Origin: Obrimoposthia wandeli
Lineage: Eukaryota
DNA: 64,000 nt
Reading direction: 5' to 3'
Assembly: GCA_977020255.1 (NCBI GenBank)
Contig: CDROCS010000410.1
Span: forward strand, 372,001-436,000
Part shown: one piece after another, positions 1 to 64,000 of the stretch
Layout: each line of letters opens with the position of its first letter
Position numbering within the stretch: the first letter of the stretch is position 1
Made by a program: the position numbers and the translations under genes
Notes under the pieces: model-generated
The model's input: only the letters and a program-made list of their open reading frames with translations
Database searches by the model: none
What the model was told of the DNA's origin: nothing

Positions 1-328
1 TCAAAAAATCTGACGGGCTTAATATTTGTCCTGCGACAAAATCATCCGCAGCCACGGTATTTTTTAATGTCGAGATTAAAAATGTGGCTTTATCAATAAA
101 ATCAACACGGGAACTAACATCCTGTTCATTTACCGTTTTCCAGGCAAATAACGAGGCACTATAAGGACGACCAATAGTGATATCCTGCGTGGTAACAAGT
201 ACTTCATAATTCTTAACCAGATCCTGTTTAGACGTGCTTTGCACTGGTGCTGATAAGCTGAAAAATAGCCAAATCAACCCAAGTAAAGACGTACAAACAG
301 ACAGATAAACTAAACGTTTTGCATGCAT
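1..328 (-). CDS. rcpC: Flp pilus assembly protein RcpC/CpaB, 5' part (runs off window start)
   Basis: Read by hand: ATG at 328 gives MHAKRLVYLSVCTSLLGLIWLFFSLSAPV...YEVLVTTQDITIG...VAADDFVAGQILSPSDFL, open to base 1. N-terminal TM segment then a SAF-like pattern; lies just downstream of flp. Not in the ORF track. Confidence 0.75.
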   Translation of the reverse strand, partial: MHAKRLVYLSVCTSLLGLIWLFFSLSAPVQSTSKQDLVKNYEVLVTTQDITIGRPYSASLFAWKTVNEQDVSSRVDFIDKATFLISTLKNTVAADDFVAGQILSPSDFL

Positions 329-383
329 AATTGTTACTTCTATTAATACGGCCGAAACCGTATTCTCTCTGAGTTAATGTTTA

Positions 384-563
384 TTATTTATCAGCTTTAA
401 CTGTATCCAGTTTCTCAATTACAGACTCATAGGTCTGCTCAATCGCATTCGAAAGCTTGCCGTCAGAACCAAAAAATTGCAGCATAATAAGTGACATAGC
501 AGCCGCTAAAATTGCATATTCAATTGCCGCAGCACCACGTTGTTTTTGTTTGTTGTTTTTCAT
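384..563 (-). CDS. flp: Flp/Fap type IVb pilin (59 aa)
   Basis: Read by hand: MKNNKQKQRG|AAAIEYAILAAAMSLIMLQFFGSDGKLSNAIEQTYESVIEKLDTVKADK*. Shows the prepilin G cleavage site, E+5/Y+6 Flp motif and hydrophobic helix. One residue under the 60-aa track cutoff. Confidence 0.92.
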   Translation of the reverse strand: MKNNKQKQRGAAAIEYAILAAAMSLIMLQFFGSDGKLSNAIEQTYESVIEKLDTVKADK

Positions 564-675
564 TTTTTATCTCTTTTATTTTTATGGTTAATCTTGCTGT
601 TATAATTAATCTTGTTTTTATGATTTCATTTGGCCGTTTCGTAATTACGAACTGCCAAATGAAAGTATCTATCTA

Positions 676-3600
676 TTATTCAGAAGCTGTTAAACGGTAG
701 GCATATTCCGATCTCCAACTTGGCACCACTTTATCAACATCAGATTTACCTTCAGTGCTCATGTTGTAACATTTCTGTCGACCAAATTGAGCAGTATCAG
801 CGCTCACATAACAAAGTGCAGAACCCGATTTTTCCATATTATTAAAACGGAACACGGTACTATCAACAGGACTTAAGCCCTGCAGTTCAGCCAAACTTGG
901 TACACGCCAATTAGTCTTGTTACACAAGCCTTCATTATTAATTCGTTCTACTTCAGCTAATACCGTATCAACTTCAGAACTTGAGTTACCATGATTTTTA
1001 ATTCGTATCGCAGTATCTGCAGTATCAAACAATTGCCATGTTTGTTTTGACTCAGGTTGATAAGCACATACAGCCGCATCAACATCTGTCGTCATACCTC
1101 CAGCACTATCCAGCAATTGATATGTCAATTTAATTTCACTTACTAAACGACTTAGTACGACTTTATCCTCATCACCCTGTTTTGATGCCGAGTTGCTCAT
1201 CGCTGAGTTATTTTTGGTTTTATAGTGGTAAATTTTTGCATTTTTATTAACATCGTCAGCAGTCCAGTACCAAAATAAGGTTCCGCCACCAGTATAATAA
1301 TCAATGTCATATTCAGGTTTAAGCGCAAGATGATTTAAGAAAACATCAACATCAATCGTCTTGCCACTATTAACCGAGGCTGTTTCCAATGTCTTTAACT
1401 GATTTTTTTTTGGTAATGACCAATCACTACGACCACAAAACTGTACGTTATTTATCAGTTCAATAAGACCACCAGCCCCCATCACACTTGCAATACCAGT
1501 ACCTGAAGCATCAAAGGCTAAATCATCAGCCCCTTTTGGCAGTCCATCTTTAAGTAACGTCCAAGTACGTTGGCGAACAGAATCACGATTATCCATCACA
1601 CAGCGCCAACCTTCTTCGTACGTTGTAGCGCTCGGTAAATTATCTCCATTAATGTCTAACTTGATAAAATAATTTCCGATAACAGCGTCTGTATCCGCGA
1701 TTTTATAACCTGCTGTTGACGCTTGTTTTAACCCAGTAACAGCATGTTCAATAAGGACATCTACATCTGCAATGCTAGGTAAGCTATTAAACATGATAAG
1801 TAGCTTATCAAGTGCCGAAATAAGCGCTGTATTCGTTGTGGTTGGTAATTCGTCACTTGCTGACGCCAAGGCTTGAATAAGGCTAATATTAGCGTTAATG
1901 AAATCACTGATTGCTGCTGTTGCAGCAAATAATGCTAAGCTCTTAGCGTGAATTTCAGCGCTATCTGTTGCTGCGATTAAGGCATCTTTGATGATATTTG
2001 CCGTGGTATTTTGATCCGTTAACTTAATTAGCGCAGTTAACGCGGGGGTCACCTTTAGTGCCGATTTGAATGAAGTGTGTAACGCCGTTAAATTAATAAA
2101 CGCCACTTTAATCGATGCGACATTGGTATTAACCGTTGTTTTAAGTGCATCATCAATACTGCTATCATTTTCGAGCATAGTTGAGTAAAGCACTAATAAA
2201 TCGATTTTATCCTGATATTCAGTTAATGCTAACGAGAGTAAATCAAACTCCGTTTTCGCTTTAGTCTCAACGGTTGTCACGTCAGACAATAATGGCGTCA
2301 AATGTTGACCCGCTAACGAGTCAATATTGTAGATAACTGTAATTAAATCAGTTGATGTTGTTTGCCAATGATTATTCTGCGATGACACTAGCGCTTTCAG
2401 TGCAGTATTCGTAGATGTAGCCTCTGTTAATATTTTCGTTGTATCAGGTAATGACCAGCTTAATATTACTTTCGCATTTTGATACGATTGAGTATTTTCT
2501 TGGCCTAATGTGATTTTTTTAAATGTTGTAATACCAGTGGCAACTTCTGAAGCCCAGTGCGCGTAATATCGTGAATTGCTAATTAAATAATCGTCGAAAG
2601 TATTTAATATATAACTTGAATCAATCTGAGTTTTCGCCTTCATGGCAGTCGTGTCTAACAGCTGCCAATTTGCTATATCACAAAACTTTGGTGTTAGCAG
2701 CGCAGTCACTGCTGCAGCTTGACTTGTAGAACCTGCATAACTCCAAAACTGCGGGCCTTCACCCTGTGCATCATATTCAATGTAACAACCCGTGTTAGAT
2801 GCTCTTACCCAATTGCCGTTGTATGTAAGAGCATTTGCTTGTTTCCAAGTAACCATTGGTACGATACGTGTTACATAAAAATCACTCGTTGCAGCTGTAG
2901 CATAAAGCGTCTGACCTGCAGGATTGACCTGATTCGCAATCGCGTTTTTCTTAACACGCACACCGACTTTATTTTTAACATAAGCTTTCGGACCAACATG
3001 TTGCGGTAGGCTCGTTACAGCCTGCCATGTTATGCCACCATCATTGGTTAATTCATAATGCTCAGGCTTATCATAATCAGTACCTGTATTTCTATTTGTC
3101 ACCCATGTCCAGCTAAAACCATTGGTTTTAACTTCATAAGGATAACCAGTGTTACCAATATTTTTGTTCACAATGACTGGCGCCGTCGGAGCAGCTATCA
3201 CAACTGGCGCCCCGGAAGTAAAGGCTTGTGTACTGATTAACGCAGTACCCGCTAACGTGCCAGTTGCAGCGTTAACTTTAACGCGCACTAGTACATGTCC
3301 AGTATCAATATTAACATCACCAACCAATAGCGGTTTGCTAGCAACAGTTGTCCAATCAACACCGCCAGTCAGTGAGTATTCATACTCGCTAACATCGTTA
3401 AAACCACTAACAAGAGCCCAATCAAAGGTATTCAAGCTGTCATTCTGAACTGGATTAGTAGGCGATTTAGGGCGTTTTATCGCTGAATCAGCGGTATAAA
3501 TAGATGTATTAACGAGTACGTCACTCGCAACTCGATTCTTGCTTGAGTCTGCCTTTACACGGATTTGAATATCGCCGACAGCATAAACACCATCGATAAC

Positions 3601-3870
3601 CAATTGATGAGGATTTCCATTCACTGCGGACCATGGCTGATTCGGTATTTTTATTTCATAAAATTGTTTATCACTAAAATTATGACTCCAAGACCAGCCA
3701 AACTGATCAAGGTCATCATTCACGATAGGTCCAATAGGAGCATCTGGTTTAACGATATTTTGCGTCGGATTTGTTGATTTTTGATCTGGGCTTGCTTCAT
3801 TACAACCCGTTAACAACGTACCTGTAACCACTGTCAACGCGAGCAGTGACTTGTTTACTCCTAACAACAT
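676..3870 (-). CDS. Large lipoprotein: 3 FnIII-like repeats, helical stalk, multiple Lcl/DUF1566-like domains
   Basis: Lipobox LLTG-C after MLLGVNK (start 3870, AAGGG upstream; track start 3939). C..D/W....N...(F/L)C...W.(L/V)P motifs: FCGRSDWSLP, LCNKTNWRVP, and a degenerate FCDIANWQLL. Confidence 0.8.
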   Translation of the reverse strand: MLLGVNKSLLALTVVTGTLLTGCNEASPDQKSTNPTQNIVKPDAPIGPIVNDDLDQFGWSWSHNFSDKQFYEIKIPNQPWSAVNGNPHQLVIDGVYAVGDIQIRVKADSSKNRVASDVLVNTSIYTADSAIKRPKSPTNPVQNDSLNTFDWALVSGFNDVSEYEYSLTGGVDWTTVASKPLLVGDVNIDTGHVLVRVKVNAATGTLAGTALISTQAFTSGAPVVIAAPTAPVIVNKNIGNTGYPYEVKTNGFSWTWVTNRNTGTDYDKPEHYELTNDGGITWQAVTSLPQHVGPKAYVKNKVGVRVKKNAIANQVNPAGQTLYATAATSDFYVTRIVPMVTWKQANALTYNGNWVRASNTGCYIEYDAQGEGPQFWSYAGSTSQAAAVTALLTPKFCDIANWQLLDTTAMKAKTQIDSSYILNTFDDYLISNSRYYAHWASEVATGITTFKKITLGQENTQSYQNAKVILSWSLPDTTKILTEATSTNTALKALVSSQNNHWQTTSTDLITVIYNIDSLAGQHLTPLLSDVTTVETKAKTEFDLLSLALTEYQDKIDLLVLYSTMLENDSSIDDALKTTVNTNVASIKVAFINLTALHTSFKSALKVTPALTALIKLTDQNTTANIIKDALIAATDSAEIHAKSLALFAATAAISDFINANISLIQALASASDELPTTTNTALISALDKLLIMFNSLPSIADVDVLIEHAVTGLKQASTAGYKIADTDAVIGNYFIKLDINGDNLPSATTYEEGWRCVMDNRDSVRQRTWTLLKDGLPKGADDLAFDASGTGIASVMGAGGLIELINNVQFCGRSDWSLPKKNQLKTLETASVNSGKTIDVDVFLNHLALKPEYDIDYYTGGGTLFWYWTADDVNKNAKIYHYKTKNNSAMSNSASKQGDEDKVVLSRLVSEIKLTYQLLDSAGGMTTDVDAAVCAYQPESKQTWQLFDTADTAIRIKNHGNSSSEVDTVLAEVERINNEGLCNKTNWRVPSLAELQGLSPVDSTVFRFNNMEKSGSALCYVSADTAQFGRQKCYNMSTEGKSDVDKVVPSWRSEYAYRLTASE

Positions 3871-4072
3871 TTTACCTATCCCTTTTATGTAATTATAAAT
3901 AACTTTATGAAAACTATAGTCAAACATAAATTTTCGCATATACTAACGGGAATGAGAGTGATTATCAATTGTATTTGATCATATATTTTACTAATCATCT
4001 TTATTTACATTAAAATGACTGGTTTCCAAACGGTACCCGGTATAAAACTTCAACCAACAAAGTGTTATCTAT

Positions 4073-6133
4073 ATGAATGGAAAATTTAAACTATCTAAAA
4101 TAGCGGTTATTCTAGCGGGGTGTAGTCTCGTAGTTAGCTGTGGCGGCGAAGAAAGCAGTACGACAAAATCGGATCTATATGACTACAGCAAGCAATCAAT
4201 CTGCGTAGACACAGATCGTAATTATGCTTGTGCAGCTGGTGAACAAAAAGTAGCAACGCTATGGAGTGTTGCTAGGGATAACACTGCGCCCTTTCTTATC
4301 GAGAGTGGGGGTTATGTACTTACTGCGCCAGCAAGTGCGAATGTAGTCAGTCCGTTTACGACATTGATTCAAAATGAAATTTTATTTAACCCACAATTTT
4401 CCGGTAGCGTTGCGCAAGTGCAAACACAAGCACAATCGTATTTACAGCAACTATTTGGGGATAAATATAATCTTGATTTTAATAGACTAAATACCGAACA
4501 CGGGCCAAAAGAAGCAACTAACTTGTTACTCGCCTCTTTTGAGTATGCGTTGTCATTGAAAGGGGATTCTAAAGCGCTGAAAATCTCTGCTGCTGTTGAT
4601 AAAATGGTGAGTACCAGTAATTTTGATATAACGGATACTTTACTGCAATCTGACTTAGATAATACCTATGTAAACTTAAATAAGCGCTATCTGATCCCTG
4701 GTTCTTATCCAATGCGCACGCTATCAAGTGGCAGTGCAATCACGATAAATGAAAATACCGGCATGCTACTTGCCCTTACCTATGACGATAAATTATTACA
4801 AATTGATACAACGACAGGATTAAGCAACACATTTACCCCGGCGACGACAACTCAAACAGCACCAATAATGAGTACATACGACGACCATGATGATGACGAC
4901 GACGACGACGATGATGATGATCACCATGGAGGTGACTGCGATGATGATTATGGGTCCCTTTTCGGGGATGACTGCAATGGTGGCGGTACTACCCAGCCAG
5001 CATCAAGAATTCTATCAGCCGCTCAAGGCGACCATAATAAAAATGCTTATTTGATTTATCAGCCGACGATTTATGGCGATAACAGCATGAGTTATACGTG
5101 CAATAGTACGGGTAACAATGGTATTTTCTTAACTGAACTAGGCAAGAACAGTCAAGCATCTCCTTTGTCTTCAGCACCAAAAATTAGTACTTATAGTCGT
5201 GCATCTGGCAGTACTAAACCCCCTGTCGTCGTGCCCGTATTACCTGTTTCATCTGCAAGTTGTAAAAACAACCATATCAGTGAGTTAGTCGTCTCTCTTA
5301 ACCACAATACTGTCGCAGCTGTATTTAGTAAGGGTTATAGACAAGGCGCTGAATTAAAACAACTATCTAGCAGTACTTTACAGCCCACAGGTAACAGTTA
5401 TGACCTATCTTCAGCGCAGGCAGAATTCATATTAAGCAAGCAACAAAAATCATTATTCGTGCGACAAGATGCTGGTACAGCTGCGGTTGTAATTAATGCT
5501 CAAACCTTGAATTTACAAAGTGAAATAATAAAAAATGACATAGATAAAGCCGCATTCGTCAATAATGATAAACAACTGATTGTCAGCGATAAATCGAATA
5601 CTCTAAACTGGATTAATATTGCGCAAGGTTCATCAATCGCAACATTAGCATTAGCTGAAAATGTCATTAAACTCACTTCCGATACGACGGGTAAATTGAG
5701 TGCAGCATTAACGAATGAAAATATATATCTAATTGATAATGAAACAAAATCAATTATCTATTCGCAAGCTTATAGCCAACGTAACGTGTACGGAATGAGC
5801 ATGCTCAGTAATCGTATTATCATTAGCCGTTCGGGCGCGATTGATTATATTCAATTTGATAATTTGACCGGTACGCCAATCAAGATGGCTAAGCAGATGC
5901 TATCTAAAGACTTACTCAAGAATTGGTCAAAAAAGTCTGGTGCCTCATTAACAAACATGACGCTTGCAGAGCTACTACGAGATATTGGCGAAGAAGATGT
6001 CATTAGCCAACAATTCAGTGATATTGACCTGCAATGGCGACCAGCAAGTGCCACCAATATTGAAGGCGTAAAAGAGGTTATTATAACGGGGAATTATCGC
6101 GGCCAACGCATTAGCGTATCTAAAATGCTATAA
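4073..6133 (+). CDS. Lipoprotein with poly-Asp/His tract and probable beta-propeller C-terminal half
   Basis: Lipobox LVVS-C; CVDTDRNYAC Cys pair; DDHD11HH tract; repeating short beta-strand pattern (e.g. YLIDNETKSII) in the C-terminal half. Confidence 0.7.
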   Translation: MNGKFKLSKIAVILAGCSLVVSCGGEESSTTKSDLYDYSKQSICVDTDRNYACAAGEQKVATLWSVARDNTAPFLIESGGYVLTAPASANVVSPFTTLIQNEILFNPQFSGSVAQVQTQAQSYLQQLFGDKYNLDFNRLNTEHGPKEATNLLLASFEYALSLKGDSKALKISAAVDKMVSTSNFDITDTLLQSDLDNTYVNLNKRYLIPGSYPMRTLSSGSAITINENTGMLLALTYDDKLLQIDTTTGLSNTFTPATTTQTAPIMSTYDDHDDDDDDDDDDDHHGGDCDDDYGSLFGDDCNGGGTTQPASRILSAAQGDHNKNAYLIYQPTIYGDNSMSYTCNSTGNNGIFLTELGKNSQASPLSSAPKISTYSRASGSTKPPVVVPVLPVSSASCKNNHISELVVSLNHNTVAAVFSKGYRQGAELKQLSSSTLQPTGNSYDLSSAQAEFILSKQQKSLFVRQDAGTAAVVINAQTLNLQSEIIKNDIDKAAFVNNDKQLIVSDKSNTLNWINIAQGSSIATLALAENVIKLTSDTTGKLSAALTNENIYLIDNETKSIIYSQAYSQRNVYGMSMLSNRIIISRSGAIDYIQFDNLTGTPIKMAKQMLSKDLLKNWSKKSGASLTNMTLAELLRDIGEEDVISQQFSDIDLQWRPASATNIEGVKEVIITGNYRGQRISVSKML

Positions 6134-6150
6134 CATCAACTGGCAGCGAC

Positions 6151-6690
6151 TTAATTACTTGAATCCAGCACCAGTCCACTTAACATCACCGACAGGCGTT
6201 CAATTTTGATATTGGATAACTGTCGGTAATCAAAATACGGGCACACAACTAAACGGTTTTTGACATCAATTGCAAATTCATCGTCTATCCACACCAGATT
6301 AGCCTCTAGCTTACCCGATGAAAGTAACGCCTTTGCATAAGTACGTCCGCATATAATATGAATAGTCTGGGTATTGGCATTAAGTACTGGCGGGCTAAAC
6401 AACAAAGCTGTTGCACTACCCGTTTGCAGTAAATAACGATCACGGTACTGTTGCCAAGTCGGTGCTCGCTGTGCAAAGTCAAAATCGGTAGGGCTTAATG
6501 CATACAAGAGTTTGGCATAGACGTTAAATACTTTACGCCAGCCATTGCCACAGGCTTGACCGATAGCATTTACTTCACCACTGACGAGTGAATTAACGCT
6601 GCTTATATTTTGGTATTCCAACATATTCGGCGTATTTGCCAAATACACCGAAAATGTAAAGTTAGCACAACCAAGACCTTTGTTTTCCAT
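6151..6690 (-). CDS. Conserved hypothetical protein (DUF6942-like)
   Basis: CGNGWRKVFNVYAKL and CPYFDYRQLSN motifs recalled from a marine gammaproteobacterial family; ATG at 6690. Confidence 0.6.
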   Translation of the reverse strand: MENKGLGCANFTFSVYLANTPNMLEYQNISSVNSLVSGEVNAIGQACGNGWRKVFNVYAKLLYALSPTDFDFAQRAPTWQQYRDRYLLQTGSATALLFSPPVLNANTQTIHIICGRTYAKALLSSGKLEANLVWIDDEFAIDVKNRLVVCPYFDYRQLSNIKIERLSVMLSGLVLDSSN

Positions 6691-6773
6691 CAGCAAGTAC
6701 GCCTATATTTTATTACAAAGAGGCGTATTATACATCGCTATAAGTTCACTAACCAGTGACCCTACTCTGATGG

Positions 6774-7382
6774 TTATTTCAATAGACTGACTTTGATATC
6801 AGCTAATTCATTTATGAACGATTCGAAAACAGCATCCTTGGTATAGATAACATATAATTCACTGACAACTCTAGCCAAAGGTAAGTCCTCTAAGCTGTCC
6901 GTATAAAACCGTAACCAACTGAATTCCAAATCATTAATTTCCATGCAGTTAACCACTGCGACCTTTTTAGCTTCACCGAGAAGTTCTACATAATACCCAT
7001 CAGATAGATTAGAAAATAAAGCATAATCAAATTTATCAAGAAAGGGTAAGTATTTCCCATAGATTGCAGGCGCTGCTGACGCCATGATATTTATTCCTGG
7101 CTGAGCTAAATGCTTTAATACTTGTTTATTGATAAATAAGCATAAATATCTGGAAAAGATATATCCAGCGATGCTCCAGTATTTACTTTCCGATTGGATT
7201 ATTGTTAATCTTTTTTTAAATTCGAACCTACCTACAAGACCAGTACATCGATGATAATACAATCTTAAAATAGGTAGGAAAGTAAACAAATTAAAAGGTA
7301 ACAAAATAAGTGTAAATATCACCCAGTGTTTAAAAGAATTAACTCTGATTAAGGTTAAGTCGAGATCATAAATTGATACCAT
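6774..7382 (-). CDS. HAD-superfamily (IB-like) phosphatase
   Basis: Motif I YDLDLT at the N-terminus, motif II SAA, motif III K, motif IV YTDSLED; hydrophobic segment near the N-terminus. Confidence 0.8.
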   Translation of the reverse strand: MVSIYDLDLTLIRVNSFKHWVIFTLILLPFNLFTFLPILRLYYHRCTGLVGRFEFKKRLTIIQSESKYWSIAGYIFSRYLCLFINKQVLKHLAQPGINIMASAAPAIYGKYLPFLDKFDYALFSNLSDGYYVELLGEAKKVAVVNCMEINDLEFSWLRFYTDSLEDLPLARVVSELYVIYTKDAVFESFINELADIKVSLLK

Positions 7383-7958
7383 TTATCGTGCATCCAAAGC
7401 CCATGGACATCTTAATAGTATTTTGGAGTACAACGTAAAATCGGCGTTGTGAATAGGATTGGTAAAGGTTGTCGTTAATACCGCAGATTTCACATCACAG
7501 CTATCATTAATCTTTGAAATGAAATCAAACACGTCTAGCATCGTATTTCCACTATCGACAGCATCATCTACAATGAGCACTTTACAACCTGGTTTCTTTA
7601 AACAAGCTATATCACCAGAAATCAGTTTCACATCCGAAGCGCACCTTTTTACTTCGTTATTTTTAAACTTTCTCTCTTGATAATAAACTTCAATACTTCT
7701 TAATGAATTTAAGGAAAACAGGGGTAAGTATTTTAACAAATTAAGTATTTTCAATTTTTCTTTTTTCTTTGTGGCCGGTCTTTGTCTTTTTACAATTAAC
7801 TGATTAAAACTTGCGAATGAACTCTTAGCCTCAACGACATACTTACCGCCAGTAGCAACGCCAACAACGACGTCAGGGCGGAAATCCCGTAGTGCTAAAC
7901 TAGCTAAATTATCACACGTCTGTACAAAATCATCTCCGATTAATGTTAATACTTTCAT
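7383..7958 (-). CDS. Type I phosphoribosyltransferase family protein
   Basis: PRPP-binding loop VLIVDDAVDSGNT and VVGVATGG. Its stop codon directly abuts the HAD start. Confidence 0.85.
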   Translation of the reverse strand: MKVLTLIGDDFVQTCDNLASLALRDFRPDVVVGVATGGKYVVEAKSSFASFNQLIVKRQRPATKKKEKLKILNLLKYLPLFSLNSLRSIEVYYQERKFKNNEVKRCASDVKLISGDIACLKKPGCKVLIVDDAVDSGNTMLDVFDFISKINDSCDVKSAVLTTTFTNPIHNADFTLYSKILLRCPWALDAR

Positions 7959-8413
7959 TTATTACCTCTCTACGGATATTTAAATAAACGTTTTAAATTA
8001 CCCAATAATAATTGTTTTGGGAAAATGAAATATTAAAAAAGATAGGTATCAAACAGAATAGAGGCGTGCTTATTTGTAATCATATATACAGGCCGTCACT
8101 TATATTTAATGCCTCGTTATTTATACTAACTTGCCTGTAGCATAACTATAGACTAACTATCCATTTCGGAGATGTTCATGCTAGAAAGATCATTCAAAGT
8201 AGAATTAAACAAATGATTTAAAGGATATAAAACACAATTATAAAATAACTCTTACGCTAAAATAATAACTAACCACGCGCTTGAACTGGTTACTATACGA
8301 CTTTAATTCGTATCTAAAGAACTGACGATATTCCTTTATAAAATTAACCCAGATCAACAAACCTCTCGTTATACCGGCGTTTCAGCAGACAGTTATTTAC
8401 AGCCTTATCGCAC

Positions 8414-8430
8414 GATGTAAAAATCACATC
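8414..8430. promoter_or_regulatory. NorR box upstream of norR (autoregulation)
   Basis: gatGTaaaaatcACatc is GT-N7-AC with the same palindromic gat/atc flanks as the boxes upstream of hcp. Confidence 0.7.
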
Positions 8431-8453
8431 ACTCTCGATATTAAGGCTTATGC

Positions 8454-10034
8454 ATGCAAACAACTCTCGACCAAGCGATGTTACAAATTGCACTCGATCT
8501 CAATTTAAACCTGCCGTCAGGGCATCATTACCAACGTTTAATGCAGTCGCTACAGTCTGTGTTACCTTGCGATGCCAGTGCCTTGTTTATTCTTGACGAT
8601 TCAGGTCTATTGTCTGCAGCTGCCGTAAATGGCTTGACTGATGAAGTATTGGGACAAAAATTTGATCCAATGCAGCACCCTCGCCTACGCGCTATTCTAG
8701 CCAGTCGCGAGCCCGTTCGATTCCCTGCGAGTTCGACCTTGCCTGACCCTTTTGATGGGTTATTAAAAGATGATCCGAACCGCTCTATTGATGTGCATGA
8801 TTGCATGGGTTGCAGCTTATATGTAGAAGACCATTTAGTCGGCCTTATTACCCTTGACGCTATGCAAGTCGGGGCTTTCAAGCGTATTGATGATATTACT
8901 GTAGCTACTTTTGCAGCATTAGCGGCGGCAACAATAAGAAACGTTAATCAAGTTGAAGCATTGCAAAAAAGCCACCAGCAACAACAGAACATGAATCAAG
9001 TACTGATCCAAGAAGCCCGTAATAAAGGCGGTGAATTGGTTGGTATTAGCCCTGAAATACAAACCCTGCGCAACAACATCAACATGGTGGCTTATTCCGA
9101 TTACGCCGTATTAATCAGTGGTGAAACCGGAACTGGCAAAGAGTTAGTTGCCCACGCGGTACATTCACAATCCTCACGCGCAACCAAGCCGATGATTTAC
9201 GTCAACTGCGCCGCTTTACCTGAAAGCCTTGCTGAGAGTGAATTGTTTGGTCATATCAAAGGCGCATTTACCGGCGCTACCAGTAACCGCGCAGGTAAAT
9301 TTGAATTAGCGGATGGCGGCACTATTTTCTTAGATGAAATCGGTGAGTTACCGCTGTTAATGCAAGCTAAACTACTGCGCGTGATCCAACAAGGCGAAGT
9401 ACAACGTGTTGGCGCAGATAAGAACTTAATGATCAATGTCCGCATTATCGCGGCAACTAACCGCGAGTTAACCGAAGAAGTAGCTGCGGGACGTTTTCGA
9501 AGTGATCTATACCATAGGTTAAATGTGTTTCCAATTAAGGTCCCACCACTACGCCATCGCCAAGGTGATATTGCGGTATTATCAGGGCACATACTCGACC
9601 GTGTACGCAGCCAGTTCAACGTGGCTAAATTGCAATTGCACCCACAAGCATTAACAGCACTTAATCATTACAGCTGGCCTGGTAACGTCCGTGAATTAGA
9701 ACATACTTTAATGCGTGCCGGACTCCGTGCAATTCAAGCACAGCAAAGCCTGATCTTACAGCAACACTTATCCGATGAAGTCAGCCACACTTACACCTAT
9801 GCAACAGAAAGCGACTCGAACACAGAGGCAGATGATTTACCAACGACATCATTTGAGCTACGTAGCGCAGTAGAAAGCTATCAAACCAAGCTGATTTCCC
9901 ATGCCCTGCAGCAATCTAACTTCGTGTGGGCGCAAGCGGCTGAGTTTTTACAGATGGATCGCGGTAATTTATACAAAATGGGTAAAAAACTCGGTATTGA
10001 GCCTAAAAAATTACGCGCTGCAGAGTTAGTTTAA
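8454..10034 (+). CDS. norR: NO-responsive sigma54 activator NorR (GAF-AAA-HTH)
   Basis: GAF with HPRL and VHDCMGC, Walker [15 protein letters not shown] loop, C-terminal Fis-type HTH. Confidence 0.92.
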
Positions 10035-10090
10035 ATAACATCAACGCATTTATGATGTAATAATGACATCATAAAGGTTGTAGTTATTAC
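10029..10090. promoter_or_regulatory. Three NorR enhancer boxes (GT-N7-AC)
   Basis: GTttaaataAC 10029-10039, GTaataatgAC 10057-10067, GTagttattAC 10080-10090, each followed by atc. Confidence 0.85.
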
Positions 10091-10143
10091 ATCAAATATA
10101 ATATACAAAAATACAATAACCTTACATATCAACAAGATAAAAG

Positions 10144-10160
10144 TTGGCACGTTAGCTGCA
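10144..10160 (+). promoter_or_regulatory. sigma54 (-24/-12) promoter of hcp
   Basis: TTGGCACGTTAGCTGCA: GG at 10146-47 and GC at 10158-59, correct spacing. Confidence 0.88.
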
Positions 10161-10221
10161 GTATAGTTTGTGAGATCATCGTTAATTCGATATCAATCAT
10201 ATAATTATAATGGAGTTTCAA

Positions 10222-11886
10222 ATGTTCTGTATTCAATGTGAGCAAACGGTTCAAACACCTACAGCTAAAGGCTGTTCTTATACTCAAGGTATGTGTGGTA
10301 AAACGGCTGATGTTTCAGACCTACAAGACATACTAGTATTTAATCTTCAAGGTGTGTCTTTCTGGGCCGAACTAGCACGTAAATACGACATCATCGATGC
10401 TGAAATTGATGCTTGGGCACCACGTGCATTCTTCTCTACATTAACTAACGTCAACTTTGTTCCAGAACGTATTACTGAATACACTGAAATTGCTGAGCGT
10501 TACAAGATCCAATTAAGCACTCAAGTAATGGCAGCCGCTGCAGCAGCTGGCGATACATTACCTGCATTATCACCAGCAGCGCAGTTTGTATTGCCAAGCA
10601 CAGCTGAAGAAATCATGAACTTCGCACCTGAAGCAGCGGTTAACCGTGGTCATGAAGAATTACACGAAGACATTATTGGTCTACGTTTATTATGTCTTTA
10701 CGGCCTTAAAGGCGCTGCAGCATACATGGAACATGCCCATGTTCTAGGTCAAAGTGAAGAGTCTATCTGCGCTGAATACCACCAAATCATGGCATTCTTA
10801 GGTACTGAACCGACAGATGCCAATGCGTTACTTGAAACATCAATGCAAATTGGTTTATTAAACTACCGCATCATGGAAATTCTAGACCGTGGTGAAACTA
10901 ATACCTTTGGTCACCCACAACCAACACAAGTAAACGTGAAACCAGTTGCTGGTAAATGTATTCTTGTTTCGGGTCATGATTTACATGATTTAGAAAAAAT
11001 CTTGCAACAAACCGAAGGCAAAGGCATCAACGTTTACACTAATGGTGAAATGTTACCTGCTCACGGTTACCCTGAACTAAACAAATACCCACACTTAGTT
11101 GGTAACTTCGGTAGCGCTTGGCAGAATCAGCAAAAAGAATTTGCTAACTTCCCTGGCGCAATTGTGATGACATCTAACTGTCTAATCAATCCAAACGTAG
11201 GTCAATACGCAGACCGTCTATTCACACGTAGCATCGTGGGTTGGCCTGGTGTTGTACATATTGAAGGCGATGATTTCTCGCAAGTTATCGAATGTGCATT
11301 AGCACAAGACGGTATCGCGCACACAGAAATCGAGCACATGATCACGGTTGGTTTTGGTCGTAACGCGCTAATGGAAGCTGCTCCTGCAGTTATCAAAGAA
11401 GTTAAAGCGGGTAACATCAAGCACTTCTTCCTAATCGGTGGTTGTGACGGTGATAAAGAAGAGCGTAGCTACTTCACTGACATCGCTGTTAATACACCTA
11501 AAGATTCAGTGGTACTCACACTGGCTTGTGGTAAATACCGTTTCAATAAGAAAGAGTTTGGCGATATCAATGGTATCCCGCGTCTATTAGATGTTGGCCA
11601 ATGTAACGATACTTATTCTGCAATTCAATTAGTGTTAGCACTGGCTGAAGAGTTTGATTGTGGTGTGAATGAATTACCGCTAAGCATTGTTTTATCTTGG
11701 TTCGAGCAAAAAGCAATTGTGGTGTTATTAACGCTATTCGCTTTAGGTATCAAAGGTATTTATACCGGTCCTACTGCTCCTGCGTTCTTAACTGACAACT
11801 TGATTAAAGCGTTACAAGATAACTTTGATATGCGCAGTGTTGGCGATGCTGAAACTGACTTAGTGACGATGTTGTCTGGTAAGTAA
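10222..11886 (+). CDS. hcp: Hybrid cluster protein (hydroxylamine/NO reductase)
   Basis: MFCIQCEQT...[12 protein letters not shown]-terminal cluster motif; SGHD, GGCDG, GQCND, SWFEQKA. GGAG RBS before ATG 10222. Confidence 0.97.
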
Positions 11887-11921
11887 TATTGACTGGTAAG
11901 TAATGTTAGCGAGTAAATAAC
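11876..11921. repeat. Degenerate 17-nt tandem repeat x3 starting in the last hcp codons
   Basis: ctggtaagtaat at 11876 and 11893, cgagtaaataac at 11910. Confidence 0.65.
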
Positions 11922-11929
11922 ACTTGTTG

Positions 11930-11964
11930 ATCAATGCGGTAATATTCCGATATTCCGCATTGAT
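11930..11964. terminator. Intercistronic hairpin between hcp and hcr
   Basis: atcaatgcgg...ccgcattgat, 10-bp perfect inverted repeat; no strong U-tail on + so may be a stabiliser or attenuator. Confidence 0.5.
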
Positions 11965-12044
11965 TAAAAGCCGTACAAGTTCAAATACACGCCTCTATCT
12001 AAACATTTCAAAACCTTTAATTATTACAGCCATAGGTGCAACTC

Positions 12045-13460
12045 ATGTCTTCTTCAAAAACGCCTTCATCTACGCTTACTCCGCCAACACTTAAGCCCCT
12101 AGAACTAAACAGCACAGGCTTAGGTCAATCAACGACGAGCAAAGAAAAACCTGCGCCTGTAAGCAGTAAACTACAAGCTCCCAAGCTTAGCTTTTCTCTT
12201 GGTGGCTCTGGTAACCATAGTTCAAATAACAGTTCAAAAAACACAGCTAAATCAGCGACGGCTAAGTTAACGCCCCCTAAGCTTAGCTTTGCACTGGGCG
12301 GTAGTAAGTCGACGAGTGCTTCCAAGCTTGCCACACCAAAGCTGAGTTTTTCACTTGGTGAAACGGTAGCTAAACCAAGCATAAAGTCGACGACATGGTC
12401 ACCGACTACAACGTCATTAGTATTGGTAAAGCGTGAATTAGAAACGCATGACTCAATGAGCTTTACCTTTGCGGCAGCAGACCAAACCTTATTTGATTTT
12501 AAACCGGGTCAATTCGTGACATTAGCGGTAGAAATCGACGGTAAAACCCATTATCGCGCGTATTCAATTAGCTCTGTGCCACAGCAAAAACAATTACGTT
12601 TAACCATTAAGCGTGTACCTGACGGCTTAGTATCGAACTGGTTAGCGGATAACTTAGCTATCGGTGATAACTTATCGGCATTAAACATTGCCGGCCAATT
12701 CAATAGCAGCGATTGCCAACACAAAGCAAAACTGCTTTTGGTTAGCGCAGGTTGTGGTATCACCCCTGTCATGTCGATTGCTAAAACATTATTAGCGCAA
12801 GATAGCGACGCTGACATTGAGTTCTTACATTGCGCCCGAGACAAAGACAACGTTATCTTCCATGCTGAAATGCAGACGTTAATCGCTCAACACAGCAATT
12901 TCAAAGTACAATTATTACTAGAAAACAGTGATGGTTTTGCTACTTTCAGTCGTGAAAACAACAGTAACGCGTTAGCACATCAAACAGGCATGGTGAGTAA
13001 AGACGTTATTCAGCAGTTATATCCAGATTTACAAGATCGCACTATCTTCTTGTGTGGTCCTGTTGGCTTTATGAAAGCAGTAGAGAATATCGCTCAAGAA
13101 AGTGATTTTGACATGGCGAACTTCTTCCAAGAAAGCTTTACGCCAGCAGCAGACAACAAGCAGCAAGATAACATTACCTCCGGCGCATCAACAGCCAGTG
13201 TCATGTTGTACGTACCCGACTTTGCTGTAGAGAAAGAAGTTGCACAAGGTTCATCACTATTAGAGTTGTTAGAAAACAATGGCGTGCCGATTATCGGTGC
13301 TTGTCGTGCGGGTGTTTGCGGATCATGTAAGTGTAAAGTCACGAGCGGTGAAGTGAAGTCCACCAGCAGTGAAACGCTTACCGCAGCAGAAATTGAACAA
13401 GGGTTTGTATTAGCTTGTTCAAGTACAGTTGAAGGTGATGTGACTGTAGCACTCAGCTAG
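12045..13460 (+). CDS. hcr: NADH oxidoreductase Hcr (FAD/NAD-binding + 2Fe-2S) with N-terminal repeat extension
   Basis: FKPGQF, RAYSISS, SAGCGITP, CGPVGFM, and C-terminal CRAGVCGSC...C; follows hcp. Confidence 0.9.
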   Translation: MSSSKTPSSTLTPPTLKPLELNSTGLGQSTTSKEKPAPVSSKLQAPKLSFSLGGSGNHSSNNSSKNTAKSATAKLTPPKLSFALGGSKSTSASKLATPKLSFSLGETVAKPSIKSTTWSPTTTSLVLVKRELETHDSMSFTFAAADQTLFDFKPGQFVTLAVEIDGKTHYRAYSISSVPQQKQLRLTIKRVPDGLVSNWLADNLAIGDNLSALNIAGQFNSSDCQHKAKLLLVSAGCGITPVMSIAKTLLAQDSDADIEFLHCARDKDNVIFHAEMQTLIAQHSNFKVQLLLENSDGFATFSRENNSNALAHQTGMVSKDVIQQLYPDLQDRTIFLCGPVGFMKAVENIAQESDFDMANFFQESFTPAADNKQQDNITSGASTASVMLYVPDFAVEKEVAQGSSLLELLENNGVPIIGACRAGVCGSCKCKVTSGEVKSTSSETLTAAEIEQGFVLACSSTVEGDVTVALS

Positions 13461-13526
13461 TAAAACCAATGCGTGAGATAATTGAAATAAATAGGAAGGT
13501 TACGTTATAGGTAACCGTTTTCAGCA

Positions 13527-14408
13527 CTAATAGCCTAATTCGAGCATTGATTTAGACAAAAATTCGATTACACATTTCACTTTCGGCGATAATTGTCGAT
13601 TGTATGGATACAGAGCCCATATCCCATCTTTTGGTGGTTTGTACGAATCCAGCAAGGGGATTAGATCACCAGAATCTATGTATTTATTAACATATGAGTC
13701 CGGTAGTTGCGTGATCCCCATGCCTTGCAAAACAGCATTTTGAAGAGCCAGTCCACTATTCACCTTGAGTGTTCCTGCTGGCTTAACGTTTATTTGTTTA
13801 CCCTCAGACATAAATTGCCAACTTTGATGTAATCGACTCAAGCAGTTATGCTCTGATAGCTGTTCCAGTGTCTCAGGGAAACCGTGTTTTTTCGTATAAT
13901 CAGGTGATGCGACTAAAACTAATTGTCTCTCAGATAATTTTTTTGCAATCATATTCGAGTTCCCCAAAGTACCTACCCTAATTGCAAGATCGAACCCACT
14001 CGAAAGTAAGTCTTCAGCTTGATCGCTAAGTTGTAACCATAACTTTAACTGTGGGTTTTTTATTAAGAACTGGTTCATTAAGGGACTAATCACTTGCTCA
14101 CCAAGCACAATTGGAGCTGTCATTCTCAGCAATCCTTGTGGTGAACCTTGTAATTCACTGATGGCATTTTGCGCATCTTTTATACCATCGAGAAGTTGTC
14201 GACAGTGTCGGTAGTAGATTTCACCAGCTTCAGTGAGCGTTACTTGACGAGTCGTACGATAAAATAGCTTAGCATCTAGACGGGCTTCTAGTGCGCTAAT
14301 CTGCCTGCTCACCTGAGCAGATGAGAGATTCAAACGCTCTGCTGCGAGTTTAAAACTGAGCGTTTCAGCTAATGCCACACACTCTTCGGTCCCTTGCCAG
14401 TTCTGCAT
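13527..14408 (-). CDS. LysR-family regulator
   Basis: N-terminal HTH (SFKLAAERLNLSSAQVSRQISALE...RTTRQVTLTEAG) and substrate-binding domain. Confidence 0.92.
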   Translation of the reverse strand: MQNWQGTEECVALAETLSFKLAAERLNLSSAQVSRQISALEARLDAKLFYRTTRQVTLTEAGEIYYRHCRQLLDGIKDAQNAISELQGSPQGLLRMTAPIVLGEQVISPLMNQFLIKNPQLKLWLQLSDQAEDLLSSGFDLAIRVGTLGNSNMIAKKLSERQLVLVASPDYTKKHGFPETLEQLSEHNCLSRLHQSWQFMSEGKQINVKPAGTLKVNSGLALQNAVLQGMGITQLPDSYVNKYIDSGDLIPLLDSYKPPKDGIWALYPYNRQLSPKVKCVIEFLSKSMLELGY

Positions 14409-14518
14409 TCTTACCTCAAACGTAATTCTGTAGTTACATATCGTCCATTGTTATTCAATTAGGAATTAATACAATAGCTGTACTTAATTAAATCAAAATT
14501 TCTGTAGGAGTTTCATTA

Positions 14519-14932
14519 ATGACCGAAAATAATGCTGCGCTGATAACCTCATATCGTCACTTTTTAAAAAATAAGCATTACGAGAATGCAATAGCGTTAA
14601 TAGCAGATAAAGCTATTTGGGAATCCGATAATGCGGGTGGTTCTTGGAGTGGTAAACATAAAGGGAAAGCGGAAATACTGAATCACTTCAAATGTATTAC
14701 TCAAGAAACGCAATTAATTAGCTGGGAGAGCAAAAGTATATTTCCTTACTGTAAAAATACAGTAGTTGAAACAGCCTATCTAAAGTTTAAATTTTTAAAA
14801 ACTGGTGAAATCTATGAATCAGACGCGGTCTGTTTATATGAAATAGAAAACGAGCAAATTGTTCATTACAAGATATATGAAGATGAGCAAAAATTAATTA
14901 ACTGCTATCAACGCGTATTATTAAAACAATAA
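14519..14932 (+). CDS. SnoaL/NTF2-like protein
   Basis: 137 aa; A.W...G...G.H.GK..I pattern and C-terminal IVHYKIYED; divergent from LysR. Confidence 0.7.
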   Translation: MTENNAALITSYRHFLKNKHYENAIALIADKAIWESDNAGGSWSGKHKGKAEILNHFKCITQETQLISWESKSIFPYCKNTVVETAYLKFKFLKTGEIYESDAVCLYEIENEQIVHYKIYEDEQKLINCYQRVLLKQ

Positions 14933-15143
14933 CTCACTTTTTACTTTCGAAAGGCACCATGAAAATGATGCCTTTCAATTTTCAGGCAAAGTTATGCATT
15001 AATCCATCGCGCTTAAGAACAAGCCTGTCACGAAACCCGCGCGCAGAGTCTTCATACTAAAGTGGTATGGCGAGTTTGACGAAAAACACTTTTTTTATTT
15101 GTCGAAATGCCTATATTGGCATTTCATTTTATATAGGTAGTTT

Positions 15144-16346
15144 ATGAGTTTTAAAGTTATTGACATCAAATATACGCCACCCTTGTATATTCTCATTTTC
15201 GTGTATGGATTTGCTTCCTTTGTTTCAGTATTTCTTGCTCCATCATTGCCTCAAATATCACAAGTGTTCAATGTGTCTTTAGAAAAATCGGTCGACGTGA
15301 TGTCTATTTTTTTAATCGGCTATGCATTTGCGCAACTTTTTTTTGGGCCGCTATCAAATCATTATGGTCGAAAAAATGCGGCTTTAATTGGAGTTACAAT
15401 CGCGCTAATCGGCAGTGTAATCCAATTATTTTCCGTCTATTACGCTAACTTTAGTTTGTTGATTCTAGGGCGGTTCGTTAATGCATTTGGAGCGGCATCT
15501 GGTCTCGTCATTGGGTTAACCATCGTCTCAGATATATTCAAAGGAAGTAATGCCCGACGCGTTATGGCTACCCTGACTTTAATGCAGGCATTTCTTCCTG
15601 GATTAGCTATTTTTATTGGTGGTTCATTAACACAATGGTTTGATTTGAAAGTCTCTTTTTACTTCCTCGCACTGTATAATTTACTGGTACTTTGCTGTGT
15701 CTTTATGTTGAGTGAGACGCTGCCAATTGAACAGTATCAAAAAATACAGCCTAAGAGAATAATCTATGGTTATGCGAAATCTTTAATACAACCAGGATTC
15801 TTTAGCTACGCTAGCTTGATGTGTGTGGCATCGTCTTCAATCTACATTTTTAATTCGTTCGCCCCGATTGTCGCTCATAATGAAGTAAATATTGGCCCTC
15901 AAACTTTTGGCCAATTAAGTTTTATTAATTCACTTGGGTTATTTATTGGCGCCATTATTGTAAATAAATTAAGCCATAAATTAGCTGGGAAGGTATTTCT
16001 GCTTTATGGCGTGAGCTTAATAATTACGTCTTCTTTGATTCTGTATGCATTTATTTATTTTAATATTATTAATGCCTATACGATCTTTTCTTCGTCATTC
16101 GTTTTATTTTTTGGTATCGCATTTGTACTTCCAAACGGTTCAATGATGGCCTTGTCTAATGTAGATAACAGTGCTTTATCTGCTGGTATGTTGTCATTTT
16201 TAACGCTGCTATCAGGCGCTTCGGCAGTATTCATTTCTGGCTTTCACATTGAAAATAACGCATTAACCTTACCTTCAACAATCATTCTTACCGCTATGAT
16301 TGGGGTTATATTATTTGTTATTACCAAGTCTAAGAACGATGATTAA
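15144..16346 (+). CDS. MFS efflux transporter (Bcr/CflA-like)
   Basis: About 12 TM segments; FGPLSNHYGRK motif A, GRFVNAFG, and LAPSLPQISQVF. Confidence 0.85.
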   Translation: MSFKVIDIKYTPPLYILIFVYGFASFVSVFLAPSLPQISQVFNVSLEKSVDVMSIFLIGYAFAQLFFGPLSNHYGRKNAALIGVTIALIGSVIQLFSVYYANFSLLILGRFVNAFGAASGLVIGLTIVSDIFKGSNARRVMATLTLMQAFLPGLAIFIGGSLTQWFDLKVSFYFLALYNLLVLCCVFMLSETLPIEQYQKIQPKRIIYGYAKSLIQPGFFSYASLMCVASSSIYIFNSFAPIVAHNEVNIGPQTFGQLSFINSLGLFIGAIIVNKLSHKLAGKVFLLYGVSLIITSSLILYAFIYFNIINAYTIFSSSFVLFFGIAFVLPNGSMMALSNVDNSALSAGMLSFLTLLSGASAVFISGFHIENNALTLPSTIILTAMIGVILFVITKSKNDD

Positions 16347-16491
16347 ATCAACTCTGCAAAATAATGTAATGGTTAAAGAAATCGATTCAAGGAATATCGT
16401 GGCCATGCGGCAATAACGGTATCGCCGTTATTGCACTGGCCCCCGATAAGTCTGCTACTATTAATAGGAGATTCTGTAGAGGATAAACTCA

Positions 16492-16932
16492 ATGAATTAT
16501 AAACATATATTAGTTGCTGTCGATTTAACGAACCCCAGTGAAATAGTGATGGCTAAAGCGACCTCACTCGCCAGAGAGGCTAATGCTAAGCTTTCACTTA
16601 TTTATGTGAGTTCGCATCATTTGAAAGTGTCGGCTCCCGGGGGTATTCCATGGTTAGCGTCGCATGACATCGAAGATACAGACACAGACGAAAAAGAACA
16701 GGAACACTACCAAACAGAGCTTAACGCATTAGCTGAACAGCTTGATTACCCCGTTGAAAATAGGTTGGTTTTAATGGGTGAGTTGGACGTGGAATTAACA
16801 ATAGCTATCCATCAATTAGAAGCTGATCTATTAGTGTGTGGACACCACCATGATTTATGGAGTCGGTTATTATCTTCAATACGAAAAATTGCTAACGCCG
16901 TCGACACTGATTTACTAATTGTTTATCTTTAA
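16492..16932 (+). CDS. Universal stress protein (UspA family)
   Basis: YKHILVAVDL N-terminus, DLLVCGHH and DLLIV C-terminus. Confidence 0.9.
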   Translation: MNYKHILVAVDLTNPSEIVMAKATSLAREANAKLSLIYVSSHHLKVSAPGGIPWLASHDIEDTDTDEKEQEHYQTELNALAEQLDYPVENRLVLMGELDVELTIAIHQLEADLLVCGHHHDLWSRLLSSIRKIANAVDTDLLIVYL

Positions 16933-17048
16933 AAAAATCAGATTGCCAATGCTACTTACCATCAGCTAATCAACTTATGGTAAGTAATTAATACCTCACA
17001 AACATCGAGTTAAGCACTGTATTTCACGGCGATTAACTCAGTGAGAGA

Positions 17049-17840
17049 TTAGCTTTTTTTATTAAATCGGTAGCTTTGGATCTTGGTTTCTTGACCATCA
17101 ACAATTGCGTAAGTATCTAAGAACCATACTTTAGTACCTGCAAAGCCAAGTTGTAAGTGAAAGTCTCGCCCTGCGATGCTTTTGTCAAACAAGGCATCAT
17201 TGTTTGTTGGATAGAAGTTATAACGATTTAAAGCGGGTTGGTACTCCCCTGAAAAATGCACTTCTTGATTATTTTTTTCATTATGGATCACTGCACTGTA
17301 GCCATCCGTTGGATCGTATGAAAATTTGGTTGTTAAATTAATATCAACCGCAGCACCATCCAACTCAACTTGGTTAATTGTAATTTGTGCTTGCGTTGTT
17401 TTAACCAGTTCACCGTTTGCATTGGCAGTCGCTGTGGCAGGTTTATCAGCATATCGACCAGAAATGCTTACATCCCATTCGCCCATAAAGTTATTTAACT
17501 CTTTCCAATTACCTTCTACACTTTCTGTATTGGCACTATTTTGATTACCTACACTCGAAATTGCCTCATCTCTACTATCACTACGTGTCGTCTCTCGATT
17601 ATTCGCTAAGTCTACCGTTGACCCAGCAACACCTCCAGCGACACCACCAGCAACGGCACCTTTAGCTGCAAGTTCAGCATCACCAGTTAGCGCACCAAGC
17701 GTTAACCCCAGTAAAGCACCACCGATTGCACCTGTTTTAGTCGCCGCGTGTTTATCATCATGATCAACCGAAGAACATCCAGTTACTGCTAATGATAATA
17801 CGACGATAATACTTGCTGGTTTTAGTAATGAGTTTTTCAA
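17049..17840 (-). CDS. Lipoprotein with glycine-zipper
   Basis: Lipobox VTG-C; GAIGGALLG...GAVAGGVAGGVAG; beta-rich C-terminal domain. Confidence 0.75.
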   Translation of the reverse strand: MKNSLLKPASIIVVLSLAVTGCSSVDHDDKHAATKTGAIGGALLGLTLGALTGDAELAAKGAVAGGVAGGVAGSTVDLANNRETTRSDSRDEAISSVGNQNSANTESVEGNWKELNNFMGEWDVSISGRYADKPATATANANGELVKTTQAQITINQVELDGAAVDINLTTKFSYDPTDGYSAVIHNEKNNQEVHFSGEYQPALNRYNFYPTNNDALFDKSIAGRDFHLQLGFAGTKVWFLDTYAIVDGQETKIQSYRFNKKS

Positions 17841-18193
17841 AATAATAGCCTCTCAATGAGTGTTAAAACACATCATCTTGTTGATGAGGCGTTTTGTTGG
17901 AGCCATTATTATGTAAAAACGTAAATGGGAATAGTGAGGCATGCTTATAGTTTACATAAACATACTTTATAGTAAGAAATTACTCATTGTTTATTATGAT
18001 AAAGCTATAAATGAGGGCATCTAAGATTATGCTATTAATATGCTAAATAGTTTGCCTAAGTTAAAGTGCTAGATCAATTCAGCATAATAAAAAGCGCTAC
18101 AGCCCCCACTTTTATGGACGTCATTTCACAACCGCAATAGATAACATTCCCCCCACTTTGTTCTATTAATTTCTGATTATTTAAAAATGCCCC

Positions 18194-18224
18194 TTGACCT
18201 GTCTAAGGCTTCATAGTTTATAGT
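18194..18224 (+). promoter_or_regulatory. MerR-type promoter with 19-bp spacer
   Basis: TTGACC 18194-99, 19-nt spacer, TATAGT 18219-24, directly upstream of the MerR-domain gene. Confidence 0.7.
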
Positions 18225-18249
18225 CTATCTATCAACGAGGGGGAATCGA

Positions 18250-19467
18250 ATGTATAAAATTTCTGAATTAGCGCAAAAAGTTAACTTAAGCCGTACGACT
18301 TTGCTTTATTACGAAAAGCTTGGGTTAATTTCATCTAAACGACAAGCGAATGGCTACCGAAGCTATTCCGAGTTCGATCTCCAGCGCGTTAAATTGTTAC
18401 AACAATTACAGGCCGGTGGATTGTCGCTTAAAGAATGCCAAGCATGCCTTGAAGCCAAAATTAATCGTGAGCAATTACTGCAGCGACTACAAACGTTGGA
18501 TGAAGATATAGTCCAAAAGCAGAAATCGAGAGAACTGCTTTCGTCAATGTTAGGCATGAGTTCAATGCGAGATTGGCACCAAGCGACAGATAAACACGCG
18601 CCATCAGCCCACTTAGATTGGTTAATGACGCAGGGATTCAGTGAAAAACAAGCGTTAAGGTTAAAATGGTTATCAAAAGATATGAATAATCATGAGCAAT
18701 ATATGCGTGAATTTGAGTTCATCTTTGATGGATTAGACAGACTCGGTCCAAGCTCTACAGATGATGCAATAAAGGCACTCAGTAGCATCCCTGTTAAAGC
18801 AGGTGAACTGTTGGAAATTGGTTGTGGTAAAGGCGTGACGACAATCGCCCTCGCTGAACATACCCAATTTGCTATTACTGGGTTAGATAATGATGAATAT
18901 AATCTGAGTTGCTTAAAAGAACATTTAGGACCGCAGCTATCCCTTAATAAATCATCGTCATCACAACTATCTCCACAAGAACCTTTACTAGAACAAATAG
19001 AACTGATTTGTGCCAGCATGACTGATATGCCTTTTTCAGATCAACAATTTGACGTTATCTGGTCTGAAGGCAGCGCTTATATCATGGGGGTTAAGCAGGC
19101 ATTGGAAAGCTGGAAACCCTTTATTAAACAAGACGGGTATTTAGTGGTTAGTGACTTAGTCTGGTTAACGGACTCACCCGATGATGAAGTTCAACAGTTC
19201 TGGCTAGACGCTTATCCTGACATGACCAGCGTTGCCAATCGACAGCAAATGATAGAAGACGCGGGTTATCAGGTGATTGATAGTTATACCTTGAGTCAAG
19301 CATCTTGGGACAACTACTTGCAGCCTTTACAGCAAAAGGTTGCTCAGTTAGCAGACCATGTTTTTGTATCCCCTGCTTTTGCAGATTTACAAAAAGAGTT
19401 AACAATTCACAGACAGTATTTAGGCCAGTATGGCTATCAAATGTTTGTACTTAAACTTAGAAATTAA
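18250..19467 (+). CDS. MerR HTH - class I SAM methyltransferase fusion
   Basis: YKISELA...TLLYYEKLGLI...NGYRSY; LLEIGCGKG and FDVIWSEG. Confidence 0.88.
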   Translation: MYKISELAQKVNLSRTTLLYYEKLGLISSKRQANGYRSYSEFDLQRVKLLQQLQAGGLSLKECQACLEAKINREQLLQRLQTLDEDIVQKQKSRELLSSMLGMSSMRDWHQATDKHAPSAHLDWLMTQGFSEKQALRLKWLSKDMNNHEQYMREFEFIFDGLDRLGPSSTDDAIKALSSIPVKAGELLEIGCGKGVTTIALAEHTQFAITGLDNDEYNLSCLKEHLGPQLSLNKSSSSQLSPQEPLLEQIELICASMTDMPFSDQQFDVIWSEGSAYIMGVKQALESWKPFIKQDGYLVVSDLVWLTDSPDDEVQQFWLDAYPDMTSVANRQQMIEDAGYQVIDSYTLSQASWDNYLQPLQQKVAQLADHVFVSPAFADLQKELTIHRQYLGQYGYQMFVLKLRN

Positions 19468-19486
19468 AGTAAAAATGAGAATAACA

Positions 19487-20041
19487 ATGACTATTAATAT
19501 GACAATCAGAACAGAAACAACAGCAGATCATAACGCAATAGAAACCTTAACTTACCGTGCCTTTGAGAATCACCCACACCATGCTCCCGGCGCAAAACCG
19601 ACCGAGCATCTTATTATTAATAAGTTACGTGATGCTGGCGTATTGACGGTATCTTTAGTGGCTGAAGATGACACAGGTATTATTGGCCATATCGCCCTCT
19701 CTCCTGTCGCGATTAATGGTGTTACGACTAATTGGTATGGACTTGGACCAGTAGCCGTTGCCCCAGAGCGCCAAGGTGAAGGGATTGGTCGCCAACTTAT
19801 CGAAGCTAGTTTAACAGCAATAAAGTCCCAACATGCAGCTGGTGTCGTCTTACTGGGTGAACCTGAGTATTACGGTCGCTTTGGTTTCGAAACCCATGCA
19901 AACTTAACGCTTGAAGGTGTGCCACCTGAATACTTCATGATTAAGTCATTATGTGATGATGACTGCTCGACGACAGGCAAGGCGACCGCAGACAAAGCAG
20001 TACCTGTGGGTGAAGTCACTTACCATGTTGCATTTAGTTAG
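19487..20041 (+). CDS. GNAT N-acetyltransferase (YhbS-like); start uncertain (19475-19499)
   Basis: IRTET..D, LGPVAVAPERQGEGIG, LLGEPEYYGRFGF. Confidence 0.88.
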   Translation: MTINMTIRTETTADHNAIETLTYRAFENHPHHAPGAKPTEHLIINKLRDAGVLTVSLVAEDDTGIIGHIALSPVAINGVTTNWYGLGPVAVAPERQGEGIGRQLIEASLTAIKSQHAAGVVLLGEPEYYGRFGFETHANLTLEGVPPEYFMIKSLCDDDCSTTGKATADKAVPVGEVTYHVAFS

Positions 20042-20136
20042 CCCCTAAATCATGAACAAACTCCATTAGCTGTTCCATATTTAGCGCATACTTTTACCTA
20101 TATACTCTTCACACCAAGTAAAATATTGAGAACATA

Positions 20137-21171
20137 ATGGTTAATACAGATAAAAAAGTGAGATGGGGAATCGCAGGACTAGGCAACATTGCTAGACGGT
20201 TTGCTGCAGCGTTGAACAACAACAGTAAATATGGCGAGTTATATGCTGTAGCCGCCAGAGATTTAGATCGTGCCGAGCAATTTAGTGAAGAGTTTCAAAG
20301 TAATGTGAGCTATGCCTGTTATGCAGATATGGCGACAGACCCCAATGTTGATGCCGTCTATATTGCGACGATACACCCGTATCACTACCCTCTTGTTGAA
20401 CTTTTTTTAACCCATAAAAAGCATGTCTTTGTTGAGAAACCAGCGTTCACCAATTTACAAGACTGGTTATCAATGAAGGCGTTAGCCGTAAAAAATGGAG
20501 TCATGCTACTGGAGGCGATGAAAACAGTTACATTCCCAGCTTACCAAGAACTGAAGCACTACCTGGTCAAAAATAACATTCAACTTACTTCAATTGAAGC
20601 GAGTTTTGGCAATGAACATCAATACGATCCAGAATCATCGCTATTCAATCCAAATTTATCGGGTGGAGCAACGCTCGATGTGGGTGTTTACGGGCTTTGG
20701 TTATATTGTGACTTATGTAACTCGTTAGGGGCTGATGTACCTGTGCCTGCTGTTGATATGTCAACCTTGGTTACTGAATCAGCCGTGGATACGGATACTT
20801 GCTTTACTTTCACAGGCCAGATTAATGGCAAAATATCAGCTTCAATTGTGAAAAATCTACCACGAGTTGCGACATTACGTGGTGAACAATTAGTCATCAC
20901 GATCCGAGAGAAATGGTGGAATCCCTATATCATTGATATTGACTATCAAGGAGAACGATTCACCATCGAACATCCAGTAAAAGGGAATGGTTTTGAATTT
21001 GAAATCGATCACTTCTCACAGCTTTTGCTTGAAAATAAAGTTGAATCTGACATCCTATTGTCAGACATAACAACTCAAGTCCAATCGATTATGGAACTCG
21101 GGTTAATTAACGCTGGGTATGGTTACCTAACTCAACGAGAAGGCCTTAATACTCTAAATAACAAACTCTAA
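20137..21171 (+). CDS. Gfo/Idh/MocA oxidoreductase
   Basis: WGIAGLGNIA, VYIATIHPYH, VEKP, GGATLDVGVY. Confidence 0.9.
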   Translation: MVNTDKKVRWGIAGLGNIARRFAAALNNNSKYGELYAVAARDLDRAEQFSEEFQSNVSYACYADMATDPNVDAVYIATIHPYHYPLVELFLTHKKHVFVEKPAFTNLQDWLSMKALAVKNGVMLLEAMKTVTFPAYQELKHYLVKNNIQLTSIEASFGNEHQYDPESSLFNPNLSGGATLDVGVYGLWLYCDLCNSLGADVPVPAVDMSTLVTESAVDTDTCFTFTGQINGKISASIVKNLPRVATLRGEQLVITIREKWWNPYIIDIDYQGERFTIEHPVKGNGFEFEIDHFSQLLLENKVESDILLSDITTQVQSIMELGLINAGYGYLTQREGLNTLNNKL

Positions 21172-21210
21172 ATGGCAAACTCTGAATGGCAAACTCTGAA
21201 TGGCAAACTT
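21163..21210. repeat. 14-nt tandem repeat x3 spanning the upstream stop and downstream start
   Basis: aaactctaaatggc / aaactctgaatggc / aaactctgaatggc / aaactt. Confidence 0.85.
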
Positions 21211-22699
21211 AAAACGTAAACTTGAAATCTACGAACATATTTTTCAAACTTTTGGGCCCGGAGCATCGGCTTGCCAAATAAGTCAGATAGCAGATCTATT
21301 GCATGTCACTGAGCGACATGTCCAAACCATACTGAAAAAATTGGTTACTGCTGGCTGGATAAAATGGGAAGCAAGCTCTGGAAGAAGTAAAAAAGCGCTG
21401 CTCACCTGCCAAGTAGAGCCCATTGATGCTTGTTATGAATCGGCGAGACTGCTAGCCGATGACGGCAATTTAGATCAGTTACTTAATATCCTTAGCTTTG
21501 GTGGTCGAGACGCAGAAAGAGAGTTCCAATCGTATTTAAACAACGCTAATAATGCAGATCGTCGTATTGCTTATATGCCTTTTCATCGAGAGCTAGAAGC
21601 GCTAAGACCTCACAAAGTGAAAAGACGTACAGAGCGGTTTTTAATCACGCAAATTTGCCAATGCCTGACTTCTATAGAGCAAGAGAGTGTTGTGGGTGAT
21701 TTAGCCTATCATTGGTTTTCTAACGATGATGCGAGCACGTGGACTTTCCAAATTCGCAGAGAGGTACGCTTCCATGATGGCAGTATGCTCACAGCACAAG
21801 ATATTGCGAATTGCCTAAACAGATTGATCCAAAATGAATACTGGCATTCGACTTATAACCATATTATAGAAGTGAACGCTTGTTCCGATGACCAGTTGGA
21901 GATTAAATTAAATCAGCCTGATTGGCATCTACCCAGATTACTTGCTCGGGTTGAATCCTCAATATTTAAAATGACCTCGACGACCACTCGACTTATTGGT
22001 TCGGGTCCTTTCTCATTGGCAGTATTCTCTTCCAAAATGCTTAGATTAAGTCGGAATGCTTACTATTCACATCAGACTGCTATTATTGATTGGGTTGAGC
22101 TTTGGGTTTATCCCGAGTGGGCACAAAGCAAAGCCTGTGCACAAAATCAGCTTTGCCTTCAAGTACCAGATAATACTGTTACAAGCCAAAGTGACAAATG
22201 CGCTTCCTTCTTAATGGTCCAAAATCCAAATAAATCGATAACGCAGCGCCATATTACTTTTGAAGATACAGCTGAATGCAAGAATCTATTTAGCCAAATG
22301 TCTACCGAGAGTGATCAAGGTATCTCAGTGGATTATGGCGACTACAGCAAATCTGAACACGTAACAATTTGCAGTATTATTGAAGAGAATGATTCATTTA
22401 ATGCTTGGTTAAGTTTTCTCTTACAGTACCCATTTGAAAATCATCAATTGGATGTTGAAATACTGAAATTTTTAGATTCATCTCTTACGTCAATTCGACA
22501 CGAAAGAGACTTCAATAAAGCAGTAAGTTCATTAGCAGCGCTGTTTACTTGGCTGATTAATAAAAACGTAATACAAAAATTAAAACGTGAATCTTTTGTA
22601 CTCGAGTTATCTGAAAAAATTAATTGCTCTGAAGTAAATGGATATGGATGGTGTGAATTAAATAAAATATGGATCGCATTAGATACCAATCAACAGTAG
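21200..22699 (+). CDS. SgrR-family regulator (HTH + SBP family 5 domain)
   Basis: IADLLHVTERHVQTIL...GWIKW..SSGRS; FHDGS.LT.DI, IGSGPF. Confidence 0.82.
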   Translation: MANLKRKLEIYEHIFQTFGPGASACQISQIADLLHVTERHVQTILKKLVTAGWIKWEASSGRSKKALLTCQVEPIDACYESARLLADDGNLDQLLNILSFGGRDAEREFQSYLNNANNADRRIAYMPFHRELEALRPHKVKRRTERFLITQICQCLTSIEQESVVGDLAYHWFSNDDASTWTFQIRREVRFHDGSMLTAQDIANCLNRLIQNEYWHSTYNHIIEVNACSDDQLEIKLNQPDWHLPRLLARVESSIFKMTSTTTRLIGSGPFSLAVFSSKMLRLSRNAYYSHQTAIIDWVELWVYPEWAQSKACAQNQLCLQVPDNTVTSQSDKCASFLMVQNPNKSITQRHITFEDTAECKNLFSQMSTESDQGISVDYGDYSKSEHVTICSIIEENDSFNAWLSFLLQYPFENHQLDVEILKFLDSSLTSIRHERDFNKAVSSLAALFTWLINKNVIQKLKRESFVLELSEKINCSEVNGYGWCELNKIWIALDTNQQ

Positions 22700-22723
22700 T
22701 GATATCGGGTATTCAGCCACCCA

Positions 22724-23665
22724 TTAATTCAACACAATCTTATGGCGATGTTGATACGTCTTTGGGCTTAGTCCATAAAAGCGTTTGAAGATACGACTAA
22801 AATGACTGCTACTGATAAACCCCAGTTCAAAACTCACTTGGGTGATTTGCATCCCCGTTTTAATCAATTCCGCTGCTTTCTTTAAGCGTTGCTGTTGCTG
22901 GAAAGCCAAGGGCGTACAACCAAAGTTAGCTTTAAACTGATTGAAGAACTTGGTTCTGCACATACACGCAATACGGCACAGCTGGTCTATTTCAATACTC
23001 TCGTTTAAATGCTGCTGAATAAACTCAACCGCCATGGTTAACCCACTGTGATCGGGCTGCTGCTGGCAAAACGACATCATAAAGTCCCGACTTTGCTGGC
23101 GTAACAAACGTACCGTCAATTCTGATACCGCTAAATTAATCATGTAACTACGATCAGGATCGTCATCCACGTATAACTCAGTCATGCGCTGCAATAGTGC
23201 CTGCGTCTGGGCATTATGATGGGTATGTAGTAACTGTTGCTGATATTGCACAGGGCCAAATTCACTGTGCTTTTCAGCTTGGGCATTAAGGTTATCAGCT
23301 ATCTTTGCGATACGGTCAGTGGATATTTCAATGGCAAGACAACGAGTTGGCGCAGCTAAACTGGCAATTGGGAAATCAATTTCAATGCTTTGACTTGGCG
23401 CTAATACAAAGGATTCATGGGGCACAAAGTCACTGTCATAACTGGCATCCTGACTGTGCAGGACCTTTTTACCACTGATCATAGCGCAGAATAGTGGATT
23501 TTCAGACCTCAACTCCACTCGCTTAGCTTGTTGAAAAGTATCATAAATACTTAACTGAGACTCGGGGCCGTCATAACTGGTTTTGTTTTCAACCATCACT
23601 TCTGGCTGAAATTCGAGATCGAGGTTGGATCCTCTATTAGCTTCTCGACTAGATCGTATCTGCAT
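22724..23665 (-). CDS. AraC-family regulator, divergent from aldB
   Basis: C-terminal double HTH (ACMCRTKFFNQFK...ELGFISSSHFSRIFK). Likely start ATG 23665 with AAGGA RBS (track start 23758). Confidence 0.85.
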   Translation of the reverse strand: MQIRSSREANRGSNLDLEFQPEVMVENKTSYDGPESQLSIYDTFQQAKRVELRSENPLFCAMISGKKVLHSQDASYDSDFVPHESFVLAPSQSIEIDFPIASLAAPTRCLAIEISTDRIAKIADNLNAQAEKHSEFGPVQYQQQLLHTHHNAQTQALLQRMTELYVDDDPDRSYMINLAVSELTVRLLRQQSRDFMMSFCQQQPDHSGLTMAVEFIQQHLNESIEIDQLCRIACMCRTKFFNQFKANFGCTPLAFQQQQRLKKAAELIKTGMQITQVSFELGFISSSHFSRIFKRFYGLSPKTYQHRHKIVLN

Positions 23666-23783
23666 CACACACTTCCTTGTTATGGACTGACAGTCAATTT
23701 TTGCGAACTCCCAGCGCAGCTTATGACACATCGTCATGATAACTTCACTCTCTCGCAAAAAACAATAACTAAAGGAAAGAGTT

Positions 23784-25304
23784 ATGATCTATGCAGCACC
23801 TGGAACCAAAGATGCACTTATTAATTTTAAGCCGCGCTACCAAAACTTCATTGGCGGTCAATGGGTAGAGCCTCAAAACGGCTGTTACTTTGACAACATC
23901 AGCCCAATCAATGGCGAAGTCATCTGTCAAATTCCACGTTCAAACTACCTAGATATCGAACTTGCATTGGACGCAGCACATAAAGCCAAAGATGCTTGGG
24001 GTTCAGCCTCAGTAACTGTTCGCTCTAATACCCTGCTCAAAATAGCCGATCGTTTAGAACAAAATCTGACTAAACTAGCCATCGCAGAAACGTGGGATAA
24101 CGGTAAAGCCATTCGTGAAACACTCGCCGCTGACATTCCTTTAGCGGTTGACCATTTCCGTTACTTCGCAGGTTGCTTACGTGCTCAAGAAGGCAGTATT
24201 GGCGATCTCGATGAGAATACTGTCTCATATCATTTTCATGAACCACTCGGTGTTGTTGGTCAAATCATTCCGTGGAACTTCCCTATTTTAATGGCTGCAT
24301 GGAAACTAGCACCGGCATTGGCTGCTGGTAACTGCGTGATCTTAAAACCTGCTGAACAAACACCCGCCTCTATCTTGGTATTGATGGAATTAATTGAAGA
24401 CTTACTACCAGCTGGTGTACTGAATATCGTCAACGGTTACGGCGCTGAAGCAGGCCAAGCGTTAGCAAGTAGCACACGTATTGCTAAGATCGCGTTTACG
24501 GGTTCAACACCTGTTGGTTCGCATATTCTAAAATGCGCGGCTGAAAACATCATTCCATCAACCGTCGAACTCGGTGGTAAATCACCAAACATCTTCTTCC
24601 CCGATATTATGAACCATGAAGATGCTTATCTGAGTAAATGTATCGAGGGCGTGGTATTAGCGTATTTCAATCAGGGCGAAGTATGTACTTGTCCATCACG
24701 CTTGTTAGTACATGAAGATATCTATGAGCAGTTTATGGCTAAGATCATCGAGCGTACTCAGCAGATCAAACGTGGTAATCCACTCGATACCGACACTATG
24801 GTTGGCGCGCAAGCATCAAAAGAACAATTTGAGAAGATCTTAAAATACATCGAGATTGGTAAAGAAGAAGGCGCTGAACTGCTTATCGGTGGCGAGATTG
24901 AAGAAGTGCATACCGATCATGAAAACGGTTTCTATATTCAGCCTACCTTGTTTAAAGGCACCAATAAAATGCGTATCTTCCAAGAAGAAATTTTTGGCCC
25001 AGTGATCGCAGTAACGACCTTCAAAACTGAAGCTGAAGCATTAGAGATAGCCAATGATTCTGAATTTGGTTTAGGTGCAGGTGTTTGGAGTCGTGACATG
25101 AATGTGGCGTATCGTATGGGACGTAAAATCCAAGCTGGTCGTGTATGGACCAACTGTTACCACATGTACCCTGCCCACGCAGCGTTTGGTGGTTATAAGA
25201 AATCTGGTGTAGGTCGTGAAACCCATAAAGTGGCGCTAGAGCATTATCAACAGACGAAAAACTTACTTGTTAGCTATGACGTTAACCCGCTTGGTTTCTT
25301 TTAA
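23784..25304 (+). CDS. aldB: Aldehyde dehydrogenase (AldB/ExaC type)
   Basis: [43 protein letters not shown]. Confidence 0.92.
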
Positions 25305-25381
25305 TTAGCTTTCTCTTTTAAGTAGCACTCTCTTTTAAGTAATATTCTCTTTTAAGTAACACTATCTTTTAAGTAACATTC
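25297..25381. repeat. 17-nt tandem repeat x5 starting at the aldB stop
   Basis: tcttttaa core at 25297, 25314, 25331, 25348 and 25365. Confidence 0.9.
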
Positions 25382-25400
25382 TATTCTAGTTTATTCAATT

Positions 25401-25437
25401 AGCAGCTTAACGGGTATTTTATTATTGTTAAGCTGCT
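25401..25437. terminator. Hairpin between convergent genes
   Basis: agcagcttaac...gttaagctgct, 11-bp inverted repeat. Confidence 0.65.
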
Positions 25438-25454
25438 GAGTTATGACCGCCACG

Positions 25455-26033
25455 TTAATCGTAGGCTTGCTGGCATATCTCATCACATGTTCTAACGAAA
25501 CGAACCGTTAACGTTTCGCTATTCGATAGGGTGTAAGATAGGCCATTTTGAAATTCAATTTGCCACGCCATCTCTGTATTATTATTACTTGGAGTACTAG
25601 ACCAAGACTTAGATACATCAGGAAATAGCGGATTATTTATGAAAACGGATTCATTTAAGCTAGGCTCTTCACAAGCCGTTTCAATAATACTATAAAGTTC
25701 TTTTATATTAGGTAATCGCCAGTCTGAATGATTACTACTTCCCATATTAAATACCTCGACTTCCGCTAATGCTTCCCACCAAGTAAAGTATCTAACACTC
25801 CCGCTATCACAACGAGAACCGACTAGTCCACTAACACATCTGTTCCACTCTAATCGAGTGGCTTTATCAAACACAGAACCGTCACTATTTTGAATGTAGC
25901 GTTCGGTCGGTGTCGAAGTCGCGGCATTATCATTACAGCGTTGCTCCAACCCTTTAACTGATATCGATGTCGTTAACAACAAGATTGAACTAACAAGATA
26001 AATTGTACGAGAAATTAAGTGGGTATTCATCAT
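25455..26033 (-). CDS. Secreted Lcl/DUF1566 domain protein
   Basis: Signal peptide; VFDKATRLEWNRC, DWRLPNIKELYSI, WSSTP, VRFVR. Confidence 0.88.
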   Translation of the reverse strand: MMNTHLISRTIYLVSSILLLTTSISVKGLEQRCNDNAATSTPTERYIQNSDGSVFDKATRLEWNRCVSGLVGSRCDSGSVRYFTWWEALAEVEVFNMGSSNHSDWRLPNIKELYSIIETACEEPSLNESVFINNPLFPDVSKSWSSTPSNNNTEMAWQIEFQNGLSYTLSNSETLTVRFVRTCDEICQQAYD

Positions 26034-26060
26034 TATATCCTTTTTACGATTACAACTATT

Positions 26061-26789
26061 TTAGTCCACGTTACTATTACGCACTAATCGAACAGCCCTC
26101 GGTATGCTAGTGAAGTTACCTTGAATAGTACCGAACAAGAAACTAACCATCCAAGCTGAACCTAAGTCGTCAATATCAATATCTGCAGTCCAATAATTAT
26201 TTTGGGTATAAGGGAAATATTCAGTTTCAATTGCAGGCTGATCGTACGCATAATTAACAATACTTTGTAGCTCTAACCGTGTTGGTAAGCGCCAATCATT
26301 GTAACCACACCAATTTAATTGATTCATAGCAAAAGTAAATTTCTCAGTGTCGCAGTTAGTGCTATCAACACAAATACCGCCATTATCAGCAACACCATGT
26401 TCCTTAAAGCTAACATCGAACGATTTAAACCAAGAATAACTATAATCTGCATCGTTAACACTAGCCTTACCAATTGCGGATTTAACTTCCCACATCAATT
26501 CAGTATGATTGTCTAACACGCAAGGCCACTCCGTGGCATCAGTGGTAACCGCAAAGCCTTGCGCTCCAATCTTTGTAAAATCTAATGATTGCTCTTGACG
26601 AATAGAATTATCATTTAGACTTAGTCCTGCAGGGTTTAAATTAAACCGTATAACATAATCGGACAAAGGGTCGCCTGTACCAGTACCTGTACCGGCACCT
26701 GGATAACTATTTCGCTCAACGCTACCACTGCTATCATCAAGGCAGCCAACGAGTAAAAAAAGATTTAAAAATACAATAAAATATTGCAT
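26061..26789 (-). CDS. Lcl/DUF1566 domain lipoprotein
   Basis: Lipobox LVG-C; CVLDNHTELMWEVK, CGYNDWRLPTRLELQSI, YWTA, VRLVR. Confidence 0.9.
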   Translation of the reverse strand: MQYFIVFLNLFLLVGCLDDSSGSVERNSYPGAGTGTGTGDPLSDYVIRFNLNPAGLSLNDNSIRQEQSLDFTKIGAQGFAVTTDATEWPCVLDNHTELMWEVKSAIGKASVNDADYSYSWFKSFDVSFKEHGVADNGGICVDSTNCDTEKFTFAMNQLNWCGYNDWRLPTRLELQSIVNYAYDQPAIETEYFPYTQNNYWTADIDIDDLGSAWMVSFLFGTIQGNFTSIPRAVRLVRNSNVD

Positions 26790-27171
26790 AAAAGCATTTC
26801 CAAAGAGTAACTTAGCTAGAAGTCTAGATTACAGACATCGATTATTCAAAAAAAATGCCAATTAATCCTTCCTCGACTTAATCTACTAGTCATTATCACT
26901 TAACCTCTTCATATCGATATATCAAGTCCAACCCAGAACAGAGTAAGGCTTTTATTAAAACTCTTCCTTTCCTTAAAGTTACATTGATCCTTTTTCGATA
27001 TTCGTTCGTATAGATTCATTAATAATCATGAGTCGGTAGGGAAAACTAACGTACTTAGATATCACGGTATGGCTGAGGTCGATGGTTATACCTGTTGGTG
27101 ACTTACAAATTTGATTCAATGAAATTTGCATGTGCAGCCTGATAAACCCATTGCTAAAAGATGAGGCGTTA

Positions 27172-27645
27172 ATGAATATTTTCATTTTAGATACTGACAT
27201 TCAGAAGTGTGCACAGTACCACTGTGATCAACATGTGGTGAAAATGATCTTAGAAAGTGTACAACTACTCTGCACTGCATTAAATAAAAAAGGCTTCGTA
27301 ACTCCTTACAAGTCGACCCATTCAAATCACCCTTCTGTATTATGGGTTGAAGAGTCTTATGACAATTTTTTGTGGCTTAAACAATTAACCTTGGCACTCA
27401 ATAAAGAATATAAATATCGATACAATAAAGAAGTAGATCACAAATCAATAGCAGCGCTAAATGAAATTAGTCACTATTCATTTCCGGCCATTGGTCTAAC
27501 CGCGTTTCCTCAAGCGATGCCAGACAAGTATAAAGTTGATAGCGATGCCGTCAGTGCCTACAGAAATTTCTATATCGGGGATAAATCTAGATTTGCAAAG
27601 TGGACTAAACGTGTGGCGCCAAATTGGTTTATCGAAGGGTTATAA
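27172..27645 (+). CDS. Pyrimidine-dimer DNA glycosylase / T4 endonuclease V-like family protein
   Basis: MNIFILD...CAQYHCDQHVVKMILE, YKSTHSNHP, FPQAMPD.Y, AYR.FY..DK..FAKWT. ATG 27172 with GAGG RBS. Confidence 0.75.
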   Translation: MNIFILDTDIQKCAQYHCDQHVVKMILESVQLLCTALNKKGFVTPYKSTHSNHPSVLWVEESYDNFLWLKQLTLALNKEYKYRYNKEVDHKSIAALNEISHYSFPAIGLTAFPQAMPDKYKVDSDAVSAYRNFYIGDKSRFAKWTKRVAPNWFIEGL

Positions 27646-27756
27646 GCGGTTCCCCGCGCTATATCCAGATCCAAGACTTCATCCTTTAAAAATCAAATCC
27701 GTATTAGCTCCGTACAAGTTGCACTTTGCTCGTTTAAAACTTATACTCAAATCAGT

Positions 27757-27773
27757 TACGGAATCACTCCGTA
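27757..27773. promoter_or_regulatory. Probable TA operator palindrome
   Basis: tacgga-atcac-tccgta just upstream of the antitoxin start; tccgta half-sites also occur near 27698-27715. Confidence 0.5.
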
Positions 27774-27787
27774 CAACTGGAGGTTTT

Positions 27788-28057
27788 ATGGCTACTGCAA
27801 GACTTGATATACGTTTGGATGAAGAAATCAAAGCTAAGGCTGAAAAAGCATCAGCTTTACTGGGTTTAAAAAGTTTAACTGAATATGTTATTCGTCTAAT
27901 GGACGAAGACTCTACTCAGGTGATTGCTGAGCATGAAACCATCACTATTGAAGCTAATGTATTTGACCAATTCATGATTGCTTGTGACGAGGCTAAAGCG
28001 CCGAATAAGGCATTACTGGAAGCTGCTGCATTTACTAAAAGTGGTGAATTCAAGTGA
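27788..28057 (+). CDS. DUF1778 RHH antitoxin (TacA/AtaR-like)
   Basis: MATARLDIRL...KAEKASALLG...LTEYVI. GGAGG RBS places the start at 27788 (the track N-extension from 27536 is spurious). Overlaps the toxin start (GTGA). Confidence 0.88.
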   Translation: MATARLDIRLDEEIKAKAEKASALLGLKSLTEYVIRLMDEDSTQVIAEHETITIEANVFDQFMIACDEAKAPNKALLEAAAFTKSGEFK

Positions 28058-28584
28058 GTTATTCCAAGACGTTTAAAGAATTGGATAAATCACAACACGA
28101 TAGAGTGTCATTTGATTGTGGTGAAAAAGAGTTAAATGATTTTATCCAGACTCAAGCAGCCAAACATATGCAAGCAGGCATTAGCCGCACGATGGTTTTA
28201 CCTGCCTCTGTACCGTTACCCAATAAAAAATATCCCATTTGTGCATTTTATAGTATCGCGCCAAGTTCAATTAGCCGCGATACATTGCCACAATCTATGG
28301 CTAAAAAGTTACCACGTTATCCGATTCCAGTTTTTCTTTTAGCTCAACTTGCCGTTCATAAAGAGTTTCATGGCAGTGGATTAGGTAAAGTTAGCTTAAT
28401 AAAAGCACTGGAGTATCTTTGGGAAATTAACGCCCACATGAGAGCTTATGCCATTGTTGTTGACTGTTTAACTGAGCAAGCAGAATCATTCTACGCAAAA
28501 TATGGTTTTGAGGTGCTTTGTGAAATCAACGGTCGTGTAAGAATGTTCATTCCAATGAAAACCGTCAGTCAGCTATTCACTTAA
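28054..28584 (+). CDS. GNAT toxin (TacT/AtaT-like tRNA acetyltransferase family)
   Basis: HDRVSFDCGEKELNDF, PRYPIP..LLAQLAVH...GSGLG, VVD, FY.KYGF. Confidence 0.88.
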   Translation: MSYSKTFKELDKSQHDRVSFDCGEKELNDFIQTQAAKHMQAGISRTMVLPASVPLPNKKYPICAFYSIAPSSISRDTLPQSMAKKLPRYPIPVFLLAQLAVHKEFHGSGLGKVSLIKALEYLWEINAHMRAYAIVVDCLTEQAESFYAKYGFEVLCEINGRVRMFIPMKTVSQLFT

Positions 28585-28688
28585 GCATATTTTTATCACT
28601 TACGTAATACTGTTCATAAACCACTGCTACCCTACCGAATACCCCCAACACATAATAACTTGCATTTTCTCACCAACTAATAGATCAT

Positions 28689-28700
28689 TTGTATAGTCAA
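28689..28700. promoter_or_regulatory. HutC operator upstream of hutC
   Basis: ttgtatagtcaa, one mismatch to the TTGTATAGACAA-type palindrome. Confidence 0.55.
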
Positions 28701-28764
28701 TTAAGCTTAATTGGCTACTTCATTGCACAGCTATTAAAATTAGACGTTACCAAGGTTAGACACT

Positions 28765-29469
28765 ATGAACAGTTCGCCGCGCTATATTCAGATCCAAGAC
28801 TTCATCCTTGAAAAAATCAATACCCATGTTTGGCTGCCTGGTAACAAGATCCCAACAGAGCTAGAGCTAACCAAACAGTTTAGCGTCAGTCGGATGACAG
28901 TGAATAAAGCCATACGCGATCTAGTCAATCAAGGTCTGTTAGAAAGAACGCCGCGCCTAGGTACCTTTGTATGCCAGAAAAAGGTCGAGTCATCCCTGAG
29001 TGATATTCGTAATATTGCCGATGAGATCCGCCAGCGCGGTAAAACCTACAGTAATAAAATACTGCGTCAGGTGACAATACCTGCAGATGATGAAATAGCG
29101 ATGCGCTTGGGTGTTAAAATAGACACGGCTATTTTCTTTAGTGAAATCATACATTACGAAGACGATACTGCATTGCAGTTAGAAGTGCGCTGGGTCAACC
29201 CACAGTTCGCGCCAGACTACATAACGCAAGACTTCAGCCTAGCGACACCCAATGAATACCTAACCAAAAACTGCCCGCTAAGCTCGATTGAACATACTGT
29301 TGAAGCGGTTATGCCTATCGCCTCTATCCAACAGCACTTAAACTTAACAGCACTACAGCCTTGTCTATTACTTAATCGTCGTACTTGGAGCAAGCAAGAT
29401 TTGATCAGTGTTGCCCTACTTTATCACCCAGCAGATAAATACAAGCTAAGCCTGAAAGCTGAAATATAG
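28765..29469 (+). CDS. hutC: Histidine utilization repressor (GntR/UTRA)
   Basis: PTELEL..QFSVSRMTVNKA...GTFV; UTRA domain with RRTWS; adjacent to the hut genes. Confidence 0.93.
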   Translation: MNSSPRYIQIQDFILEKINTHVWLPGNKIPTELELTKQFSVSRMTVNKAIRDLVNQGLLERTPRLGTFVCQKKVESSLSDIRNIADEIRQRGKTYSNKILRQVTIPADDEIAMRLGVKIDTAIFFSEIIHYEDDTALQLEVRWVNPQFAPDYITQDFSLATPNEYLTKNCPLSSIEHTVEAVMPIASIQQHLNLTALQPCLLLNRRTWSKQDLISVALLYHPADKYKLSLKAEI

Positions 29470-29666
29470 CACTGCCTATTCCTCGCCAAATCAAATGATT
29501 CAGCTAAGCTATTACCTTCTCTTACGTTAAACGATTACCGTCAAACCGTGTCGATTCAATATCGACACGCATCATAAAAAACACCTCAAACAATTAACAA
29601 AACCACAACCAGATCACAACAAATCGATTTATAACTTGCGCTACATCCTTAAATTGTCTATTTAAT

Positions 29667-29676
29667 TGTATATACA
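29667..29676. promoter_or_regulatory. HutC operator upstream of hutI
   Basis: Perfect palindrome tgtatataca about 70 nt before the hutI start. Confidence 0.7.
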
Positions 29677-29745
29677 TTTAAACCTGCATTTTTAATAACG
29701 GCTTATACTGTAATTTATACTTCAATCTAACAACGTGAGTGACTG

Positions 29746-30957
29746 ATGAGTTTATTGCTAACCAATACAACAATTGTATCTATGGATCAAAGTGATTCCG
29801 ATTACCAAACCCAACCTCATTGTTACATTGCAATGGCGCACGGTAAGATCGTCGAGATTGGTGCAATGCAACAATGCCCAACAGCCGCTTTCACTAATGT
29901 TATCGATTGCCAAGGCCGCCTTATCACTCCCGGTCTTATCGACAGCCATACCCATCTGGTATTCGCAGGCAACCGCGCTAAAGAATTTGAGCAACGCTTA
30001 ACAGGTGTGCCGTATGAAACCATCGCTAAACAAGGTGGCGGCATCCTATCTACCGTTAACGCCACCCGCGCAGCAACGGAATCTGAGTTAGTCGAACTCG
30101 CAATTAAGCGCCTATCAGCACTGACCGCAGATGGTGTTACAACGATTGAAATCAAATCAGGTTATGGCTTAACGCTTAAAGATGAATTGAAAATGTTACG
30201 TGCAGCCAAACAATTAGAGCAGCACGCCAATATCAAGGTATCAACCACACTGCTCGCGGCCCACGCTGTACCGCCAGAATATAAAGGCGATGCCGATAGC
30301 TACATCCGTTACGTGTGTGACGAAATCATACCCGCCGCTGTTGACGCCAAGTTAGTCGATGCTGTGGATGTATTTTGTGAAGGTATTGGTTTTAACTTAG
30401 CGCAAACCAAAGCCGTATTCGCAACGGCCTTATCGTATGGACTCAACATCAAAGGTCACACCGAACAATTAAGCAATCTAGGCGGTAGTGAACTGGCGGC
30501 AAAAATGGGCGCGACCTCGGTTGATCATATCGAATACCTTGACGAGCAAGGTGTAAAAGCACTGGCTGAACATGGCACAGTCGCCACCCTATTACCTGGC
30601 GCATTCTACTTTTTAAGAGAAACCCAGTTACCACCAATTGAACTGTTGCGTCAACATAACGTGCCAATGGCATTAGCAACCGATTTCAATCCGGGCACCT
30701 CGCCTATCGCCTCATTAACTATGATGATGAATATGGGCTGTACCTTATTTAGGTTAACGCCCGAAGAAGCACTGCGAGGCGTAACTTGCCATGCAGCTCG
30801 TGCATTAGGGTTACAAGACGCTCGCGGCCAAATTAAAGTCGGATACGATGCTGATTTAGCAATCTGGGATATCGACCATCCAGCACAGCTATCATATGAA
30901 GTCGGTACGCCAAGACTACACGCACGCATCTTAAATGGAGCGCTTTGTCATGACTAA
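29746..30957 (+). CDS. hutI: Imidazolonepropionase
   Basis: [41 protein letters not shown]. Confidence 0.96.
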
Positions 30958-32089
30958 AGCTGTTAATCCACAAACACAAACGACAGTGGCTAATCCTGCC
31001 GCGAACAGCCATGAGCCGAATAGCCACGCACCGACAAGCGCTGATATTTGGCAAGGTCGAATTGACGCCGAAGACGGTGAAGCAGGCATGCGTTTTCATC
31101 AAAAAGTAAAACTAATCAATAACGAAAACCCGCTATTCGATGAAGATGGTGTTGTGCTACTTGGTTTCGCGTGTGACGAAGGCGTTAAGCGTAATAAAGG
31201 CCGTGTTGGCGCAGTACAAGCACCAGATGTGATCCGTAAAGCGTTAGCCAATATGGCGTGGCATCATGACAATCCTGCTGCCATCACTACTAATGAAAGT
31301 ACTAATGAAAGCACTAACACACCGACCTTTATTGATGGCGGCAATATCTATTGTAACGATACAGATTTAGCCCGTAGCCAACAAGAACTGGCGAAGCATG
31401 TTGCAGCCGCATTGAACAAACAGAATAAAGTCATCGTATTAGGTGGCGGACACGAGATCGCTTGGGGCACATTCCAGGGACTTTCTCAGCATTTTCAAAG
31501 CGCTAACGTAAGCAAACCAAAAATTGGCATTATCAACTTCGATGCCCATTTTGATTTACGTACCTATTCAGCTGACGATAAAGCATTCCCGACCAGCTCT
31601 GGCACGCCCTTTAATCAAATAGCCAAACACTGCCAACAACTAGACTGGGAATTTAACTACGCCTGCCTTGGTGTGAGTCGCGCCAGTAATACTCAAGCGC
31701 TGTTTACATTAGCCGATGAGCTCGGCGTTCATTATCGCGAAGACCACCAGCTAGCCTCTTATCTGCTTGCCGAACGTATCGCTGAGTTAACCACATTTAT
31801 AGATAACGTCGATTACCTTTACTTGACCATCGACATTGATGTGTTCTCGGCATGCACTGCGCCTGGTGTCAGTGCACCCGCAGCCCGAGGTATATCCCTT
31901 GAAAGTGTTGAAGCTTTATTACAACCAATCTTTAACGCTAAAACTAACGCTAAAAACGACGCAGGAAAAGCCAAGTTATTAGTGGCAGATCTAGCCGAAT
32001 ACAACCCCAATTTCGATATAGACAATCAAACTGCAAGGCTTGCAGCGCGACTCACGTGGGACATCTCCCGCGCTATGTTCTCAAATTAA
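30950..32089 (+). CDS. hutG: Formimidoylglutamase (arginase family)
   Basis: [43 protein letters not shown]. Confidence 0.93.
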
Positions 32090-32125
32090 CGAATACATAA
32101 CAGTTTAACTGAAAAGGAAATCCTA

Positions 32126-33796
32126 ATGACTGATAAACGTTTAGATACATCTCGCACTATCATTGCCCCGCACGGCACAAAGCTGAATACCAAGTCGTGG
32201 CAAACCGAAGCGCCATTACGCATGTTAATGAACAACCTACATCCTGATGTTGCTGAGCACCCGCATTCATTAGTGGTTTACGGTGGCATAGGTCGAGCGG
32301 CGCGTGACTGGGAATGTTACGACAAAATAGTCGAAGTACTTAAACGTTTAGAAGATGACGAAACCTTATTAGTACAATCAGGTAAACCGGTTGGCGTATT
32401 TCAAACCCACAGCAACGCACCGCGCGTATTAATTGCTAACTCAAACTTAGTGCCACATTGGGCTAACTGGGAACACTTCAACAAGCTAGATAAAGCCGGC
32501 TTGATGATGTACGGACAAATGACCGCAGGTTCTTGGATCTACATCGGTTCTCAAGGCATTGTCCAAGGCACTTACGAAACATTCGTTGCTATGGCAAAAC
32601 AGCATTTTGATGGTCAAGCACAAGGCCGTTGGGTATTAACCGGTGGTTTAGGCGGCATGGGCGGCGCACAACCACTTGCAGCTACCATGGCAGGTTTTTC
32701 TATGATCGCCGTTGAATGTGATGAATCACGTATCGACTACCGTTTACGCACAGGCTATGTTGATAAGAAAGCCACAACATTGGATGAAGCACTCGCGTTA
32801 CTTGATGATGCAATCAAAGCAGGTAAACCAACCTCGATTGGCTTATTAGGTAATGCCGCTGATATCTTCCCAGAATTAGTTAAACGTGGTGTTGTGCCCG
32901 ATTGTACTACCGACCAAACATCTGCTCACGATCCACTGAATGGCTATTTACCACAAGGTTGGACAATGGCGCACGCTGCAGCAATGCGTAAAGAAGATGA
33001 AGCTGCCGTTGTTAAAGCTGCGAAACAGTCAATGGCAATCCAAGTTCAAGCCATGTTAGACCTACAAAAAGCAGGTTCAGCAACGGTTGATTACGGTAAT
33101 AACATTCGTCAAATGGCGATGGAAGAAGGCGTAGAGAATGCGTTTGATTTCCCTGGTTTCGTTCCTGCTTATATACGTCCTTTATTTTGTGAAGGCATTG
33201 GTCCTTTCCGTTGGGTGGCATTGTCTGGCGATCCAGAAGATATCTACAAAACCGATCAGAAAGTAAAAGAGCTGATCCCAGATAATCCACAACTGCATAA
33301 CTGGCTAGACATGGCGCGTGAACGTATTCAGTTCCAAGGTTTACCAGCACGTATTTGTTGGGTTGGTTTAAAAGACCGTCAACGTCTGGGCCTAGCCTTT
33401 AATGAGATGGTTAAAAATGGCGAACTAAAAGCACCGATTGTGATTGGCCGTGACCATCTCGATTCAGGTTCCGTTGCCAGCCCTAACCGTGAAACCGAAG
33501 GCATGATGGATGGTTCTGATGCTGTATCAGATTGGCCATTATTAAACGCCCTGCTTAATACTGCCAGTGGCGCGACGTGGGTTTCACTGCATCATGGCGG
33601 CGGCGTTGGCATGGGCTTTTCTCAACACTCCGGTATGGTCGTACTTTGTGACGGTACTGAAGATGCACATCAACGTATTAGCCGTGTGTTGCGTAATGAC
33701 CCTGCGACAGGCGTTATGCGTCATGCCGATGCGGGTTATGATCTTGCAAAAACGTGCGCGAAAGAACAGAACTTAGACCTACCGATGCTTAAGTAA
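32126..33796 (+). CDS. hutU: Urocanate hydratase
   Basis: [47 protein letters not shown]. Confidence 0.98.
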
Positions 33797-33823
33797 TTGG
33801 TATAAATAATTATGGAGAATAAT

Positions 33824-35356
33824 ATGTACCAACTAACAATTAAGCCGGGATTACTAACACTGGCACAACTTCGTCAAATCAGCCGTTCACCAGTACAGGT
33901 ATCGCTCGACCCAAGTTGTCATGAAGACATTCATGCCAGTACACAGATAGTCAATAATGTCATTGCTGAAAATCGAGTCGCTTATGGTATCAATACCGGT
34001 TTCGGTTTATTGGCAAACACTCGCATAGCCCCTGAAGATCTAGAAACGCTACAACGCAGTATTGTATTGTCACATGCGGCTGGCATCGGCGAGTTCATGA
34101 ACGACGAAACTGTACGTATGATGATGGTGCTTAAAATTAACAGTTTAGCGCGTGGTTTCTCTGGTATCCGCTTATTGGTTATTGAAGCATTAATGCAATT
34201 AGTGAATGCGGAAGTATATCCGTGTGTACCGAAAAAAGGCTCTGTCGGTGCATCGGGCGATCTCGCTCCCCTTGCCCACATGAGTACAGTGTTACTCGGT
34301 GAAGGTGAAGCGCGTCATCAAGGTAAAATCATTACTGGCGAAGAAGCATTAGCGATTGCGGGTATGCAAAAAATAACCCTCGCACCAAAAGAAGGTTTAG
34401 CGCTGTTAAACGGTACGCAAGCCTCTACTGCGTTTGGTCTTGAAGGTCTGTTTGCCGCTGAAGACTTATTTGCATCGGCAACTTTATGTGGTGCAATGAC
34501 AGTTGAAGCCGCACTCGGTAGCCGCCGTCCGTTCGATCCGCGCGTACACCGCGTCCGAGGTCATCGTGCGCAAATGGATTCTGCCACTATGTATCGTCAT
34601 ATTCTCGGTTTTAGCAGCGAACTCGGTAACTCGCACACTGCCTGTGAAAAAGTCCAAGACCCTTATTCACTACGTTGCCAGCCACAAGTCATGGGCGCGT
34701 GTTTACAACAGATCCGTAACTCTGCCGTGATATTTGAAGTCGAAGCAAACTCGGTATCTGATAACCCGTTAGTATTTGCCGATGATGGTGACATTATTTC
34801 AGCAGGTAACTTCCATGCCGAGCCTATTGCCATGGCCAGTGATAACCTTGCACTAGCAATTGCTGAGATTGGCAGTTTGTCAGAACGTCGTATGGCGCTA
34901 TTAATTGATAGCAGCTTAAGTAAATTACCGCCGTTCTTGGTTGATAATGGCGGCGTAAACTCTGGTTTCATGATCGCGCAAGTCACCGCTGCGGCATTGG
35001 CCAGTGAGAACAAATCATTAGCACACCCAGCTTGTGTTGATAGTTTACCTACTTCTGCGAATCAAGAAGATCATGTGTCTATGGCAACATTTGCTGGTCG
35101 TCGCTTAAAAGACATGGCTGAAAACACCCGAGGTATCTTGGCGGTTGAATTGTTGGCGGCTGCACAAGGACTTGATTTTAGAGCACCACTAACATCATCG
35201 CCATTGGTTGAACAAGCGAAAGCGGAATTACGTGAACGCGTGGACTTCTATGATAAGGACCGTTACTTTGCGCCTGATATAGCTAATGCAAACCAGCTTA
35301 TTCTAGAAGCATCTCACAATAAGTTTGTGACTGCGGGTATGTTGCCAAGCGTTTAA
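33824..35356 (+). CDS. hutH: Histidine ammonia-lyase
   Basis: [11 protein letters not shown] motif [28 protein letters not shown] favours ATG 33824. Confidence 0.97.
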
Positions 35357-35404
35357 ATCGTATTTCTGGTAAACGACTAACCTTTGTTCGCAGATATTGT
35401 ATCT

Positions 35405-35482
35405 CATCGAGAGACATTATCTGTGAGCACTACTCACGAATACTATCTACGAACATCATCTAGAAATACTGTCTGCTAACTT
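35405..35482. repeat. Degenerate 13-nt tandem array x6 downstream of hutH
   Basis: (c/t)atc(t/g)-like cores at 35405, 35418, 35431, 35444, 35457 and 35470. Confidence 0.5.
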
Positions 35483-35697
35483 TTTGAATTTACCTATCCC
35501 TCGCTTGCTTTCACAACGCTGACTTCCTTGCTACAACACCAAGCTTTCTTGTTACAACACTAAATAGCCTTAAATATGAGTATTGATTGTTCGATATAGG
35601 ACATTTGTTGTATATTGGCGCCAAAATATTTTATTAAAAACTACACTTTATATTTAAAATTTAGACTTTATATATAGAAGACTAAAAAGGACCTCCT

Positions 35698-36441
35698 TTG
35701 ATTGATTCAACGCTCGCACAGACCATAAACTGGACTACCCGACTTTCTCCACAACTCATGGAGCAGTTGGTATCAATCGCACAGGTAAAGCACAATCTAA
35801 CCACCAGTGAGTTGGAAGGATCGGATATTGCCCATCAAGGCCTCAGCTTTATTCTTAAAGGCACGGTAGCCATCTGTTTACAGACACCGCACCTAAAAAC
35901 AGTTAACAGTATCATTGTCGGTAAAGGTTGTTGGTTTGGTGGCTTTGAGGAAGGTGCTGGAGTATCTGACTATAAACCCTTCTTTATAAGCCAGATCGAT
36001 CCCGTTTCTATCGTCCATTTCAAAAACAGCCAATTAGAGCGTATCGCCTGTAATAATGTCGAGATATACAAATGGTTCCACGGTATGTCATTTGATGTAA
36101 AAGCCAAATGGTTGCAAGCACAAATAATCATGAGTGCGAATACCTTATCCCGTGTTATTTACCTACTACTTGAAGTCGCGAGCAATAGACCTAAGTTACA
36201 AGGCGAAATACCTAAGATCATGATCTCGCAGCAACAGATAAGCCGGATAACCGGTATAGCACGTCAACGCGTTAATGAAGCAATCAAACAGCTCGAAAAA
36301 GATAACATGGTGGAATTAGGACGCAGCTGTATTTATCTCACCAATATAGCCGCTCTGAGCACGAAACTTGATGGCATAGACCTCAGTATTAGCGATCCAA
36401 GAAGTTTCTTTTTTGAATCTCAAATAAAAGGCTGGGTTTAA
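35698..36441 (+). CDS. Crp/Fnr-family regulator
   Basis: Degenerate cNMP-binding region (GKGCWFGG) and HTH ISQQQISRITGIARQRVNEAIKQL. Confidence 0.82.
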   Translation: MIDSTLAQTINWTTRLSPQLMEQLVSIAQVKHNLTTSELEGSDIAHQGLSFILKGTVAICLQTPHLKTVNSIIVGKGCWFGGFEEGAGVSDYKPFFISQIDPVSIVHFKNSQLERIACNNVEIYKWFHGMSFDVKAKWLQAQIIMSANTLSRVIYLLLEVASNRPKLQGEIPKIMISQQQISRITGIARQRVNEAIKQLEKDNMVELGRSCIYLTNIAALSTKLDGIDLSISDPRSFFFESQIKGWV

Positions 36442-36581
36442 GTAATCGTTTATATATGAATGTGAGTCATTTTGACAATTTGAATGCTAATAACCCCGAT
36501 AGGATCCTATTTTGTGCCTATCACGAATTAACCAGTGCTGGTTAATAAGTGAACAACTGTAAAAATAGGCTATAAAATAAC

Positions 36582-36597
36582 CGTGATCAATATCACA
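36582..36597. promoter_or_regulatory. CRP-type site upstream of BCCT
   Basis: cGTGA-tcaata-TCACA with AT-rich flanks. Confidence 0.65.
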
Positions 36598-36776
36598 TTA
36601 TTACTTGGGAGGTAATTGCAACAATAAGTAGTTGATTACAAATGCAATTTAAATAACGTTTGAATATAAACATACAACTTAAAAAACTAAATCGTCAATC
36701 TGACATCCCAGATAACACTGGATAATCGCGTAAATATCGGTATTATCTCGCCCCTCACACCCTTAGTGAGAATTTT

Positions 36777-38369
36777 ATGCAAATAAATGCATGCCAGATT
36801 GGCGAAGAAGTACCCGTAAATACGAATACCTCAGTACGTCGCAAAAGCGACAAATTGGTTCCAGCATTAACGATTGGCTTTATTAGCCTGTTCTTATTAG
36901 CTGCGATCATTGACCTCCCTCGTTTCACAACTATAATTCAAGACTTATTTTCAGCCGCTGCTGGACAATTTGGTTACTTTTGGCAATGGCTAATGGTAGC
37001 AAACTTTGCAGTTGCATTATGCATCGCAGCGACCCGTTACGGTAAAACACGTATGGGCATGAAAACCAAACCCGAAATAGGCACCTTCCGCTGGTTAGCA
37101 ATGATCATGTGTACGCTTTTAGCAGGTGGTGGTGTTTTCTGGTCTGCAGCCGAACCGATTTACCATTTCATTACGCCATCAGCAAGTTATCCAGGCATTA
37201 CAGGATCGACTGTTGAGGCTGTTGTTCCAGCACTAAGCCAAAGCTTTTTGCATTGGGGCTTTCTCGCCTGGTCTGTACTGGGCACACTCGCAACGATTGT
37301 GTTGATGTATGCGCATCACCACCACGGAATTAAGCTACGCCCACGTGCGTTACTTTTCCCTATCGTTGGTAACCGTCTAGAAAACCATTGGTTTGGTGCT
37401 GTGATTGACGCTTGTTCAATCATCGCAGTAGCCGCTGGTACTATTGGTCCAATTGGTTTCTTAGCATCGCAAATGGGCTACAGCCTTGAAGTGCTAACAG
37501 GCCTTAAAAATGACATGAACTCTCAGCTAATGATTTTAGCTGTTGTAGTGATGATCTGCGCAGCATCGGCAGCATCAGGTATGGATAAAGGTTTACAGTG
37601 GCTTAGCCGTTTAAACGTTATCGGTGCATTTGCATTGCTAATCGCAATCCTAATCTTAGGCCCAACACAATTCATCTTTGAACAATTTGGTCGTGCTTTT
37701 GCAGTTTACTTGCAAGACATGCCAACGATGAGTGTGACTAACGACAATCCAGGCTGGAATGTTTGGTGGACTTGGTTCTTCTGGGGCTGGTTCATTGGTT
37801 TCGCACCTATGATGGCTATTTTCATTGCGCGTATCTCTGAAGGTCGTACCATTCGTGAATTAGTATTGGCTGTTGCCGTTGGCGCACCAATCGCGACAAA
37901 CTTCTGGTTCTCGGCATTAGGCGGCACAGGTATCTTCCTTGAGCTGCAAACACCTGGGATTATTTCTGGCCCGTTAGGTGATGCAGGTTTACCTGCAGTA
38001 TTGCTAGCAACATTACAGCAATTACCATTAAGCGAGATTTTGCTTCCTGCATTCCTAGTACTAACAACGACCTTCGTTGTAACGACTGGTGATTCAATGG
38101 CTTATTCTATCGCTATGGTTGTATCTGGTGATAATGAACCAACCCGTGGGCACCGTTTATTCTGGGCTATTATTATGGGTTGTGTGGCTGCGGTATTATT
38201 AGTCGCCGGTGACGGTGGTTTGAATGCATTACAATCATTCATTGTGATCACGGCTGTGCCAGTATCATTCCTGATTGCGATTACTCTGGTAACAGGGCCT
38301 ATGGCTGCAATCAAAATGACGCATGCACAAGAAGCGTTAGCTGCTGAGAAAGAACTAGCACAAGCGTAA
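36777..38369 (+). CDS. BCCT family transporter
   Basis: 12-TM pattern; WLAMIM, GGGVFWSAAEP, FLHWG, WTWFFWGWFIGFAP, RISEGRTIRE. Confidence 0.92.
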   Translation: MQINACQIGEEVPVNTNTSVRRKSDKLVPALTIGFISLFLLAAIIDLPRFTTIIQDLFSAAAGQFGYFWQWLMVANFAVALCIAATRYGKTRMGMKTKPEIGTFRWLAMIMCTLLAGGGVFWSAAEPIYHFITPSASYPGITGSTVEAVVPALSQSFLHWGFLAWSVLGTLATIVLMYAHHHHGIKLRPRALLFPIVGNRLENHWFGAVIDACSIIAVAAGTIGPIGFLASQMGYSLEVLTGLKNDMNSQLMILAVVVMICAASAASGMDKGLQWLSRLNVIGAFALLIAILILGPTQFIFEQFGRAFAVYLQDMPTMSVTNDNPGWNVWWTWFFWGWFIGFAPMMAIFIARISEGRTIRELVLAVAVGAPIATNFWFSALGGTGIFLELQTPGIISGPLGDAGLPAVLLATLQQLPLSEILLPAFLVLTTTFVVTTGDSMAYSIAMVVSGDNEPTRGHRLFWAIIMGCVAAVLLVAGDGGLNALQSFIVITAVPVSFLIAITLVTGPMAAIKMTHAQEALAAEKELAQA

Positions 38370-38405
38370 TAGGCTATTCGCCTTAGGCCAGTGCTCTAAA
38401 AAGCT

Positions 38406-38455
38406 CAGCCTGACTTTATAAGCATATTTGCTAATATTGTCAGGCTGGCTTTTTT
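38406..38455 (+). terminator. Rho-independent terminator after BCCT
   Basis: cagcctgac...gtcaggctg followed by a T-run. Confidence 0.7.
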
Positions 38456-38539
38456 ATAACCTAAAATTCTTTTCTTCTTTCTATCTTTCTATCTATTTTT
38501 CTAAGCTTTTATCTTACCGAAATTCCTGTCTTATCAGTG

Positions 38540-39157
38540 TTAACTCGCATTTTTTATCAATGCTATCGTCACGTCTGCATCTTTATAATCTACAGGTATT
38601 TCAACTGACTTATCGTCTTTGACTAAAAACAGCGAAGGAAAACTGTTGCCACCGATTGAACGCGCAAACCTAATTTCGGTTAATAACGCTTGATGGGTTT
38701 TAAGTGCCAAGAAATCTGTTTCAAATTTAACGATATCTAAACCAATGTCTTTGGCTAATTCCATTAATACAATATGAACACTGGGATTTTTAGCCTGCGT
38801 ATAATAAGCGACTTGAATAGCATATAACATGGTTTCACCAGCACCTTGCTCACGAGCAGCAAGTATGGCGCGACAAGCTGGATAAGTAGCGCGTCGTGGC
38901 GTATTTTCAGTCCAAAATTCATAGTTAAATTGCGTGCCAAGGAAGTTTTCAATTTTCTTCCAGTAAGAGGCTATTTGTGCCTGCATCATTTCCGGCATTG
39001 GTTCATCTGTATCGGGAGCTAACCCACCAAGCACATAGACAACCTCAACATCATCAGTCAGGGCTTGCTTAATTTTCTGCCACACGGGCTTGTAACCCCA
39101 ACACCACGAGCACATAGGATCATAGACATAATATAATTTAGGTTTTACTGACGACAT
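38540..39157 (-). CDS. DsbA/DSBA-like thioredoxin-fold protein
   Basis: YDPMCSWCWG, TYPACRA, SFPSL. Confidence 0.88.
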   Translation of the reverse strand: MSSVKPKLYYVYDPMCSWCWGYKPVWQKIKQALTDDVEVVYVLGGLAPDTDEPMPEMMQAQIASYWKKIENFLGTQFNYEFWTENTPRRATYPACRAILAAREQGAGETMLYAIQVAYYTQAKNPSVHIVLMELAKDIGLDIVKFETDFLALKTHQALLTEIRFARSIGGNSFPSLFLVKDDKSVEIPVDYKDADVTIALIKNAS

Positions 39158-39169
39158 TCAATGGATCCT

Positions 39170-39508
39170 TTAATCGTTACGTTCAGAGTGGTTTTTAGCA
39201 ACAATATCAGAATCTTGCTGAGCGTAGAAATCAACACGAAAGCTAGTATCGTCAGTCATAAATTCAACTTTGTGCCAATACTCAGGCGGAGACACTGCAA
39301 GTTCGCCTTGCTTGATGATAATTTCTTGCTCAATAGCACCACGTCTTTCGGCAAAACCATAAAACTTAAGCTCACCGCTAAGCACATTGATCTGACCGTA
39401 AACACCCGCACGGGTATTATGTAAATGTAGGAACATCTTCGGAATGTTATCAGAGGTAAAAACAGGGGTTGATTTATAATTTACAAAATCTGTAGGGATC
39501 ACAGGCAT
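39170..39508 (-). CDS. DUF1971 (TehB/YeaR N-terminal-like) cupin protein
   Basis: YKSTPVFT...IP..FL..HNT..GVYG, PPEYWHKV. Start ATG 39508 with GAGG RBS. Confidence 0.82.
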   Translation of the reverse strand: MPVIPTDFVNYKSTPVFTSDNIPKMFLHLHNTRAGVYGQINVLSGELKFYGFAERRGAIEQEIIIKQGELAVSPPEYWHKVEFMTDDTSFRVDFYAQQDSDIVAKNHSERND

Positions 39509-39684
39509 AAACACCTCACTTTTATAGAAATATGTAATTGCGCGTTGATAGCTAATTATTGATAACTGACTATTTATAGCTAATGAATATAAAATATACG
39601 CCCATTCTCCATGAGCGCAAGTAAGGTGTGGCAACACTTAGATATGACAGGTGTTAAATCCACACCGATTACTAGTTACTATTA

Positions 39685-41118
<1,434 letters not shown>

Positions 41119-41147
41119 CTAGAGTAAACGATCAAAAACAATAACTA

Positions 41148-41163
41148 CTTGAAGAAGCTCACA
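41148..41163. promoter_or_regulatory. Probable CRP site upstream of bglB
   Basis: Reads TGTGA-gcttct-TCAAG on the - strand. Confidence 0.45.
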
Positions 41164-41364
41164 TTTTTAATATTGAATCAGGTCCACATTGATTTTATTT
41201 ATGTTTTTAGTTGGATATTATAAAGAGAGGGATATATAAATAAAAATTACCAAATATACTTATAATCAGTATATTTGGTAATGTATAACGCAATCACCAC
41301 ATAGCTAAGACATACACTTGGCTCAAGTTGCAGCCCTTGGCAATAGGCTTGCAGCGACCTGTCG

Positions 41365-42003
41365 TTAAACACTACGCATTTGTTGGGCTAACAGCTTCTT
41401 ACCCTGTAATGACAACTGCTCTGCAATGTGCGCTCTCATGTTAGCCGATTTATTTTGGCTTAATTTAAATCGGCCTTCTAACCCAACTATCGACACTGAG
41501 AATACAGTGATCGCCTTGAGCATATGATTAATAGCGGTACTGGACGCAGAATCTAATGTCCAAGGCTGTGCTTGATATTGTTCGAAGTGCGCACTGGTTG
41601 ACGCCATTTGTTGATACTTATCGGCCGGTGTAGTGATTGCAGTAGCGCATCCAGTCACATGAACCTTAATGTAATTCCAGCTCGGCACCATCTGCCCTTC
41701 ACGCTCTTCTACTGGTACGAAGTTAGGAGAGACATAACCATTCTCACCATGAAAAATTAAGCTAATATCAACGCCGTCGTTAGATGTCGATGCCGCGTTT
41801 AGCTTTGCTGCCAGTGGATGGTCGTTACTGACATGTGCCACGATGACGTCATTGTTGACAGCAAAATGACAAGGTATATGACTGATATGTGGCATCTGCT
41901 CTGTATCTATAAATACTAAGGTGGCTAATGGGTCTTGCGAGATGACACAAAATAACAGGTCAAGGTCTTGGTCACGAGACTGAAAATGTTTAGCTGGATA
42001 CAT
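41365..42003 (-). CDS. paiB: FMN-binding PaiB-family protein
   Basis: MYPAKHF, PLATL, HISHIP, GYVSP, VPSWNY..VH, KLSQNK. Confidence 0.82.
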   Translation of the reverse strand: MYPAKHFQSRDQDLDLLFCVISQDPLATLVFIDTEQMPHISHIPCHFAVNNDVIVAHVSNDHPLAAKLNAASTSNDGVDISLIFHGENGYVSPNFVPVEEREGQMVPSWNYIKVHVTGCATAITTPADKYQQMASTSAHFEQYQAQPWTLDSASSTAINHMLKAITVFSVSIVGLEGRFKLSQNKSANMRAHIAEQLSLQGKKLLAQQMRSV

Positions 42004-42033
42004 AATAAAATTCCTTTTGATTAATGTCGGTCG

Positions 42034-42612
42034 TTAATAGCGCGTTAATAAATTGGCTTTAACTTGCGGCCATTCATCATCAATAATGCTAAACAGCGCG
42101 GTGTTTCGATAACTGCCATTTTCTGCGCGACGGTTTTTTCTTAAAATACCTTCAAACTGACCACCGATACGCGCAATAGCATGCCGTGATTGCAGGTTGT
42201 TTTCGTGGGTAGCAATCTCAACACGTGTGAAACCTAACGTTTCGAACACATATTCAAGCAGCAAGTATTTAGCATGGGTATTAACATGACTACGTTGCCA
42301 GGCTGGTGAAATAAATGTGTGCCCAATTTCAACACAGCGATCTTGTTGGTTGAGCCGAAATAATCGCGTCGAGCCAACGACTTGATTTTTTTGTTTGTCG
42401 ATAATGATAAACGCGACTTGCTTACCAGCAGCCATCTCATTGATCGCTTCTTGTATCCAAGCCCGCGCAGTTTCTGTATTTTCGCAACGATTAACTGGCA
42501 TATGCTGCCAGACTTCAGCAAAGTTTCCGGCGCTGCAAAACGCGGGTAAATGCGCTATGGTCATCGGTTCGAGTTTAATCAATTCACTGGTAAGGGTAAT
42601 GGCTTTAAGCAT
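42034..42612 (-). CDS. GNAT acetyltransferase (RimJ/RimL type)
   Basis: VVGSTR, VEIGHTF, SRHAIARIG..FEG.LR, R.TALFSII..EW. Confidence 0.88.
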   Translation of the reverse strand: MLKAITLTSELIKLEPMTIAHLPAFCSAGNFAEVWQHMPVNRCENTETARAWIQEAINEMAAGKQVAFIIIDKQKNQVVGSTRLFRLNQQDRCVEIGHTFISPAWQRSHVNTHAKYLLLEYVFETLGFTRVEIATHENNLQSRHAIARIGGQFEGILRKNRRAENGSYRNTALFSIIDDEWPQVKANLLTRY

Positions 42613-42729
42613 AAGTTAATGTCCTTATTCTGAGTTACTGAAGTTATTATTTGAATCTAAGCATTGCTCAATTATGCCGTCATTTGGTATAACTACTACA
42701 ACCAGAATAAAGATAAATGGTATACCAGT

Positions 42730-44271
42730 TTGAAAGCACTTAATCTGATACTGACCACCAGTGAACACAGTAAATCGCGGGCAAAATACTTATTAATTGC
42801 CGATGCTTTAAGGCAAGCGATTAAACAGGGACAAGTCGCGCCAAGCGAAGCACTACCCTCGGCACGCCAACTAGCCGCACAGTTAAATGTTAACCGCCAT
42901 ACAATCATGGCGGCAGTCGCAGAACTTGTTGCCCAAGGCTGGGTTGAGGCCAAAGAACGTTCCGGTTATCGCGTTGTTAAACAGTTACCGATCCAAACTA
43001 GCCAGTCGTTAATAAGCACGGCGTCAAACACCATTAACAGCACCTCACAAAACAGCACCTCAAAAAACAACAGCGCACTGAAGAATGACACAGTCATTAC
43101 ACCGTCCTTTAACTGGCAGTTTCGCTATAAAAATACAGCAACAATCAGCGATACTAAAAACCCCAGTGCCTATCAATATAACTTTGCAGGGGGTCAGCCT
43201 GATAACCGCCTGTTTCCATTTTCTGAATTTAAACACTGTTTTTCACAGCTCTGCCAAAGACCACAATTTGATAAATTAGGTTACGGCGCAAGTGCTGGTG
43301 AAGCTGAATTAACAGAGCAGATTGCCACCTACTTACGCCGTGTTAGATCTATTACAGACAAAGAAATAATGATTTGTAATGGCTCGCAAGAAGGTTTGTA
43401 TATGGTCTCTAAGCTGTTGCTGCAAGCCGGTGATAAAGTTGCGGTGGAACAATTCGGTTATCCACCAGCTTGGGCTGCATTTAAAAGTTCAGGGGCTGAA
43501 CTCGTTATTATCGAACAAGATGATAAAGGCATAATCCCCGCACAGTTAGCGACTCAACTTATCAAGGGTGACATTAAACTTATCTATCTAACGCCCTTAC
43601 ACCAATACCCGACGACAGTGACTTTAGCCGTCAGTCGCCGTTTGCAAATATATCAATTGGCCGCGCAGTATGGTGTGGCGATTATCGAAGATGATTATGA
43701 CCATGAATTTCATTACGACTCACAACCACTAGCACCAATGGCTGCCGATGATCCTCTAGGCTTAGTGATCTATATTTCGACCTTCTCAAAACTAATGTTC
43801 GGGGGTGTTCGAGTTGGCTATGTGGTGGCCAATAATGAATTGATAACCCAGCTCAGTGCTTACAAAGCCTTAATGAATCATAAGAATAATGTGTTGATCC
43901 AACAAGCGGTGGCAAAATGGATGCAACAAGATGGGTTTGAAAGTCATTTAAGACGAATGACTCGCTGTTACCATAAACGCCGCGACTTCTTAGTCAGCCT
44001 ATTGCGGGATTATCAACGACAAGGCCTACCAATCAACTTTAATTGCCCTGCTGGCGGGATGGCACTGTGGGTTGATATGGGCGTATCTATTGTCGGACTC
44101 AAGCAAAAATTACAAACCAAAAACGTATATTTACAGACCGAGATTGAATTTAATTTATTAACAGAGCAAGACGACTCACAATATCGTTTTATTCGAATCG
44201 GTTTTGCATCCATGGATGAAAACGAAGTCACGCAAGGCATGAAAATTATCACCCAGACATTGTACGGTTAA
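42730..44271 (+). CDS. MocR/GntR regulator with PLP-aminotransferase domain; start uncertain
   Basis: LPSARQLA..L.VNRHT; YLTP.HQYPT, IIEDDYD, STFSK, RVGY. Confidence 0.92.
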   Translation: MKALNLILTTSEHSKSRAKYLLIADALRQAIKQGQVAPSEALPSARQLAAQLNVNRHTIMAAVAELVAQGWVEAKERSGYRVVKQLPIQTSQSLISTASNTINSTSQNSTSKNNSALKNDTVITPSFNWQFRYKNTATISDTKNPSAYQYNFAGGQPDNRLFPFSEFKHCFSQLCQRPQFDKLGYGASAGEAELTEQIATYLRRVRSITDKEIMICNGSQEGLYMVSKLLLQAGDKVAVEQFGYPPAWAAFKSSGAELVIIEQDDKGIIPAQLATQLIKGDIKLIYLTPLHQYPTTVTLAVSRRLQIYQLAAQYGVAIIEDDYDHEFHYDSQPLAPMAADDPLGLVIYISTFSKLMFGGVRVGYVVANNELITQLSAYKALMNHKNNVLIQQAVAKWMQQDGFESHLRRMTRCYHKRRDFLVSLLRDYQRQGLPINFNCPAGGMALWVDMGVSIVGLKQKLQTKNVYLQTEIEFNLLTEQDDSQYRFIRIGFASMDENEVTQGMKIITQTLYG

Positions 44272-44302
44272 CTTAAGTTGTATATAAATTTGCCAATAAG
44301 GA

Positions 44303-44363
44303 AAAGGCACAGGCACAGGCACAGGCTTTCTATGATTCAGAAGATAGTAGATAGTAGATAGTA
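44303..44363. repeat. Short tandem repeats (aggcac x3; agatagt x3)
   Basis: Direct reading of the MocR-recX intergenic region. Confidence 0.7.
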
Positions 44364-44488
44364 AAGAGTTATCTAAGTTGAGGAATAACCTCTTCAAACC
44401 CAGTTAGAATTAACCGCATCAATAATCTAGATAAAGCGTATAATATAAGATCACTCAAAAACAATATGCTTAAGGTAGGCTAAAAAAC

Positions 44489-45295
44489 ATGCTGCAAAAA
44501 GAACTCAGACAAGCAAAAGCAATTGAGAATGTGTATAACTCGGCATATTGGCATTTAGCGCAAAAAGATTACACGCTTGCAGAAGTACGCGCCAAGCTTG
44601 AGCGAAAAACAGAAAATCAAGACTGGGTAGAAACGGTACTAGCCGACCTCATTGAGAAAGGTTACATCAAAAGCGATTTTGACTTTGCAATGCGTTTTGC
44701 TGAGTCTGCGTTTCATAATGAGCAAGGTAAATCAGCAATCACTCGTAAGTTACGTGCTCGCGGTGTAGGTCAAAAAGAAATAGCAGAAGCTATCGAACAG
44801 GTTATGTATGATGAAGAAATCGATCAATTCGCCCTCGCCGAGTCACGCTTAAGCAATACATTTCAAAACTTCCACAATACTACCAAAGAAAAAGTCTACT
44901 CTCAGTTCACCACCAAAGGCTTTTCACGCGCCGAAATTGACCATGCTCTGTCGATGCACCCAGAAAAAGACACATTAAGAAGTAAACTCGAAGTCAAAGC
45001 TGAAAAGGCAGACTTAAGTAAAGAAATCATGAAACTGTACCGCAAGGGGAAAGGCAAACGAGTGATACTTAATGAATTGCGTAAAAAGCTCATTGACGTG
45101 GAAGAGTTTGATAGCCTGATTGATCAACTTGAAGAAGCTGGCGACATCGATTTTTATCAAAGCTGTATCGATGTGTTGGCCAAAAAACGCCTTGATATTA
45201 AGAGTGGCGCAGGAAAGTCGAAAGCTTATGCTTATCTATCTGGTAAAGGTTTTGATTCAGACCAAATTAAAGAAGCCCTGAATCCATCTGATTAG
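44489..45295 (+). CDS. recX: RecX-family regulatory protein (long form)
   Basis: AYWHLAQKDYT..EVR.KL, YIKSD.DFA..F, KLRARGV, repeated three-helix units ending L..KGF. Confidence 0.8.
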   Translation: MLQKELRQAKAIENVYNSAYWHLAQKDYTLAEVRAKLERKTENQDWVETVLADLIEKGYIKSDFDFAMRFAESAFHNEQGKSAITRKLRARGVGQKEIAEAIEQVMYDEEIDQFALAESRLSNTFQNFHNTTKEKVYSQFTTKGFSRAEIDHALSMHPEKDTLRSKLEVKAEKADLSKEIMKLYRKGKGKRVILNELRKKLIDVEEFDSLIDQLEEAGDIDFYQSCIDVLAKKRLDIKSGAGKSKAYAYLSGKGFDSDQIKEALNPSD

Positions 45296-45299
45296 TTAG

Positions 45300-45650
45300 C
45301 TATCTCACACTCCCGATACAGCTAGATACGCAGTGTGACTGACTAGGATCTCGTAGCTTGATGATCAATACTCGGCTTCATTAAACTTGTGTTACTGAAG
45401 TCAGTTACAAATCTGCTCGATAAAAGTCCAGTATATTACGTAAATCCGCATCTCTACATCGTTGAGGTTCGCACTTAAAATTAGACTGCATCGCTCATAT
45501 CCGCTCGGCATAATTGTGCCCCACTGGCCCGGGTCAAATTAGCGTAACGCCAACCCACAAAGATCACACTGTATTGCGTCGGCTCGTTCACCACCACCAT
45601 TCAACCATCGAGCATTTCACTAAGCTCTAATTTGGTCAATCGGTTCATTA
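45300..45650 (-). other. GC-elevated structured non-coding segment; possible IS110-type end or ncRNA relic
   Basis: About 46% GC by hand count of 45301-45600; long-range IR cagtgtga (45331-38)/tcacactg (45564-71); local hairpins; no convincing ORF. Identity is inference only. Confidence 0.3.
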
Positions 45651-45681
45651 TGAGTATTCTCATTAGTACTATTCACTCATT

Positions 45682-46038
45682 TTATGACGCCATAATTCTA
45701 CCATCAACTCTGAGCGATAAACGTAATATACAGCGCTGTGAAACTTCTTTAAAGTCGTCGTCTGGTAAAAAACGTACGGAATCAATCAATGCTTTGCAGT
45801 GAGGAGCGCTTTGCTCTTTCAAAGTATAAAATACCCACTTACCTTTCTTTTGATGATTAAGTAGCCCTGCTTTATACAGCATTTTGAGGTTACGAGACAC
45901 GTTGTATTGAGTTTCACCAATAATGTCCATCGCTTCAGCGACAGCCATACATTCATCAACATGCAGAAATAGCCAAAACAACCGTAGTCTATTCGGTTCT
46001 GATAATGCTTTTAGTGCATCAATATACTTTTCGTCCAT
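45682..46038 (-). CDS. ArsR/SmtB-family regulator
   Basis: LKALSEPNRLRL, VSRNLKML..AGL, KKGKWVFY. Confidence 0.88.
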   Translation of the reverse strand: MDEKYIDALKALSEPNRLRLFWLFLHVDECMAVAEAMDIIGETQYNVSRNLKMLYKAGLLNHQKKGKWVFYTLKEQSAPHCKALIDSVRFLPDDDFKEVSQRCILRLSLRVDGRIMAS

Positions 46039-46062
46039 CGTGCTTGTTACCTTTTAATTTAA

Positions 46063-46087
46063 AAACGCCACCATTTTAGTGGCGTTT
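46063..46087 (-). terminator. Terminator-like hairpin between permease and arsR
   Basis: aaacgccac...gtggcgttt, followed by a T-run on the - strand. Confidence 0.55.
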
Positions 46088-46139
46088 AACTTTTTTACAA
46101 CGTATTAGATGATAGCTTTACAATGTATCGGAAGATAGC

Positions 46140-47060
46140 TTATACAACATATTGAAAAATAGTACCGCCAATGATGGCTGTTGTTAACACTATACCCACA
46201 AACGCAATCACCGCTTTTCTTTTAAGCACCGATGATACTAACGCAATTTCAGGCAAACTCGCACCTGTACCACCAATGATTAATGAGATTGCAGCGCCCA
46301 TTCCCATTCCCTTAGCAATCAGAACATTAAGTAAAGGAATAGCCATTTCAATCCGTAGATAAAGTGGAATACCAATCAGTGAAGCAACAACGATAGAGTA
46401 GAAACTATCACCACCCACATACTCCTCGACCAAGTCAGCAGGTAAGTATGCCGCAGAGAATCCACTAATTGCCGCACCTAATAGCACATATGGAATGATT
46501 CTTTTGAACAAAGAAAACGCCCCAGCCATCGCATTACGCATTCTTGATGTTGGAGAAGGAATTGCCCCACATGTATTAGTTTCATTGTCACTACACCCTT
46601 TGCTCTTTGTATCTTCTAACTCACCAGCACGTTTAATCTCATTCCTCCAAGGCGATTTAGAAATCAAAAAACCACCAAGAACTGCAGCAGTAAATGTGAT
46701 CAAGAAATAAATAACGGTGACCTTTAAGCCGAATGCGGCATAAACCATCGCTAATACAATGAAGTTACACAGTGGTGCTGAAATGATGAAACTCATCACT
46801 GTACCAAGTGAAGCACCCATTGATGCCATCGCCATCGTGACAGGTACAACAGCCGCACTACAAAATGGTGTCAGCATACCAAAAAGTGCACCCAACAAGG
46901 TTCCCCACTTATCATGCTTGGTTATTGCAGCTTGGAGTTTATCTTGAGGAATATACTCACGCATTAAACCCGTTATCACCGACACAATCGCAATAATAAC
47001 AACAAGGCCTTTAGCAACATAAAAAAATTCATTTAACGCAATAATTAATTTAGCATCCAC
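46140..47060 (-). CDS. DUF318/ArsP-family permease; probable GTG start at 47060
   Basis: FGMLTPFCS..VP, SFIISAPL.N, GIPLY, IGGTGASLPE. Confidence 0.87.
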   Translation of the reverse strand: MDAKLIIALNEFFYVAKGLVVIIAIVSVITGLMREYIPQDKLQAAITKHDKWGTLLGALFGMLTPFCSAAVVPVTMAMASMGASLGTVMSFIISAPLCNFIVLAMVYAAFGLKVTVIYFLITFTAAVLGGFLISKSPWRNEIKRAGELEDTKSKGCSDNETNTCGAIPSPTSRMRNAMAGAFSLFKRIIPYVLLGAAISGFSAAYLPADLVEEYVGGDSFYSIVVASLIGIPLYLRIEMAIPLLNVLIAKGMGMGAAISLIIGGTGASLPEIALVSSVLKRKAVIAFVGIVLTTAIIGGTIFQYVV

Positions 47061-47350
47061 AACGGTGGTCTCTAGTAAGTAAAAACAGAGCTCATCATAT
47101 ACACACATGCACAAACGCGCAAGTATGCATCCATAATTTATTGGCAAAAATAATGAATCCAAAGCAGAGCGCTGGATTTGCTTATGTCTGTTGCGGTAAA
47201 AACTTTCAAAATTAGTGAATAACTGGTGTTTATTTAGCTAATCAAGTTTTCAAAGGCATTTAGTGACGATAAATTTAGCCCTAAGGCACAAACTTTGTTA
47301 TACACTGGCGTCACAATGATAAAGTTCAAAATATAATGAAGGAATAGACA

Positions 47351-47515
47351 ATGACAAACGAACATACACATGGCGAAGAAGGCCACGTACACGGTCCAGG
47401 TTGTAGCCACCACCACGCTCAAGCACCTATCGTAAGAGATGGCGCTAAAGTAGGTCGTAACGATCCTTGCTCATGTAACAGTGGTAAGAAATTTAAGAAG
47501 TGTTGTGGTAAATAA
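47351..47515 (+). CDS. Small SEC-C zinc-binding protein with His-rich N-terminus (54 aa)
   Basis: Read by hand: [54 protein letters not shown]; AAGGA RBS. Below the track cutoff. Confidence 0.92.
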
Positions 47516-47627
47516 TCACACGCTTTATTAAATGCGCTTTTGACTAACGCGGTAGACGTACTAAATTAGTTTAAAGTAGTACGGACAATAACGAATACGA
47601 ATAATCGCACTCGTTATTACCCATACT

Positions 47628-47716
47628 AAAAAGCCCCCACAGCAATTCTCTTTCCCTTTCCCTTTCTATATATAGAGAGTGATAGAGAGATGAAGAAAAC
47701 GCTGTGGGGGCTTTTT
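47628..47716. terminator. Bidirectional terminator with long loop
   Basis: Perfect 16-bp IR aaaaagcccccacagc / gctgtgggggcttttt between convergent genes. Confidence 0.75.
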
Positions 47717-47737
47717 GCTAACTGGGATTTAAAAATC

Positions 47738-48670
47738 CTAGCCGTCTGCAGTGATCTTAGCAATAAGTTCTTGTTGTACAGTTTCAGCTTTAGTCGTTTC
47801 AATCTGGCAAGTACCAGCAGCGATATGACCACCACCGCCATAGCTAAGCATTAACTCACCTACGTTAGTCTTCGAATCACGGTCAAAGATAGACTTACCC
47901 GTAGCAAACACGATGTTCTGCTTTTGGAAGCCCCACATCTTATGAATAGAGATATTGCACTGTGGGAATAACGCGTAAATCATGAAGCGGTTACCGGCGA
48001 AAATAGTCTCTTCATCCGTTAAATCAAGTAACACTAAATTATCATGTACTGTTGCACAACGTTCAACTTGTTGTTTAAACATTGTCTCGTGTTCACGATA
48101 TAAATCAATACGCTCTTTTACATCAGGTAATGCCAGAATGTCGTCAATGTCGTGATCTTTACAATAATCAATCAGATCCATCATCAAAGCATAATTGGAA
48201 ATACGGAATTCACGGAAACGTCCTAACCCAGTTCGTGCATCCATCAGGAAGTTCATTAGGTTCCAGCCCTGTGAATTTAAGACTTCATCACGATTAAACT
48301 GTGCAGAGTCACCTTTATCAACGGCCTCCATCATTTCAACCCACTGCGCAGGGAATGTGTCTAGACCACCATAATAGTCCCACACTACACGTGCCGCTGA
48401 AGGTGCATCTGGATCAATGATGTGATTAGCACGTTCGCCAGTATTACGGATAGTTTCTGAAAGATGGTGATCGAAAGTCAAAAAAGCACTTTTAACATAA
48501 GGTAGGTTTGTGACGATATCATTCGGGGTAATATCAATTTTCCCGTCTTGCATATCTTTAGGATGAACAAATTTAATGTCACTGATAAGATTTTGCTGTT
48601 TTAAAAGTACCGCACACACCAAACCATCAAAATCACTGCGCGTTACTAATCTATATTTTTGTTCTGACAT
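47738..48670 (-). CDS. DHH-like exopolyphosphatase/nanoRNase-related phosphoesterase
   Basis: RLVTRSDFDGL.CA.LL, FDHH, APSAARVV, GGGGHIAAGTCQ. Confidence 0.82.
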   Translation of the reverse strand: MSEQKYRLVTRSDFDGLVCAVLLKQQNLISDIKFVHPKDMQDGKIDITPNDIVTNLPYVKSAFLTFDHHLSETIRNTGERANHIIDPDAPSAARVVWDYYGGLDTFPAQWVEMMEAVDKGDSAQFNRDEVLNSQGWNLMNFLMDARTGLGRFREFRISNYALMMDLIDYCKDHDIDDILALPDVKERIDLYREHETMFKQQVERCATVHDNLVLLDLTDEETIFAGNRFMIYALFPQCNISIHKMWGFQKQNIVFATGKSIFDRDSKTNVGELMLSYGGGGHIAAGTCQIETTKAETVQQELIAKITADG

Positions 48671-48947
48671 CTTCATTCCTTTGTCACATAAGTTTAAACC
48701 TAAGATGACTAAAGATAACCGTATAGAAGAGTTAGAATCAAGCGGAGATTACCCAAGATCGCAGTTGTAGTTGCCCAAGCTTGATCTCACGCGCAAAACA
48801 AGCTCAAGATGGGTGAATAATCAGCATTATTTTCACCCTCTCGTTAAATTAATTTCATCTAGAATTCACCAAATACCCTAGCTATATTAAGGGCATAGTA
48901 AAGGTATTAGTGAATCAATATTAAAACGAATAACATCATATATTAAT

Positions 48948-49274
48948 TTATTTCAACTTCACGACATCACCCGATACTGTGGTCTGATAACCGTTCAATA
49001 TCCAGGCCCAGAACCAATCTTCTTGCACTTCTACATTAATAAGAGCATCACCGCCTTGCGATTCAATCGCCGCTTTTTGGGCGCGTACGAAACGGTCATT
49101 TTGTTGGATCGGAATAAACTGAAATAACATGATGCCAGTTGCTGTCGCCTGACCAGGACCAATAACGGTATATTCCGTTTCATCAAGATTTTGCGTTTTC
49201 ATTGATGTGCCCGAACAACCGACTAAAATTAGCGCAGACAATAAAATAGTGCTTAATGCTTTTACCATTTTCAT
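48948..49274 (-). CDS. Small lipoprotein of unknown function
   Basis: Lipobox LVG-C; A.AI...GGDAL.NV motif typical of small Bor/TRL/YbjQ-like lipoproteins. Confidence 0.72.
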   Translation of the reverse strand: MKMVKALSTILLSALILVGCSGTSMKTQNLDETEYTVIGPGQATATGIMLFQFIPIQQNDRFVRAQKAAIESQGGDALINVEVQEDWFWAWILNGYQTTVSGDVVKLK

Positions 49275-49711
49275 TAACAAACTCCCTTAGTGTAAATAAA
49301 GGCTGTAGATGTGTTGTTAAAACCTATCAATAACCTCAGTCTTTCTAAGTCTAGGCAGCGCTTATTATAAAGCCCACTGTCACCAACAATAATTATCAGG
49401 AAGTCGCCTATTTAGGCATATAGTGTGATTCACCAGTCGTTTTTAACTGCAATAGCTGTCATTTTTAACCGTAAGAGCATGGCAAGTTCACCTTTATTAC
49501 CTTTAATTCCAATTAAAAATAATGACTAACTAAGCCACACTTTAGTGTGACAAGCAGCTACTACTGACGGCAGCAAAAGTTTAATTTATTTGTAACACTT
49601 TATTAATCTTCTTTAACTTGGTATAAACATAGTTAATATACTTAGTTAGGTGGTAATTTAAAATTTAAGCCTAACTACTGTAGTTATATTAGAATTTTAA
49701 AGGGAATTAAT

Positions 49712-51835
49712 ATGCGTTCGTTATCAGTGCAATGGAAAATCACATTGCTTTCTGGCTGTTGTATTTTAGTCGTAGCAATATCACTAATCGGCTTTACATT
49801 TTCATCATCAACTACCAATCAAAAAATCATTCAGGTTCAAACCAGTAATTCTGTCGGTGAAAAGTCCGAGCAGCTACTCATCAGCGGAGCGAGTACGCAA
49901 GCCTCACTAGTGCAAAAATATTTAGATGAAGCAGCATATCGCGCAGAAATGCTCGCCGAAAGTATTGCTTTCGTGCAGTACAATGCCGAAGACAACTTTA
50001 CCAGTAGTGATGAATTACGAGATTCAGTCTCGGAGTTATTAAAACGCTCAGTACTAAATTTCGATAATATGCACGCCGCTTTTACGACTTTCAGACCTGA
50101 CATGCTCGACGGTGAAGATGCTAATTATACCGATGCTGATTATGTCAGTTCTAATGATCAAGGCCGCTTTTCTGCTTATTGGTTTAAGAACAACGAAAAT
50201 GACCCTAAATTAATAATCAAAACAGAACAACAGATTAATGACACAGCAAAATCCGCCAATGGCCAAGCAAACAACTATTGGTATACCTGCAGCATTAACA
50301 ATAAACGTATGTGTGTCATTGAACCTTACTTATACAATGAAAATGGCGCATCTCATTTAGTCAGTACCATCACAGTACCAATACGCAAGCAAGGCGAAAT
50401 TATAGGCGTAACCGGTATCGACTTGAAAATAGATGTACTGCAAGACTTTGCTCAGCGTGCAGACCAAGCTTTGTTTGCTGGCGCAGGTAAAGTGCAAATT
50501 GTGAGTAATTACGGCCAACTTGTCGCATCTGATGCTAAAAATGCCGCTATAGGCCAAAAAGTCTCAAATCCTCAATTAACACAATGGCTAGCCAAAGGGG
50601 TTACGCAATCGCAATGGAGTGGCGATCAGCAGTCTTTAACGGTATTCATGCCAATCAAGCTAAGCACGATTAATTGGGGCATTATCATTACGATGCCAAG
50701 AGATATCGTTCTGGCGGATGCATTAGCACTGAATAAACTCATTGAAGAGCAAGCCAACGAAACACTGAGCACGCAAATCATCGCCGGTGTGATTGTTACC
50801 CTACTCGGCTTACTGATTATTTGGTTTGCAGCAGTGAAACTAGTGGCTCCGATTAAAGCCGTGGCTAATCGCTTACAAGATATCGCCTCTGGCGAAGGTG
50901 ATTTAACCCAACGACTTGAAGTAACATCGAGCGATGAAATTGGCGAATTAGCCACTTGGTTCAACCGCTTTTTAGATAAGATCCAAGGCACGATTAAAGA
51001 AGTTATCGAAACGTCTAATACCATCAGCAATACCTCGAAACAAGCTGAGGAAATCGCAGAGCAGTCACGTCAAGGCTGTGAATCACAATTTAAAGAAGTG
51101 GATATGGTAGCAACAGCGTCTGAAGAGATGACGCAAACATCTGCATTAGTATTAGAAAATGCCGACAGAGCCGCTGAAATGGCGAGTCAAGCAGAGCAAC
51201 TCGCGCAAGGTGGTCAAACGGTTGTGCAGCAATCTGCAGATACGATGCAAGAATTAGTCGAAAGAATGGCCATGGCAGTGCCAATCGCGAATGAGTTGGA
51301 AAAAAACAGCGGCAACATTAGTTCTATATTATCTGTGATTGAAGGTATTTCTGAACAAACCAACCTACTCGCGCTGAATGCCGCTATTGAAGCAGCAAGA
51401 GCCGGTGAACAAGGTCGAGGTTTTGCTGTGGTTGCCGATGAAGTTAGGCTACTAGCAAGCCGTACGCATGATTCTGTCGATGAAATTAGAGTGGTTATCA
51501 ATGAGCTACAATCCGGTACTCGCAGCGTAACAACCGCGATATCAGAAGGTAATCACCTTGCCCTTGAAACTGCGACGCAAGTGAAACAAGCCGTAGATAG
51601 TTTGGCAAATATCTCATCATTCGTGGCTGATATTCAAGTAATGAATAGCGAAATTGTGAATGCTGCCAGCGAGCAAAAAACAGTATCGACAGAAGTGAAT
51701 GGTAACGTTGCGAATATCCGCGACCTGAGCCAGTCAATGTTAGAACAATCTACAGCAGCAGAAAAAGTCGGTCAGAATATTGCCCAGCTATCATCGCAAC
51801 AACAGGCACTGGTTGGTCAGTTTAAAGTAGACTAA
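49712..51835 (+). CDS. Methyl-accepting chemotaxis protein (dCache + HAMP)
   Basis: Two TM segments, EPY/YW..C Cache motifs, GEGDLTQRL...[35 protein letters not shown]. Confidence 0.95.
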
Positions 51836-51859
51836 TAGTTAACTCGTTTTATGCATAAA

Positions 51860-51911
51860 AATAATGCCCATCATCAACCATAACGTTTGGCTGATGATGG
51901 GCATTTTATTT
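51860..51911. terminator. Bidirectional terminator
   Basis: aatgcccatcatca...tgatgatgggcatt with A/T tails, between convergent genes. Confidence 0.8.
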
Positions 51912-51940
51912 TGCTATTAATTAAAGAGTTAAACTTTAAC

Positions 51941-52798
51941 TTAAGGTCTAAGCTTCAACACAGCATCAATATCAGCTGCGCTATGACGCTCTGGGACTTG
52001 TTCCCACTCTTCGCCAAATGAGCGGTTAACAATACGCCCACGTTGCACAGCGGTTCTTTCAGAAATCATCGTCGCCCAACGCATAATATGAGTATAACTT
52101 TCGACTTGTAAGAACTCACCGGCATCATACAATTTACCTAATACTAAATTGCCATACCAAGGCCAAATAGCCATATCAGCAATACTGTACTCTTCGCCTG
52201 CGACATAGGTATGTTGAGCTAATTGTTTATCTAACACGTCTAGCTGGCGTTTCGCTTCCATTGCAAAGCGATTAATCGGGTATTCAAACTTTTCATCTGC
52301 GTAAGCATAGAAATGCCCAAAGCCACCACCTAAAAATGGTGCAGAACCTTGTGCCCAGAACAGCCAGTTAAACGTTTGCGTGCGAGCAGCCCCTGATGTT
52401 GGTAAAAACTGACCAAACTTCTCGGCTAAATGCACCAGGATTGAAGCTGATTCAAATACGTTAACGTCACCCTCACCCGATTTATCGACTAACGCAGGTA
52501 TTTTGGAGTTGGGATTAACGCTCACAAAGCCTGATGAAAATTGGTCAGCTTCGCCGATATTAATTAAATAAGCATCGTACTCGGCTTCTTTAATGCCTAA
52601 TGCTAATAGTTCTTCAAGCAAGATCGTGACTTTCTGGCCGTTCGGCGTGCCTAACGAATAAAGCTGTAAGGCATGGTTGCCTACAGGTAATTCTTGTTCA
52701 TGGGTAGCGCCAGATACTGGACGGTTAATGTTAGCCCATTTATTTCCGCCATCGGTGTTATGAACCCAAACTTTAGGTGGTGTATATTCATTTTCCAT
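51941..52798 (-). CDS. yghU: Glutathione-dependent disulfide-bond oxidoreductase
   Basis: YTPPKVW, QLYSLGTPNGQKV, NPNSKIPAL, APFLGGGFGHFY. Confidence 0.94.
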   Translation of the reverse strand: MENEYTPPKVWVHNTDGGNKWANINRPVSGATHEQELPVGNHALQLYSLGTPNGQKVTILLEELLALGIKEAEYDAYLINIGEADQFSSGFVSVNPNSKIPALVDKSGEGDVNVFESASILVHLAEKFGQFLPTSGAARTQTFNWLFWAQGSAPFLGGGFGHFYAYADEKFEYPINRFAMEAKRQLDVLDKQLAQHTYVAGEEYSIADMAIWPWYGNLVLGKLYDAGEFLQVESYTHIMRWATMISERTAVQRGRIVNRSFGEEWEQVPERHSAADIDAVLKLRP

Positions 52799-53027
52799 AA
52801 TGTTCTCTCAATGCTATTTATTTAGATGAGGTGAGTATGTCCACATATACATGAAGCTCACCTATTAGATGAAACGGCGATGCTGTCATAAAAGACTATA
52901 TTGATGTGCGATATTACTCAAGGAGTATGGGGCAATTTTGTCGACTAAGAAGATAAGCCACCCCACAGATAGTCAATTTACTGCTATCAGTGAGGTGAAG
53001 AGAGGTAGGTTGAATTAGCGATTTAAA

Positions 53028-53783
53028 TTACAAGATACTCGATAAAAATTTCTGTAATCTTGGGTGAGAAGGGTTTTCAAAAAAGTTGGCTGGTACATCG
53101 TCTACAAGTAGCTGTCCATCTTCCATAAACAACACTCGGTCGGCAACTTCGTTAGCAAAGCCCATTTCGTGAGTCACCACAACCATGGTCATACCTTCTT
53201 CGGCCAAAGATTTCATCACCTCAAGTACCTCGCCGACCATTTCAGGATCCAGCGCCGATGTAGGCTCATCAAATAACATCAAATCAGGTTTCATCGCTAA
53301 CGCTCTGGCAATCGCCACTCGCTGTTGTTGCCCGCCGGATAACTGACTTGGGTACACGTCCACTTTTTCAGCTAAGCCAACTCGAGTAAGCAAGCTTATA
53401 GCGTCTTTTTCAACTTGTTCTTTACCCAAGTTTGATACCTTTAATGGCGCTAGCTTCACATTTTCTTTAACCGATAAGTGCGGGAAAAGATTAAACGATT
53501 GAAACACCATACCAACGTTTTCACGTAAGGTATTTATATTGGTAGAGGAGTCATACATATTGATGCCATCAATCGTGATATCGCCTTTAGTCACCGTTTC
53601 TAACTGGTTTAACGTACGTAGAAATGTTGACTTACCCGACCCTGATGGGCCAATAATAACCACTACTTCACCACGTTTAACAGTCACAGATACTTTTTTA
53701 AGCGCATGACACTTGTTGGGGTATATTTTATCGACATCAGTGGCAATCACCATGTCTTCGCCGTTATAATTTGCTCTAGTCAC
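53028..53783 (-). CDS. Polar amino-acid ABC transporter ATP-binding subunit
   Basis: [33 protein letters not shown]. Confidence 0.96.
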
Positions 53784-54723
53784 TGGTTGATAACCTCTTT
53801 TCTATACGCTGAACGCCGAAAGATAATGTTGCAGTAAGTACAAGATAAAGCGCTGCTACTGTAAACCAAACTTCAAAGGTAGCAAAACTGCCCGCAACTA
53901 CTTCCCTGCCAGCTTTCGTTAAATCTGTAATTGAAATCACTGATACCAGAGAGGAATCTTTGATTAAGTTAATAAACTGACCTGCCATTGGCGGTAAAGT
54001 ACGTTTAAATGCCTGTGGTAAAACGACATAAATCATCGCTTTTGGATAGCTCATGCCCAACGAGCGTGCAGCTTCCATCTGACCAGGTGAAATAGACTGA
54101 ATACCTGAACGTATGATCTCGGCAATATAAGCACCAGTGAACACAGATAAGGCGGCAATACCCGCGGTAAATCGGTCTAAATCGAAAATAGTGCCTAAGA
54201 AAAAGTAGACAATAAATATCTGCACAAGCAACGGTGTGCCACGGATCACTTCAACATATAAAAAGGCAAAGTTACGACTCAAAGGATTAGCTGATATACG
54301 CATTAATGCCGCGACTAAACCAATGATGATGGCAAAGAATAGCGAGATGAGTGACAATTTAATCGTCATCAACAAGCCTTGTAACAACACCCCCATACTT
54401 CGTTGATCTATGCTGGAGACGGTATCACCTTCAAAAACTAAATCGCCATCACTGACAAATACATCATCAGCTTTTACGATAGTCTGAGTTGGCTCACCGT
54501 TATCGAATTCAACATTAATAAGACCGCTGTCATTGATGATAATGGTGCCATCATACTCTGCATAGGTTTCTATTGGTGAGGTATCTATAATGTAGGGAAC
54601 CACGCGATTCCATTGCCAAGTATAATCAATTTTTTGTGATGCTGAATAGATTGAAAATCCTACTGCTATTAAAACGACAACAGACAGTAAGTGCCACATC
54701 CAATTATTTTTTTTATCGTGCAT
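53776..54723 (-). CDS. Polar amino-acid ABC transporter permease
   Basis: [21 protein letters not shown]...[10 protein letters not shown] (EAA motif). Confidence 0.95.
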
Positions 54724-54780
54724 ATTAATCCCAAATAAAGAGCTAAAAAGCCAGTAACAGAAGGCTACTGGCCCATTCGC

Positions 54781-55581
54781 TTATTTAACTTGTTTCAACC
54801 AAGCATCACTCTTGAACCACTTGTCATAGATTCGATCATAGGTACCGTCACCTTTGATTTGACGCAAGAAATTATTCAGGAAGTTAAGCATGTCATGATC
54901 ACCTTGTTTCACAGCCCAACCAAGTGGCTCGTAAGTGAAAGGTTCAAGAATAGACTCAACTTTATCGCTGTTCTGTGCAGCATAAATAGAGATAAATGGC
55001 ATATCGTAAACCATTGCATCTGCTTTGCCGTTGATGACTTCTAAAGCCGCGTCAGTTTCTGTTTCAAACGCATTGTATTTGGCTTTTTTAAGCATTCTTT
55101 TGATCACAACTTCACCTGTTGTGCCAAGTTTACCGGCTACAGTGTATTGCGGATCGTTAAGGTCTTTATAGCTGGTAATTTCACCCTTCAGTTTCGGGTT
55201 GATAATGATAGATTGGCCAACAACAATATACGGGTCAGCAAAGTTCACCTTTAGATTACGCTTAGCGGTCACCGTCATACCAGCCATGATCACATCACAT
55301 TTCCCTGTGATAAGAGCAGGAATAATACCGTCCCATGCTGTATTGACAGGCACATATTTAACGCCCATCTGCTTTGCCATCATTTTACCTAAGTCGACAT
55401 CAAAGCCTATGTAACTGTTATTCTTTGATTTCATCTCGAACGGCATATAGCCAGCATCAAAACATGCACGTAACTCACCAGATTCAGCAATGCCATCTAA
55501 TACAGCACCGGCATTAGCGCTTGCAGAACAGAAGATCATTGTACTCAAAGCGATAATTTTGCTGATTTTATTCTTTTTCAT
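54781..55581 (-). CDS. Polar amino-acid ABC substrate-binding protein (family 3)
   Basis: Signal peptide; PFE, GFDVDL, WDGIIPAL, GMTVT..R. Confidence 0.94.
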   Translation of the reverse strand: MKKNKISKIIALSTMIFCSASANAGAVLDGIAESGELRACFDAGYMPFEMKSKNNSYIGFDVDLGKMMAKQMGVKYVPVNTAWDGIIPALITGKCDVIMAGMTVTAKRNLKVNFADPYIVVGQSIIINPKLKGEITSYKDLNDPQYTVAGKLGTTGEVVIKRMLKKAKYNAFETETDAALEVINGKADAMVYDMPFISIYAAQNSDKVESILEPFTYEPLGWAVKQGDHDMLNFLNNFLRQIKGDGTYDRIYDKWFKSDAWLKQVK

Positions 55582-56111
55582 ATTAATTCCTTGTTATATT
55601 TTCGAACAAATTAATCCATTAGTCGGTTTTTATTCATAATTACCATTAATTCACGCGTATATAAGCGATATTTACGCTTGTATATTCACATACTAAAACA
55701 CGTTATATCAGTGTTCCACTCTATTCATAATCAATAAAGCAGCTAATTAGACCTAAATATAATGGTAATTAAAAATATAGAACAACTATGCCCTAGGCTG
55801 AATCAAATAACATTGAACTAAAACACATAACAATAAATTAACACTGGTAACAATGCATAAAATCATGCAAACGATAAAATAAAGACTCTAATACTAATTA
55901 AAACTCAGAAAATAAGAGGTATTTTTAATGATTGTTAAAAAATGAGTGCAGTAAGGGTTAACAACGCCGCGTGATTTACGCATGTAATAGATCGAACCCA
56001 AACATTTTCAGTGACTTTGTAGGAATATTGGTAGGACGCGAGAGTAATTATTATAGAAAGAAGAAGTCAGTCTTACATCATTAAAACTGACTAAACTGAA
56101 GCGCTAAATTA

Positions 56112-56648
56112 TCAAATACCTTGCCAGTCAGACGCTAGCACGGCCATCATTACTTTATCGACAAACTCACCGTTGCGGAAACCAGATTGTCTTTTCACCC
56201 CTTCATGAACATAACCAGCATTTGCATAAGCTTTGATTGCTGATGGATTATTAGCATAAGCGGTTAACTCGATACGGTGTAAACCTAGGGTATTAAAGCC
56301 ATAATCGGTGATCAGTTTAGTGACTTCTGTTCCTACGCCTTTACCCCAATAATTCTTATCGCCAATAAGAATAAAGTATTCGCCACAACGATTTAACGTA
56401 CTGATAGACGCGATACCTGCATAGCCTATTAATTTTTTTGTTTCAGGACAGCACACACCAAATGACACACATTTAGCATTACCGTTAATGCTGGATAACC
56501 AAGTCGTAATATCTGTTTTTGATTGCGGGTATGCATAAGAAGATAAGCTGAACTGCGTCACCTCTCGATCGCATGACCACGCATAAAATTCAGCGCTATC
56601 ATTAATATCTAACGATCTTAATTCGGCTTTACCAGTAACTAAAAACAT
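56112..56648 (-). CDS. GNAT acetyltransferase (RimJ/RimL/SpeG-like)
   Basis: YWGKGVG, LHRIEL, N..AIKAY...GY..EG. Confidence 0.88.
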   Translation of the reverse strand: MFLVTGKAELRSLDINDSAEFYAWSCDREVTQFSLSSYAYPQSKTDITTWLSSINGNAKCVSFGVCCPETKKLIGYAGIASISTLNRCGEYFILIGDKNYWGKGVGTEVTKLITDYGFNTLGLHRIELTAYANNPSAIKAYANAGYVHEGVKRQSGFRNGEFVDKVMMAVLASDWQGI

Positions 56649-56712
56649 GGTTTTTCCTTTAATATAAAGTAGTTGTAAGTTGATAACGTCAATACTGGGC
56701 TTTTAAATGCCT

Positions 56713-57720
56713 TTATAGAGTAGCGCCTGAGACTAATTTTTGACGATATTGGGAAATAGAGCAACCAAACCAGCGCCTAAAATTTCTGCTCAGCACTGCC
56801 ACATCAGAATAACCTAGTTTAAACGCTAATTCAGTTATATTAACCTGGCTATTAACCAGTGCTTGTAACACTAATTCCTTTCTTATATCAGCAAGAATAT
56901 CTTTATATTTCAAGTCACAGTCTTTAAGGCGAGTTTGTAGTACCCGAGGGTGAATATTCAAACTCTGCGCCACTCGAATCAACGAACATTCACCCGATGC
57001 TAATAACTGTTGAACAGCATGGGATACTTGATGATTGAGGTCATTTGGATAATCTGCGGTTAATTTTGTTAGTTGCTTATCAAGGTACGCTTTTATCGAA
57101 TCCTGATCATGATTAGTCTGTTTGTTTAACCAAAACGACGCGAATTGGATACCATTGAATGAAGAACCAAAGTTGATAGCCCGCCCCCAAGAAGGCATCA
57201 CATAATCCGCCTCGAGGGAAGCGCTAAGATGCCTGTTAATATTCGATTTATCGGTCCCCATTAAAAAACCAGCGGTATTGGCAAGCAAACCAATACTCAG
57301 TTGCGAGAGCTGATTAACACCTTTCGGAGGATCAAACAAAAAAGTTAACGAAATCGTCACTTTATTATCCACTTCATCTAGGTGAATATTGACGCCATTA
57401 GCATGTAACCGAATATGCTCAATGGTATATTTTATTGCTTCTCCGACTGTGCCTTGTTGAGTCGAAATAAGCCCGAGATCACCCAAGGTTAAGTTATTCT
57501 GATAAGCAGATAACTTAAGCCCGAATAACGGACAATTACACATGACCGCAGTAACCTCTAATAGCTCTGCTACCTTCTCATAAGCCAAATAAGTATCAGC
57601 TGATTGTAATTGACAAGCGCTTAATCCTGCCCATTTTAACAAAATATAGGGATTACCACCCAGTTCGCGGACCAATTTCTCGTAACCTTCTAGCGCACCG
57701 CTTCTCACTAAATAAATCAT
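56713..57720 (-). CDS. AraC-family regulator (OruR/VqsM-like)
   Basis: Long N-terminal ligand domain; VAQSLNIHPRVLQTRL and LGYSDVAVLSRNFRRW HTHs. Confidence 0.88.
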   Translation of the reverse strand: MIYLVRSGALEGYEKLVRELGGNPYILLKWAGLSACQLQSADTYLAYEKVAELLEVTAVMCNCPLFGLKLSAYQNNLTLGDLGLISTQQGTVGEAIKYTIEHIRLHANGVNIHLDEVDNKVTISLTFLFDPPKGVNQLSQLSIGLLANTAGFLMGTDKSNINRHLSASLEADYVMPSWGRAINFGSSFNGIQFASFWLNKQTNHDQDSIKAYLDKQLTKLTADYPNDLNHQVSHAVQQLLASGECSLIRVAQSLNIHPRVLQTRLKDCDLKYKDILADIRKELVLQALVNSQVNITELAFKLGYSDVAVLSRNFRRWFGCSISQYRQKLVSGATL

Positions 57721-57829
57721 CCATAATCCCTATTCTTCGCATTTAATCAACTAACGCTCGTGTTTGGTTAAGATAATATCTCATAAATAGCTGATATTGA
57801 TATCTCAATTAACAACCAAATGGTGACAT

Positions 57830-58330
57830 ATGTCTTACTTAGAACTCTCTCCCGTCGTTGTCGATAACTTTGACTGGCTTCCTCTTGCTCTACCTGAAAG
57901 CGAGGGTATTTTTATAAAAGTACTTCGTGTTGATACGGCAAGTGGTCGTGCTGTATTAAAAATAAAAATGGCGCCCGACAGTGCCGCACCTAAGCATTAC
58001 CATTTCTGTCGCGCAGTGGCTTATACCATATCAGGCAGTTGGGATTATGATGAAGGAGGATTCCAAGCAGGTGATGTCGCGGTTGAACCGATTGGTAATT
58101 TCCATCAAGCGGCCAGTACCAATGGCACTGAGATGATGCTGGTATTTGATACTCATTTTGAAGATGGCCGTTTATTAGATAATTACATGAGTGACGGTTC
58201 AGTTGTCCGCATCGGTATCCAATTACTGCAACAACTTGAAGCGAAAAACTTGGCTGACATGGTCGACTTTAATCCAATGCCATATATTCAGATATTTGCG
58301 AATGTCGCTGCTGCAGAAGCTCAGAGGTAA
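57830..58330 (+). CDS. Cupin, 2,4'-dihydroxyacetophenone dioxygenase/ChrR-like
   Basis: PKHYH...YTISGSW.Y...G...EP.G.FH cupin metal motif. Confidence 0.75.
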   Translation: MSYLELSPVVVDNFDWLPLALPESEGIFIKVLRVDTASGRAVLKIKMAPDSAAPKHYHFCRAVAYTISGSWDYDEGGFQAGDVAVEPIGNFHQAASTNGTEMMLVFDTHFEDGRLLDNYMSDGSVVRIGIQLLQQLEAKNLADMVDFNPMPYIQIFANVAAAEAQR

Positions 58331-58332
58331 TT

Positions 58333-59343
58333 ATGCCAATTGCTCAAGGAAATAACCGTTCGGCACTCATTACTGGTGCCACAGGTTTTATTGGTCAGCA
58401 CTTGGTCGATGCTTTACTGCAGCGTGGCTGGCAAGTTACCGCGTTGGTATTACAAGGTGAAGTACCACCAGCGCATTGGATTGATAACGTTAAACTCGTT
58501 GTTGGGGATATTCGTAAGCTAGCCTTCCTTGAGCCGCAGATTGGTGATATCGATACCGTCTTTCACTTAGCTGCCATAGTCAGTGATTGGGGAGCTACAA
58601 GTGAACACGTTGATATAACCGTCAACGGTACGAGGCAAGCAATAGCGCTTGCTCTGGAAAAGAATGCACATTTTGTGGTAACAACAAGTATCGCAGCTTA
58701 TGCAAGCAACTTAGGCAGGGGCATCATCAACGAAAACATGCCCCACGGAAAGGCGAGTTCTGCTTATGAACTTTGTAAACAACAGCAAGAACATGTCACC
58801 TTGGATGCGGTTGCGTATCATCAATTACAAGCAACCTTAATTCGACCAAGTAATGTGTATGGGGTGGGAAGCAAACCTTGGGTCGAGCGCCTTTCTACAC
58901 TCATCAAAAATGGATCGCCAGTGTTACTTGGTAAAGGAGATTGGGATGCCGGTTTATGCCATGTCGACAACTTGATTCAACTCATGATATTAGCAGCTAC
59001 AAAACCACACCAAAATGGTGAAATTTATAATGCTGCCGATGGTTTTGGCGTGACATGGGAACAATACATCACCCGTTTGACCCAAGTATTAACATTACCC
59101 AAGGCAAAACATTTACCACGGCGTGTGGCCAAATATGCAGCACCAATTTTAGAAACCGCTGCACACCTAACCAAACGTAAGGAAGCACCAGCATTGACCC
59201 GATTGGCTTATCGCTTAATGGCTGAACACTCTATTTTCAGCATAGATAAAGCAAAAAATCAGCTTGGTTATAGACCCGCAACAACTTTCGAGCAAGCAAT
59301 GTCGCAACTGGCACAGACCAATAACACTAGGAGCAAATTATAA
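58333..59343 (+). CDS. Extended SDR (3-beta-hydroxysteroid dehydrogenase/epimerase-like)
   Basis: ITGATGFIG, VFHLAA, YELCK (YxxxK), RPSNVYG. Confidence 0.85.
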   Translation: MPIAQGNNRSALITGATGFIGQHLVDALLQRGWQVTALVLQGEVPPAHWIDNVKLVVGDIRKLAFLEPQIGDIDTVFHLAAIVSDWGATSEHVDITVNGTRQAIALALEKNAHFVVTTSIAAYASNLGRGIINENMPHGKASSAYELCKQQQEHVTLDAVAYHQLQATLIRPSNVYGVGSKPWVERLSTLIKNGSPVLLGKGDWDAGLCHVDNLIQLMILAATKPHQNGEIYNAADGFGVTWEQYITRLTQVLTLPKAKHLPRRVAKYAAPILETAAHLTKRKEAPALTRLAYRLMAEHSIFSIDKAKNQLGYRPATTFEQAMSQLAQTNNTRSKL

Positions 59344-60167
59344 TGACTAACAACTGGATATGGATAACCGGTAGCGCAAGTGGTTTAGGCCGTCATTTAA
59401 CCGCTGAGCTTATTCGCAAGGGCTACTCAGTATTAGCCTCTGATATCAATTTGGCAGCCTTAGAAATTGCGATGAATGAAGACAAGTGGCCAAGTCAACA
59501 AGTGACACTAGCTGCACTGGACATCACCCAATTAACACAATGGCAAGCGCTATTTAAGCTAAGTACTGGTCAAGGTAAACAGTTCAGTCATTTATTGAAT
59601 ATAGCGGGTTTTATTGAACCTAGCTGTGGTTACAAAAAACCAAGCCAGCAAATAGAAAAACACATCAATATCAATCTGATGGGAATAGTTAATGGCTGCG
59701 ATACTTTATTACCACATTTTCAACAGCATGGTACTGGACACATTATCAATATAGCCTCTTTAGCGGGTATAACCCCAGTACCTGGCGTCGTAGCCTATAG
59801 CACCTCAAAGGCGGCGGTAAGAAGTTTTAGTAACGGTTTAGCAATGGAGTTAAAGCTAGATAATATCCCTGTCGATGTCAGTTGTGTTTGTCCCGATTTA
59901 ATTTCGACCCCAATGATGGAAAAACAGCTAGGATATGGCGAACATTCAAAATTGGTCTTTTCAGGAGGCAGCGCGTTAACGGTTGAGCAAGTTGGGCAAC
60001 TCATTTTAGGTCGCGTATGGGAACATAAAACTATCGAAGTAGCGATACCATTTAAACGAGAATGGCAGGTAAGACTAACCGCCTTATTGCCCAATCATAT
60101 GATGGGATTATATCGATATTTAGCGAATAAAGGTCGACGACAATTACGCGCACGTCAGAAGCCGTAA
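59343..60167 (+). CDS. Classical SDR oxidoreductase
   Basis: TGSASGLG, NIAG, IINIASLAG, YSTSKAAV, CPD.I.TPM. Confidence 0.9.
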   Translation: MTNNWIWITGSASGLGRHLTAELIRKGYSVLASDINLAALEIAMNEDKWPSQQVTLAALDITQLTQWQALFKLSTGQGKQFSHLLNIAGFIEPSCGYKKPSQQIEKHININLMGIVNGCDTLLPHFQQHGTGHIINIASLAGITPVPGVVAYSTSKAAVRSFSNGLAMELKLDNIPVDVSCVCPDLISTPMMEKQLGYGEHSKLVFSGGSALTVEQVGQLILGRVWEHKTIEVAIPFKREWQVRLTALLPNHMMGLYRYLANKGRRQLRARQKP

Positions 60168-60260
60168 AGCTAAACGTTCTGGCTATGAATTTATCACTCA
60201 CGCCTGTATCATGTTGACACCGACCGTTAGCAAGCGCATACAAAGCAGTTATAGGACATT

Positions 60261-61019
60261 ATGGAAAAGAAAAACCAAGGTATACAATCTGTAGAACAAG
60301 CTTTTGAGATCATCGATTTTTTCTCTAACAAAAATCAACCGATCTCGTTAGGCGACGCTGCGCTACAAATGGATATATCTAAAAGTAAACTCCATAAATA
60401 TCTTGCCAGTTTTCTGCGTATCGGCATTATCACCCAAGATATAAATGGCCACTACTGCCATGGCTCCAAGCTAATCGAGTTGGGTGCAAAGATCCTTGGC
60501 CACACAGACATACTCCATTTCTGTGAACCAGAATTACAACGGTTAAGGCTAGAAGCACAAGAAGCAACAGCACTCGCGGTTTGGACGACGCAAGGCCCTA
60601 TGATTGTGCGCTTTCTGGAAAGCCCATACCCAGTGGCAATAAGCTTTAGAGTTGGTTTTCACGCACCGCTCACACAAAGCTCTGTAGGTATGTGTTTTGC
60701 TGCGTTCTCACCTGAAGAAGCTTATCAGCATCTACTAACAGCTGAAACACAGGGCGAAACAGCGCAAGGTGAGGAATTTAAACACGCGTTAACAGCGGTT
60801 AAAGATCAGGGTTATGCAGTTCGCAATACTATAAACCCAAGTATACCGGGCGCAAAAGCAATATCAGCGCCTATCTTTGACGCGACCGGTAATATCATCG
60901 CTTGTATTCTCATCATAGGTTTTAAGCAGCAAGAAGCGATTCAAGAACAGGCTATCCAAGCCATATGCGATAGCAGCAAACGGCTATCTCAGCAGTTAGG
61001 GCACCATATTAGCACTTAG
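60261..61019 (+). CDS. IclR-family regulator
   Basis: IQSVEQAF.I...SKSKLHKYL; SSVG..F; AISAPIFD. Confidence 0.9.
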   Translation: MEKKNQGIQSVEQAFEIIDFFSNKNQPISLGDAALQMDISKSKLHKYLASFLRIGIITQDINGHYCHGSKLIELGAKILGHTDILHFCEPELQRLRLEAQEATALAVWTTQGPMIVRFLESPYPVAISFRVGFHAPLTQSSVGMCFAAFSPEEAYQHLLTAETQGETAQGEEFKHALTAVKDQGYAVRNTINPSIPGAKAISAPIFDATGNIIACILIIGFKQQEAIQEQAIQAICDSSKRLSQQLGHHIST

Positions 61020-61035
61020 AATACGCACGCTTAAA

Positions 61036-61719
61036 TTAAGGCCCCATTAACCGGGGGCTCCAGTCCTCTAACACACCGTTTTCTAATCGTCGTTCAACAA
61101 GCCTGCGCCATGAATCGACAAGTGGTAATGCGAGTAATTCTAAGAGGACGGTTTTGTCTAAGCACCCACTAAAAATAAGACTCATTATGCGTGCAACAGA
61201 CCAATCAGGATAAGGTCTTTCACAAAGTATAATATCATCCCCTGCGCCTATAGTCCCTTCCTCCAGAACCCGAAAATACCAACCAGTGCGTAATGTCTGT
61301 TGTAATTTAACCGCCATGTCATGCTGTTCAAATCTTTCGTTTAATTTCCAACAAGGCATACGTCCCTGTGACACTTGTAATAGTGTCGTGCCTATGCGGA
61401 TCTTATCTTCAATACAGATCGTGTGTTCATCGACACCAAGGGAACTAATATTTTCACCAAAAGCCCCCACATGTTGGAATAGCCTGTTGTCACTTAACGT
61501 TTTTCGCCATTCGCTGTAATGCTCTCGAGGATAAATATGAAGTGCTTTTTCAATACCACCATGCACAATCAGATCGCCTTGCTCGTCATTGATAAATCCT
61601 AATTTATCGACAAATTGACGTTCACCTAATACCTTTTTGTTTATGCCACTTTTGGAGTCTCTCGCAAAAGGAACTGCTTTACCGGCTAACACAGCAGTAA
61701 CCGAACCTATCTTTTTCAT
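61036..61719 (-). CDS. MOSC domain protein (YiiM-like)
   Basis: SGINK, DEQGDL..HGG.EKA, FGENI, QGRMPCWKL, TGWYFRVL. Start ATG 61719. Confidence 0.9.
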   Translation of the reverse strand: MKKIGSVTAVLAGKAVPFARDSKSGINKKVLGERQFVDKLGFINDEQGDLIVHGGIEKALHIYPREHYSEWRKTLSDNRLFQHVGAFGENISSLGVDEHTICIEDKIRIGTTLLQVSQGRMPCWKLNERFEQHDMAVKLQQTLRTGWYFRVLEEGTIGAGDDIILCERPYPDWSVARIMSLIFSGCLDKTVLLELLALPLVDSWRRLVERRLENGVLEDWSPRLMGP

Positions 61720-61729
61720 ATAAATAGCT

Positions 61730-61972
61730 CTATGACTCGTGGCGAAGTTGATAAATAGGTTGTACCGCAAGTACTTCGATACCTGTCGGCGTACTCTTAA
61801 GGTAACGAACTTCATCGTCAGAGAATAAAATCTCTCTCGAAAAGCCTTCTGCCGTGGGGAATCGTGCTAATGCTAACGTTAGTATTTCATCTCTGGTTTT
61901 ATGATCATTATTCTCAATTGAAATTTCACAAAATGGTTTTTTGTCTTTGGTTATTTTAATTTTATATCTCAT
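61730..61972 (-). CDS. Small hypothetical protein (80 aa)
   Basis: ATG with GTGAG upstream; ends 10 nt before the MOSC gene on the same strand. Confidence 0.65.
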   Translation of the reverse strand: MRYKIKITKDKKPFCEISIENNDHKTRDEILTLALARFPTAEGFSREILFSDDEVRYLKSTPTGIEVLAVQPIYQLRHES

Positions 61973-62102
61973 GGCTATTACTCACTTAAGGAAATTGGAT
62001 GTAACAATATTAAACGAGACTATACCACCAACAACCAAATACACCAATAGGAAATCTAATTCACCAAAAAGAAACGAGGTATGTAAAAAGGCTAAAGGAA
62101 GA

Positions 62103-62999
62103 TCAACTAGCTAAATGCTGTTGCATAATATCTCGCAATCGTTGTAGCCCTTTACCCTTGTTCACTGTTTTCCAAGCAAGATAAATACCCGATATTTTTT
62201 CGGCTTCGTTTAACTCGACTTCGATCAGTGCCCCCGACGCTAATTGTGATTGAATTCGAGACTTCGGCAGATAACCAACACCAATACCTGCAACGATGGC
62301 TTGGATCTTGTGTTCAACAGCATTGACATAAAAGTGTCGACTTTGCTCAATGATGTTATTTGACCAAGGTATCGCATTTTGGGCTGAATCATGGACAATC
62401 ACAGTGCGGTAGTTATCAATTTCTGATTTATTGACCGGCGATTGAAAGCTGGCTAGCTCATGCCCTTTCGGTACAACAAAAACCTGCTTTAGATTATCTA
62501 AGGCAATAACACTGATCCCTTGTTGATTAGGTACTGGTTCTGGCGCTGCGATAAGTAAATCAGTGCGATCTTCAATTAAGGCTTCCCACGAACCATTCAT
62601 GACTTCTTCATTTAAGTCTATTTCAATGTTCGGGTGTTCCTGTAAGAACTGCGCGAGTGGCGCAAGCAATAGCTGCATATCAAAAATAGAATCGAAGGTA
62701 ATATTAATTTTCGGTTCCCAACCATGAGAAATGGTCTGCGTTTGTTCGGTTAACTTACTTACTGCGCCAAGTACCTTGCGCCCTTCATCCAATAAATGAC
62801 GACCCGCAGGCGTTAACACCGAGCGTCTGCCCTGCCGAACAAACAAAGTCACTGTTAATTGCTCTTCTAATTTCTGCACTATGTAAGAGAGCGCTGAAGG
62901 TACTTTGTTTAACTGCTCAGCCGCTGCCGCGAAACTGCCACGGCGGTCAATTGTATCGAGCACTTGTAATGCTTCGATAGTAATTGGAGATTTATACAT
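62103..62999 (-). CDS. LysR-family regulator (YhaJ-like)
   Basis: DTIDRRGSFAAAAEQLNKVPSALSY; MNGSWEAL; divergent from DoxX and yqjG. Confidence 0.88.
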   Translation of the reverse strand: MYKSPITIEALQVLDTIDRRGSFAAAAEQLNKVPSALSYIVQKLEEQLTVTLFVRQGRRSVLTPAGRHLLDEGRKVLGAVSKLTEQTQTISHGWEPKINITFDSIFDMQLLLAPLAQFLQEHPNIEIDLNEEVMNGSWEALIEDRTDLLIAAPEPVPNQQGISVIALDNLKQVFVVPKGHELASFQSPVNKSEIDNYRTVIVHDSAQNAIPWSNNIIEQSRHFYVNAVEHKIQAIVAGIGVGYLPKSRIQSQLASGALIEVELNEAEKISGIYLAWKTVNKGKGLQRLRDIMQQHLAS

Positions 63000-63085
63000 T
63001 TATGCCTCTCTTATCATTTAGCTGGTCATGAAACTTGTTATGAGACTTGTTATGAGATTAGTATAAAAATAACGCCGCTATCAAT

Positions 63086-63104
63086 TGTTCAAATATTTTG
63101 AACA
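63086..63104. promoter_or_regulatory. LysR operator palindrome
   Basis: tgttcaaa-tat-tttgaaca perfect IR (contains T-N11-A) in the divergent promoter. Confidence 0.72.
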
Positions 63105-63197
63105 TACTAAACAAATTTCAGCGGTTATTCCATTCGATTTAAGCGCATACAATGGATCCATACTGAAAAAACATTAACGAACCCAAGAGAGAACAGC

Positions 63198-63644
63198 ATG
63201 AACATCGCAACAATCAAACAAGTATTAACATCAGAAAACAGCTTTTCAGCATTACCACTACGCTTAATAGCAGGCATCATATTCACTGCTCACGGTTCGC
63301 AAAAGCTATTTGCTTGGTTTGGTGGTTATGGCCTAGAAGGTACCGGTCAATGGATGGAGTCAATCGGTCTAGCACCAGGTTACTTAATGGCGATGATGGC
63401 AGGTAGTGCCGAGTTCTTTGGTGGTTTATTACTTATCTTAGGCTTATTGACTCGACCTACTGCATTGGTTTTAGCCGTTACTATGCTGATTGCTATCTTT
63501 AGTACCCATTTTGCTAATGGTTTATTCATGAGTAATAACGGTTATGAATTTGCATTATCATTGTTTGCAATCACGCTTGCACTCATGTTCCAAGGCGGCG
63601 GCAAGCTTTCATTAGACCGTATTTTAGTAAGCAAACTTAACTAA
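63198..63644 (+). CDS. DoxX-family membrane protein (YqjF-like)
   Basis: LRL..G.IF.AHGSQKLF.WFGG.G, AEFFGG, NGYEF, G.LSLD. Confidence 0.9.
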   Translation: MNIATIKQVLTSENSFSALPLRLIAGIIFTAHGSQKLFAWFGGYGLEGTGQWMESIGLAPGYLMAMMAGSAEFFGGLLLILGLLTRPTALVLAVTMLIAIFSTHFANGLFMSNNGYEFALSLFAITLALMFQGGGKLSLDRILVSKLN

Positions 63645-63761
63645 TCAATAAAATTCACATTTTTAATGGTTGTTCGAATTACTAGCATAGTAAGTCCTAC
63701 AACTGTTAACACACAACGGTTAACACACAAAAATTGCACAGCATCAGATAGGAGTAGTCTC

Positions 63762-64000
63762 ATGGGATTAATCGTCAACGGCCAGTGGCATGATCAATGG
63801 TACGAAACCAAAAGTAGTAAAGGTCAATTTGAACGTCAAGAGAGTCGGTTCAGAAACACTATTTCCAATGCTGAAGGTAGCCGCTATCCAGCCGAAGCAG
63901 GTCGCTACCATTTGTATGTGTCGTTAGCTTGCCCTTGGGCACATCGAGCATTGATTTTTAGACAACTCAAACAGCTCGAAGACATTATTACTGTCAGCGT
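63762..64000 (+). CDS. yqjG: Glutathionyl-hydroquinone reductase, 5' part (runs off window end)
   Basis: Read by hand: MGLIVNGQWHDQWY...GQFERQESRFRN...AEAGRYHLYVSLACPWAHR; GGAG RBS. Not in the ORF track. Confidence 0.92.
   Translation, partial: MGLIVNGQWHDQWYETKSSKGQFERQESRFRNTISNAEGSRYPAEAGRYHLYVSLACPWAHRALIFRQLKQLEDIITVS

Follow-up and report, generated by a model that had tools for sequence, protein, structure and literature searches.

Two large unstudied lipoproteins, one lectin-like and one with a predicted beta-propeller and a poly-aspartate loop, travel with one lineage of Tad pilus loci and a flavin/thiol redox module in Moritella, Vibrio, Photobacterium and Shewanella

Tad pili are major colonisation factors whose known parts list has been stable for two decades, and the closest known loci are of the Aggregatibacter type (flp-tadV-rcpCAB-tadZABCDEFG), among which are counted the three tad loci of V. 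vulnificus, where tad1 is induced by low iron and flp-1 rises about 131-fold on iron limitation (PMC6748444). A second described system, the DsbD-ApbE-DUF3570-DUF4266-thioredoxin flavinylation cluster, was linked to iron reduction by its authors (Meheust et al. 2021, PMC8238504). Among adhesins, Legionella pneumophila Lcl combines a collagen-like GXY-repeat stalk, forming a trimer, with a DUF1566 head and is itself a type II secretion substrate (PMC11162425), whereas among propeller proteins the lipoprotein BamB, YncE and the C-domain of the pilus-associated PilY1, which carries a calcium site in its propeller, offer the nearest points of comparison.

We analysed a 64,000-nucleotide stretch of contig CDROCS010000410.1 (here C410; Obrimoposthia wandeli assembly GCA_977020255.1; hereafter the window, which begins at C410 position 372001). 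An earlier note had described two large lipoproteins arranged head to head directly in front of flp-rcpC, and this observation is confirmed: the two large ORFs lie at 4073..6133(+), encoding 686 aa, and at 676..3939(-). We found that the real start of the latter is most likely Met24 at 3870, giving 676..3870(-) and 1064 aa, as orthologues start there and an AGG-type ribosome site is present; the longer start at 3939 was rejected because relatives carry frame-breaking indels upstream of Met24. Both proteins carry lipoprotein signal peptides with Cys23 in the lipobox (LLTGC in the lectin-like protein; VVSC-GG in the propeller protein, where Cys23 is invariant in 18 homologues); Cys23 is invariant in alignments A1 and A2 and a lipobox is present in nearly all family members, although lipidation, membrane sorting and an outer-membrane location remain inferred.

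The lectin-like lipoprotein (LclBig) is the first gene of the flp-tad operon and is built, in order, of the signal peptide, three FN3-like domains (residues 41-335), an alpha/beta domain (336-475), a helical stalk (477-720) and two Lcl_C/DUF1566 lectin-like heads (725-915 and 918-1064), as judged from Pfam matches and an AlphaFold model (pLDDT 77), with Foldseek returning FN3 tandems. Pfam Lcl_C scores 46.5 bits for the whole protein against a cut-off of 34.9, the two copies scoring 32.3 and 27.5 bits on their own. The protein has eight conserved Cys, and its orthologues are 34-80% identical and always lie between the propeller gene and flp.

It is followed by flp (384..563(-)), a 59-aa prepilin with a G/AAAIEY processing motif (Pfam Flp_Fap, PF04964, E 3e-8, 33.8 bits against a cut-off of 32.2) that is 60-98% identical in all related loci, and by rcpC, of which the 5' part lies at 1..328(-) before the gene runs off the window start (a 290-aa ORF starting at 328; Pfam RcpC match at C410:371621-371986; 40-97% identical to RcpC in related loci). 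Between flp and rcpC, a hairpin with a 7-bp stem, a 6-nt loop and no U-tract (345..364(-)) was read directly from the sequence, and may be an attenuator or stabiliser that sets the pilin-to-machinery ratio; it was not called by the terminator scan, and the promoter and terminator scan was no better than shuffled sequence overall. Upstream of the window, below position 372001, the operon continues without a break through rcpA, cpaD, tadZABCDEFG, a TlpA-like thioredoxin with a WCVSC motif that starts 48 nt after tadG, DUF4266, DUF3570, ApbE and DsbD, with Pfam matches for every Tad gene and for the DUF4266, DUF3570, ApbE and DsbD genes.

The propeller lipoprotein (LipoB, 4073..6133(+)) comprises the signal peptide, an N-module with a Cys loop (C44..C53) and helices (to about residue 200), a predicted 7-blade beta-propeller (200-600) carrying a poly-Asp/His loop (262-312, net charge -18) and a small C-terminal alpha/beta domain (601-686). 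In the AlphaFold model, residues 200-600 match 7-blade WD40 propellers at Z 20-22. The poly-Asp loop is kept in nearly all tad-linked relatives down to under 30% identity, and the family is small (53 hits among 1.84 billion representatives). Neither Pfam nor NCBIfam gives a family for this protein (no Pfam match at E 0.01 for the whole protein or at E 1 for its parts), profile searches of both lipoproteins against PDB sequences found nothing, and Foldseek, VIA and Atlas searches returned only generic WD40/YVTN propellers and FN3 tandems, with no functional lead.

The two genes are separated by a 202-bp divergent promoter region (3871..4072), which in Moritella is more conserved than the flanking genes (alignment A4, 87% mean identity, with a nearly invariant block at 3893-3975); Rfam has no RNA family in this region, so a riboswitch is not supported. 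A cross-genus alignment (A5) revealed a footprint at 3948..3966, a Fur-box-like palindrome that overlaps a predicted -35/-10 pair for the LclBig-flp operon (promoter-like hexamers at 3968-3940(-)) and lies 107-125 nt before the propeller gene's ATG. It matches 14/19 of the classical 19-bp Fur consensus here and 15-17/19 in relatives, sits 96-141 nt upstream of the propeller gene in 23 of 26 loci, and is the single best match of the whole ~20-kb locus in 13. It is one of only two sites in the 64-kb window that match the 16-nt core with at most 3 mismatches, and the only one that matches on both strands; however, AT-rich genomes give such matches by chance (1.35 expected per window for the 16-mer), and the Fur assignment rests on resemblance to the consensus plus conservation.

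The earlier note interpreted the arrangement as a four-part Tad variant with dedicated outer-membrane accessory lipoproteins (lectin plus acidic propeller), and had named independent assortment of the lipoproteins and tad genes as the result that would refute it. We found the opposite, and that interpretation is supported, although the outer-membrane location and the accessory role are inferred only from lipoboxes and linkage. In about 25 mapped loci from Moritella, Photobacterium, Vibrio, Shewanella, a Pseudomonadales MAG and several further genomes and metagenome contigs, every full-length relative of the propeller lipoprotein with enough sequence around it sits divergently upstream of flp, down to 28% identity (a Lysobacterales MAG hit, L020, was too fragmented to use). 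In a sample of 401 Vibrionaceae species, the propeller lipoprotein, the lectin lipoprotein and the tad-linked DUF3570 occur in exactly the same 52 genomes, the two lipoprotein genes being adjacent and DUF3570 lying on the same contig as the propeller gene in 48, at a spacing of 14.0-17.8 kb; as genomes in the samples are related to each other, 52/52 counts far fewer independent events. DUF3570 lies just past tadG in M. dasanensis, four Photobacterium genomes and seven further genomes. Within the window's own assembly, 3 of 3 tad loci that have DUF3570 also have the propeller (the third copy, on contig C253, being placed only by coordinates), whereas none of the 4 tad loci without DUF3570 has it, one of those 4 being a second tad locus on the same contig. 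Moreover, one Moritella genome with no tad locus and no tad-type DUF3570 keeps only decayed, C-terminal halves of both genes. One 750-aa relative has neither tad nor DUF3570 nearby, and larger homologues of the propeller, with the N-module and propeller but no poly-Asp loop, are the first gene of TlpA-DUF4266-DUF3570 operons that lack tad. The system is larger than four parts: the DsbD/ApbE/DUF3570/DUF4266/TlpA redox module is equally linked, and the propeller's homologues tie it to that module as well as to the pilus.

We reasoned, with moderate confidence, that the window holds the head of a conserved island of about 21 kb (C410:357146-378133), in which one promoter region drives a 19-gene operon, from the lectin-like lipoprotein through the Tad genes to a putatively flavinylatable DUF3570, ApbE and DsbD, and, in the opposite direction, the propeller lipoprotein. 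Our data establish that the propeller gene, the Tad genes and the redox module travel together as one block across genera, with the lectin gene part of that block in most lineages but missing from a few distant ones; that the block is lost together; that the two lipoproteins evolve as fast as the minor pilins and much faster than the machine core (identity to the Vibrio group of 35% for the lectin and 29% for the propeller, against 63% for TadA, 60% for RcpA and 67% for DUF3570); and that a Fur-box-like palindrome sits in the shared promoter region in every genus examined. The function, by contrast, is inferred from sequence alone, including expression, iron response, Fur binding, localisation and metal binding. 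In this view, which is the likeliest reading, the block would be an iron-regulated adhesion island of pilus, lectin adhesin, cation-binding propeller and redox module: Fur would leave the site when iron is scarce, and the cell would build this Tad pilus and display the stalked lectin lipoprotein as a co-expressed adhesin, while the propeller lipoprotein, anchored in the outer membrane, would use its Asp/His loop to bind a metal cation (Ca2+, or Fe/Mn) and work with the DsbD-fed flavin/thiol module at the cell surface. The lectin gene would be a later insertion between the propeller gene and flp, the propeller-flp pairing being the older core. It should be noted that the propeller gene lies 14-18 kb from DUF3570 rather than beside it, that the N-module also occurs in other, unrelated-looking lipoproteins and so may be a generic anchor, and that the locus has no prepilin peptidase of its own.

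An alternative that we consider possible but unlikely is that the propeller lipoprotein belongs only to the redox module, as its outer-membrane partner or terminal acceptor, and has nothing to do with the pilus, leaving only the lectin lipoprotein pilus-related. The larger homologues that head tad-less TlpA-DUF4266-DUF3570 operons (hhalign probability 99.7%, E 2e-26 over 483 columns; three independent cases) and the 52/52 co-occurrence of propeller and DUF3570 favour this reading. However, in every tad-linked case the gene sits at the flp end, diverging from flp or from the lectin gene and never beside DUF3570, the poly-Asp loop is specific to the tad-linked branch, and most DUF3570 loci in the window's own assembly (10 of 13) have no such protein.

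More doubtful is the possibility that one or both lipoproteins are cargo, moved to the cell surface by the Tad machine through its RcpA secretin, much as type II secretion systems display the lipoproteins PulA or SslE encoded at the head of their own operons. The lectin protein is indeed a large lipoprotein encoded as the first gene of the machine's operon, Lcl is a type II substrate, and both proteins diverge fast, as exposed proteins do; yet no Tad system is known to export a lipoprotein, and what would be the older form of the island lacks the lectin gene. Finally, mere hitch-hiking of a generic adhesin, a generic iron-regulated lipoprotein, a pilus and a redox system that act independently would fit the patchy distribution of the block (13% of sampled Vibrionaceae species), its frequent location on chromosome 2 and its differing outer flanks between genera, but is the least likely reading given that order and orientation are kept down to 28% identity and across orders while the flanks change, that the promoter footprint is shared, that gene spacing is operon-tight and that one genome shows joint decay.

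A bolder extension, which we regard as unlikely on present evidence, is that the island is an iron-starvation organelle coupling attachment to extracytosolic electron transfer, in which the Tad pilus and stalked lectin would hold the cell on an iron-bearing surface or host while a DsbD-fed, flavin-carrying DUF3570 barrel, together with the poly-Asp propeller lipoprotein, would capture and reduce metal at the contact. If true, this would give the first physiological role for DUF3570 systems and the first Tad pilus wired to a redox relay.

Literature searches on tad with Lcl/DUF1566, with a propeller lipoprotein or with DsbD/ApbE found no description of this arrangement. The lineage is present in about one in eight sampled Vibrionaceae species, among them the shellfish-associated V. 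ostreicida, V. pectenicida and V. bivalvicida. It gives the orphan DUF3570/DUF4266 system a concrete cellular context, yields simple, testable predictions (iron response, piliation, adhesion and metal binding), and names two new candidate adhesion or surface proteins in cultivable marine bacteria.

Compared with described propeller proteins, LipoB shares a predicted 7-blade fold (E. coli YncE matches at Z 19.7, and one database record names a homologue 'YncE family'), but there is no sequence-level match to any solved structure or Pfam family, including the PilY1/PilC signature; the N-module and the poly-Asp insert are its own, it has no VWA domain, and it is predicted to be lipid-anchored. 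With Legionella Lcl, the lectin protein shares only the Lcl_C/DUF1566 C-type-lectin-like head at the end of a stalk, and it is not an Lcl orthologue: it is a predicted lipoprotein, its stalk is modelled as FN3 domains plus helices rather than collagen (no run of four or more GXY triplets), and it has two heads, which have conserved cysteines and are acidic (pI about 5) rather than basic. The tail of the operon consists of the same five families as the DsbD-ApbE-DUF3570-DUF4266-thioredoxin flavinylation clusters, although the main text of PMC8238504 contains neither 'pilus' nor 'Tad', no propeller lipoprotein partner was seen in the parts consulted, and in our Vibrionaceae sample DUF3570 was found only in the tad-linked form. 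Relative to Aggregatibacter-type loci, Flp, RcpC, RcpA, the CpaD/RcpB-like protein, TadZ, TadA, TadB, TadC, the TPR protein TadD, TadE, TadF and the VWA protein TadG are all present in the canonical order, but there is no tadV in the locus (no Peptidase_A24 gene lies between flp and rcpC, the nearest being at C410:632305 beside the second tad locus, although more distant relatives of the island do carry tadV), a giant lectin-like lipoprotein gene is inserted as the first gene, a divergent poly-Asp propeller lipoprotein gene is present, and a five-gene thiol/flavin module follows tadG.

To establish what lies at this locus, we first delineated the two large ORFs and the genes on either side of them. 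The window (G000:C410:372001-436000, i.e. contig C410 of assembly G000) lies on a 656-kb bacterial contig inside a 1.35-Gb, 6912-contig assembly that is not one organism and that holds many bacterial contigs, several of them multi-megabase, and also a second Moritella-like contig (C3952:137755-155983) that carries the same island, 97% identical over the flp region. Best protein matches are to Moritella, with M. dasanensis reaching 80–86% identity. The two large ORFs lie head to head: 4073-6133(+) encodes 686 aa, and 676-3939(-) is the other, although its real start is most likely Met24 at 3870, giving 1064 aa, as all orthologues begin there, an AGG-type ribosome site precedes it, and relatives carry frame-breaking indels further upstream. 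Both proteins begin with lipoprotein signal peptides whose Cys23 is invariant. Downstream of the 1064-aa gene, on the same strand, come flp (384-563; Flp_Fap E 3e-8), a short hairpin without a U-tract (345-364) that may set the pilin-to-machinery ratio, and rcpC (from 328). The 20 kb before the window hold the rest of the operon, all on the minus strand and tightly packed: rcpA, a CpaD-like gene, tadZ, tadA, tadB, tadC, tadD, tadE, tadF, tadG, a TlpA-like thioredoxin that starts 48 nt after tadG, a DUF4266 protein, DUF3570, ApbE and DsbD; the unit therefore spans about 21 kb. The observation set out in the earlier note, of two large lipoproteins encoded head to head directly in front of flp-rcpC, is thus confirmed.

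We next examined the architecture of the two proteins. The 1064-aa protein (here the lectin protein) is modelled at pLDDT 77, and the model comprises three FN3-like sandwiches (41-335; Foldseek finds titin and receptor FN3 tandems), an unassigned alpha/beta domain (336-475), a 240-residue helical stalk, and two C-terminal Lcl_C/DUF1566 domains that together score 46.5 bits against a cut-off of 34.9 (32.3 and 27.5 bits alone). Two small stand-alone Lcl_C/DUF1566 proteins, encoded in tandem at window 25455-26033(-) and 26061-26789(-), are the best Lcl_C matches in the whole assembly, and the domain is common in these marine bacteria. The 686-aa protein (here the propeller protein) has no Pfam or NCBIfam family, and its model is confident only from about residue 400; even so, residues 200-600 align to 7-blade WD40 propellers at Z 20–22, and to E. 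coli YncE at Z 19.7. A loop at 262-312 (net charge -18, Asp runs flanked by His and Cys) is inserted in the predicted propeller; the Asp run is invariant in 18 homologues, and it is kept in nearly all tad-linked relatives, even below 30% identity.

To assess whether this neighbourhood is conserved, the point on which the earlier note had staked its interpretation, we searched for relatives of the propeller protein. A word-based search found 22 relatives, in Moritella, Photobacterium and Shewanella, and an exhaustive profile search over 1.84 billion representatives found 53 hits, 17 of them below 1e-30, with named members including Vibrio ostreicida, V. pectenicida, V. bivalvicida, V. tetraodonis and a Pseudomonadales MAG. 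Every locus that we could map shows the propeller gene diverging from the flp operon: S. psychrophila, three Photobacterium species and a metagenome contig; ten species representatives; eleven further genomes, down to 28% identity; V. pectenicida; and the Pseudomonadales MAG, where the lectin protein has 2506 aa. In three distant cases the lectin gene is absent and the propeller gene diverges directly from flp-tadV-rcpC, and a third copy in the window's own assembly, on contig C253 and placed by coordinates only, does the same; we therefore infer that the propeller-flp pair is the older core and that the lectin gene is an insertion. The outer flanks, in contrast, differ by genus (DUF6942 in Moritella, MFS in Shewanella, MarR in Photobacterium). 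In Moritella, the DUF6942 gene (window 6151-6696(-)) directly follows the propeller gene in every locus (79–94% identical) but does so in no other genus, while neither a PRTase/HAD pair at window 6774-7958 nor a GAF-AAA-HTH_8 sigma-54 activator at window 8454-10034(+), 2.3 kb beyond the propeller gene, is conserved next to the island in other genera.

In a sample of 401 Vibrionaceae species, full-length propeller genes occur in 52, the lectin lipoprotein occurs in the same 52, always adjacent, and a DUF3570 of the tad-linked type occurs in the same 52 (on the same contig in 48, spaced 14.0–17.8 kb, in two size classes that match short and long lectin genes); none of the three was found in the other 349 genomes. 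In M. dasanensis, four Photobacterium genomes and seven further genomes, DUF3570 lies just beyond tadG. In the window's own assembly, the three tad loci with DUF3570 have the propeller, and the four without DUF3570 do not. One of those four is a second tad locus on the same contig (C410:631471-632595), which has no propeller, lectin or DUF3570 genes but carries the only nearby tadV, a TadV-type peptidase that may supply the prepilin peptidase that the island lacks. These genomes are related, and the counts therefore overstate the number of independent events; even so, the order and orientation persist while flanks and sequences diverge widely. One Moritella-like genome (G006) has lost the tad locus and the tad-type DUF3570, and retains only the C-terminal halves of both lipoprotein genes (locus L041:13905-16035): a 391-aa ORF that holds only the Lcl_C end of the lectin gene abuts a 324-aa ORF with only the C-terminal half of the propeller gene, with no tad genes nearby, a DEAD-box helicase following, and the DUF6942 gene still kept beside the remnant. 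Two further loci show irregular copies. One Vibrionaceae genome has a partial tandem duplicate next to the intact island (G651:C2:60057-64027), consisting of a propeller fragment with a stop codon plus a 919-aa lectin-like ORF, and in one Moritella MAG (locus L013, G083:C14:48530-50589) the propeller gene reads with four stop codons while the lectin and tad genes look intact, which could reflect a pseudogene or an assembly error. Against the Vibrio group, TadA, RcpA and DUF3570 keep 60–67% identity, whereas the lectin keeps 35% and the propeller 29%, similar to TadE/F/G, a pattern that is typical of exposed, ligand-facing parts.

We also found a second link, to the redox module. Proteins of about 1000 aa share the N-module and the propeller with the 686-aa family (hhalign probability 99.7%, E 2e-26 over 483 columns), but they lack the poly-Asp loop, and in three independent cases they are the first gene of TlpA-DUF4266-DUF3570 operons with no tad genes; the superfamily is therefore tied to the DUF3570 system in its own right. 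However, the first roughly 100 residues of the N-module also appear in long forms of the lectin protein and in other lipoproteins, and so that part may be a general anchor, and one 750-aa relative has neither neighbour. This N-terminal lipoprotein module (a Cys loop of the form CxDxNxNxxC, then an LSAPA..SPFTTL-like strand), which has no Pfam family, recurs at the start of many otherwise different 640–2500-aa lipoproteins (the N-termini of long lectin proteins at loci L004, L006, L008 and L053, and genomes G302, G127, G271, G179, G101, G226, G056, G175 and G091).

To explore how the two divergent units might be controlled, we aligned the sequence between them. In Moritella the 202-bp divergent region is more conserved than the genes around it, and across Moritella, Shewanella, Photobacterium, Vibrio and others, a single block survives, which resembles the classical Fur box, GATAATGATAATCATTATC. 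The match to this consensus is 14/19 at window 3948-3966 and 15–17/19 in relatives; the block sits 96–141 nt before the propeller gene's start in 23 of 26 loci, and it is the single best match in the whole ~20-kb locus in 13 of them. Apart from a one-strand match just after flp (373-388), it is the only place in the 64-kb window that matches the 16-nt core with at most 3 mismatches, and it does so on both strands. It overlaps predicted -35/-10 hexamers of the lectin-flp operon, and no Rfam family matches there.

The interpretation in the earlier note, that this is a Tad variant with dedicated outer-membrane accessory lipoproteins, is supported in that it survived the synteny and co-occurrence analyses, although the picture is wider than the four parts that had been proposed: a pilus, a stalked lectin lipoprotein, a poly-Asp propeller lipoprotein and a thiol/flavin relay, behind a shared promoter region with a Fur-like site. 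We take the lectin protein to be a co-expressed surface adhesin, and the propeller to be an outer-membrane, cation-binding partner that connects the pilus end of the island with its redox end; while the linkage of the genes is what our analysis demonstrates, these functions, including the location and the cation binding, are inferred. Of the alternatives, a role of the propeller in the redox module only is a possible though less likely reading. It is doubtful, but also conceivable, that the lipoproteins are cargo of the Tad secretin, as PulA and SslE are for type II systems. Mere hitch-hiking of the genes on a shared island is the least likely of the three.

Parts of this island can be compared with systems already described. 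V. vulnificus flp-1 rises about 131-fold under iron limitation (PMC6748444), which shows that iron control of a Vibrio tad locus is real, and which bears on the putative Fur-like site only by analogy, with no orthology of the two loci implied. The DsbD/ApbE/DUF3570/DUF4266 cluster is published as a flavinylated extracytosolic electron-transfer system of unknown role, with hints of iron reduction, in a paper whose main text mentions neither pili nor Tad (PMC8238504). Finally, the lectin protein has no collagen repeats, eight conserved cysteines and acidic heads, and it therefore shares a domain with Legionella Lcl (PMC11162425) but is not an Lcl orthologue.

What the first reader, a model, noticed from the sequence alone, without database searches (positions are those of the whole stretch)
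676..3870. Giant multi-Lcl lipoprotein at the head of a Tad pilus locus
Seen: lipobox, three FnIII-like repeats, a degenerate Lcl-like domain (~2480-2800), an Ala/Leu/Thr-rich helical stalk (~1680-2460), then two more Lcl/DUF1566-like domains. It ends 112 nt upstream of flp on the same strand. Known: DUF1566/Lcl adopts a C-type-lectin-like fold used in adhesins and DGR targets; core Tad systems do not include such a protein. Inference: a membrane-anchored, stalked, multivalent lectin working with the Flp pilus in adhesion.
Basis: partly seen in the sequence, partly recalled or inferred. Interest (0 to 1): 0.78.

Follow-up and report, generated by a model that had tools for sequence, protein, structure and literature searches.

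The report
Tad-pilus-linked giant lectin-like lipoprotein
A 1064-residue bacterial (Moritella) lipoprotein built from three fibronectin-like domains, a helical rod and three lectin-like domains turns out to be the invariable first gene of one subtype of Tad adhesion-pilus locus in many marine bacteria, so it is a real, unstudied and testable accessory of that pilus.

Summary
Window 676-3870 (minus strand) encodes a 1064-aa lipoprotein: lipobox, disordered tether, three homologous FnIII-like Asp-box domains, a degenerate Lcl_C-like domain, a rod predicted as two spectrin-like three-helix bundles, and two Lcl_C (DUF1566) domains. The last models onto the Legionella Lcl C-terminal domain (Z 11.6). 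It ends 112 nt upstream of flp.

The contig is Moritella DNA inside a 1.35-Gb assembly. Relatives of 860-2500 aa occur in Moritella, Vibrio, Photobacterium, Shewanella, Marinobacterium and Pseudomonadales. All 25 loci examined place the gene directly upstream of flp-rcpC-rcpA-tadZABC, nearly always opposite a conserved beta-propeller lipoprotein. Only about 15% of tad-positive Vibrionaceae species carry the pair, so it marks a tad subtype.

The gene is a mosaic. Against M. dasanensis its dS is 0.50, versus 0.02-0.18 for the adjacent tad genes.

Linkage to the pilus is strongly supported. Lectin activity, surface exposure and co-transcription remain untested, and a terminator-like hairpin separates the gene from flp in most lineages. 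No paper in the library searched links DUF1566 to Tad. The scan had already noted the sister locus on another contig of this genome (s1-234652).

The parts
676..3870 (-). Gene for the 1064-aa lipoprotein (stop codon 676-678)
   Evidence: ORF list and translation. Orthologues at 61-80% identity in Moritella.
3802..3870 (-). Signal peptide with lipobox L-T-G-C (aa 1-23). Cys23 is invariant.
   Evidence: The lipobox is conserved across the family. The +2 residue is Asn, not Asp.
3754..3801 (-). Disordered Asn/Ser/Pro/Gln/Thr tether (aa 24-39)
   Evidence: pLDDT below 50 for residues 1-39. Composition.
2863..3753 (-). Three homologous FnIII-like beta-sandwich repeats with an Asp-box motif: R1 3472-3753, R2 3193-3471, R3 2863-3192
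   Evidence: hhalign 98.6% and 98.5%. Foldseek matches to tandem FnIII. CHB_HEX_C and BNR above cut-off in long orthologues.
2449..2862 (-). Domain X: degenerate Lcl_C-like (C-type-lectin-like) domain, aa 337-474, with Cys362/Cys397
   Evidence: Its order of secondary-structure elements in the model is like L1 and L2.
1681..2448 (-). Helical rod, aa 475-730, predicted as two consecutive spectrin-like three-helix bundles
   Evidence: Helices 477-518, 525-567, 574-633, 637-674, 681-695 and 700-719. Plectin SR7-8 5j1g_B: Z 14.6, rmsd 4.0, 223 of 229 aligned.
1153..1680 (-). L1: Lcl_C (DUF1566) domain, aa 731-906, with Cys757/Cys812. It is the most conserved, family-specific domain.
   Evidence: Pfam E 1.4e-7. 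Alignment A5. hhalign to L2 90%.
679..1152 (-). L2: Lcl_C (DUF1566) domain, aa 907-1064, with four conserved Cys
   Evidence: Pfam E 4.8e-6. 8q4e_A Lcl-CTD Z 11.6. InvE 5n40 Z 8.3.
624..664 (-). Stable hairpin (11+5 bp) just after the stop codon, without a U tract
   Evidence: Minimum free energy -20.7 kcal/mol for the region, z -3.7. Analogous hairpins with different sequences occur in most orthologous loci, and some are canonical terminators.
384..563 (-). flp, the Flp/Fap prepilin gene (59 aa, G|AAAIEYA)
   Evidence: PF04964 at 33.8 bits against a cut-off of 32.2.
1..328 (-). Start of cpaB/rcpC. The tad locus continues beyond the window edge: rcpA, cpaD, tadZ, tadA, tadB, tadC, tadD, tadE, tadF, tadG.
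3871..4072 (.). Divergent promoter region shared with the partner gene. The predicted -35 TTGATA / -10 TAGTAT (3940-3968, minus strand) lies in an invariant block. A Fur-box-like 14/19 match is at 3948-3966.
   Evidence: 90% column identity across six Moritella lineages. 100% identical to M. dasanensis at 3801-4000. Fur-box scan.
4073..6133 (+). Divergent partner gene: a 686-aa lipoprotein with an N-terminal helical domain, a seven-bladed beta-propeller, and an invariant poly-Asp run in a disordered loop
   Evidence: Conserved at this position in 17 of 18 loci. Found in 27 of 251 Vibrionaceae species, including all 22 with the giant gene. AF2 model and fold search.

Best explanation
What it is. 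The gene encodes an outer-membrane-anchored lipoprotein. Together with a divergently transcribed beta-propeller lipoprotein, it is a dedicated accessory of one evolutionary subtype of Tad (Flp) pilus locus in marine Gammaproteobacteria.

Shown:
- The domain chain is lipid anchor, flexible tether, three FnIII-like spacers, lectin-like domain X, a rod of two three-helix bundles, and two Lcl_C lectin-like domains.
- Each lectin-like domain has a conserved disulfide-type Cys pair.
- The gene holds a strictly conserved position as the first gene upstream of flp.
- The number of spacer repeats varies from 1 to 14 between lineages.
- Divergence is fast and mosaic compared with the pilus machinery.

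Inferred:
- The protein is sorted to the outer membrane, because there is no Asp at +2.
- It is displayed outwards.
- The lectin-like heads, projected on spacers and rod, bind a ligand, most likely a glycan. That ligand could be on a substrate, on a host or on neighbouring cells.
- Binding acts together with Flp pilus attachment and retraction to hold the cell at a surface.
- Allelic diversity is maintained by recombination, because the protein is exposed to varying ligands, phages or grazers.

Expression is probably from its own conserved promoter. Read-through into flp would be modulated by the hairpin or terminator that follows the gene.
For: Architecture.

Synteny:
- 18 of 18 loci.
- 4 of 4 more distant members.
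- 3 of 3 variant forms at the same position.

Co-occurrence:
- The partner is present in all 22 Vibrionaceae species that carry the L1 family. Each has one copy, a few kb away on the opposite strand.
- The five 'partner-only' species sampled so far carry a shorter R-repeat + Lcl_C variant there.
- The pair is found in only 27 of 251 Vibrionaceae species, against 181 with RcpC.
- It is found in 10 of 13 Moritellaceae genomes.

Co-divergence with TadA: Mantel rho 0.74, p 0.001. Mean pairwise identity is 0.41 for L1+L2 against 0.65 for TadA.

Hypervariability against M. dasanensis:
- Amino-acid identity is 80%, against 96.5-99.6% for seven tad genes.
- dS is 0.50, with domain X at 1.38, against 0.02-0.18 for the tad genes.
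- dN/dS is 0.26, against 0.06-0.17.
- Nucleotide identity swings from 64% to 100% along the gene.

Length argument. Long forms with up to 14 repeats of about 90 aa plus the rod are too long for the periplasm. This is an inference.

Precedent. The Lcl C-terminal domain is a C-type-lectin-like adhesin head that binds glycosaminoglycans (PMC11162425).

Tight spacing. Three lineages have only 6-17 nt between the gene and flp.
Against: - There is no experimental datum for any family member. All are annotated 'hypothetical' or 'DUF1566 domain-containing'.
- No surface-export route for a lipoprotein is evident in the locus.
- Conserved Cys pairs fit the periplasm as well as the surface.
- A terminator-like hairpin between the gene and flp argues against simple operon coupling.
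- Legionella Lcl-CTD acts as a trimer with basic surface residues. I tested neither oligomerisation nor the binding residues, and L1 and L2 carry net negative charge.
- The folds of X and L1 were not searched as single domains.
- Raised dS means recombination. It is not proof of positive selection.
Confidence: 0.55

Rival explanations
1. Periplasm-facing structural accessory of the Tad machine. The lipoprotein hangs from the inner leaflet of the outer membrane. Its lectin-like domains bind peptidoglycan or the secretin complex. With the propeller partner, it helps to assemble, anchor or gate this subtype of Tad apparatus.
For: - It is a lipoprotein with no obvious surface-export gene nearby.
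- It is the first gene of the locus, and its partner is obligatory.
- The partner's propeller resembles periplasmic propellers such as E. coli YncE (Z 20.2).
- A thiol-redox tail (TlpA...DsbD) in the same operon could serve the Cys-paired domains.
- Tad systems already use outer-membrane lipoproteins (TadD, RcpB/CpaD).
Against: - Repeat number varies from 1 to 14, and total length from 860 to 2500 aa.
- The gene diverges far faster than the machine and is mosaic.
- 85% of tad-positive Vibrionaceae species lack it.
- The domain types (FnIII-like spacers plus a lectin-like head) are those of surface adhesins.
Confidence: 0.2
2. Pilus-directed or self-directed lectin. The heads bind the cell's own Flp fibres (possibly glycosylated) or its own exopolysaccharide. 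This would bundle pili or glue sister cells, acting as a strain-specific aggregation or kin-recognition factor rather than a substrate adhesin.
For: - The gene has strict adjacency to flp.
- Allelic mosaicism is typical of recognition loci.
- The multivalent heads sit on a rod.
Against: - Flp is nearly invariant between Moritella lineages (98% identity) while the lectin-like domains vary. That does not fit co-evolving partners.
- No glycosyltransferase lies next to flp in the window.
Confidence: 0.15
3. Functionally unrelated neighbour. It would be a glycan-binding lipoprotein for nutrient capture that merely travels with the tad island.
For: - It has its own conserved promoter.
- A terminator-like hairpin precedes flp.
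Against: - Adjacency and orientation are kept in 25 of 25 loci, down to 27% identity and across at least six genera with different flanks.
- Three lineages have only 6-17 nt of spacing.
- There is never a second copy elsewhere in the genomes searched.
Confidence: 0.05
4. Target of a diversity-generating retroelement, as many DUF1566/CLec proteins are.
For: - DUF1566 is a recurrent DGR target domain in the literature (papers listed).
- The gene is hypervariable.
Against: - No segment of the gene is repeated anywhere in the 64-kb window, so there is no template repeat.
- Variation is spread over the whole gene and includes synonymous sites. It is not focused on adenine-templated codons in the last domain.
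- L2 is the least variable part against M. dasanensis.
Confidence: 0.02

Closest known systems
Legionella pneumophila collagen-like protein Lcl (PDB 8q4e; PMC11162425)
   Same: - It shares the C-terminal DUF1566/Lcl_C domain with a C-type-lectin-like fold. L2 superposes at Z 11.6, rmsd 2.9 A, over 113 residues.
- The head is held away from the cell on an elongated stalk.
- It has an adhesin role.
   Different: - Lcl is a T2SS-secreted trimer. It has an amphipathic N-helix, a collagen triple helix and one head without disulfides.
- The Moritella protein is a lipoprotein. It has FnIII-like spacers, a spectrin-like helical rod, three lectin-like domains with Cys pairs, and tad linkage.
- Sequence identity is only about 12%.
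- Trimerisation and GAG-binding residues were not tested.
Invasin/intimin family adhesins (e.g. Yersinia InvE, PDB 5n40)
   Same: Both have a chain of Ig/FnIII-like spacer domains ending in a C-type-lectin-like binding domain. L2 matches the InvE domain at Z 8.3, rmsd 2.6, 96 aligned, 21% identity.
   Different: - Invasins are anchored by an N-terminal beta-barrel and LysM, not a lipid.
- They have no helical rod.
- They have a single head.
- They are not linked to pilus loci.
Canonical Tad/Flp loci (Aggregatibacter flp-tadV-rcpCAB-tadZABCDEFG; Caulobacter pilA-cpaA-F)
   Same: The downstream genes here are a complete tad set: flp, cpaB/rcpC, rcpA, cpaD, tadZ, tadA, tadB, tadC, tadD, tadE, tadF, tadG.
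   Different: - Canonical loci start with the pilin gene and have no giant lipoprotein or propeller lipoprotein.
- The pair is present in only about 15% of tad-positive Vibrionaceae species sampled.
- The Moritella locus lacks tadV and carries a TlpA-DUF4266-DUF3570-ApbE-DsbD tail.
PilY1 / TadG-type pilus-associated adhesins
   Same: These are large accessory proteins encoded with a type IV-like pilus and thought to mediate attachment. PilY1 has a beta-propeller, as the partner protein does.
   Different: - There is no sequence or family match to PilY1 (Pfam).
- PilY1 is pilus-tip associated through minor pilins, not lipid-anchored.
- A VWA-domain TadG is already present in this locus.
Leptospira DUF1566 lipoproteins (e.g. 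LIC_10499)
   Same: They are exported or outer-membrane proteins with a DUF1566 domain, studied as host-binding adhesins (PMC12723034).
   Different: - They are small, single-domain proteins with no repeats or rod and no pilus linkage.
- Homology is limited to the domain.

Membership tests
Pfam PF07603 Lcl_C (DUF1566) | Whole-protein score above the curated gathering cut-off | tested here: met
   46.6 bits against a cut-off of 34.9, in two stretches. Singly the domains score 32.2 and 27.3 bits, each below the cut-off.
Pfam PF07603 Lcl_C (DUF1566) | C-type-lectin-like fold like the solved Lcl C-terminal domain | tested here: met
   For L2: 8q4e_A at Z 11.6, rmsd 2.9, 113 aligned. L1 and X could not be searched as single domains. 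They are linked to L2 by hhalign at 90% and 84.6%.
Lcl (Legionella collagen-like adhesin) orthologue | Collagen-like GXY repeat region and N-terminal amphipathic helix | tested here: not met
   There is no collagen repeat. The N-terminus is a lipoprotein signal, followed by FnIII-like domains. The protein shares the domain only and is not an Lcl orthologue.
Lcl (Legionella collagen-like adhesin) orthologue | Trimeric head with a basic GAG-binding surface | not tested
   Only a monomer was modelled. L1 and L2 carry net charges of -4 and -5.
Bacterial lipoprotein (Lgt/LspA substrates) | Signal peptide ending in a lipobox [LVI][ASTG][GA]C | tested here: met
   LLTG|C at aa 19-23. Cys23 is invariant in 16 sequences. 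A lipobox is present across the genera examined. Acylation itself cannot be tested here.
Fibronectin type III (PF00041) | Sequence match to the fn3 profile | tested here: not met
   There is no fn3 hit even at E 10. The fold does match tandem FnIII structures (Foldseek prob 0.97-1.0), so the domains are FnIII-like by fold only.
CHB_HEX_C (PF03174) / BNR Asp-box (PF02012) repeats | Score above the gathering cut-off | tested here: inconclusive
   The window protein scores 12.7 and 11.1 bits, below the cut-offs. Long orthologues with the same repeat score 38-108 bits and 29-61 bits, above the cut-offs. The matches cover only the Asp-box hairpin.
Spectrin repeat | Three-helix bundle units joined by a continuous helix | tested here: inconclusive
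   Plectin SR7-8: Z 14.6, rmsd 4.0, 223 of 229 aligned. The tool warns that helical bundles reach Z of about 13-14 by arrangement alone. There is no sequence match.
Core Tad component (Flp, TadV, RcpCAB, TadZ-G) | Membership of one of the Tad Pfam/NCBIfam families | tested here: not met
   No Tad family is hit. The protein was not found in most tad-positive Vibrionaceae species sampled.
DGR variable protein | Template repeat and reverse transcriptase nearby; adenine-focused variation in the C-terminal CLec domain | tested here: not met
   No repeat of any part of the gene occurs in the 64-kb window. Variation is lowest in L2.

The most novel reading that the evidence does not exclude
The giant lipoprotein and its beta-propeller partner form a surface module that the Tad machine itself puts in place. 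The lipoprotein would be exported through the RcpA secretin, as T2SS exports lipoproteins such as pullulanase or MtrC. It would then work as the fixed 'landing gear' onto which a retracting Flp pilus pulls the cell. The conserved hairpin or terminator before flp would set the ratio of receptor to pilin. That would make this a Tad subtype with a dedicated cargo or adhesin, a function not known for Tad systems. In long forms, the N-terminal module shared between the giant protein and the partner would be the docking or export signal.
Probability: 0.12. Interest if true: 0.8.

Novelty: new variant of a known kind. Interest (0 to 1): 0.56.

Why it matters
Tad pili drive attachment, biofilm formation and host colonisation in many bacteria. 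What actually contacts the surface, and how loci diversify, is still poorly known.

This work defines a Tad subtype that always carries two extra lipoproteins: a modular, lectin-headed, rapidly recombining one, and a beta-propeller one. The subtype occurs in cultivable, genetically tractable marine genera (Vibrio, Photobacterium, Shewanella) as well as in psychrophilic Moritella.

That gives a concrete, testable candidate for the specificity determinant of these pili. It also gives DUF1566/Lcl_C domains a second genomic context beyond Legionella Lcl and DGR targets. Finally, it provides an easy marker for classifying tad loci.

If the protein is instead periplasmic, it would point to an unrecognised structural elaboration of the Tad machine.

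Tried and rejected
Both jobs were then spent, one on the full-length protein and one on the partner. X and L1 could therefore not be folded and searched as single domains.
- The full-model searches are dominated by FnIII (Foldseek) and by the helical rod (VIA).
- Sequence searches of the PDB with profiles of the whole family, of L1 and of X gave nothing meaningful.
- The ESM Atlas could not read the window's sequence. With the M. dasanensis orthologue it gave only sub-0.9 leads to Ig/fn3 + Lcl_C proteins.
- The DGR-target idea was rejected.
- A longer ORF starting at 3939 was rejected. The extra 23 codons lie in a leader that is invariant at all codon positions, and they lack a ribosome-binding site.
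- The Fur-box idea, taken from an earlier scan note, was only partly checked. A 14/19 match at 3948-3966 lies in the invariant promoter block, but 14 such matches occur in the window.
- Literature searches joining DUF1566, Lcl or BNR with Tad, Flp or Vibrio found no description of this linkage.
- The Aliivibrio salmonicida tad papers start the operon at flp and do not mention such a gene.
Full report
**Where the window comes from**

The window is G000:C410:372001-436000. G000 has 1.35 Gb in 6912 contigs, the size of a eukaryotic assembly, but the contig is bacterial. The best protein matches are all Moritella. Neighbouring genes are 91-96% identical at the nucleotide level to M. dasanensis ArB 0140.

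A second, different Moritella is present in the same assembly. Contig C3952 carries the orthologous locus, with the giant protein at 71% amino-acid identity.

**The observation**

The ORF 676..3939 lies on the minus strand. The probable start is the ATG at 3870, which has a ribosome-binding site. The 23 upstream in-frame codons lie in a leader that is invariant at every position among six Moritella lineages. That fits a regulatory region better than coding sequence.

The 1064-aa product starts with a signal peptide ending in LLTG|C. Cys23 is invariant, and a lipobox is kept in relatives from other genera. flp (384-563, minus strand, PF04964 above cut-off) follows after 112 nt, then cpaB.

Reading the contig leftwards gives a complete tad set: rcpA secretin, cpaD, tadZ, tadA, tadB, tadC, TPR tadD, tadE, tadF and VWA tadG. 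A TlpA-DUF4266-DUF3570-ApbE-DsbD tail follows. There is no tadV.

**Domain anatomy**

- **Pfam.** Only Lcl_C is found: 46.6 bits against a cut-off of 34.9, as two C-terminal copies with E 1.4e-7 and 4.8e-6.
- **N-terminal repeats.** Profile comparison of slices of the family alignment shows three homologous repeats: R1-R2 at 98.6%, R2-R3 at 98.5%. L1 and L2 are related at 90%.
- **Domain X (aa 337-474).** It has no Pfam hit of its own. Two of seven orthologous X domains hit Lcl_C at 8e-5. With diverse alignments, X matches L2 at 84.6% (E 6.8e-6) and L1 at 78%. It carries the same Cys pair and the C(G)xxxW-x-L-P/L motif, with Pro replaced by Leu in Moritella.
- **Cys pairs.** X, L1 and L2 each have conserved Cys pairs: 362/397, 757/812, and 935/983 plus 1020/1034.

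**Structure model**

An AlphaFold2 model built on 39 sequences has mean pLDDT 85.6 and pTM 0.60. Residues 1-39 are disordered.

- **Repeats.** Foldseek matches the N-terminal repeats to tandem FnIII structures, such as insulin receptor, titin and cytokine receptors (prob 0.97-1.0). Pfam fn3 is not matched. In long orthologues the repeats pass the cut-offs of CHB_HEX_C and the BNR Asp-box. They are therefore FnIII-like Asp-box beta-sandwiches.
- **Stalk.** It is six helices: 477-518, 525-567, 574-633, 637-674, 681-695 and 700-719. It superposes on tandem spectrin repeats, best on plectin SR7-8 (Z 14.6, rmsd 4.0, 223 of 229 aligned). That is a rod of two three-helix bundles, not one coiled coil. 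The Z value is at the level that helical bundles can reach by arrangement alone, so this is an architectural similarity only.
- **L2.** It superposes on the solved Legionella Lcl C-terminal domain (8q4e_A; Z 11.6, rmsd 2.9, 113 aligned). It also matches the lectin-like head of Yersinia InvE (Z 8.3).
- **Refutation criterion.** X and L1 could not be searched alone.

**Relatives**

The word-based search found full-length relatives only in Moritella, plus one 1508-aa protein. The exhaustive profile search found 541 proteins. Among them are core-sharing proteins of 1500-2500 aa from Vibrio, Photobacterium, Shewanella violacea and a Pseudomonadales MAG. They are named only 'DUF1566 domain-containing', 'BNR repeat protein' or hypothetical.

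Their architecture is lipobox, an N-module of about 260 aa, 5-14 R repeats, R3, X, rod, L1 and L2. Moritella has the short form: no N-module and three repeats. The N-module of the long forms is homologous to the N-terminus of the divergent partner lipoprotein (hhalign 98.3%, E 1.8e-14).

**Synteny**

Every locus examined has the gene directly upstream of flp on the same strand, followed by rcpC-rcpA-cpaD-tadZ-tadA-tadB. The 25 loci break down as follows:

- 5 loci from protein look-ups.
- 13 species-representative genomes.
- 4 more distant members.
- 3 variant forms.

Flanking genes differ between genera, except for one. A lipoprotein of about 670-770 aa on the opposite strand (window 4073-6133) is present in 17 of 18 loci and in 3 of 4 distant ones.

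In a sample of 251 Vibrionaceae species:

- 22 have the L1 family, one copy each.
- 27 have the partner, including all 22.
- The two 'partner-only' species I opened, out of five, carry at the same place an 896-aa variant: N-module, five repeats and one Lcl_C domain.
- RcpC, a tad marker, is found in 181 of the 251.

The pair therefore marks a minority tad subtype. Ten of 13 Moritellaceae genomes have it. Divergence of L1+L2 tracks that of TadA (Mantel rho 0.74, p 0.001) but is faster, with mean identity 0.41 against 0.65.

**Evolutionary behaviour**

Compared with M. dasanensis:

- The seven tad genes are 96.5-99.6% identical in protein, with dS 0.02-0.18.
- The giant gene is 80% identical, with dS 0.50 and dN/dS 0.26.
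- The partner is 87% identical, with dS 0.64.

Within the gene, nucleotide identity runs from 64-67% (X and part of the rod) to 97-100% (L2, the signal peptide and the promoter). Because synonymous sites are affected too, the signature is recombinational mosaicism between divergent alleles, not simply positive selection. Together with the variable repeat number, this is what one expects of an exposed, ligand-facing protein. It is an inference.

**Expression signals**

The divergent intergenic region (3871-4072) is 90% conserved across six Moritella lineages whose giant proteins are only 61-80% identical. A -35 TTGATA / -10 TAGTAT pair lies in an invariant block. A 14/19 Fur-box-like match overlaps it, but that score is not rare in the window.

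Downstream of the stop codon is a stable hairpin (window 624-664; region MFE -20.7 kcal/mol, z -3.7). Hairpins with unrelated sequences occupy the same place in most orthologous loci. Several are canonical intrinsic terminators with U tracts, and only 20-60 nt then remain before flp. Three lineages have just 6-17 nt between the genes.

Co-transcription is thus plausible, but it is probably modulated.

**The partner**

The partner models (pLDDT 77, pTM 0.74) as a helical N-domain plus a seven-bladed beta-propeller. The propeller scores Z 20-22 against WD40-type propellers and Z 20.2 against E. coli YncE. An invariant poly-Asp run sits in a disordered loop. This fold is generic and does not assign a function.

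**Interpretation**

Shown:
- The architecture.
- The lectin-like fold of L2.
- Family membership in Lcl_C.
- The strict and ancient linkage to one tad subtype.
- The obligatory partner.
- The mosaic hypervariability.

Inferred:
- Outer-membrane sorting, from the absence of Asp at +2 (the E. coli Lol rule).
- Outward display. Long forms with up to 14 repeats plus the rod would not fit the periplasm.
- Ligand binding by the lectin-like heads. This rests on analogy with Lcl, which binds glycosaminoglycans (PMC11162425), and with invasin-type heads.
- Cooperation with Flp pili in attachment.

The main rival is a periplasm-facing structural accessory. The DGR reading is rejected.

No paper in the searchable library connects DUF1566/Lcl_C with Tad or Flp.

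Noticed in passing
window 4073-6133 (+): A divergent 686-aa lipoprotein is conserved with the giant gene in nearly all loci. It is predicted as a helical N-domain plus a seven-bladed beta-propeller, with an invariant poly-Asp run in a disordered loop. Its N-terminal ~150 aa are homologous to the N-module of the long-form giant proteins in other genera.
   Followed up: yes
G000 contigs C410 and C3952 (L004): The 1.35-Gb assembly holds at least two different Moritella genomes. The same locus occurs on C3952 with tad proteins 94-99% identical, but the giant protein is only 71% identical.
   Followed up: partly
L003:3146-8307 (G000:C410, left of the window): The tad operon runs on into TlpA-like thioredoxin, DUF4266, DUF3570, ApbE and DsbD genes. 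In a metagenome relative (L030), an ApbE gene instead sits directly upstream of the giant gene.
   Followed up: partly
window 3948-3966: A Fur-box-like sequence (14 of 19 matches) overlaps the predicted -35/-10 of the giant gene, in a block invariant across Moritella. Fourteen matches of that quality exist in the window, so this is weak evidence.
   Followed up: partly
window 330-384 and L005: The Moritella tad locus has no tadV prepilin peptidase between flp and cpaB, unlike the related loci L030 and L032. A small hairpin follows the flp stop codon.
   Followed up: no
window 6151-6696 (-), 6774-7958 (-): The neighbours beyond the partner are a DUF6942 protein, an unassigned 202-aa protein and a phosphoribosyltransferase-domain protein. 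This stretch is also unusually variable against M. dasanensis (73-97% nucleotide identity).
   Followed up: no
G258 and G264 (Moritellaceae genomes): Two Moritella genomes show the L1 domain in open frames of only 693 and 394 aa. These may be truncated or broken copies of the gene, or contig ends.
   Followed up: no
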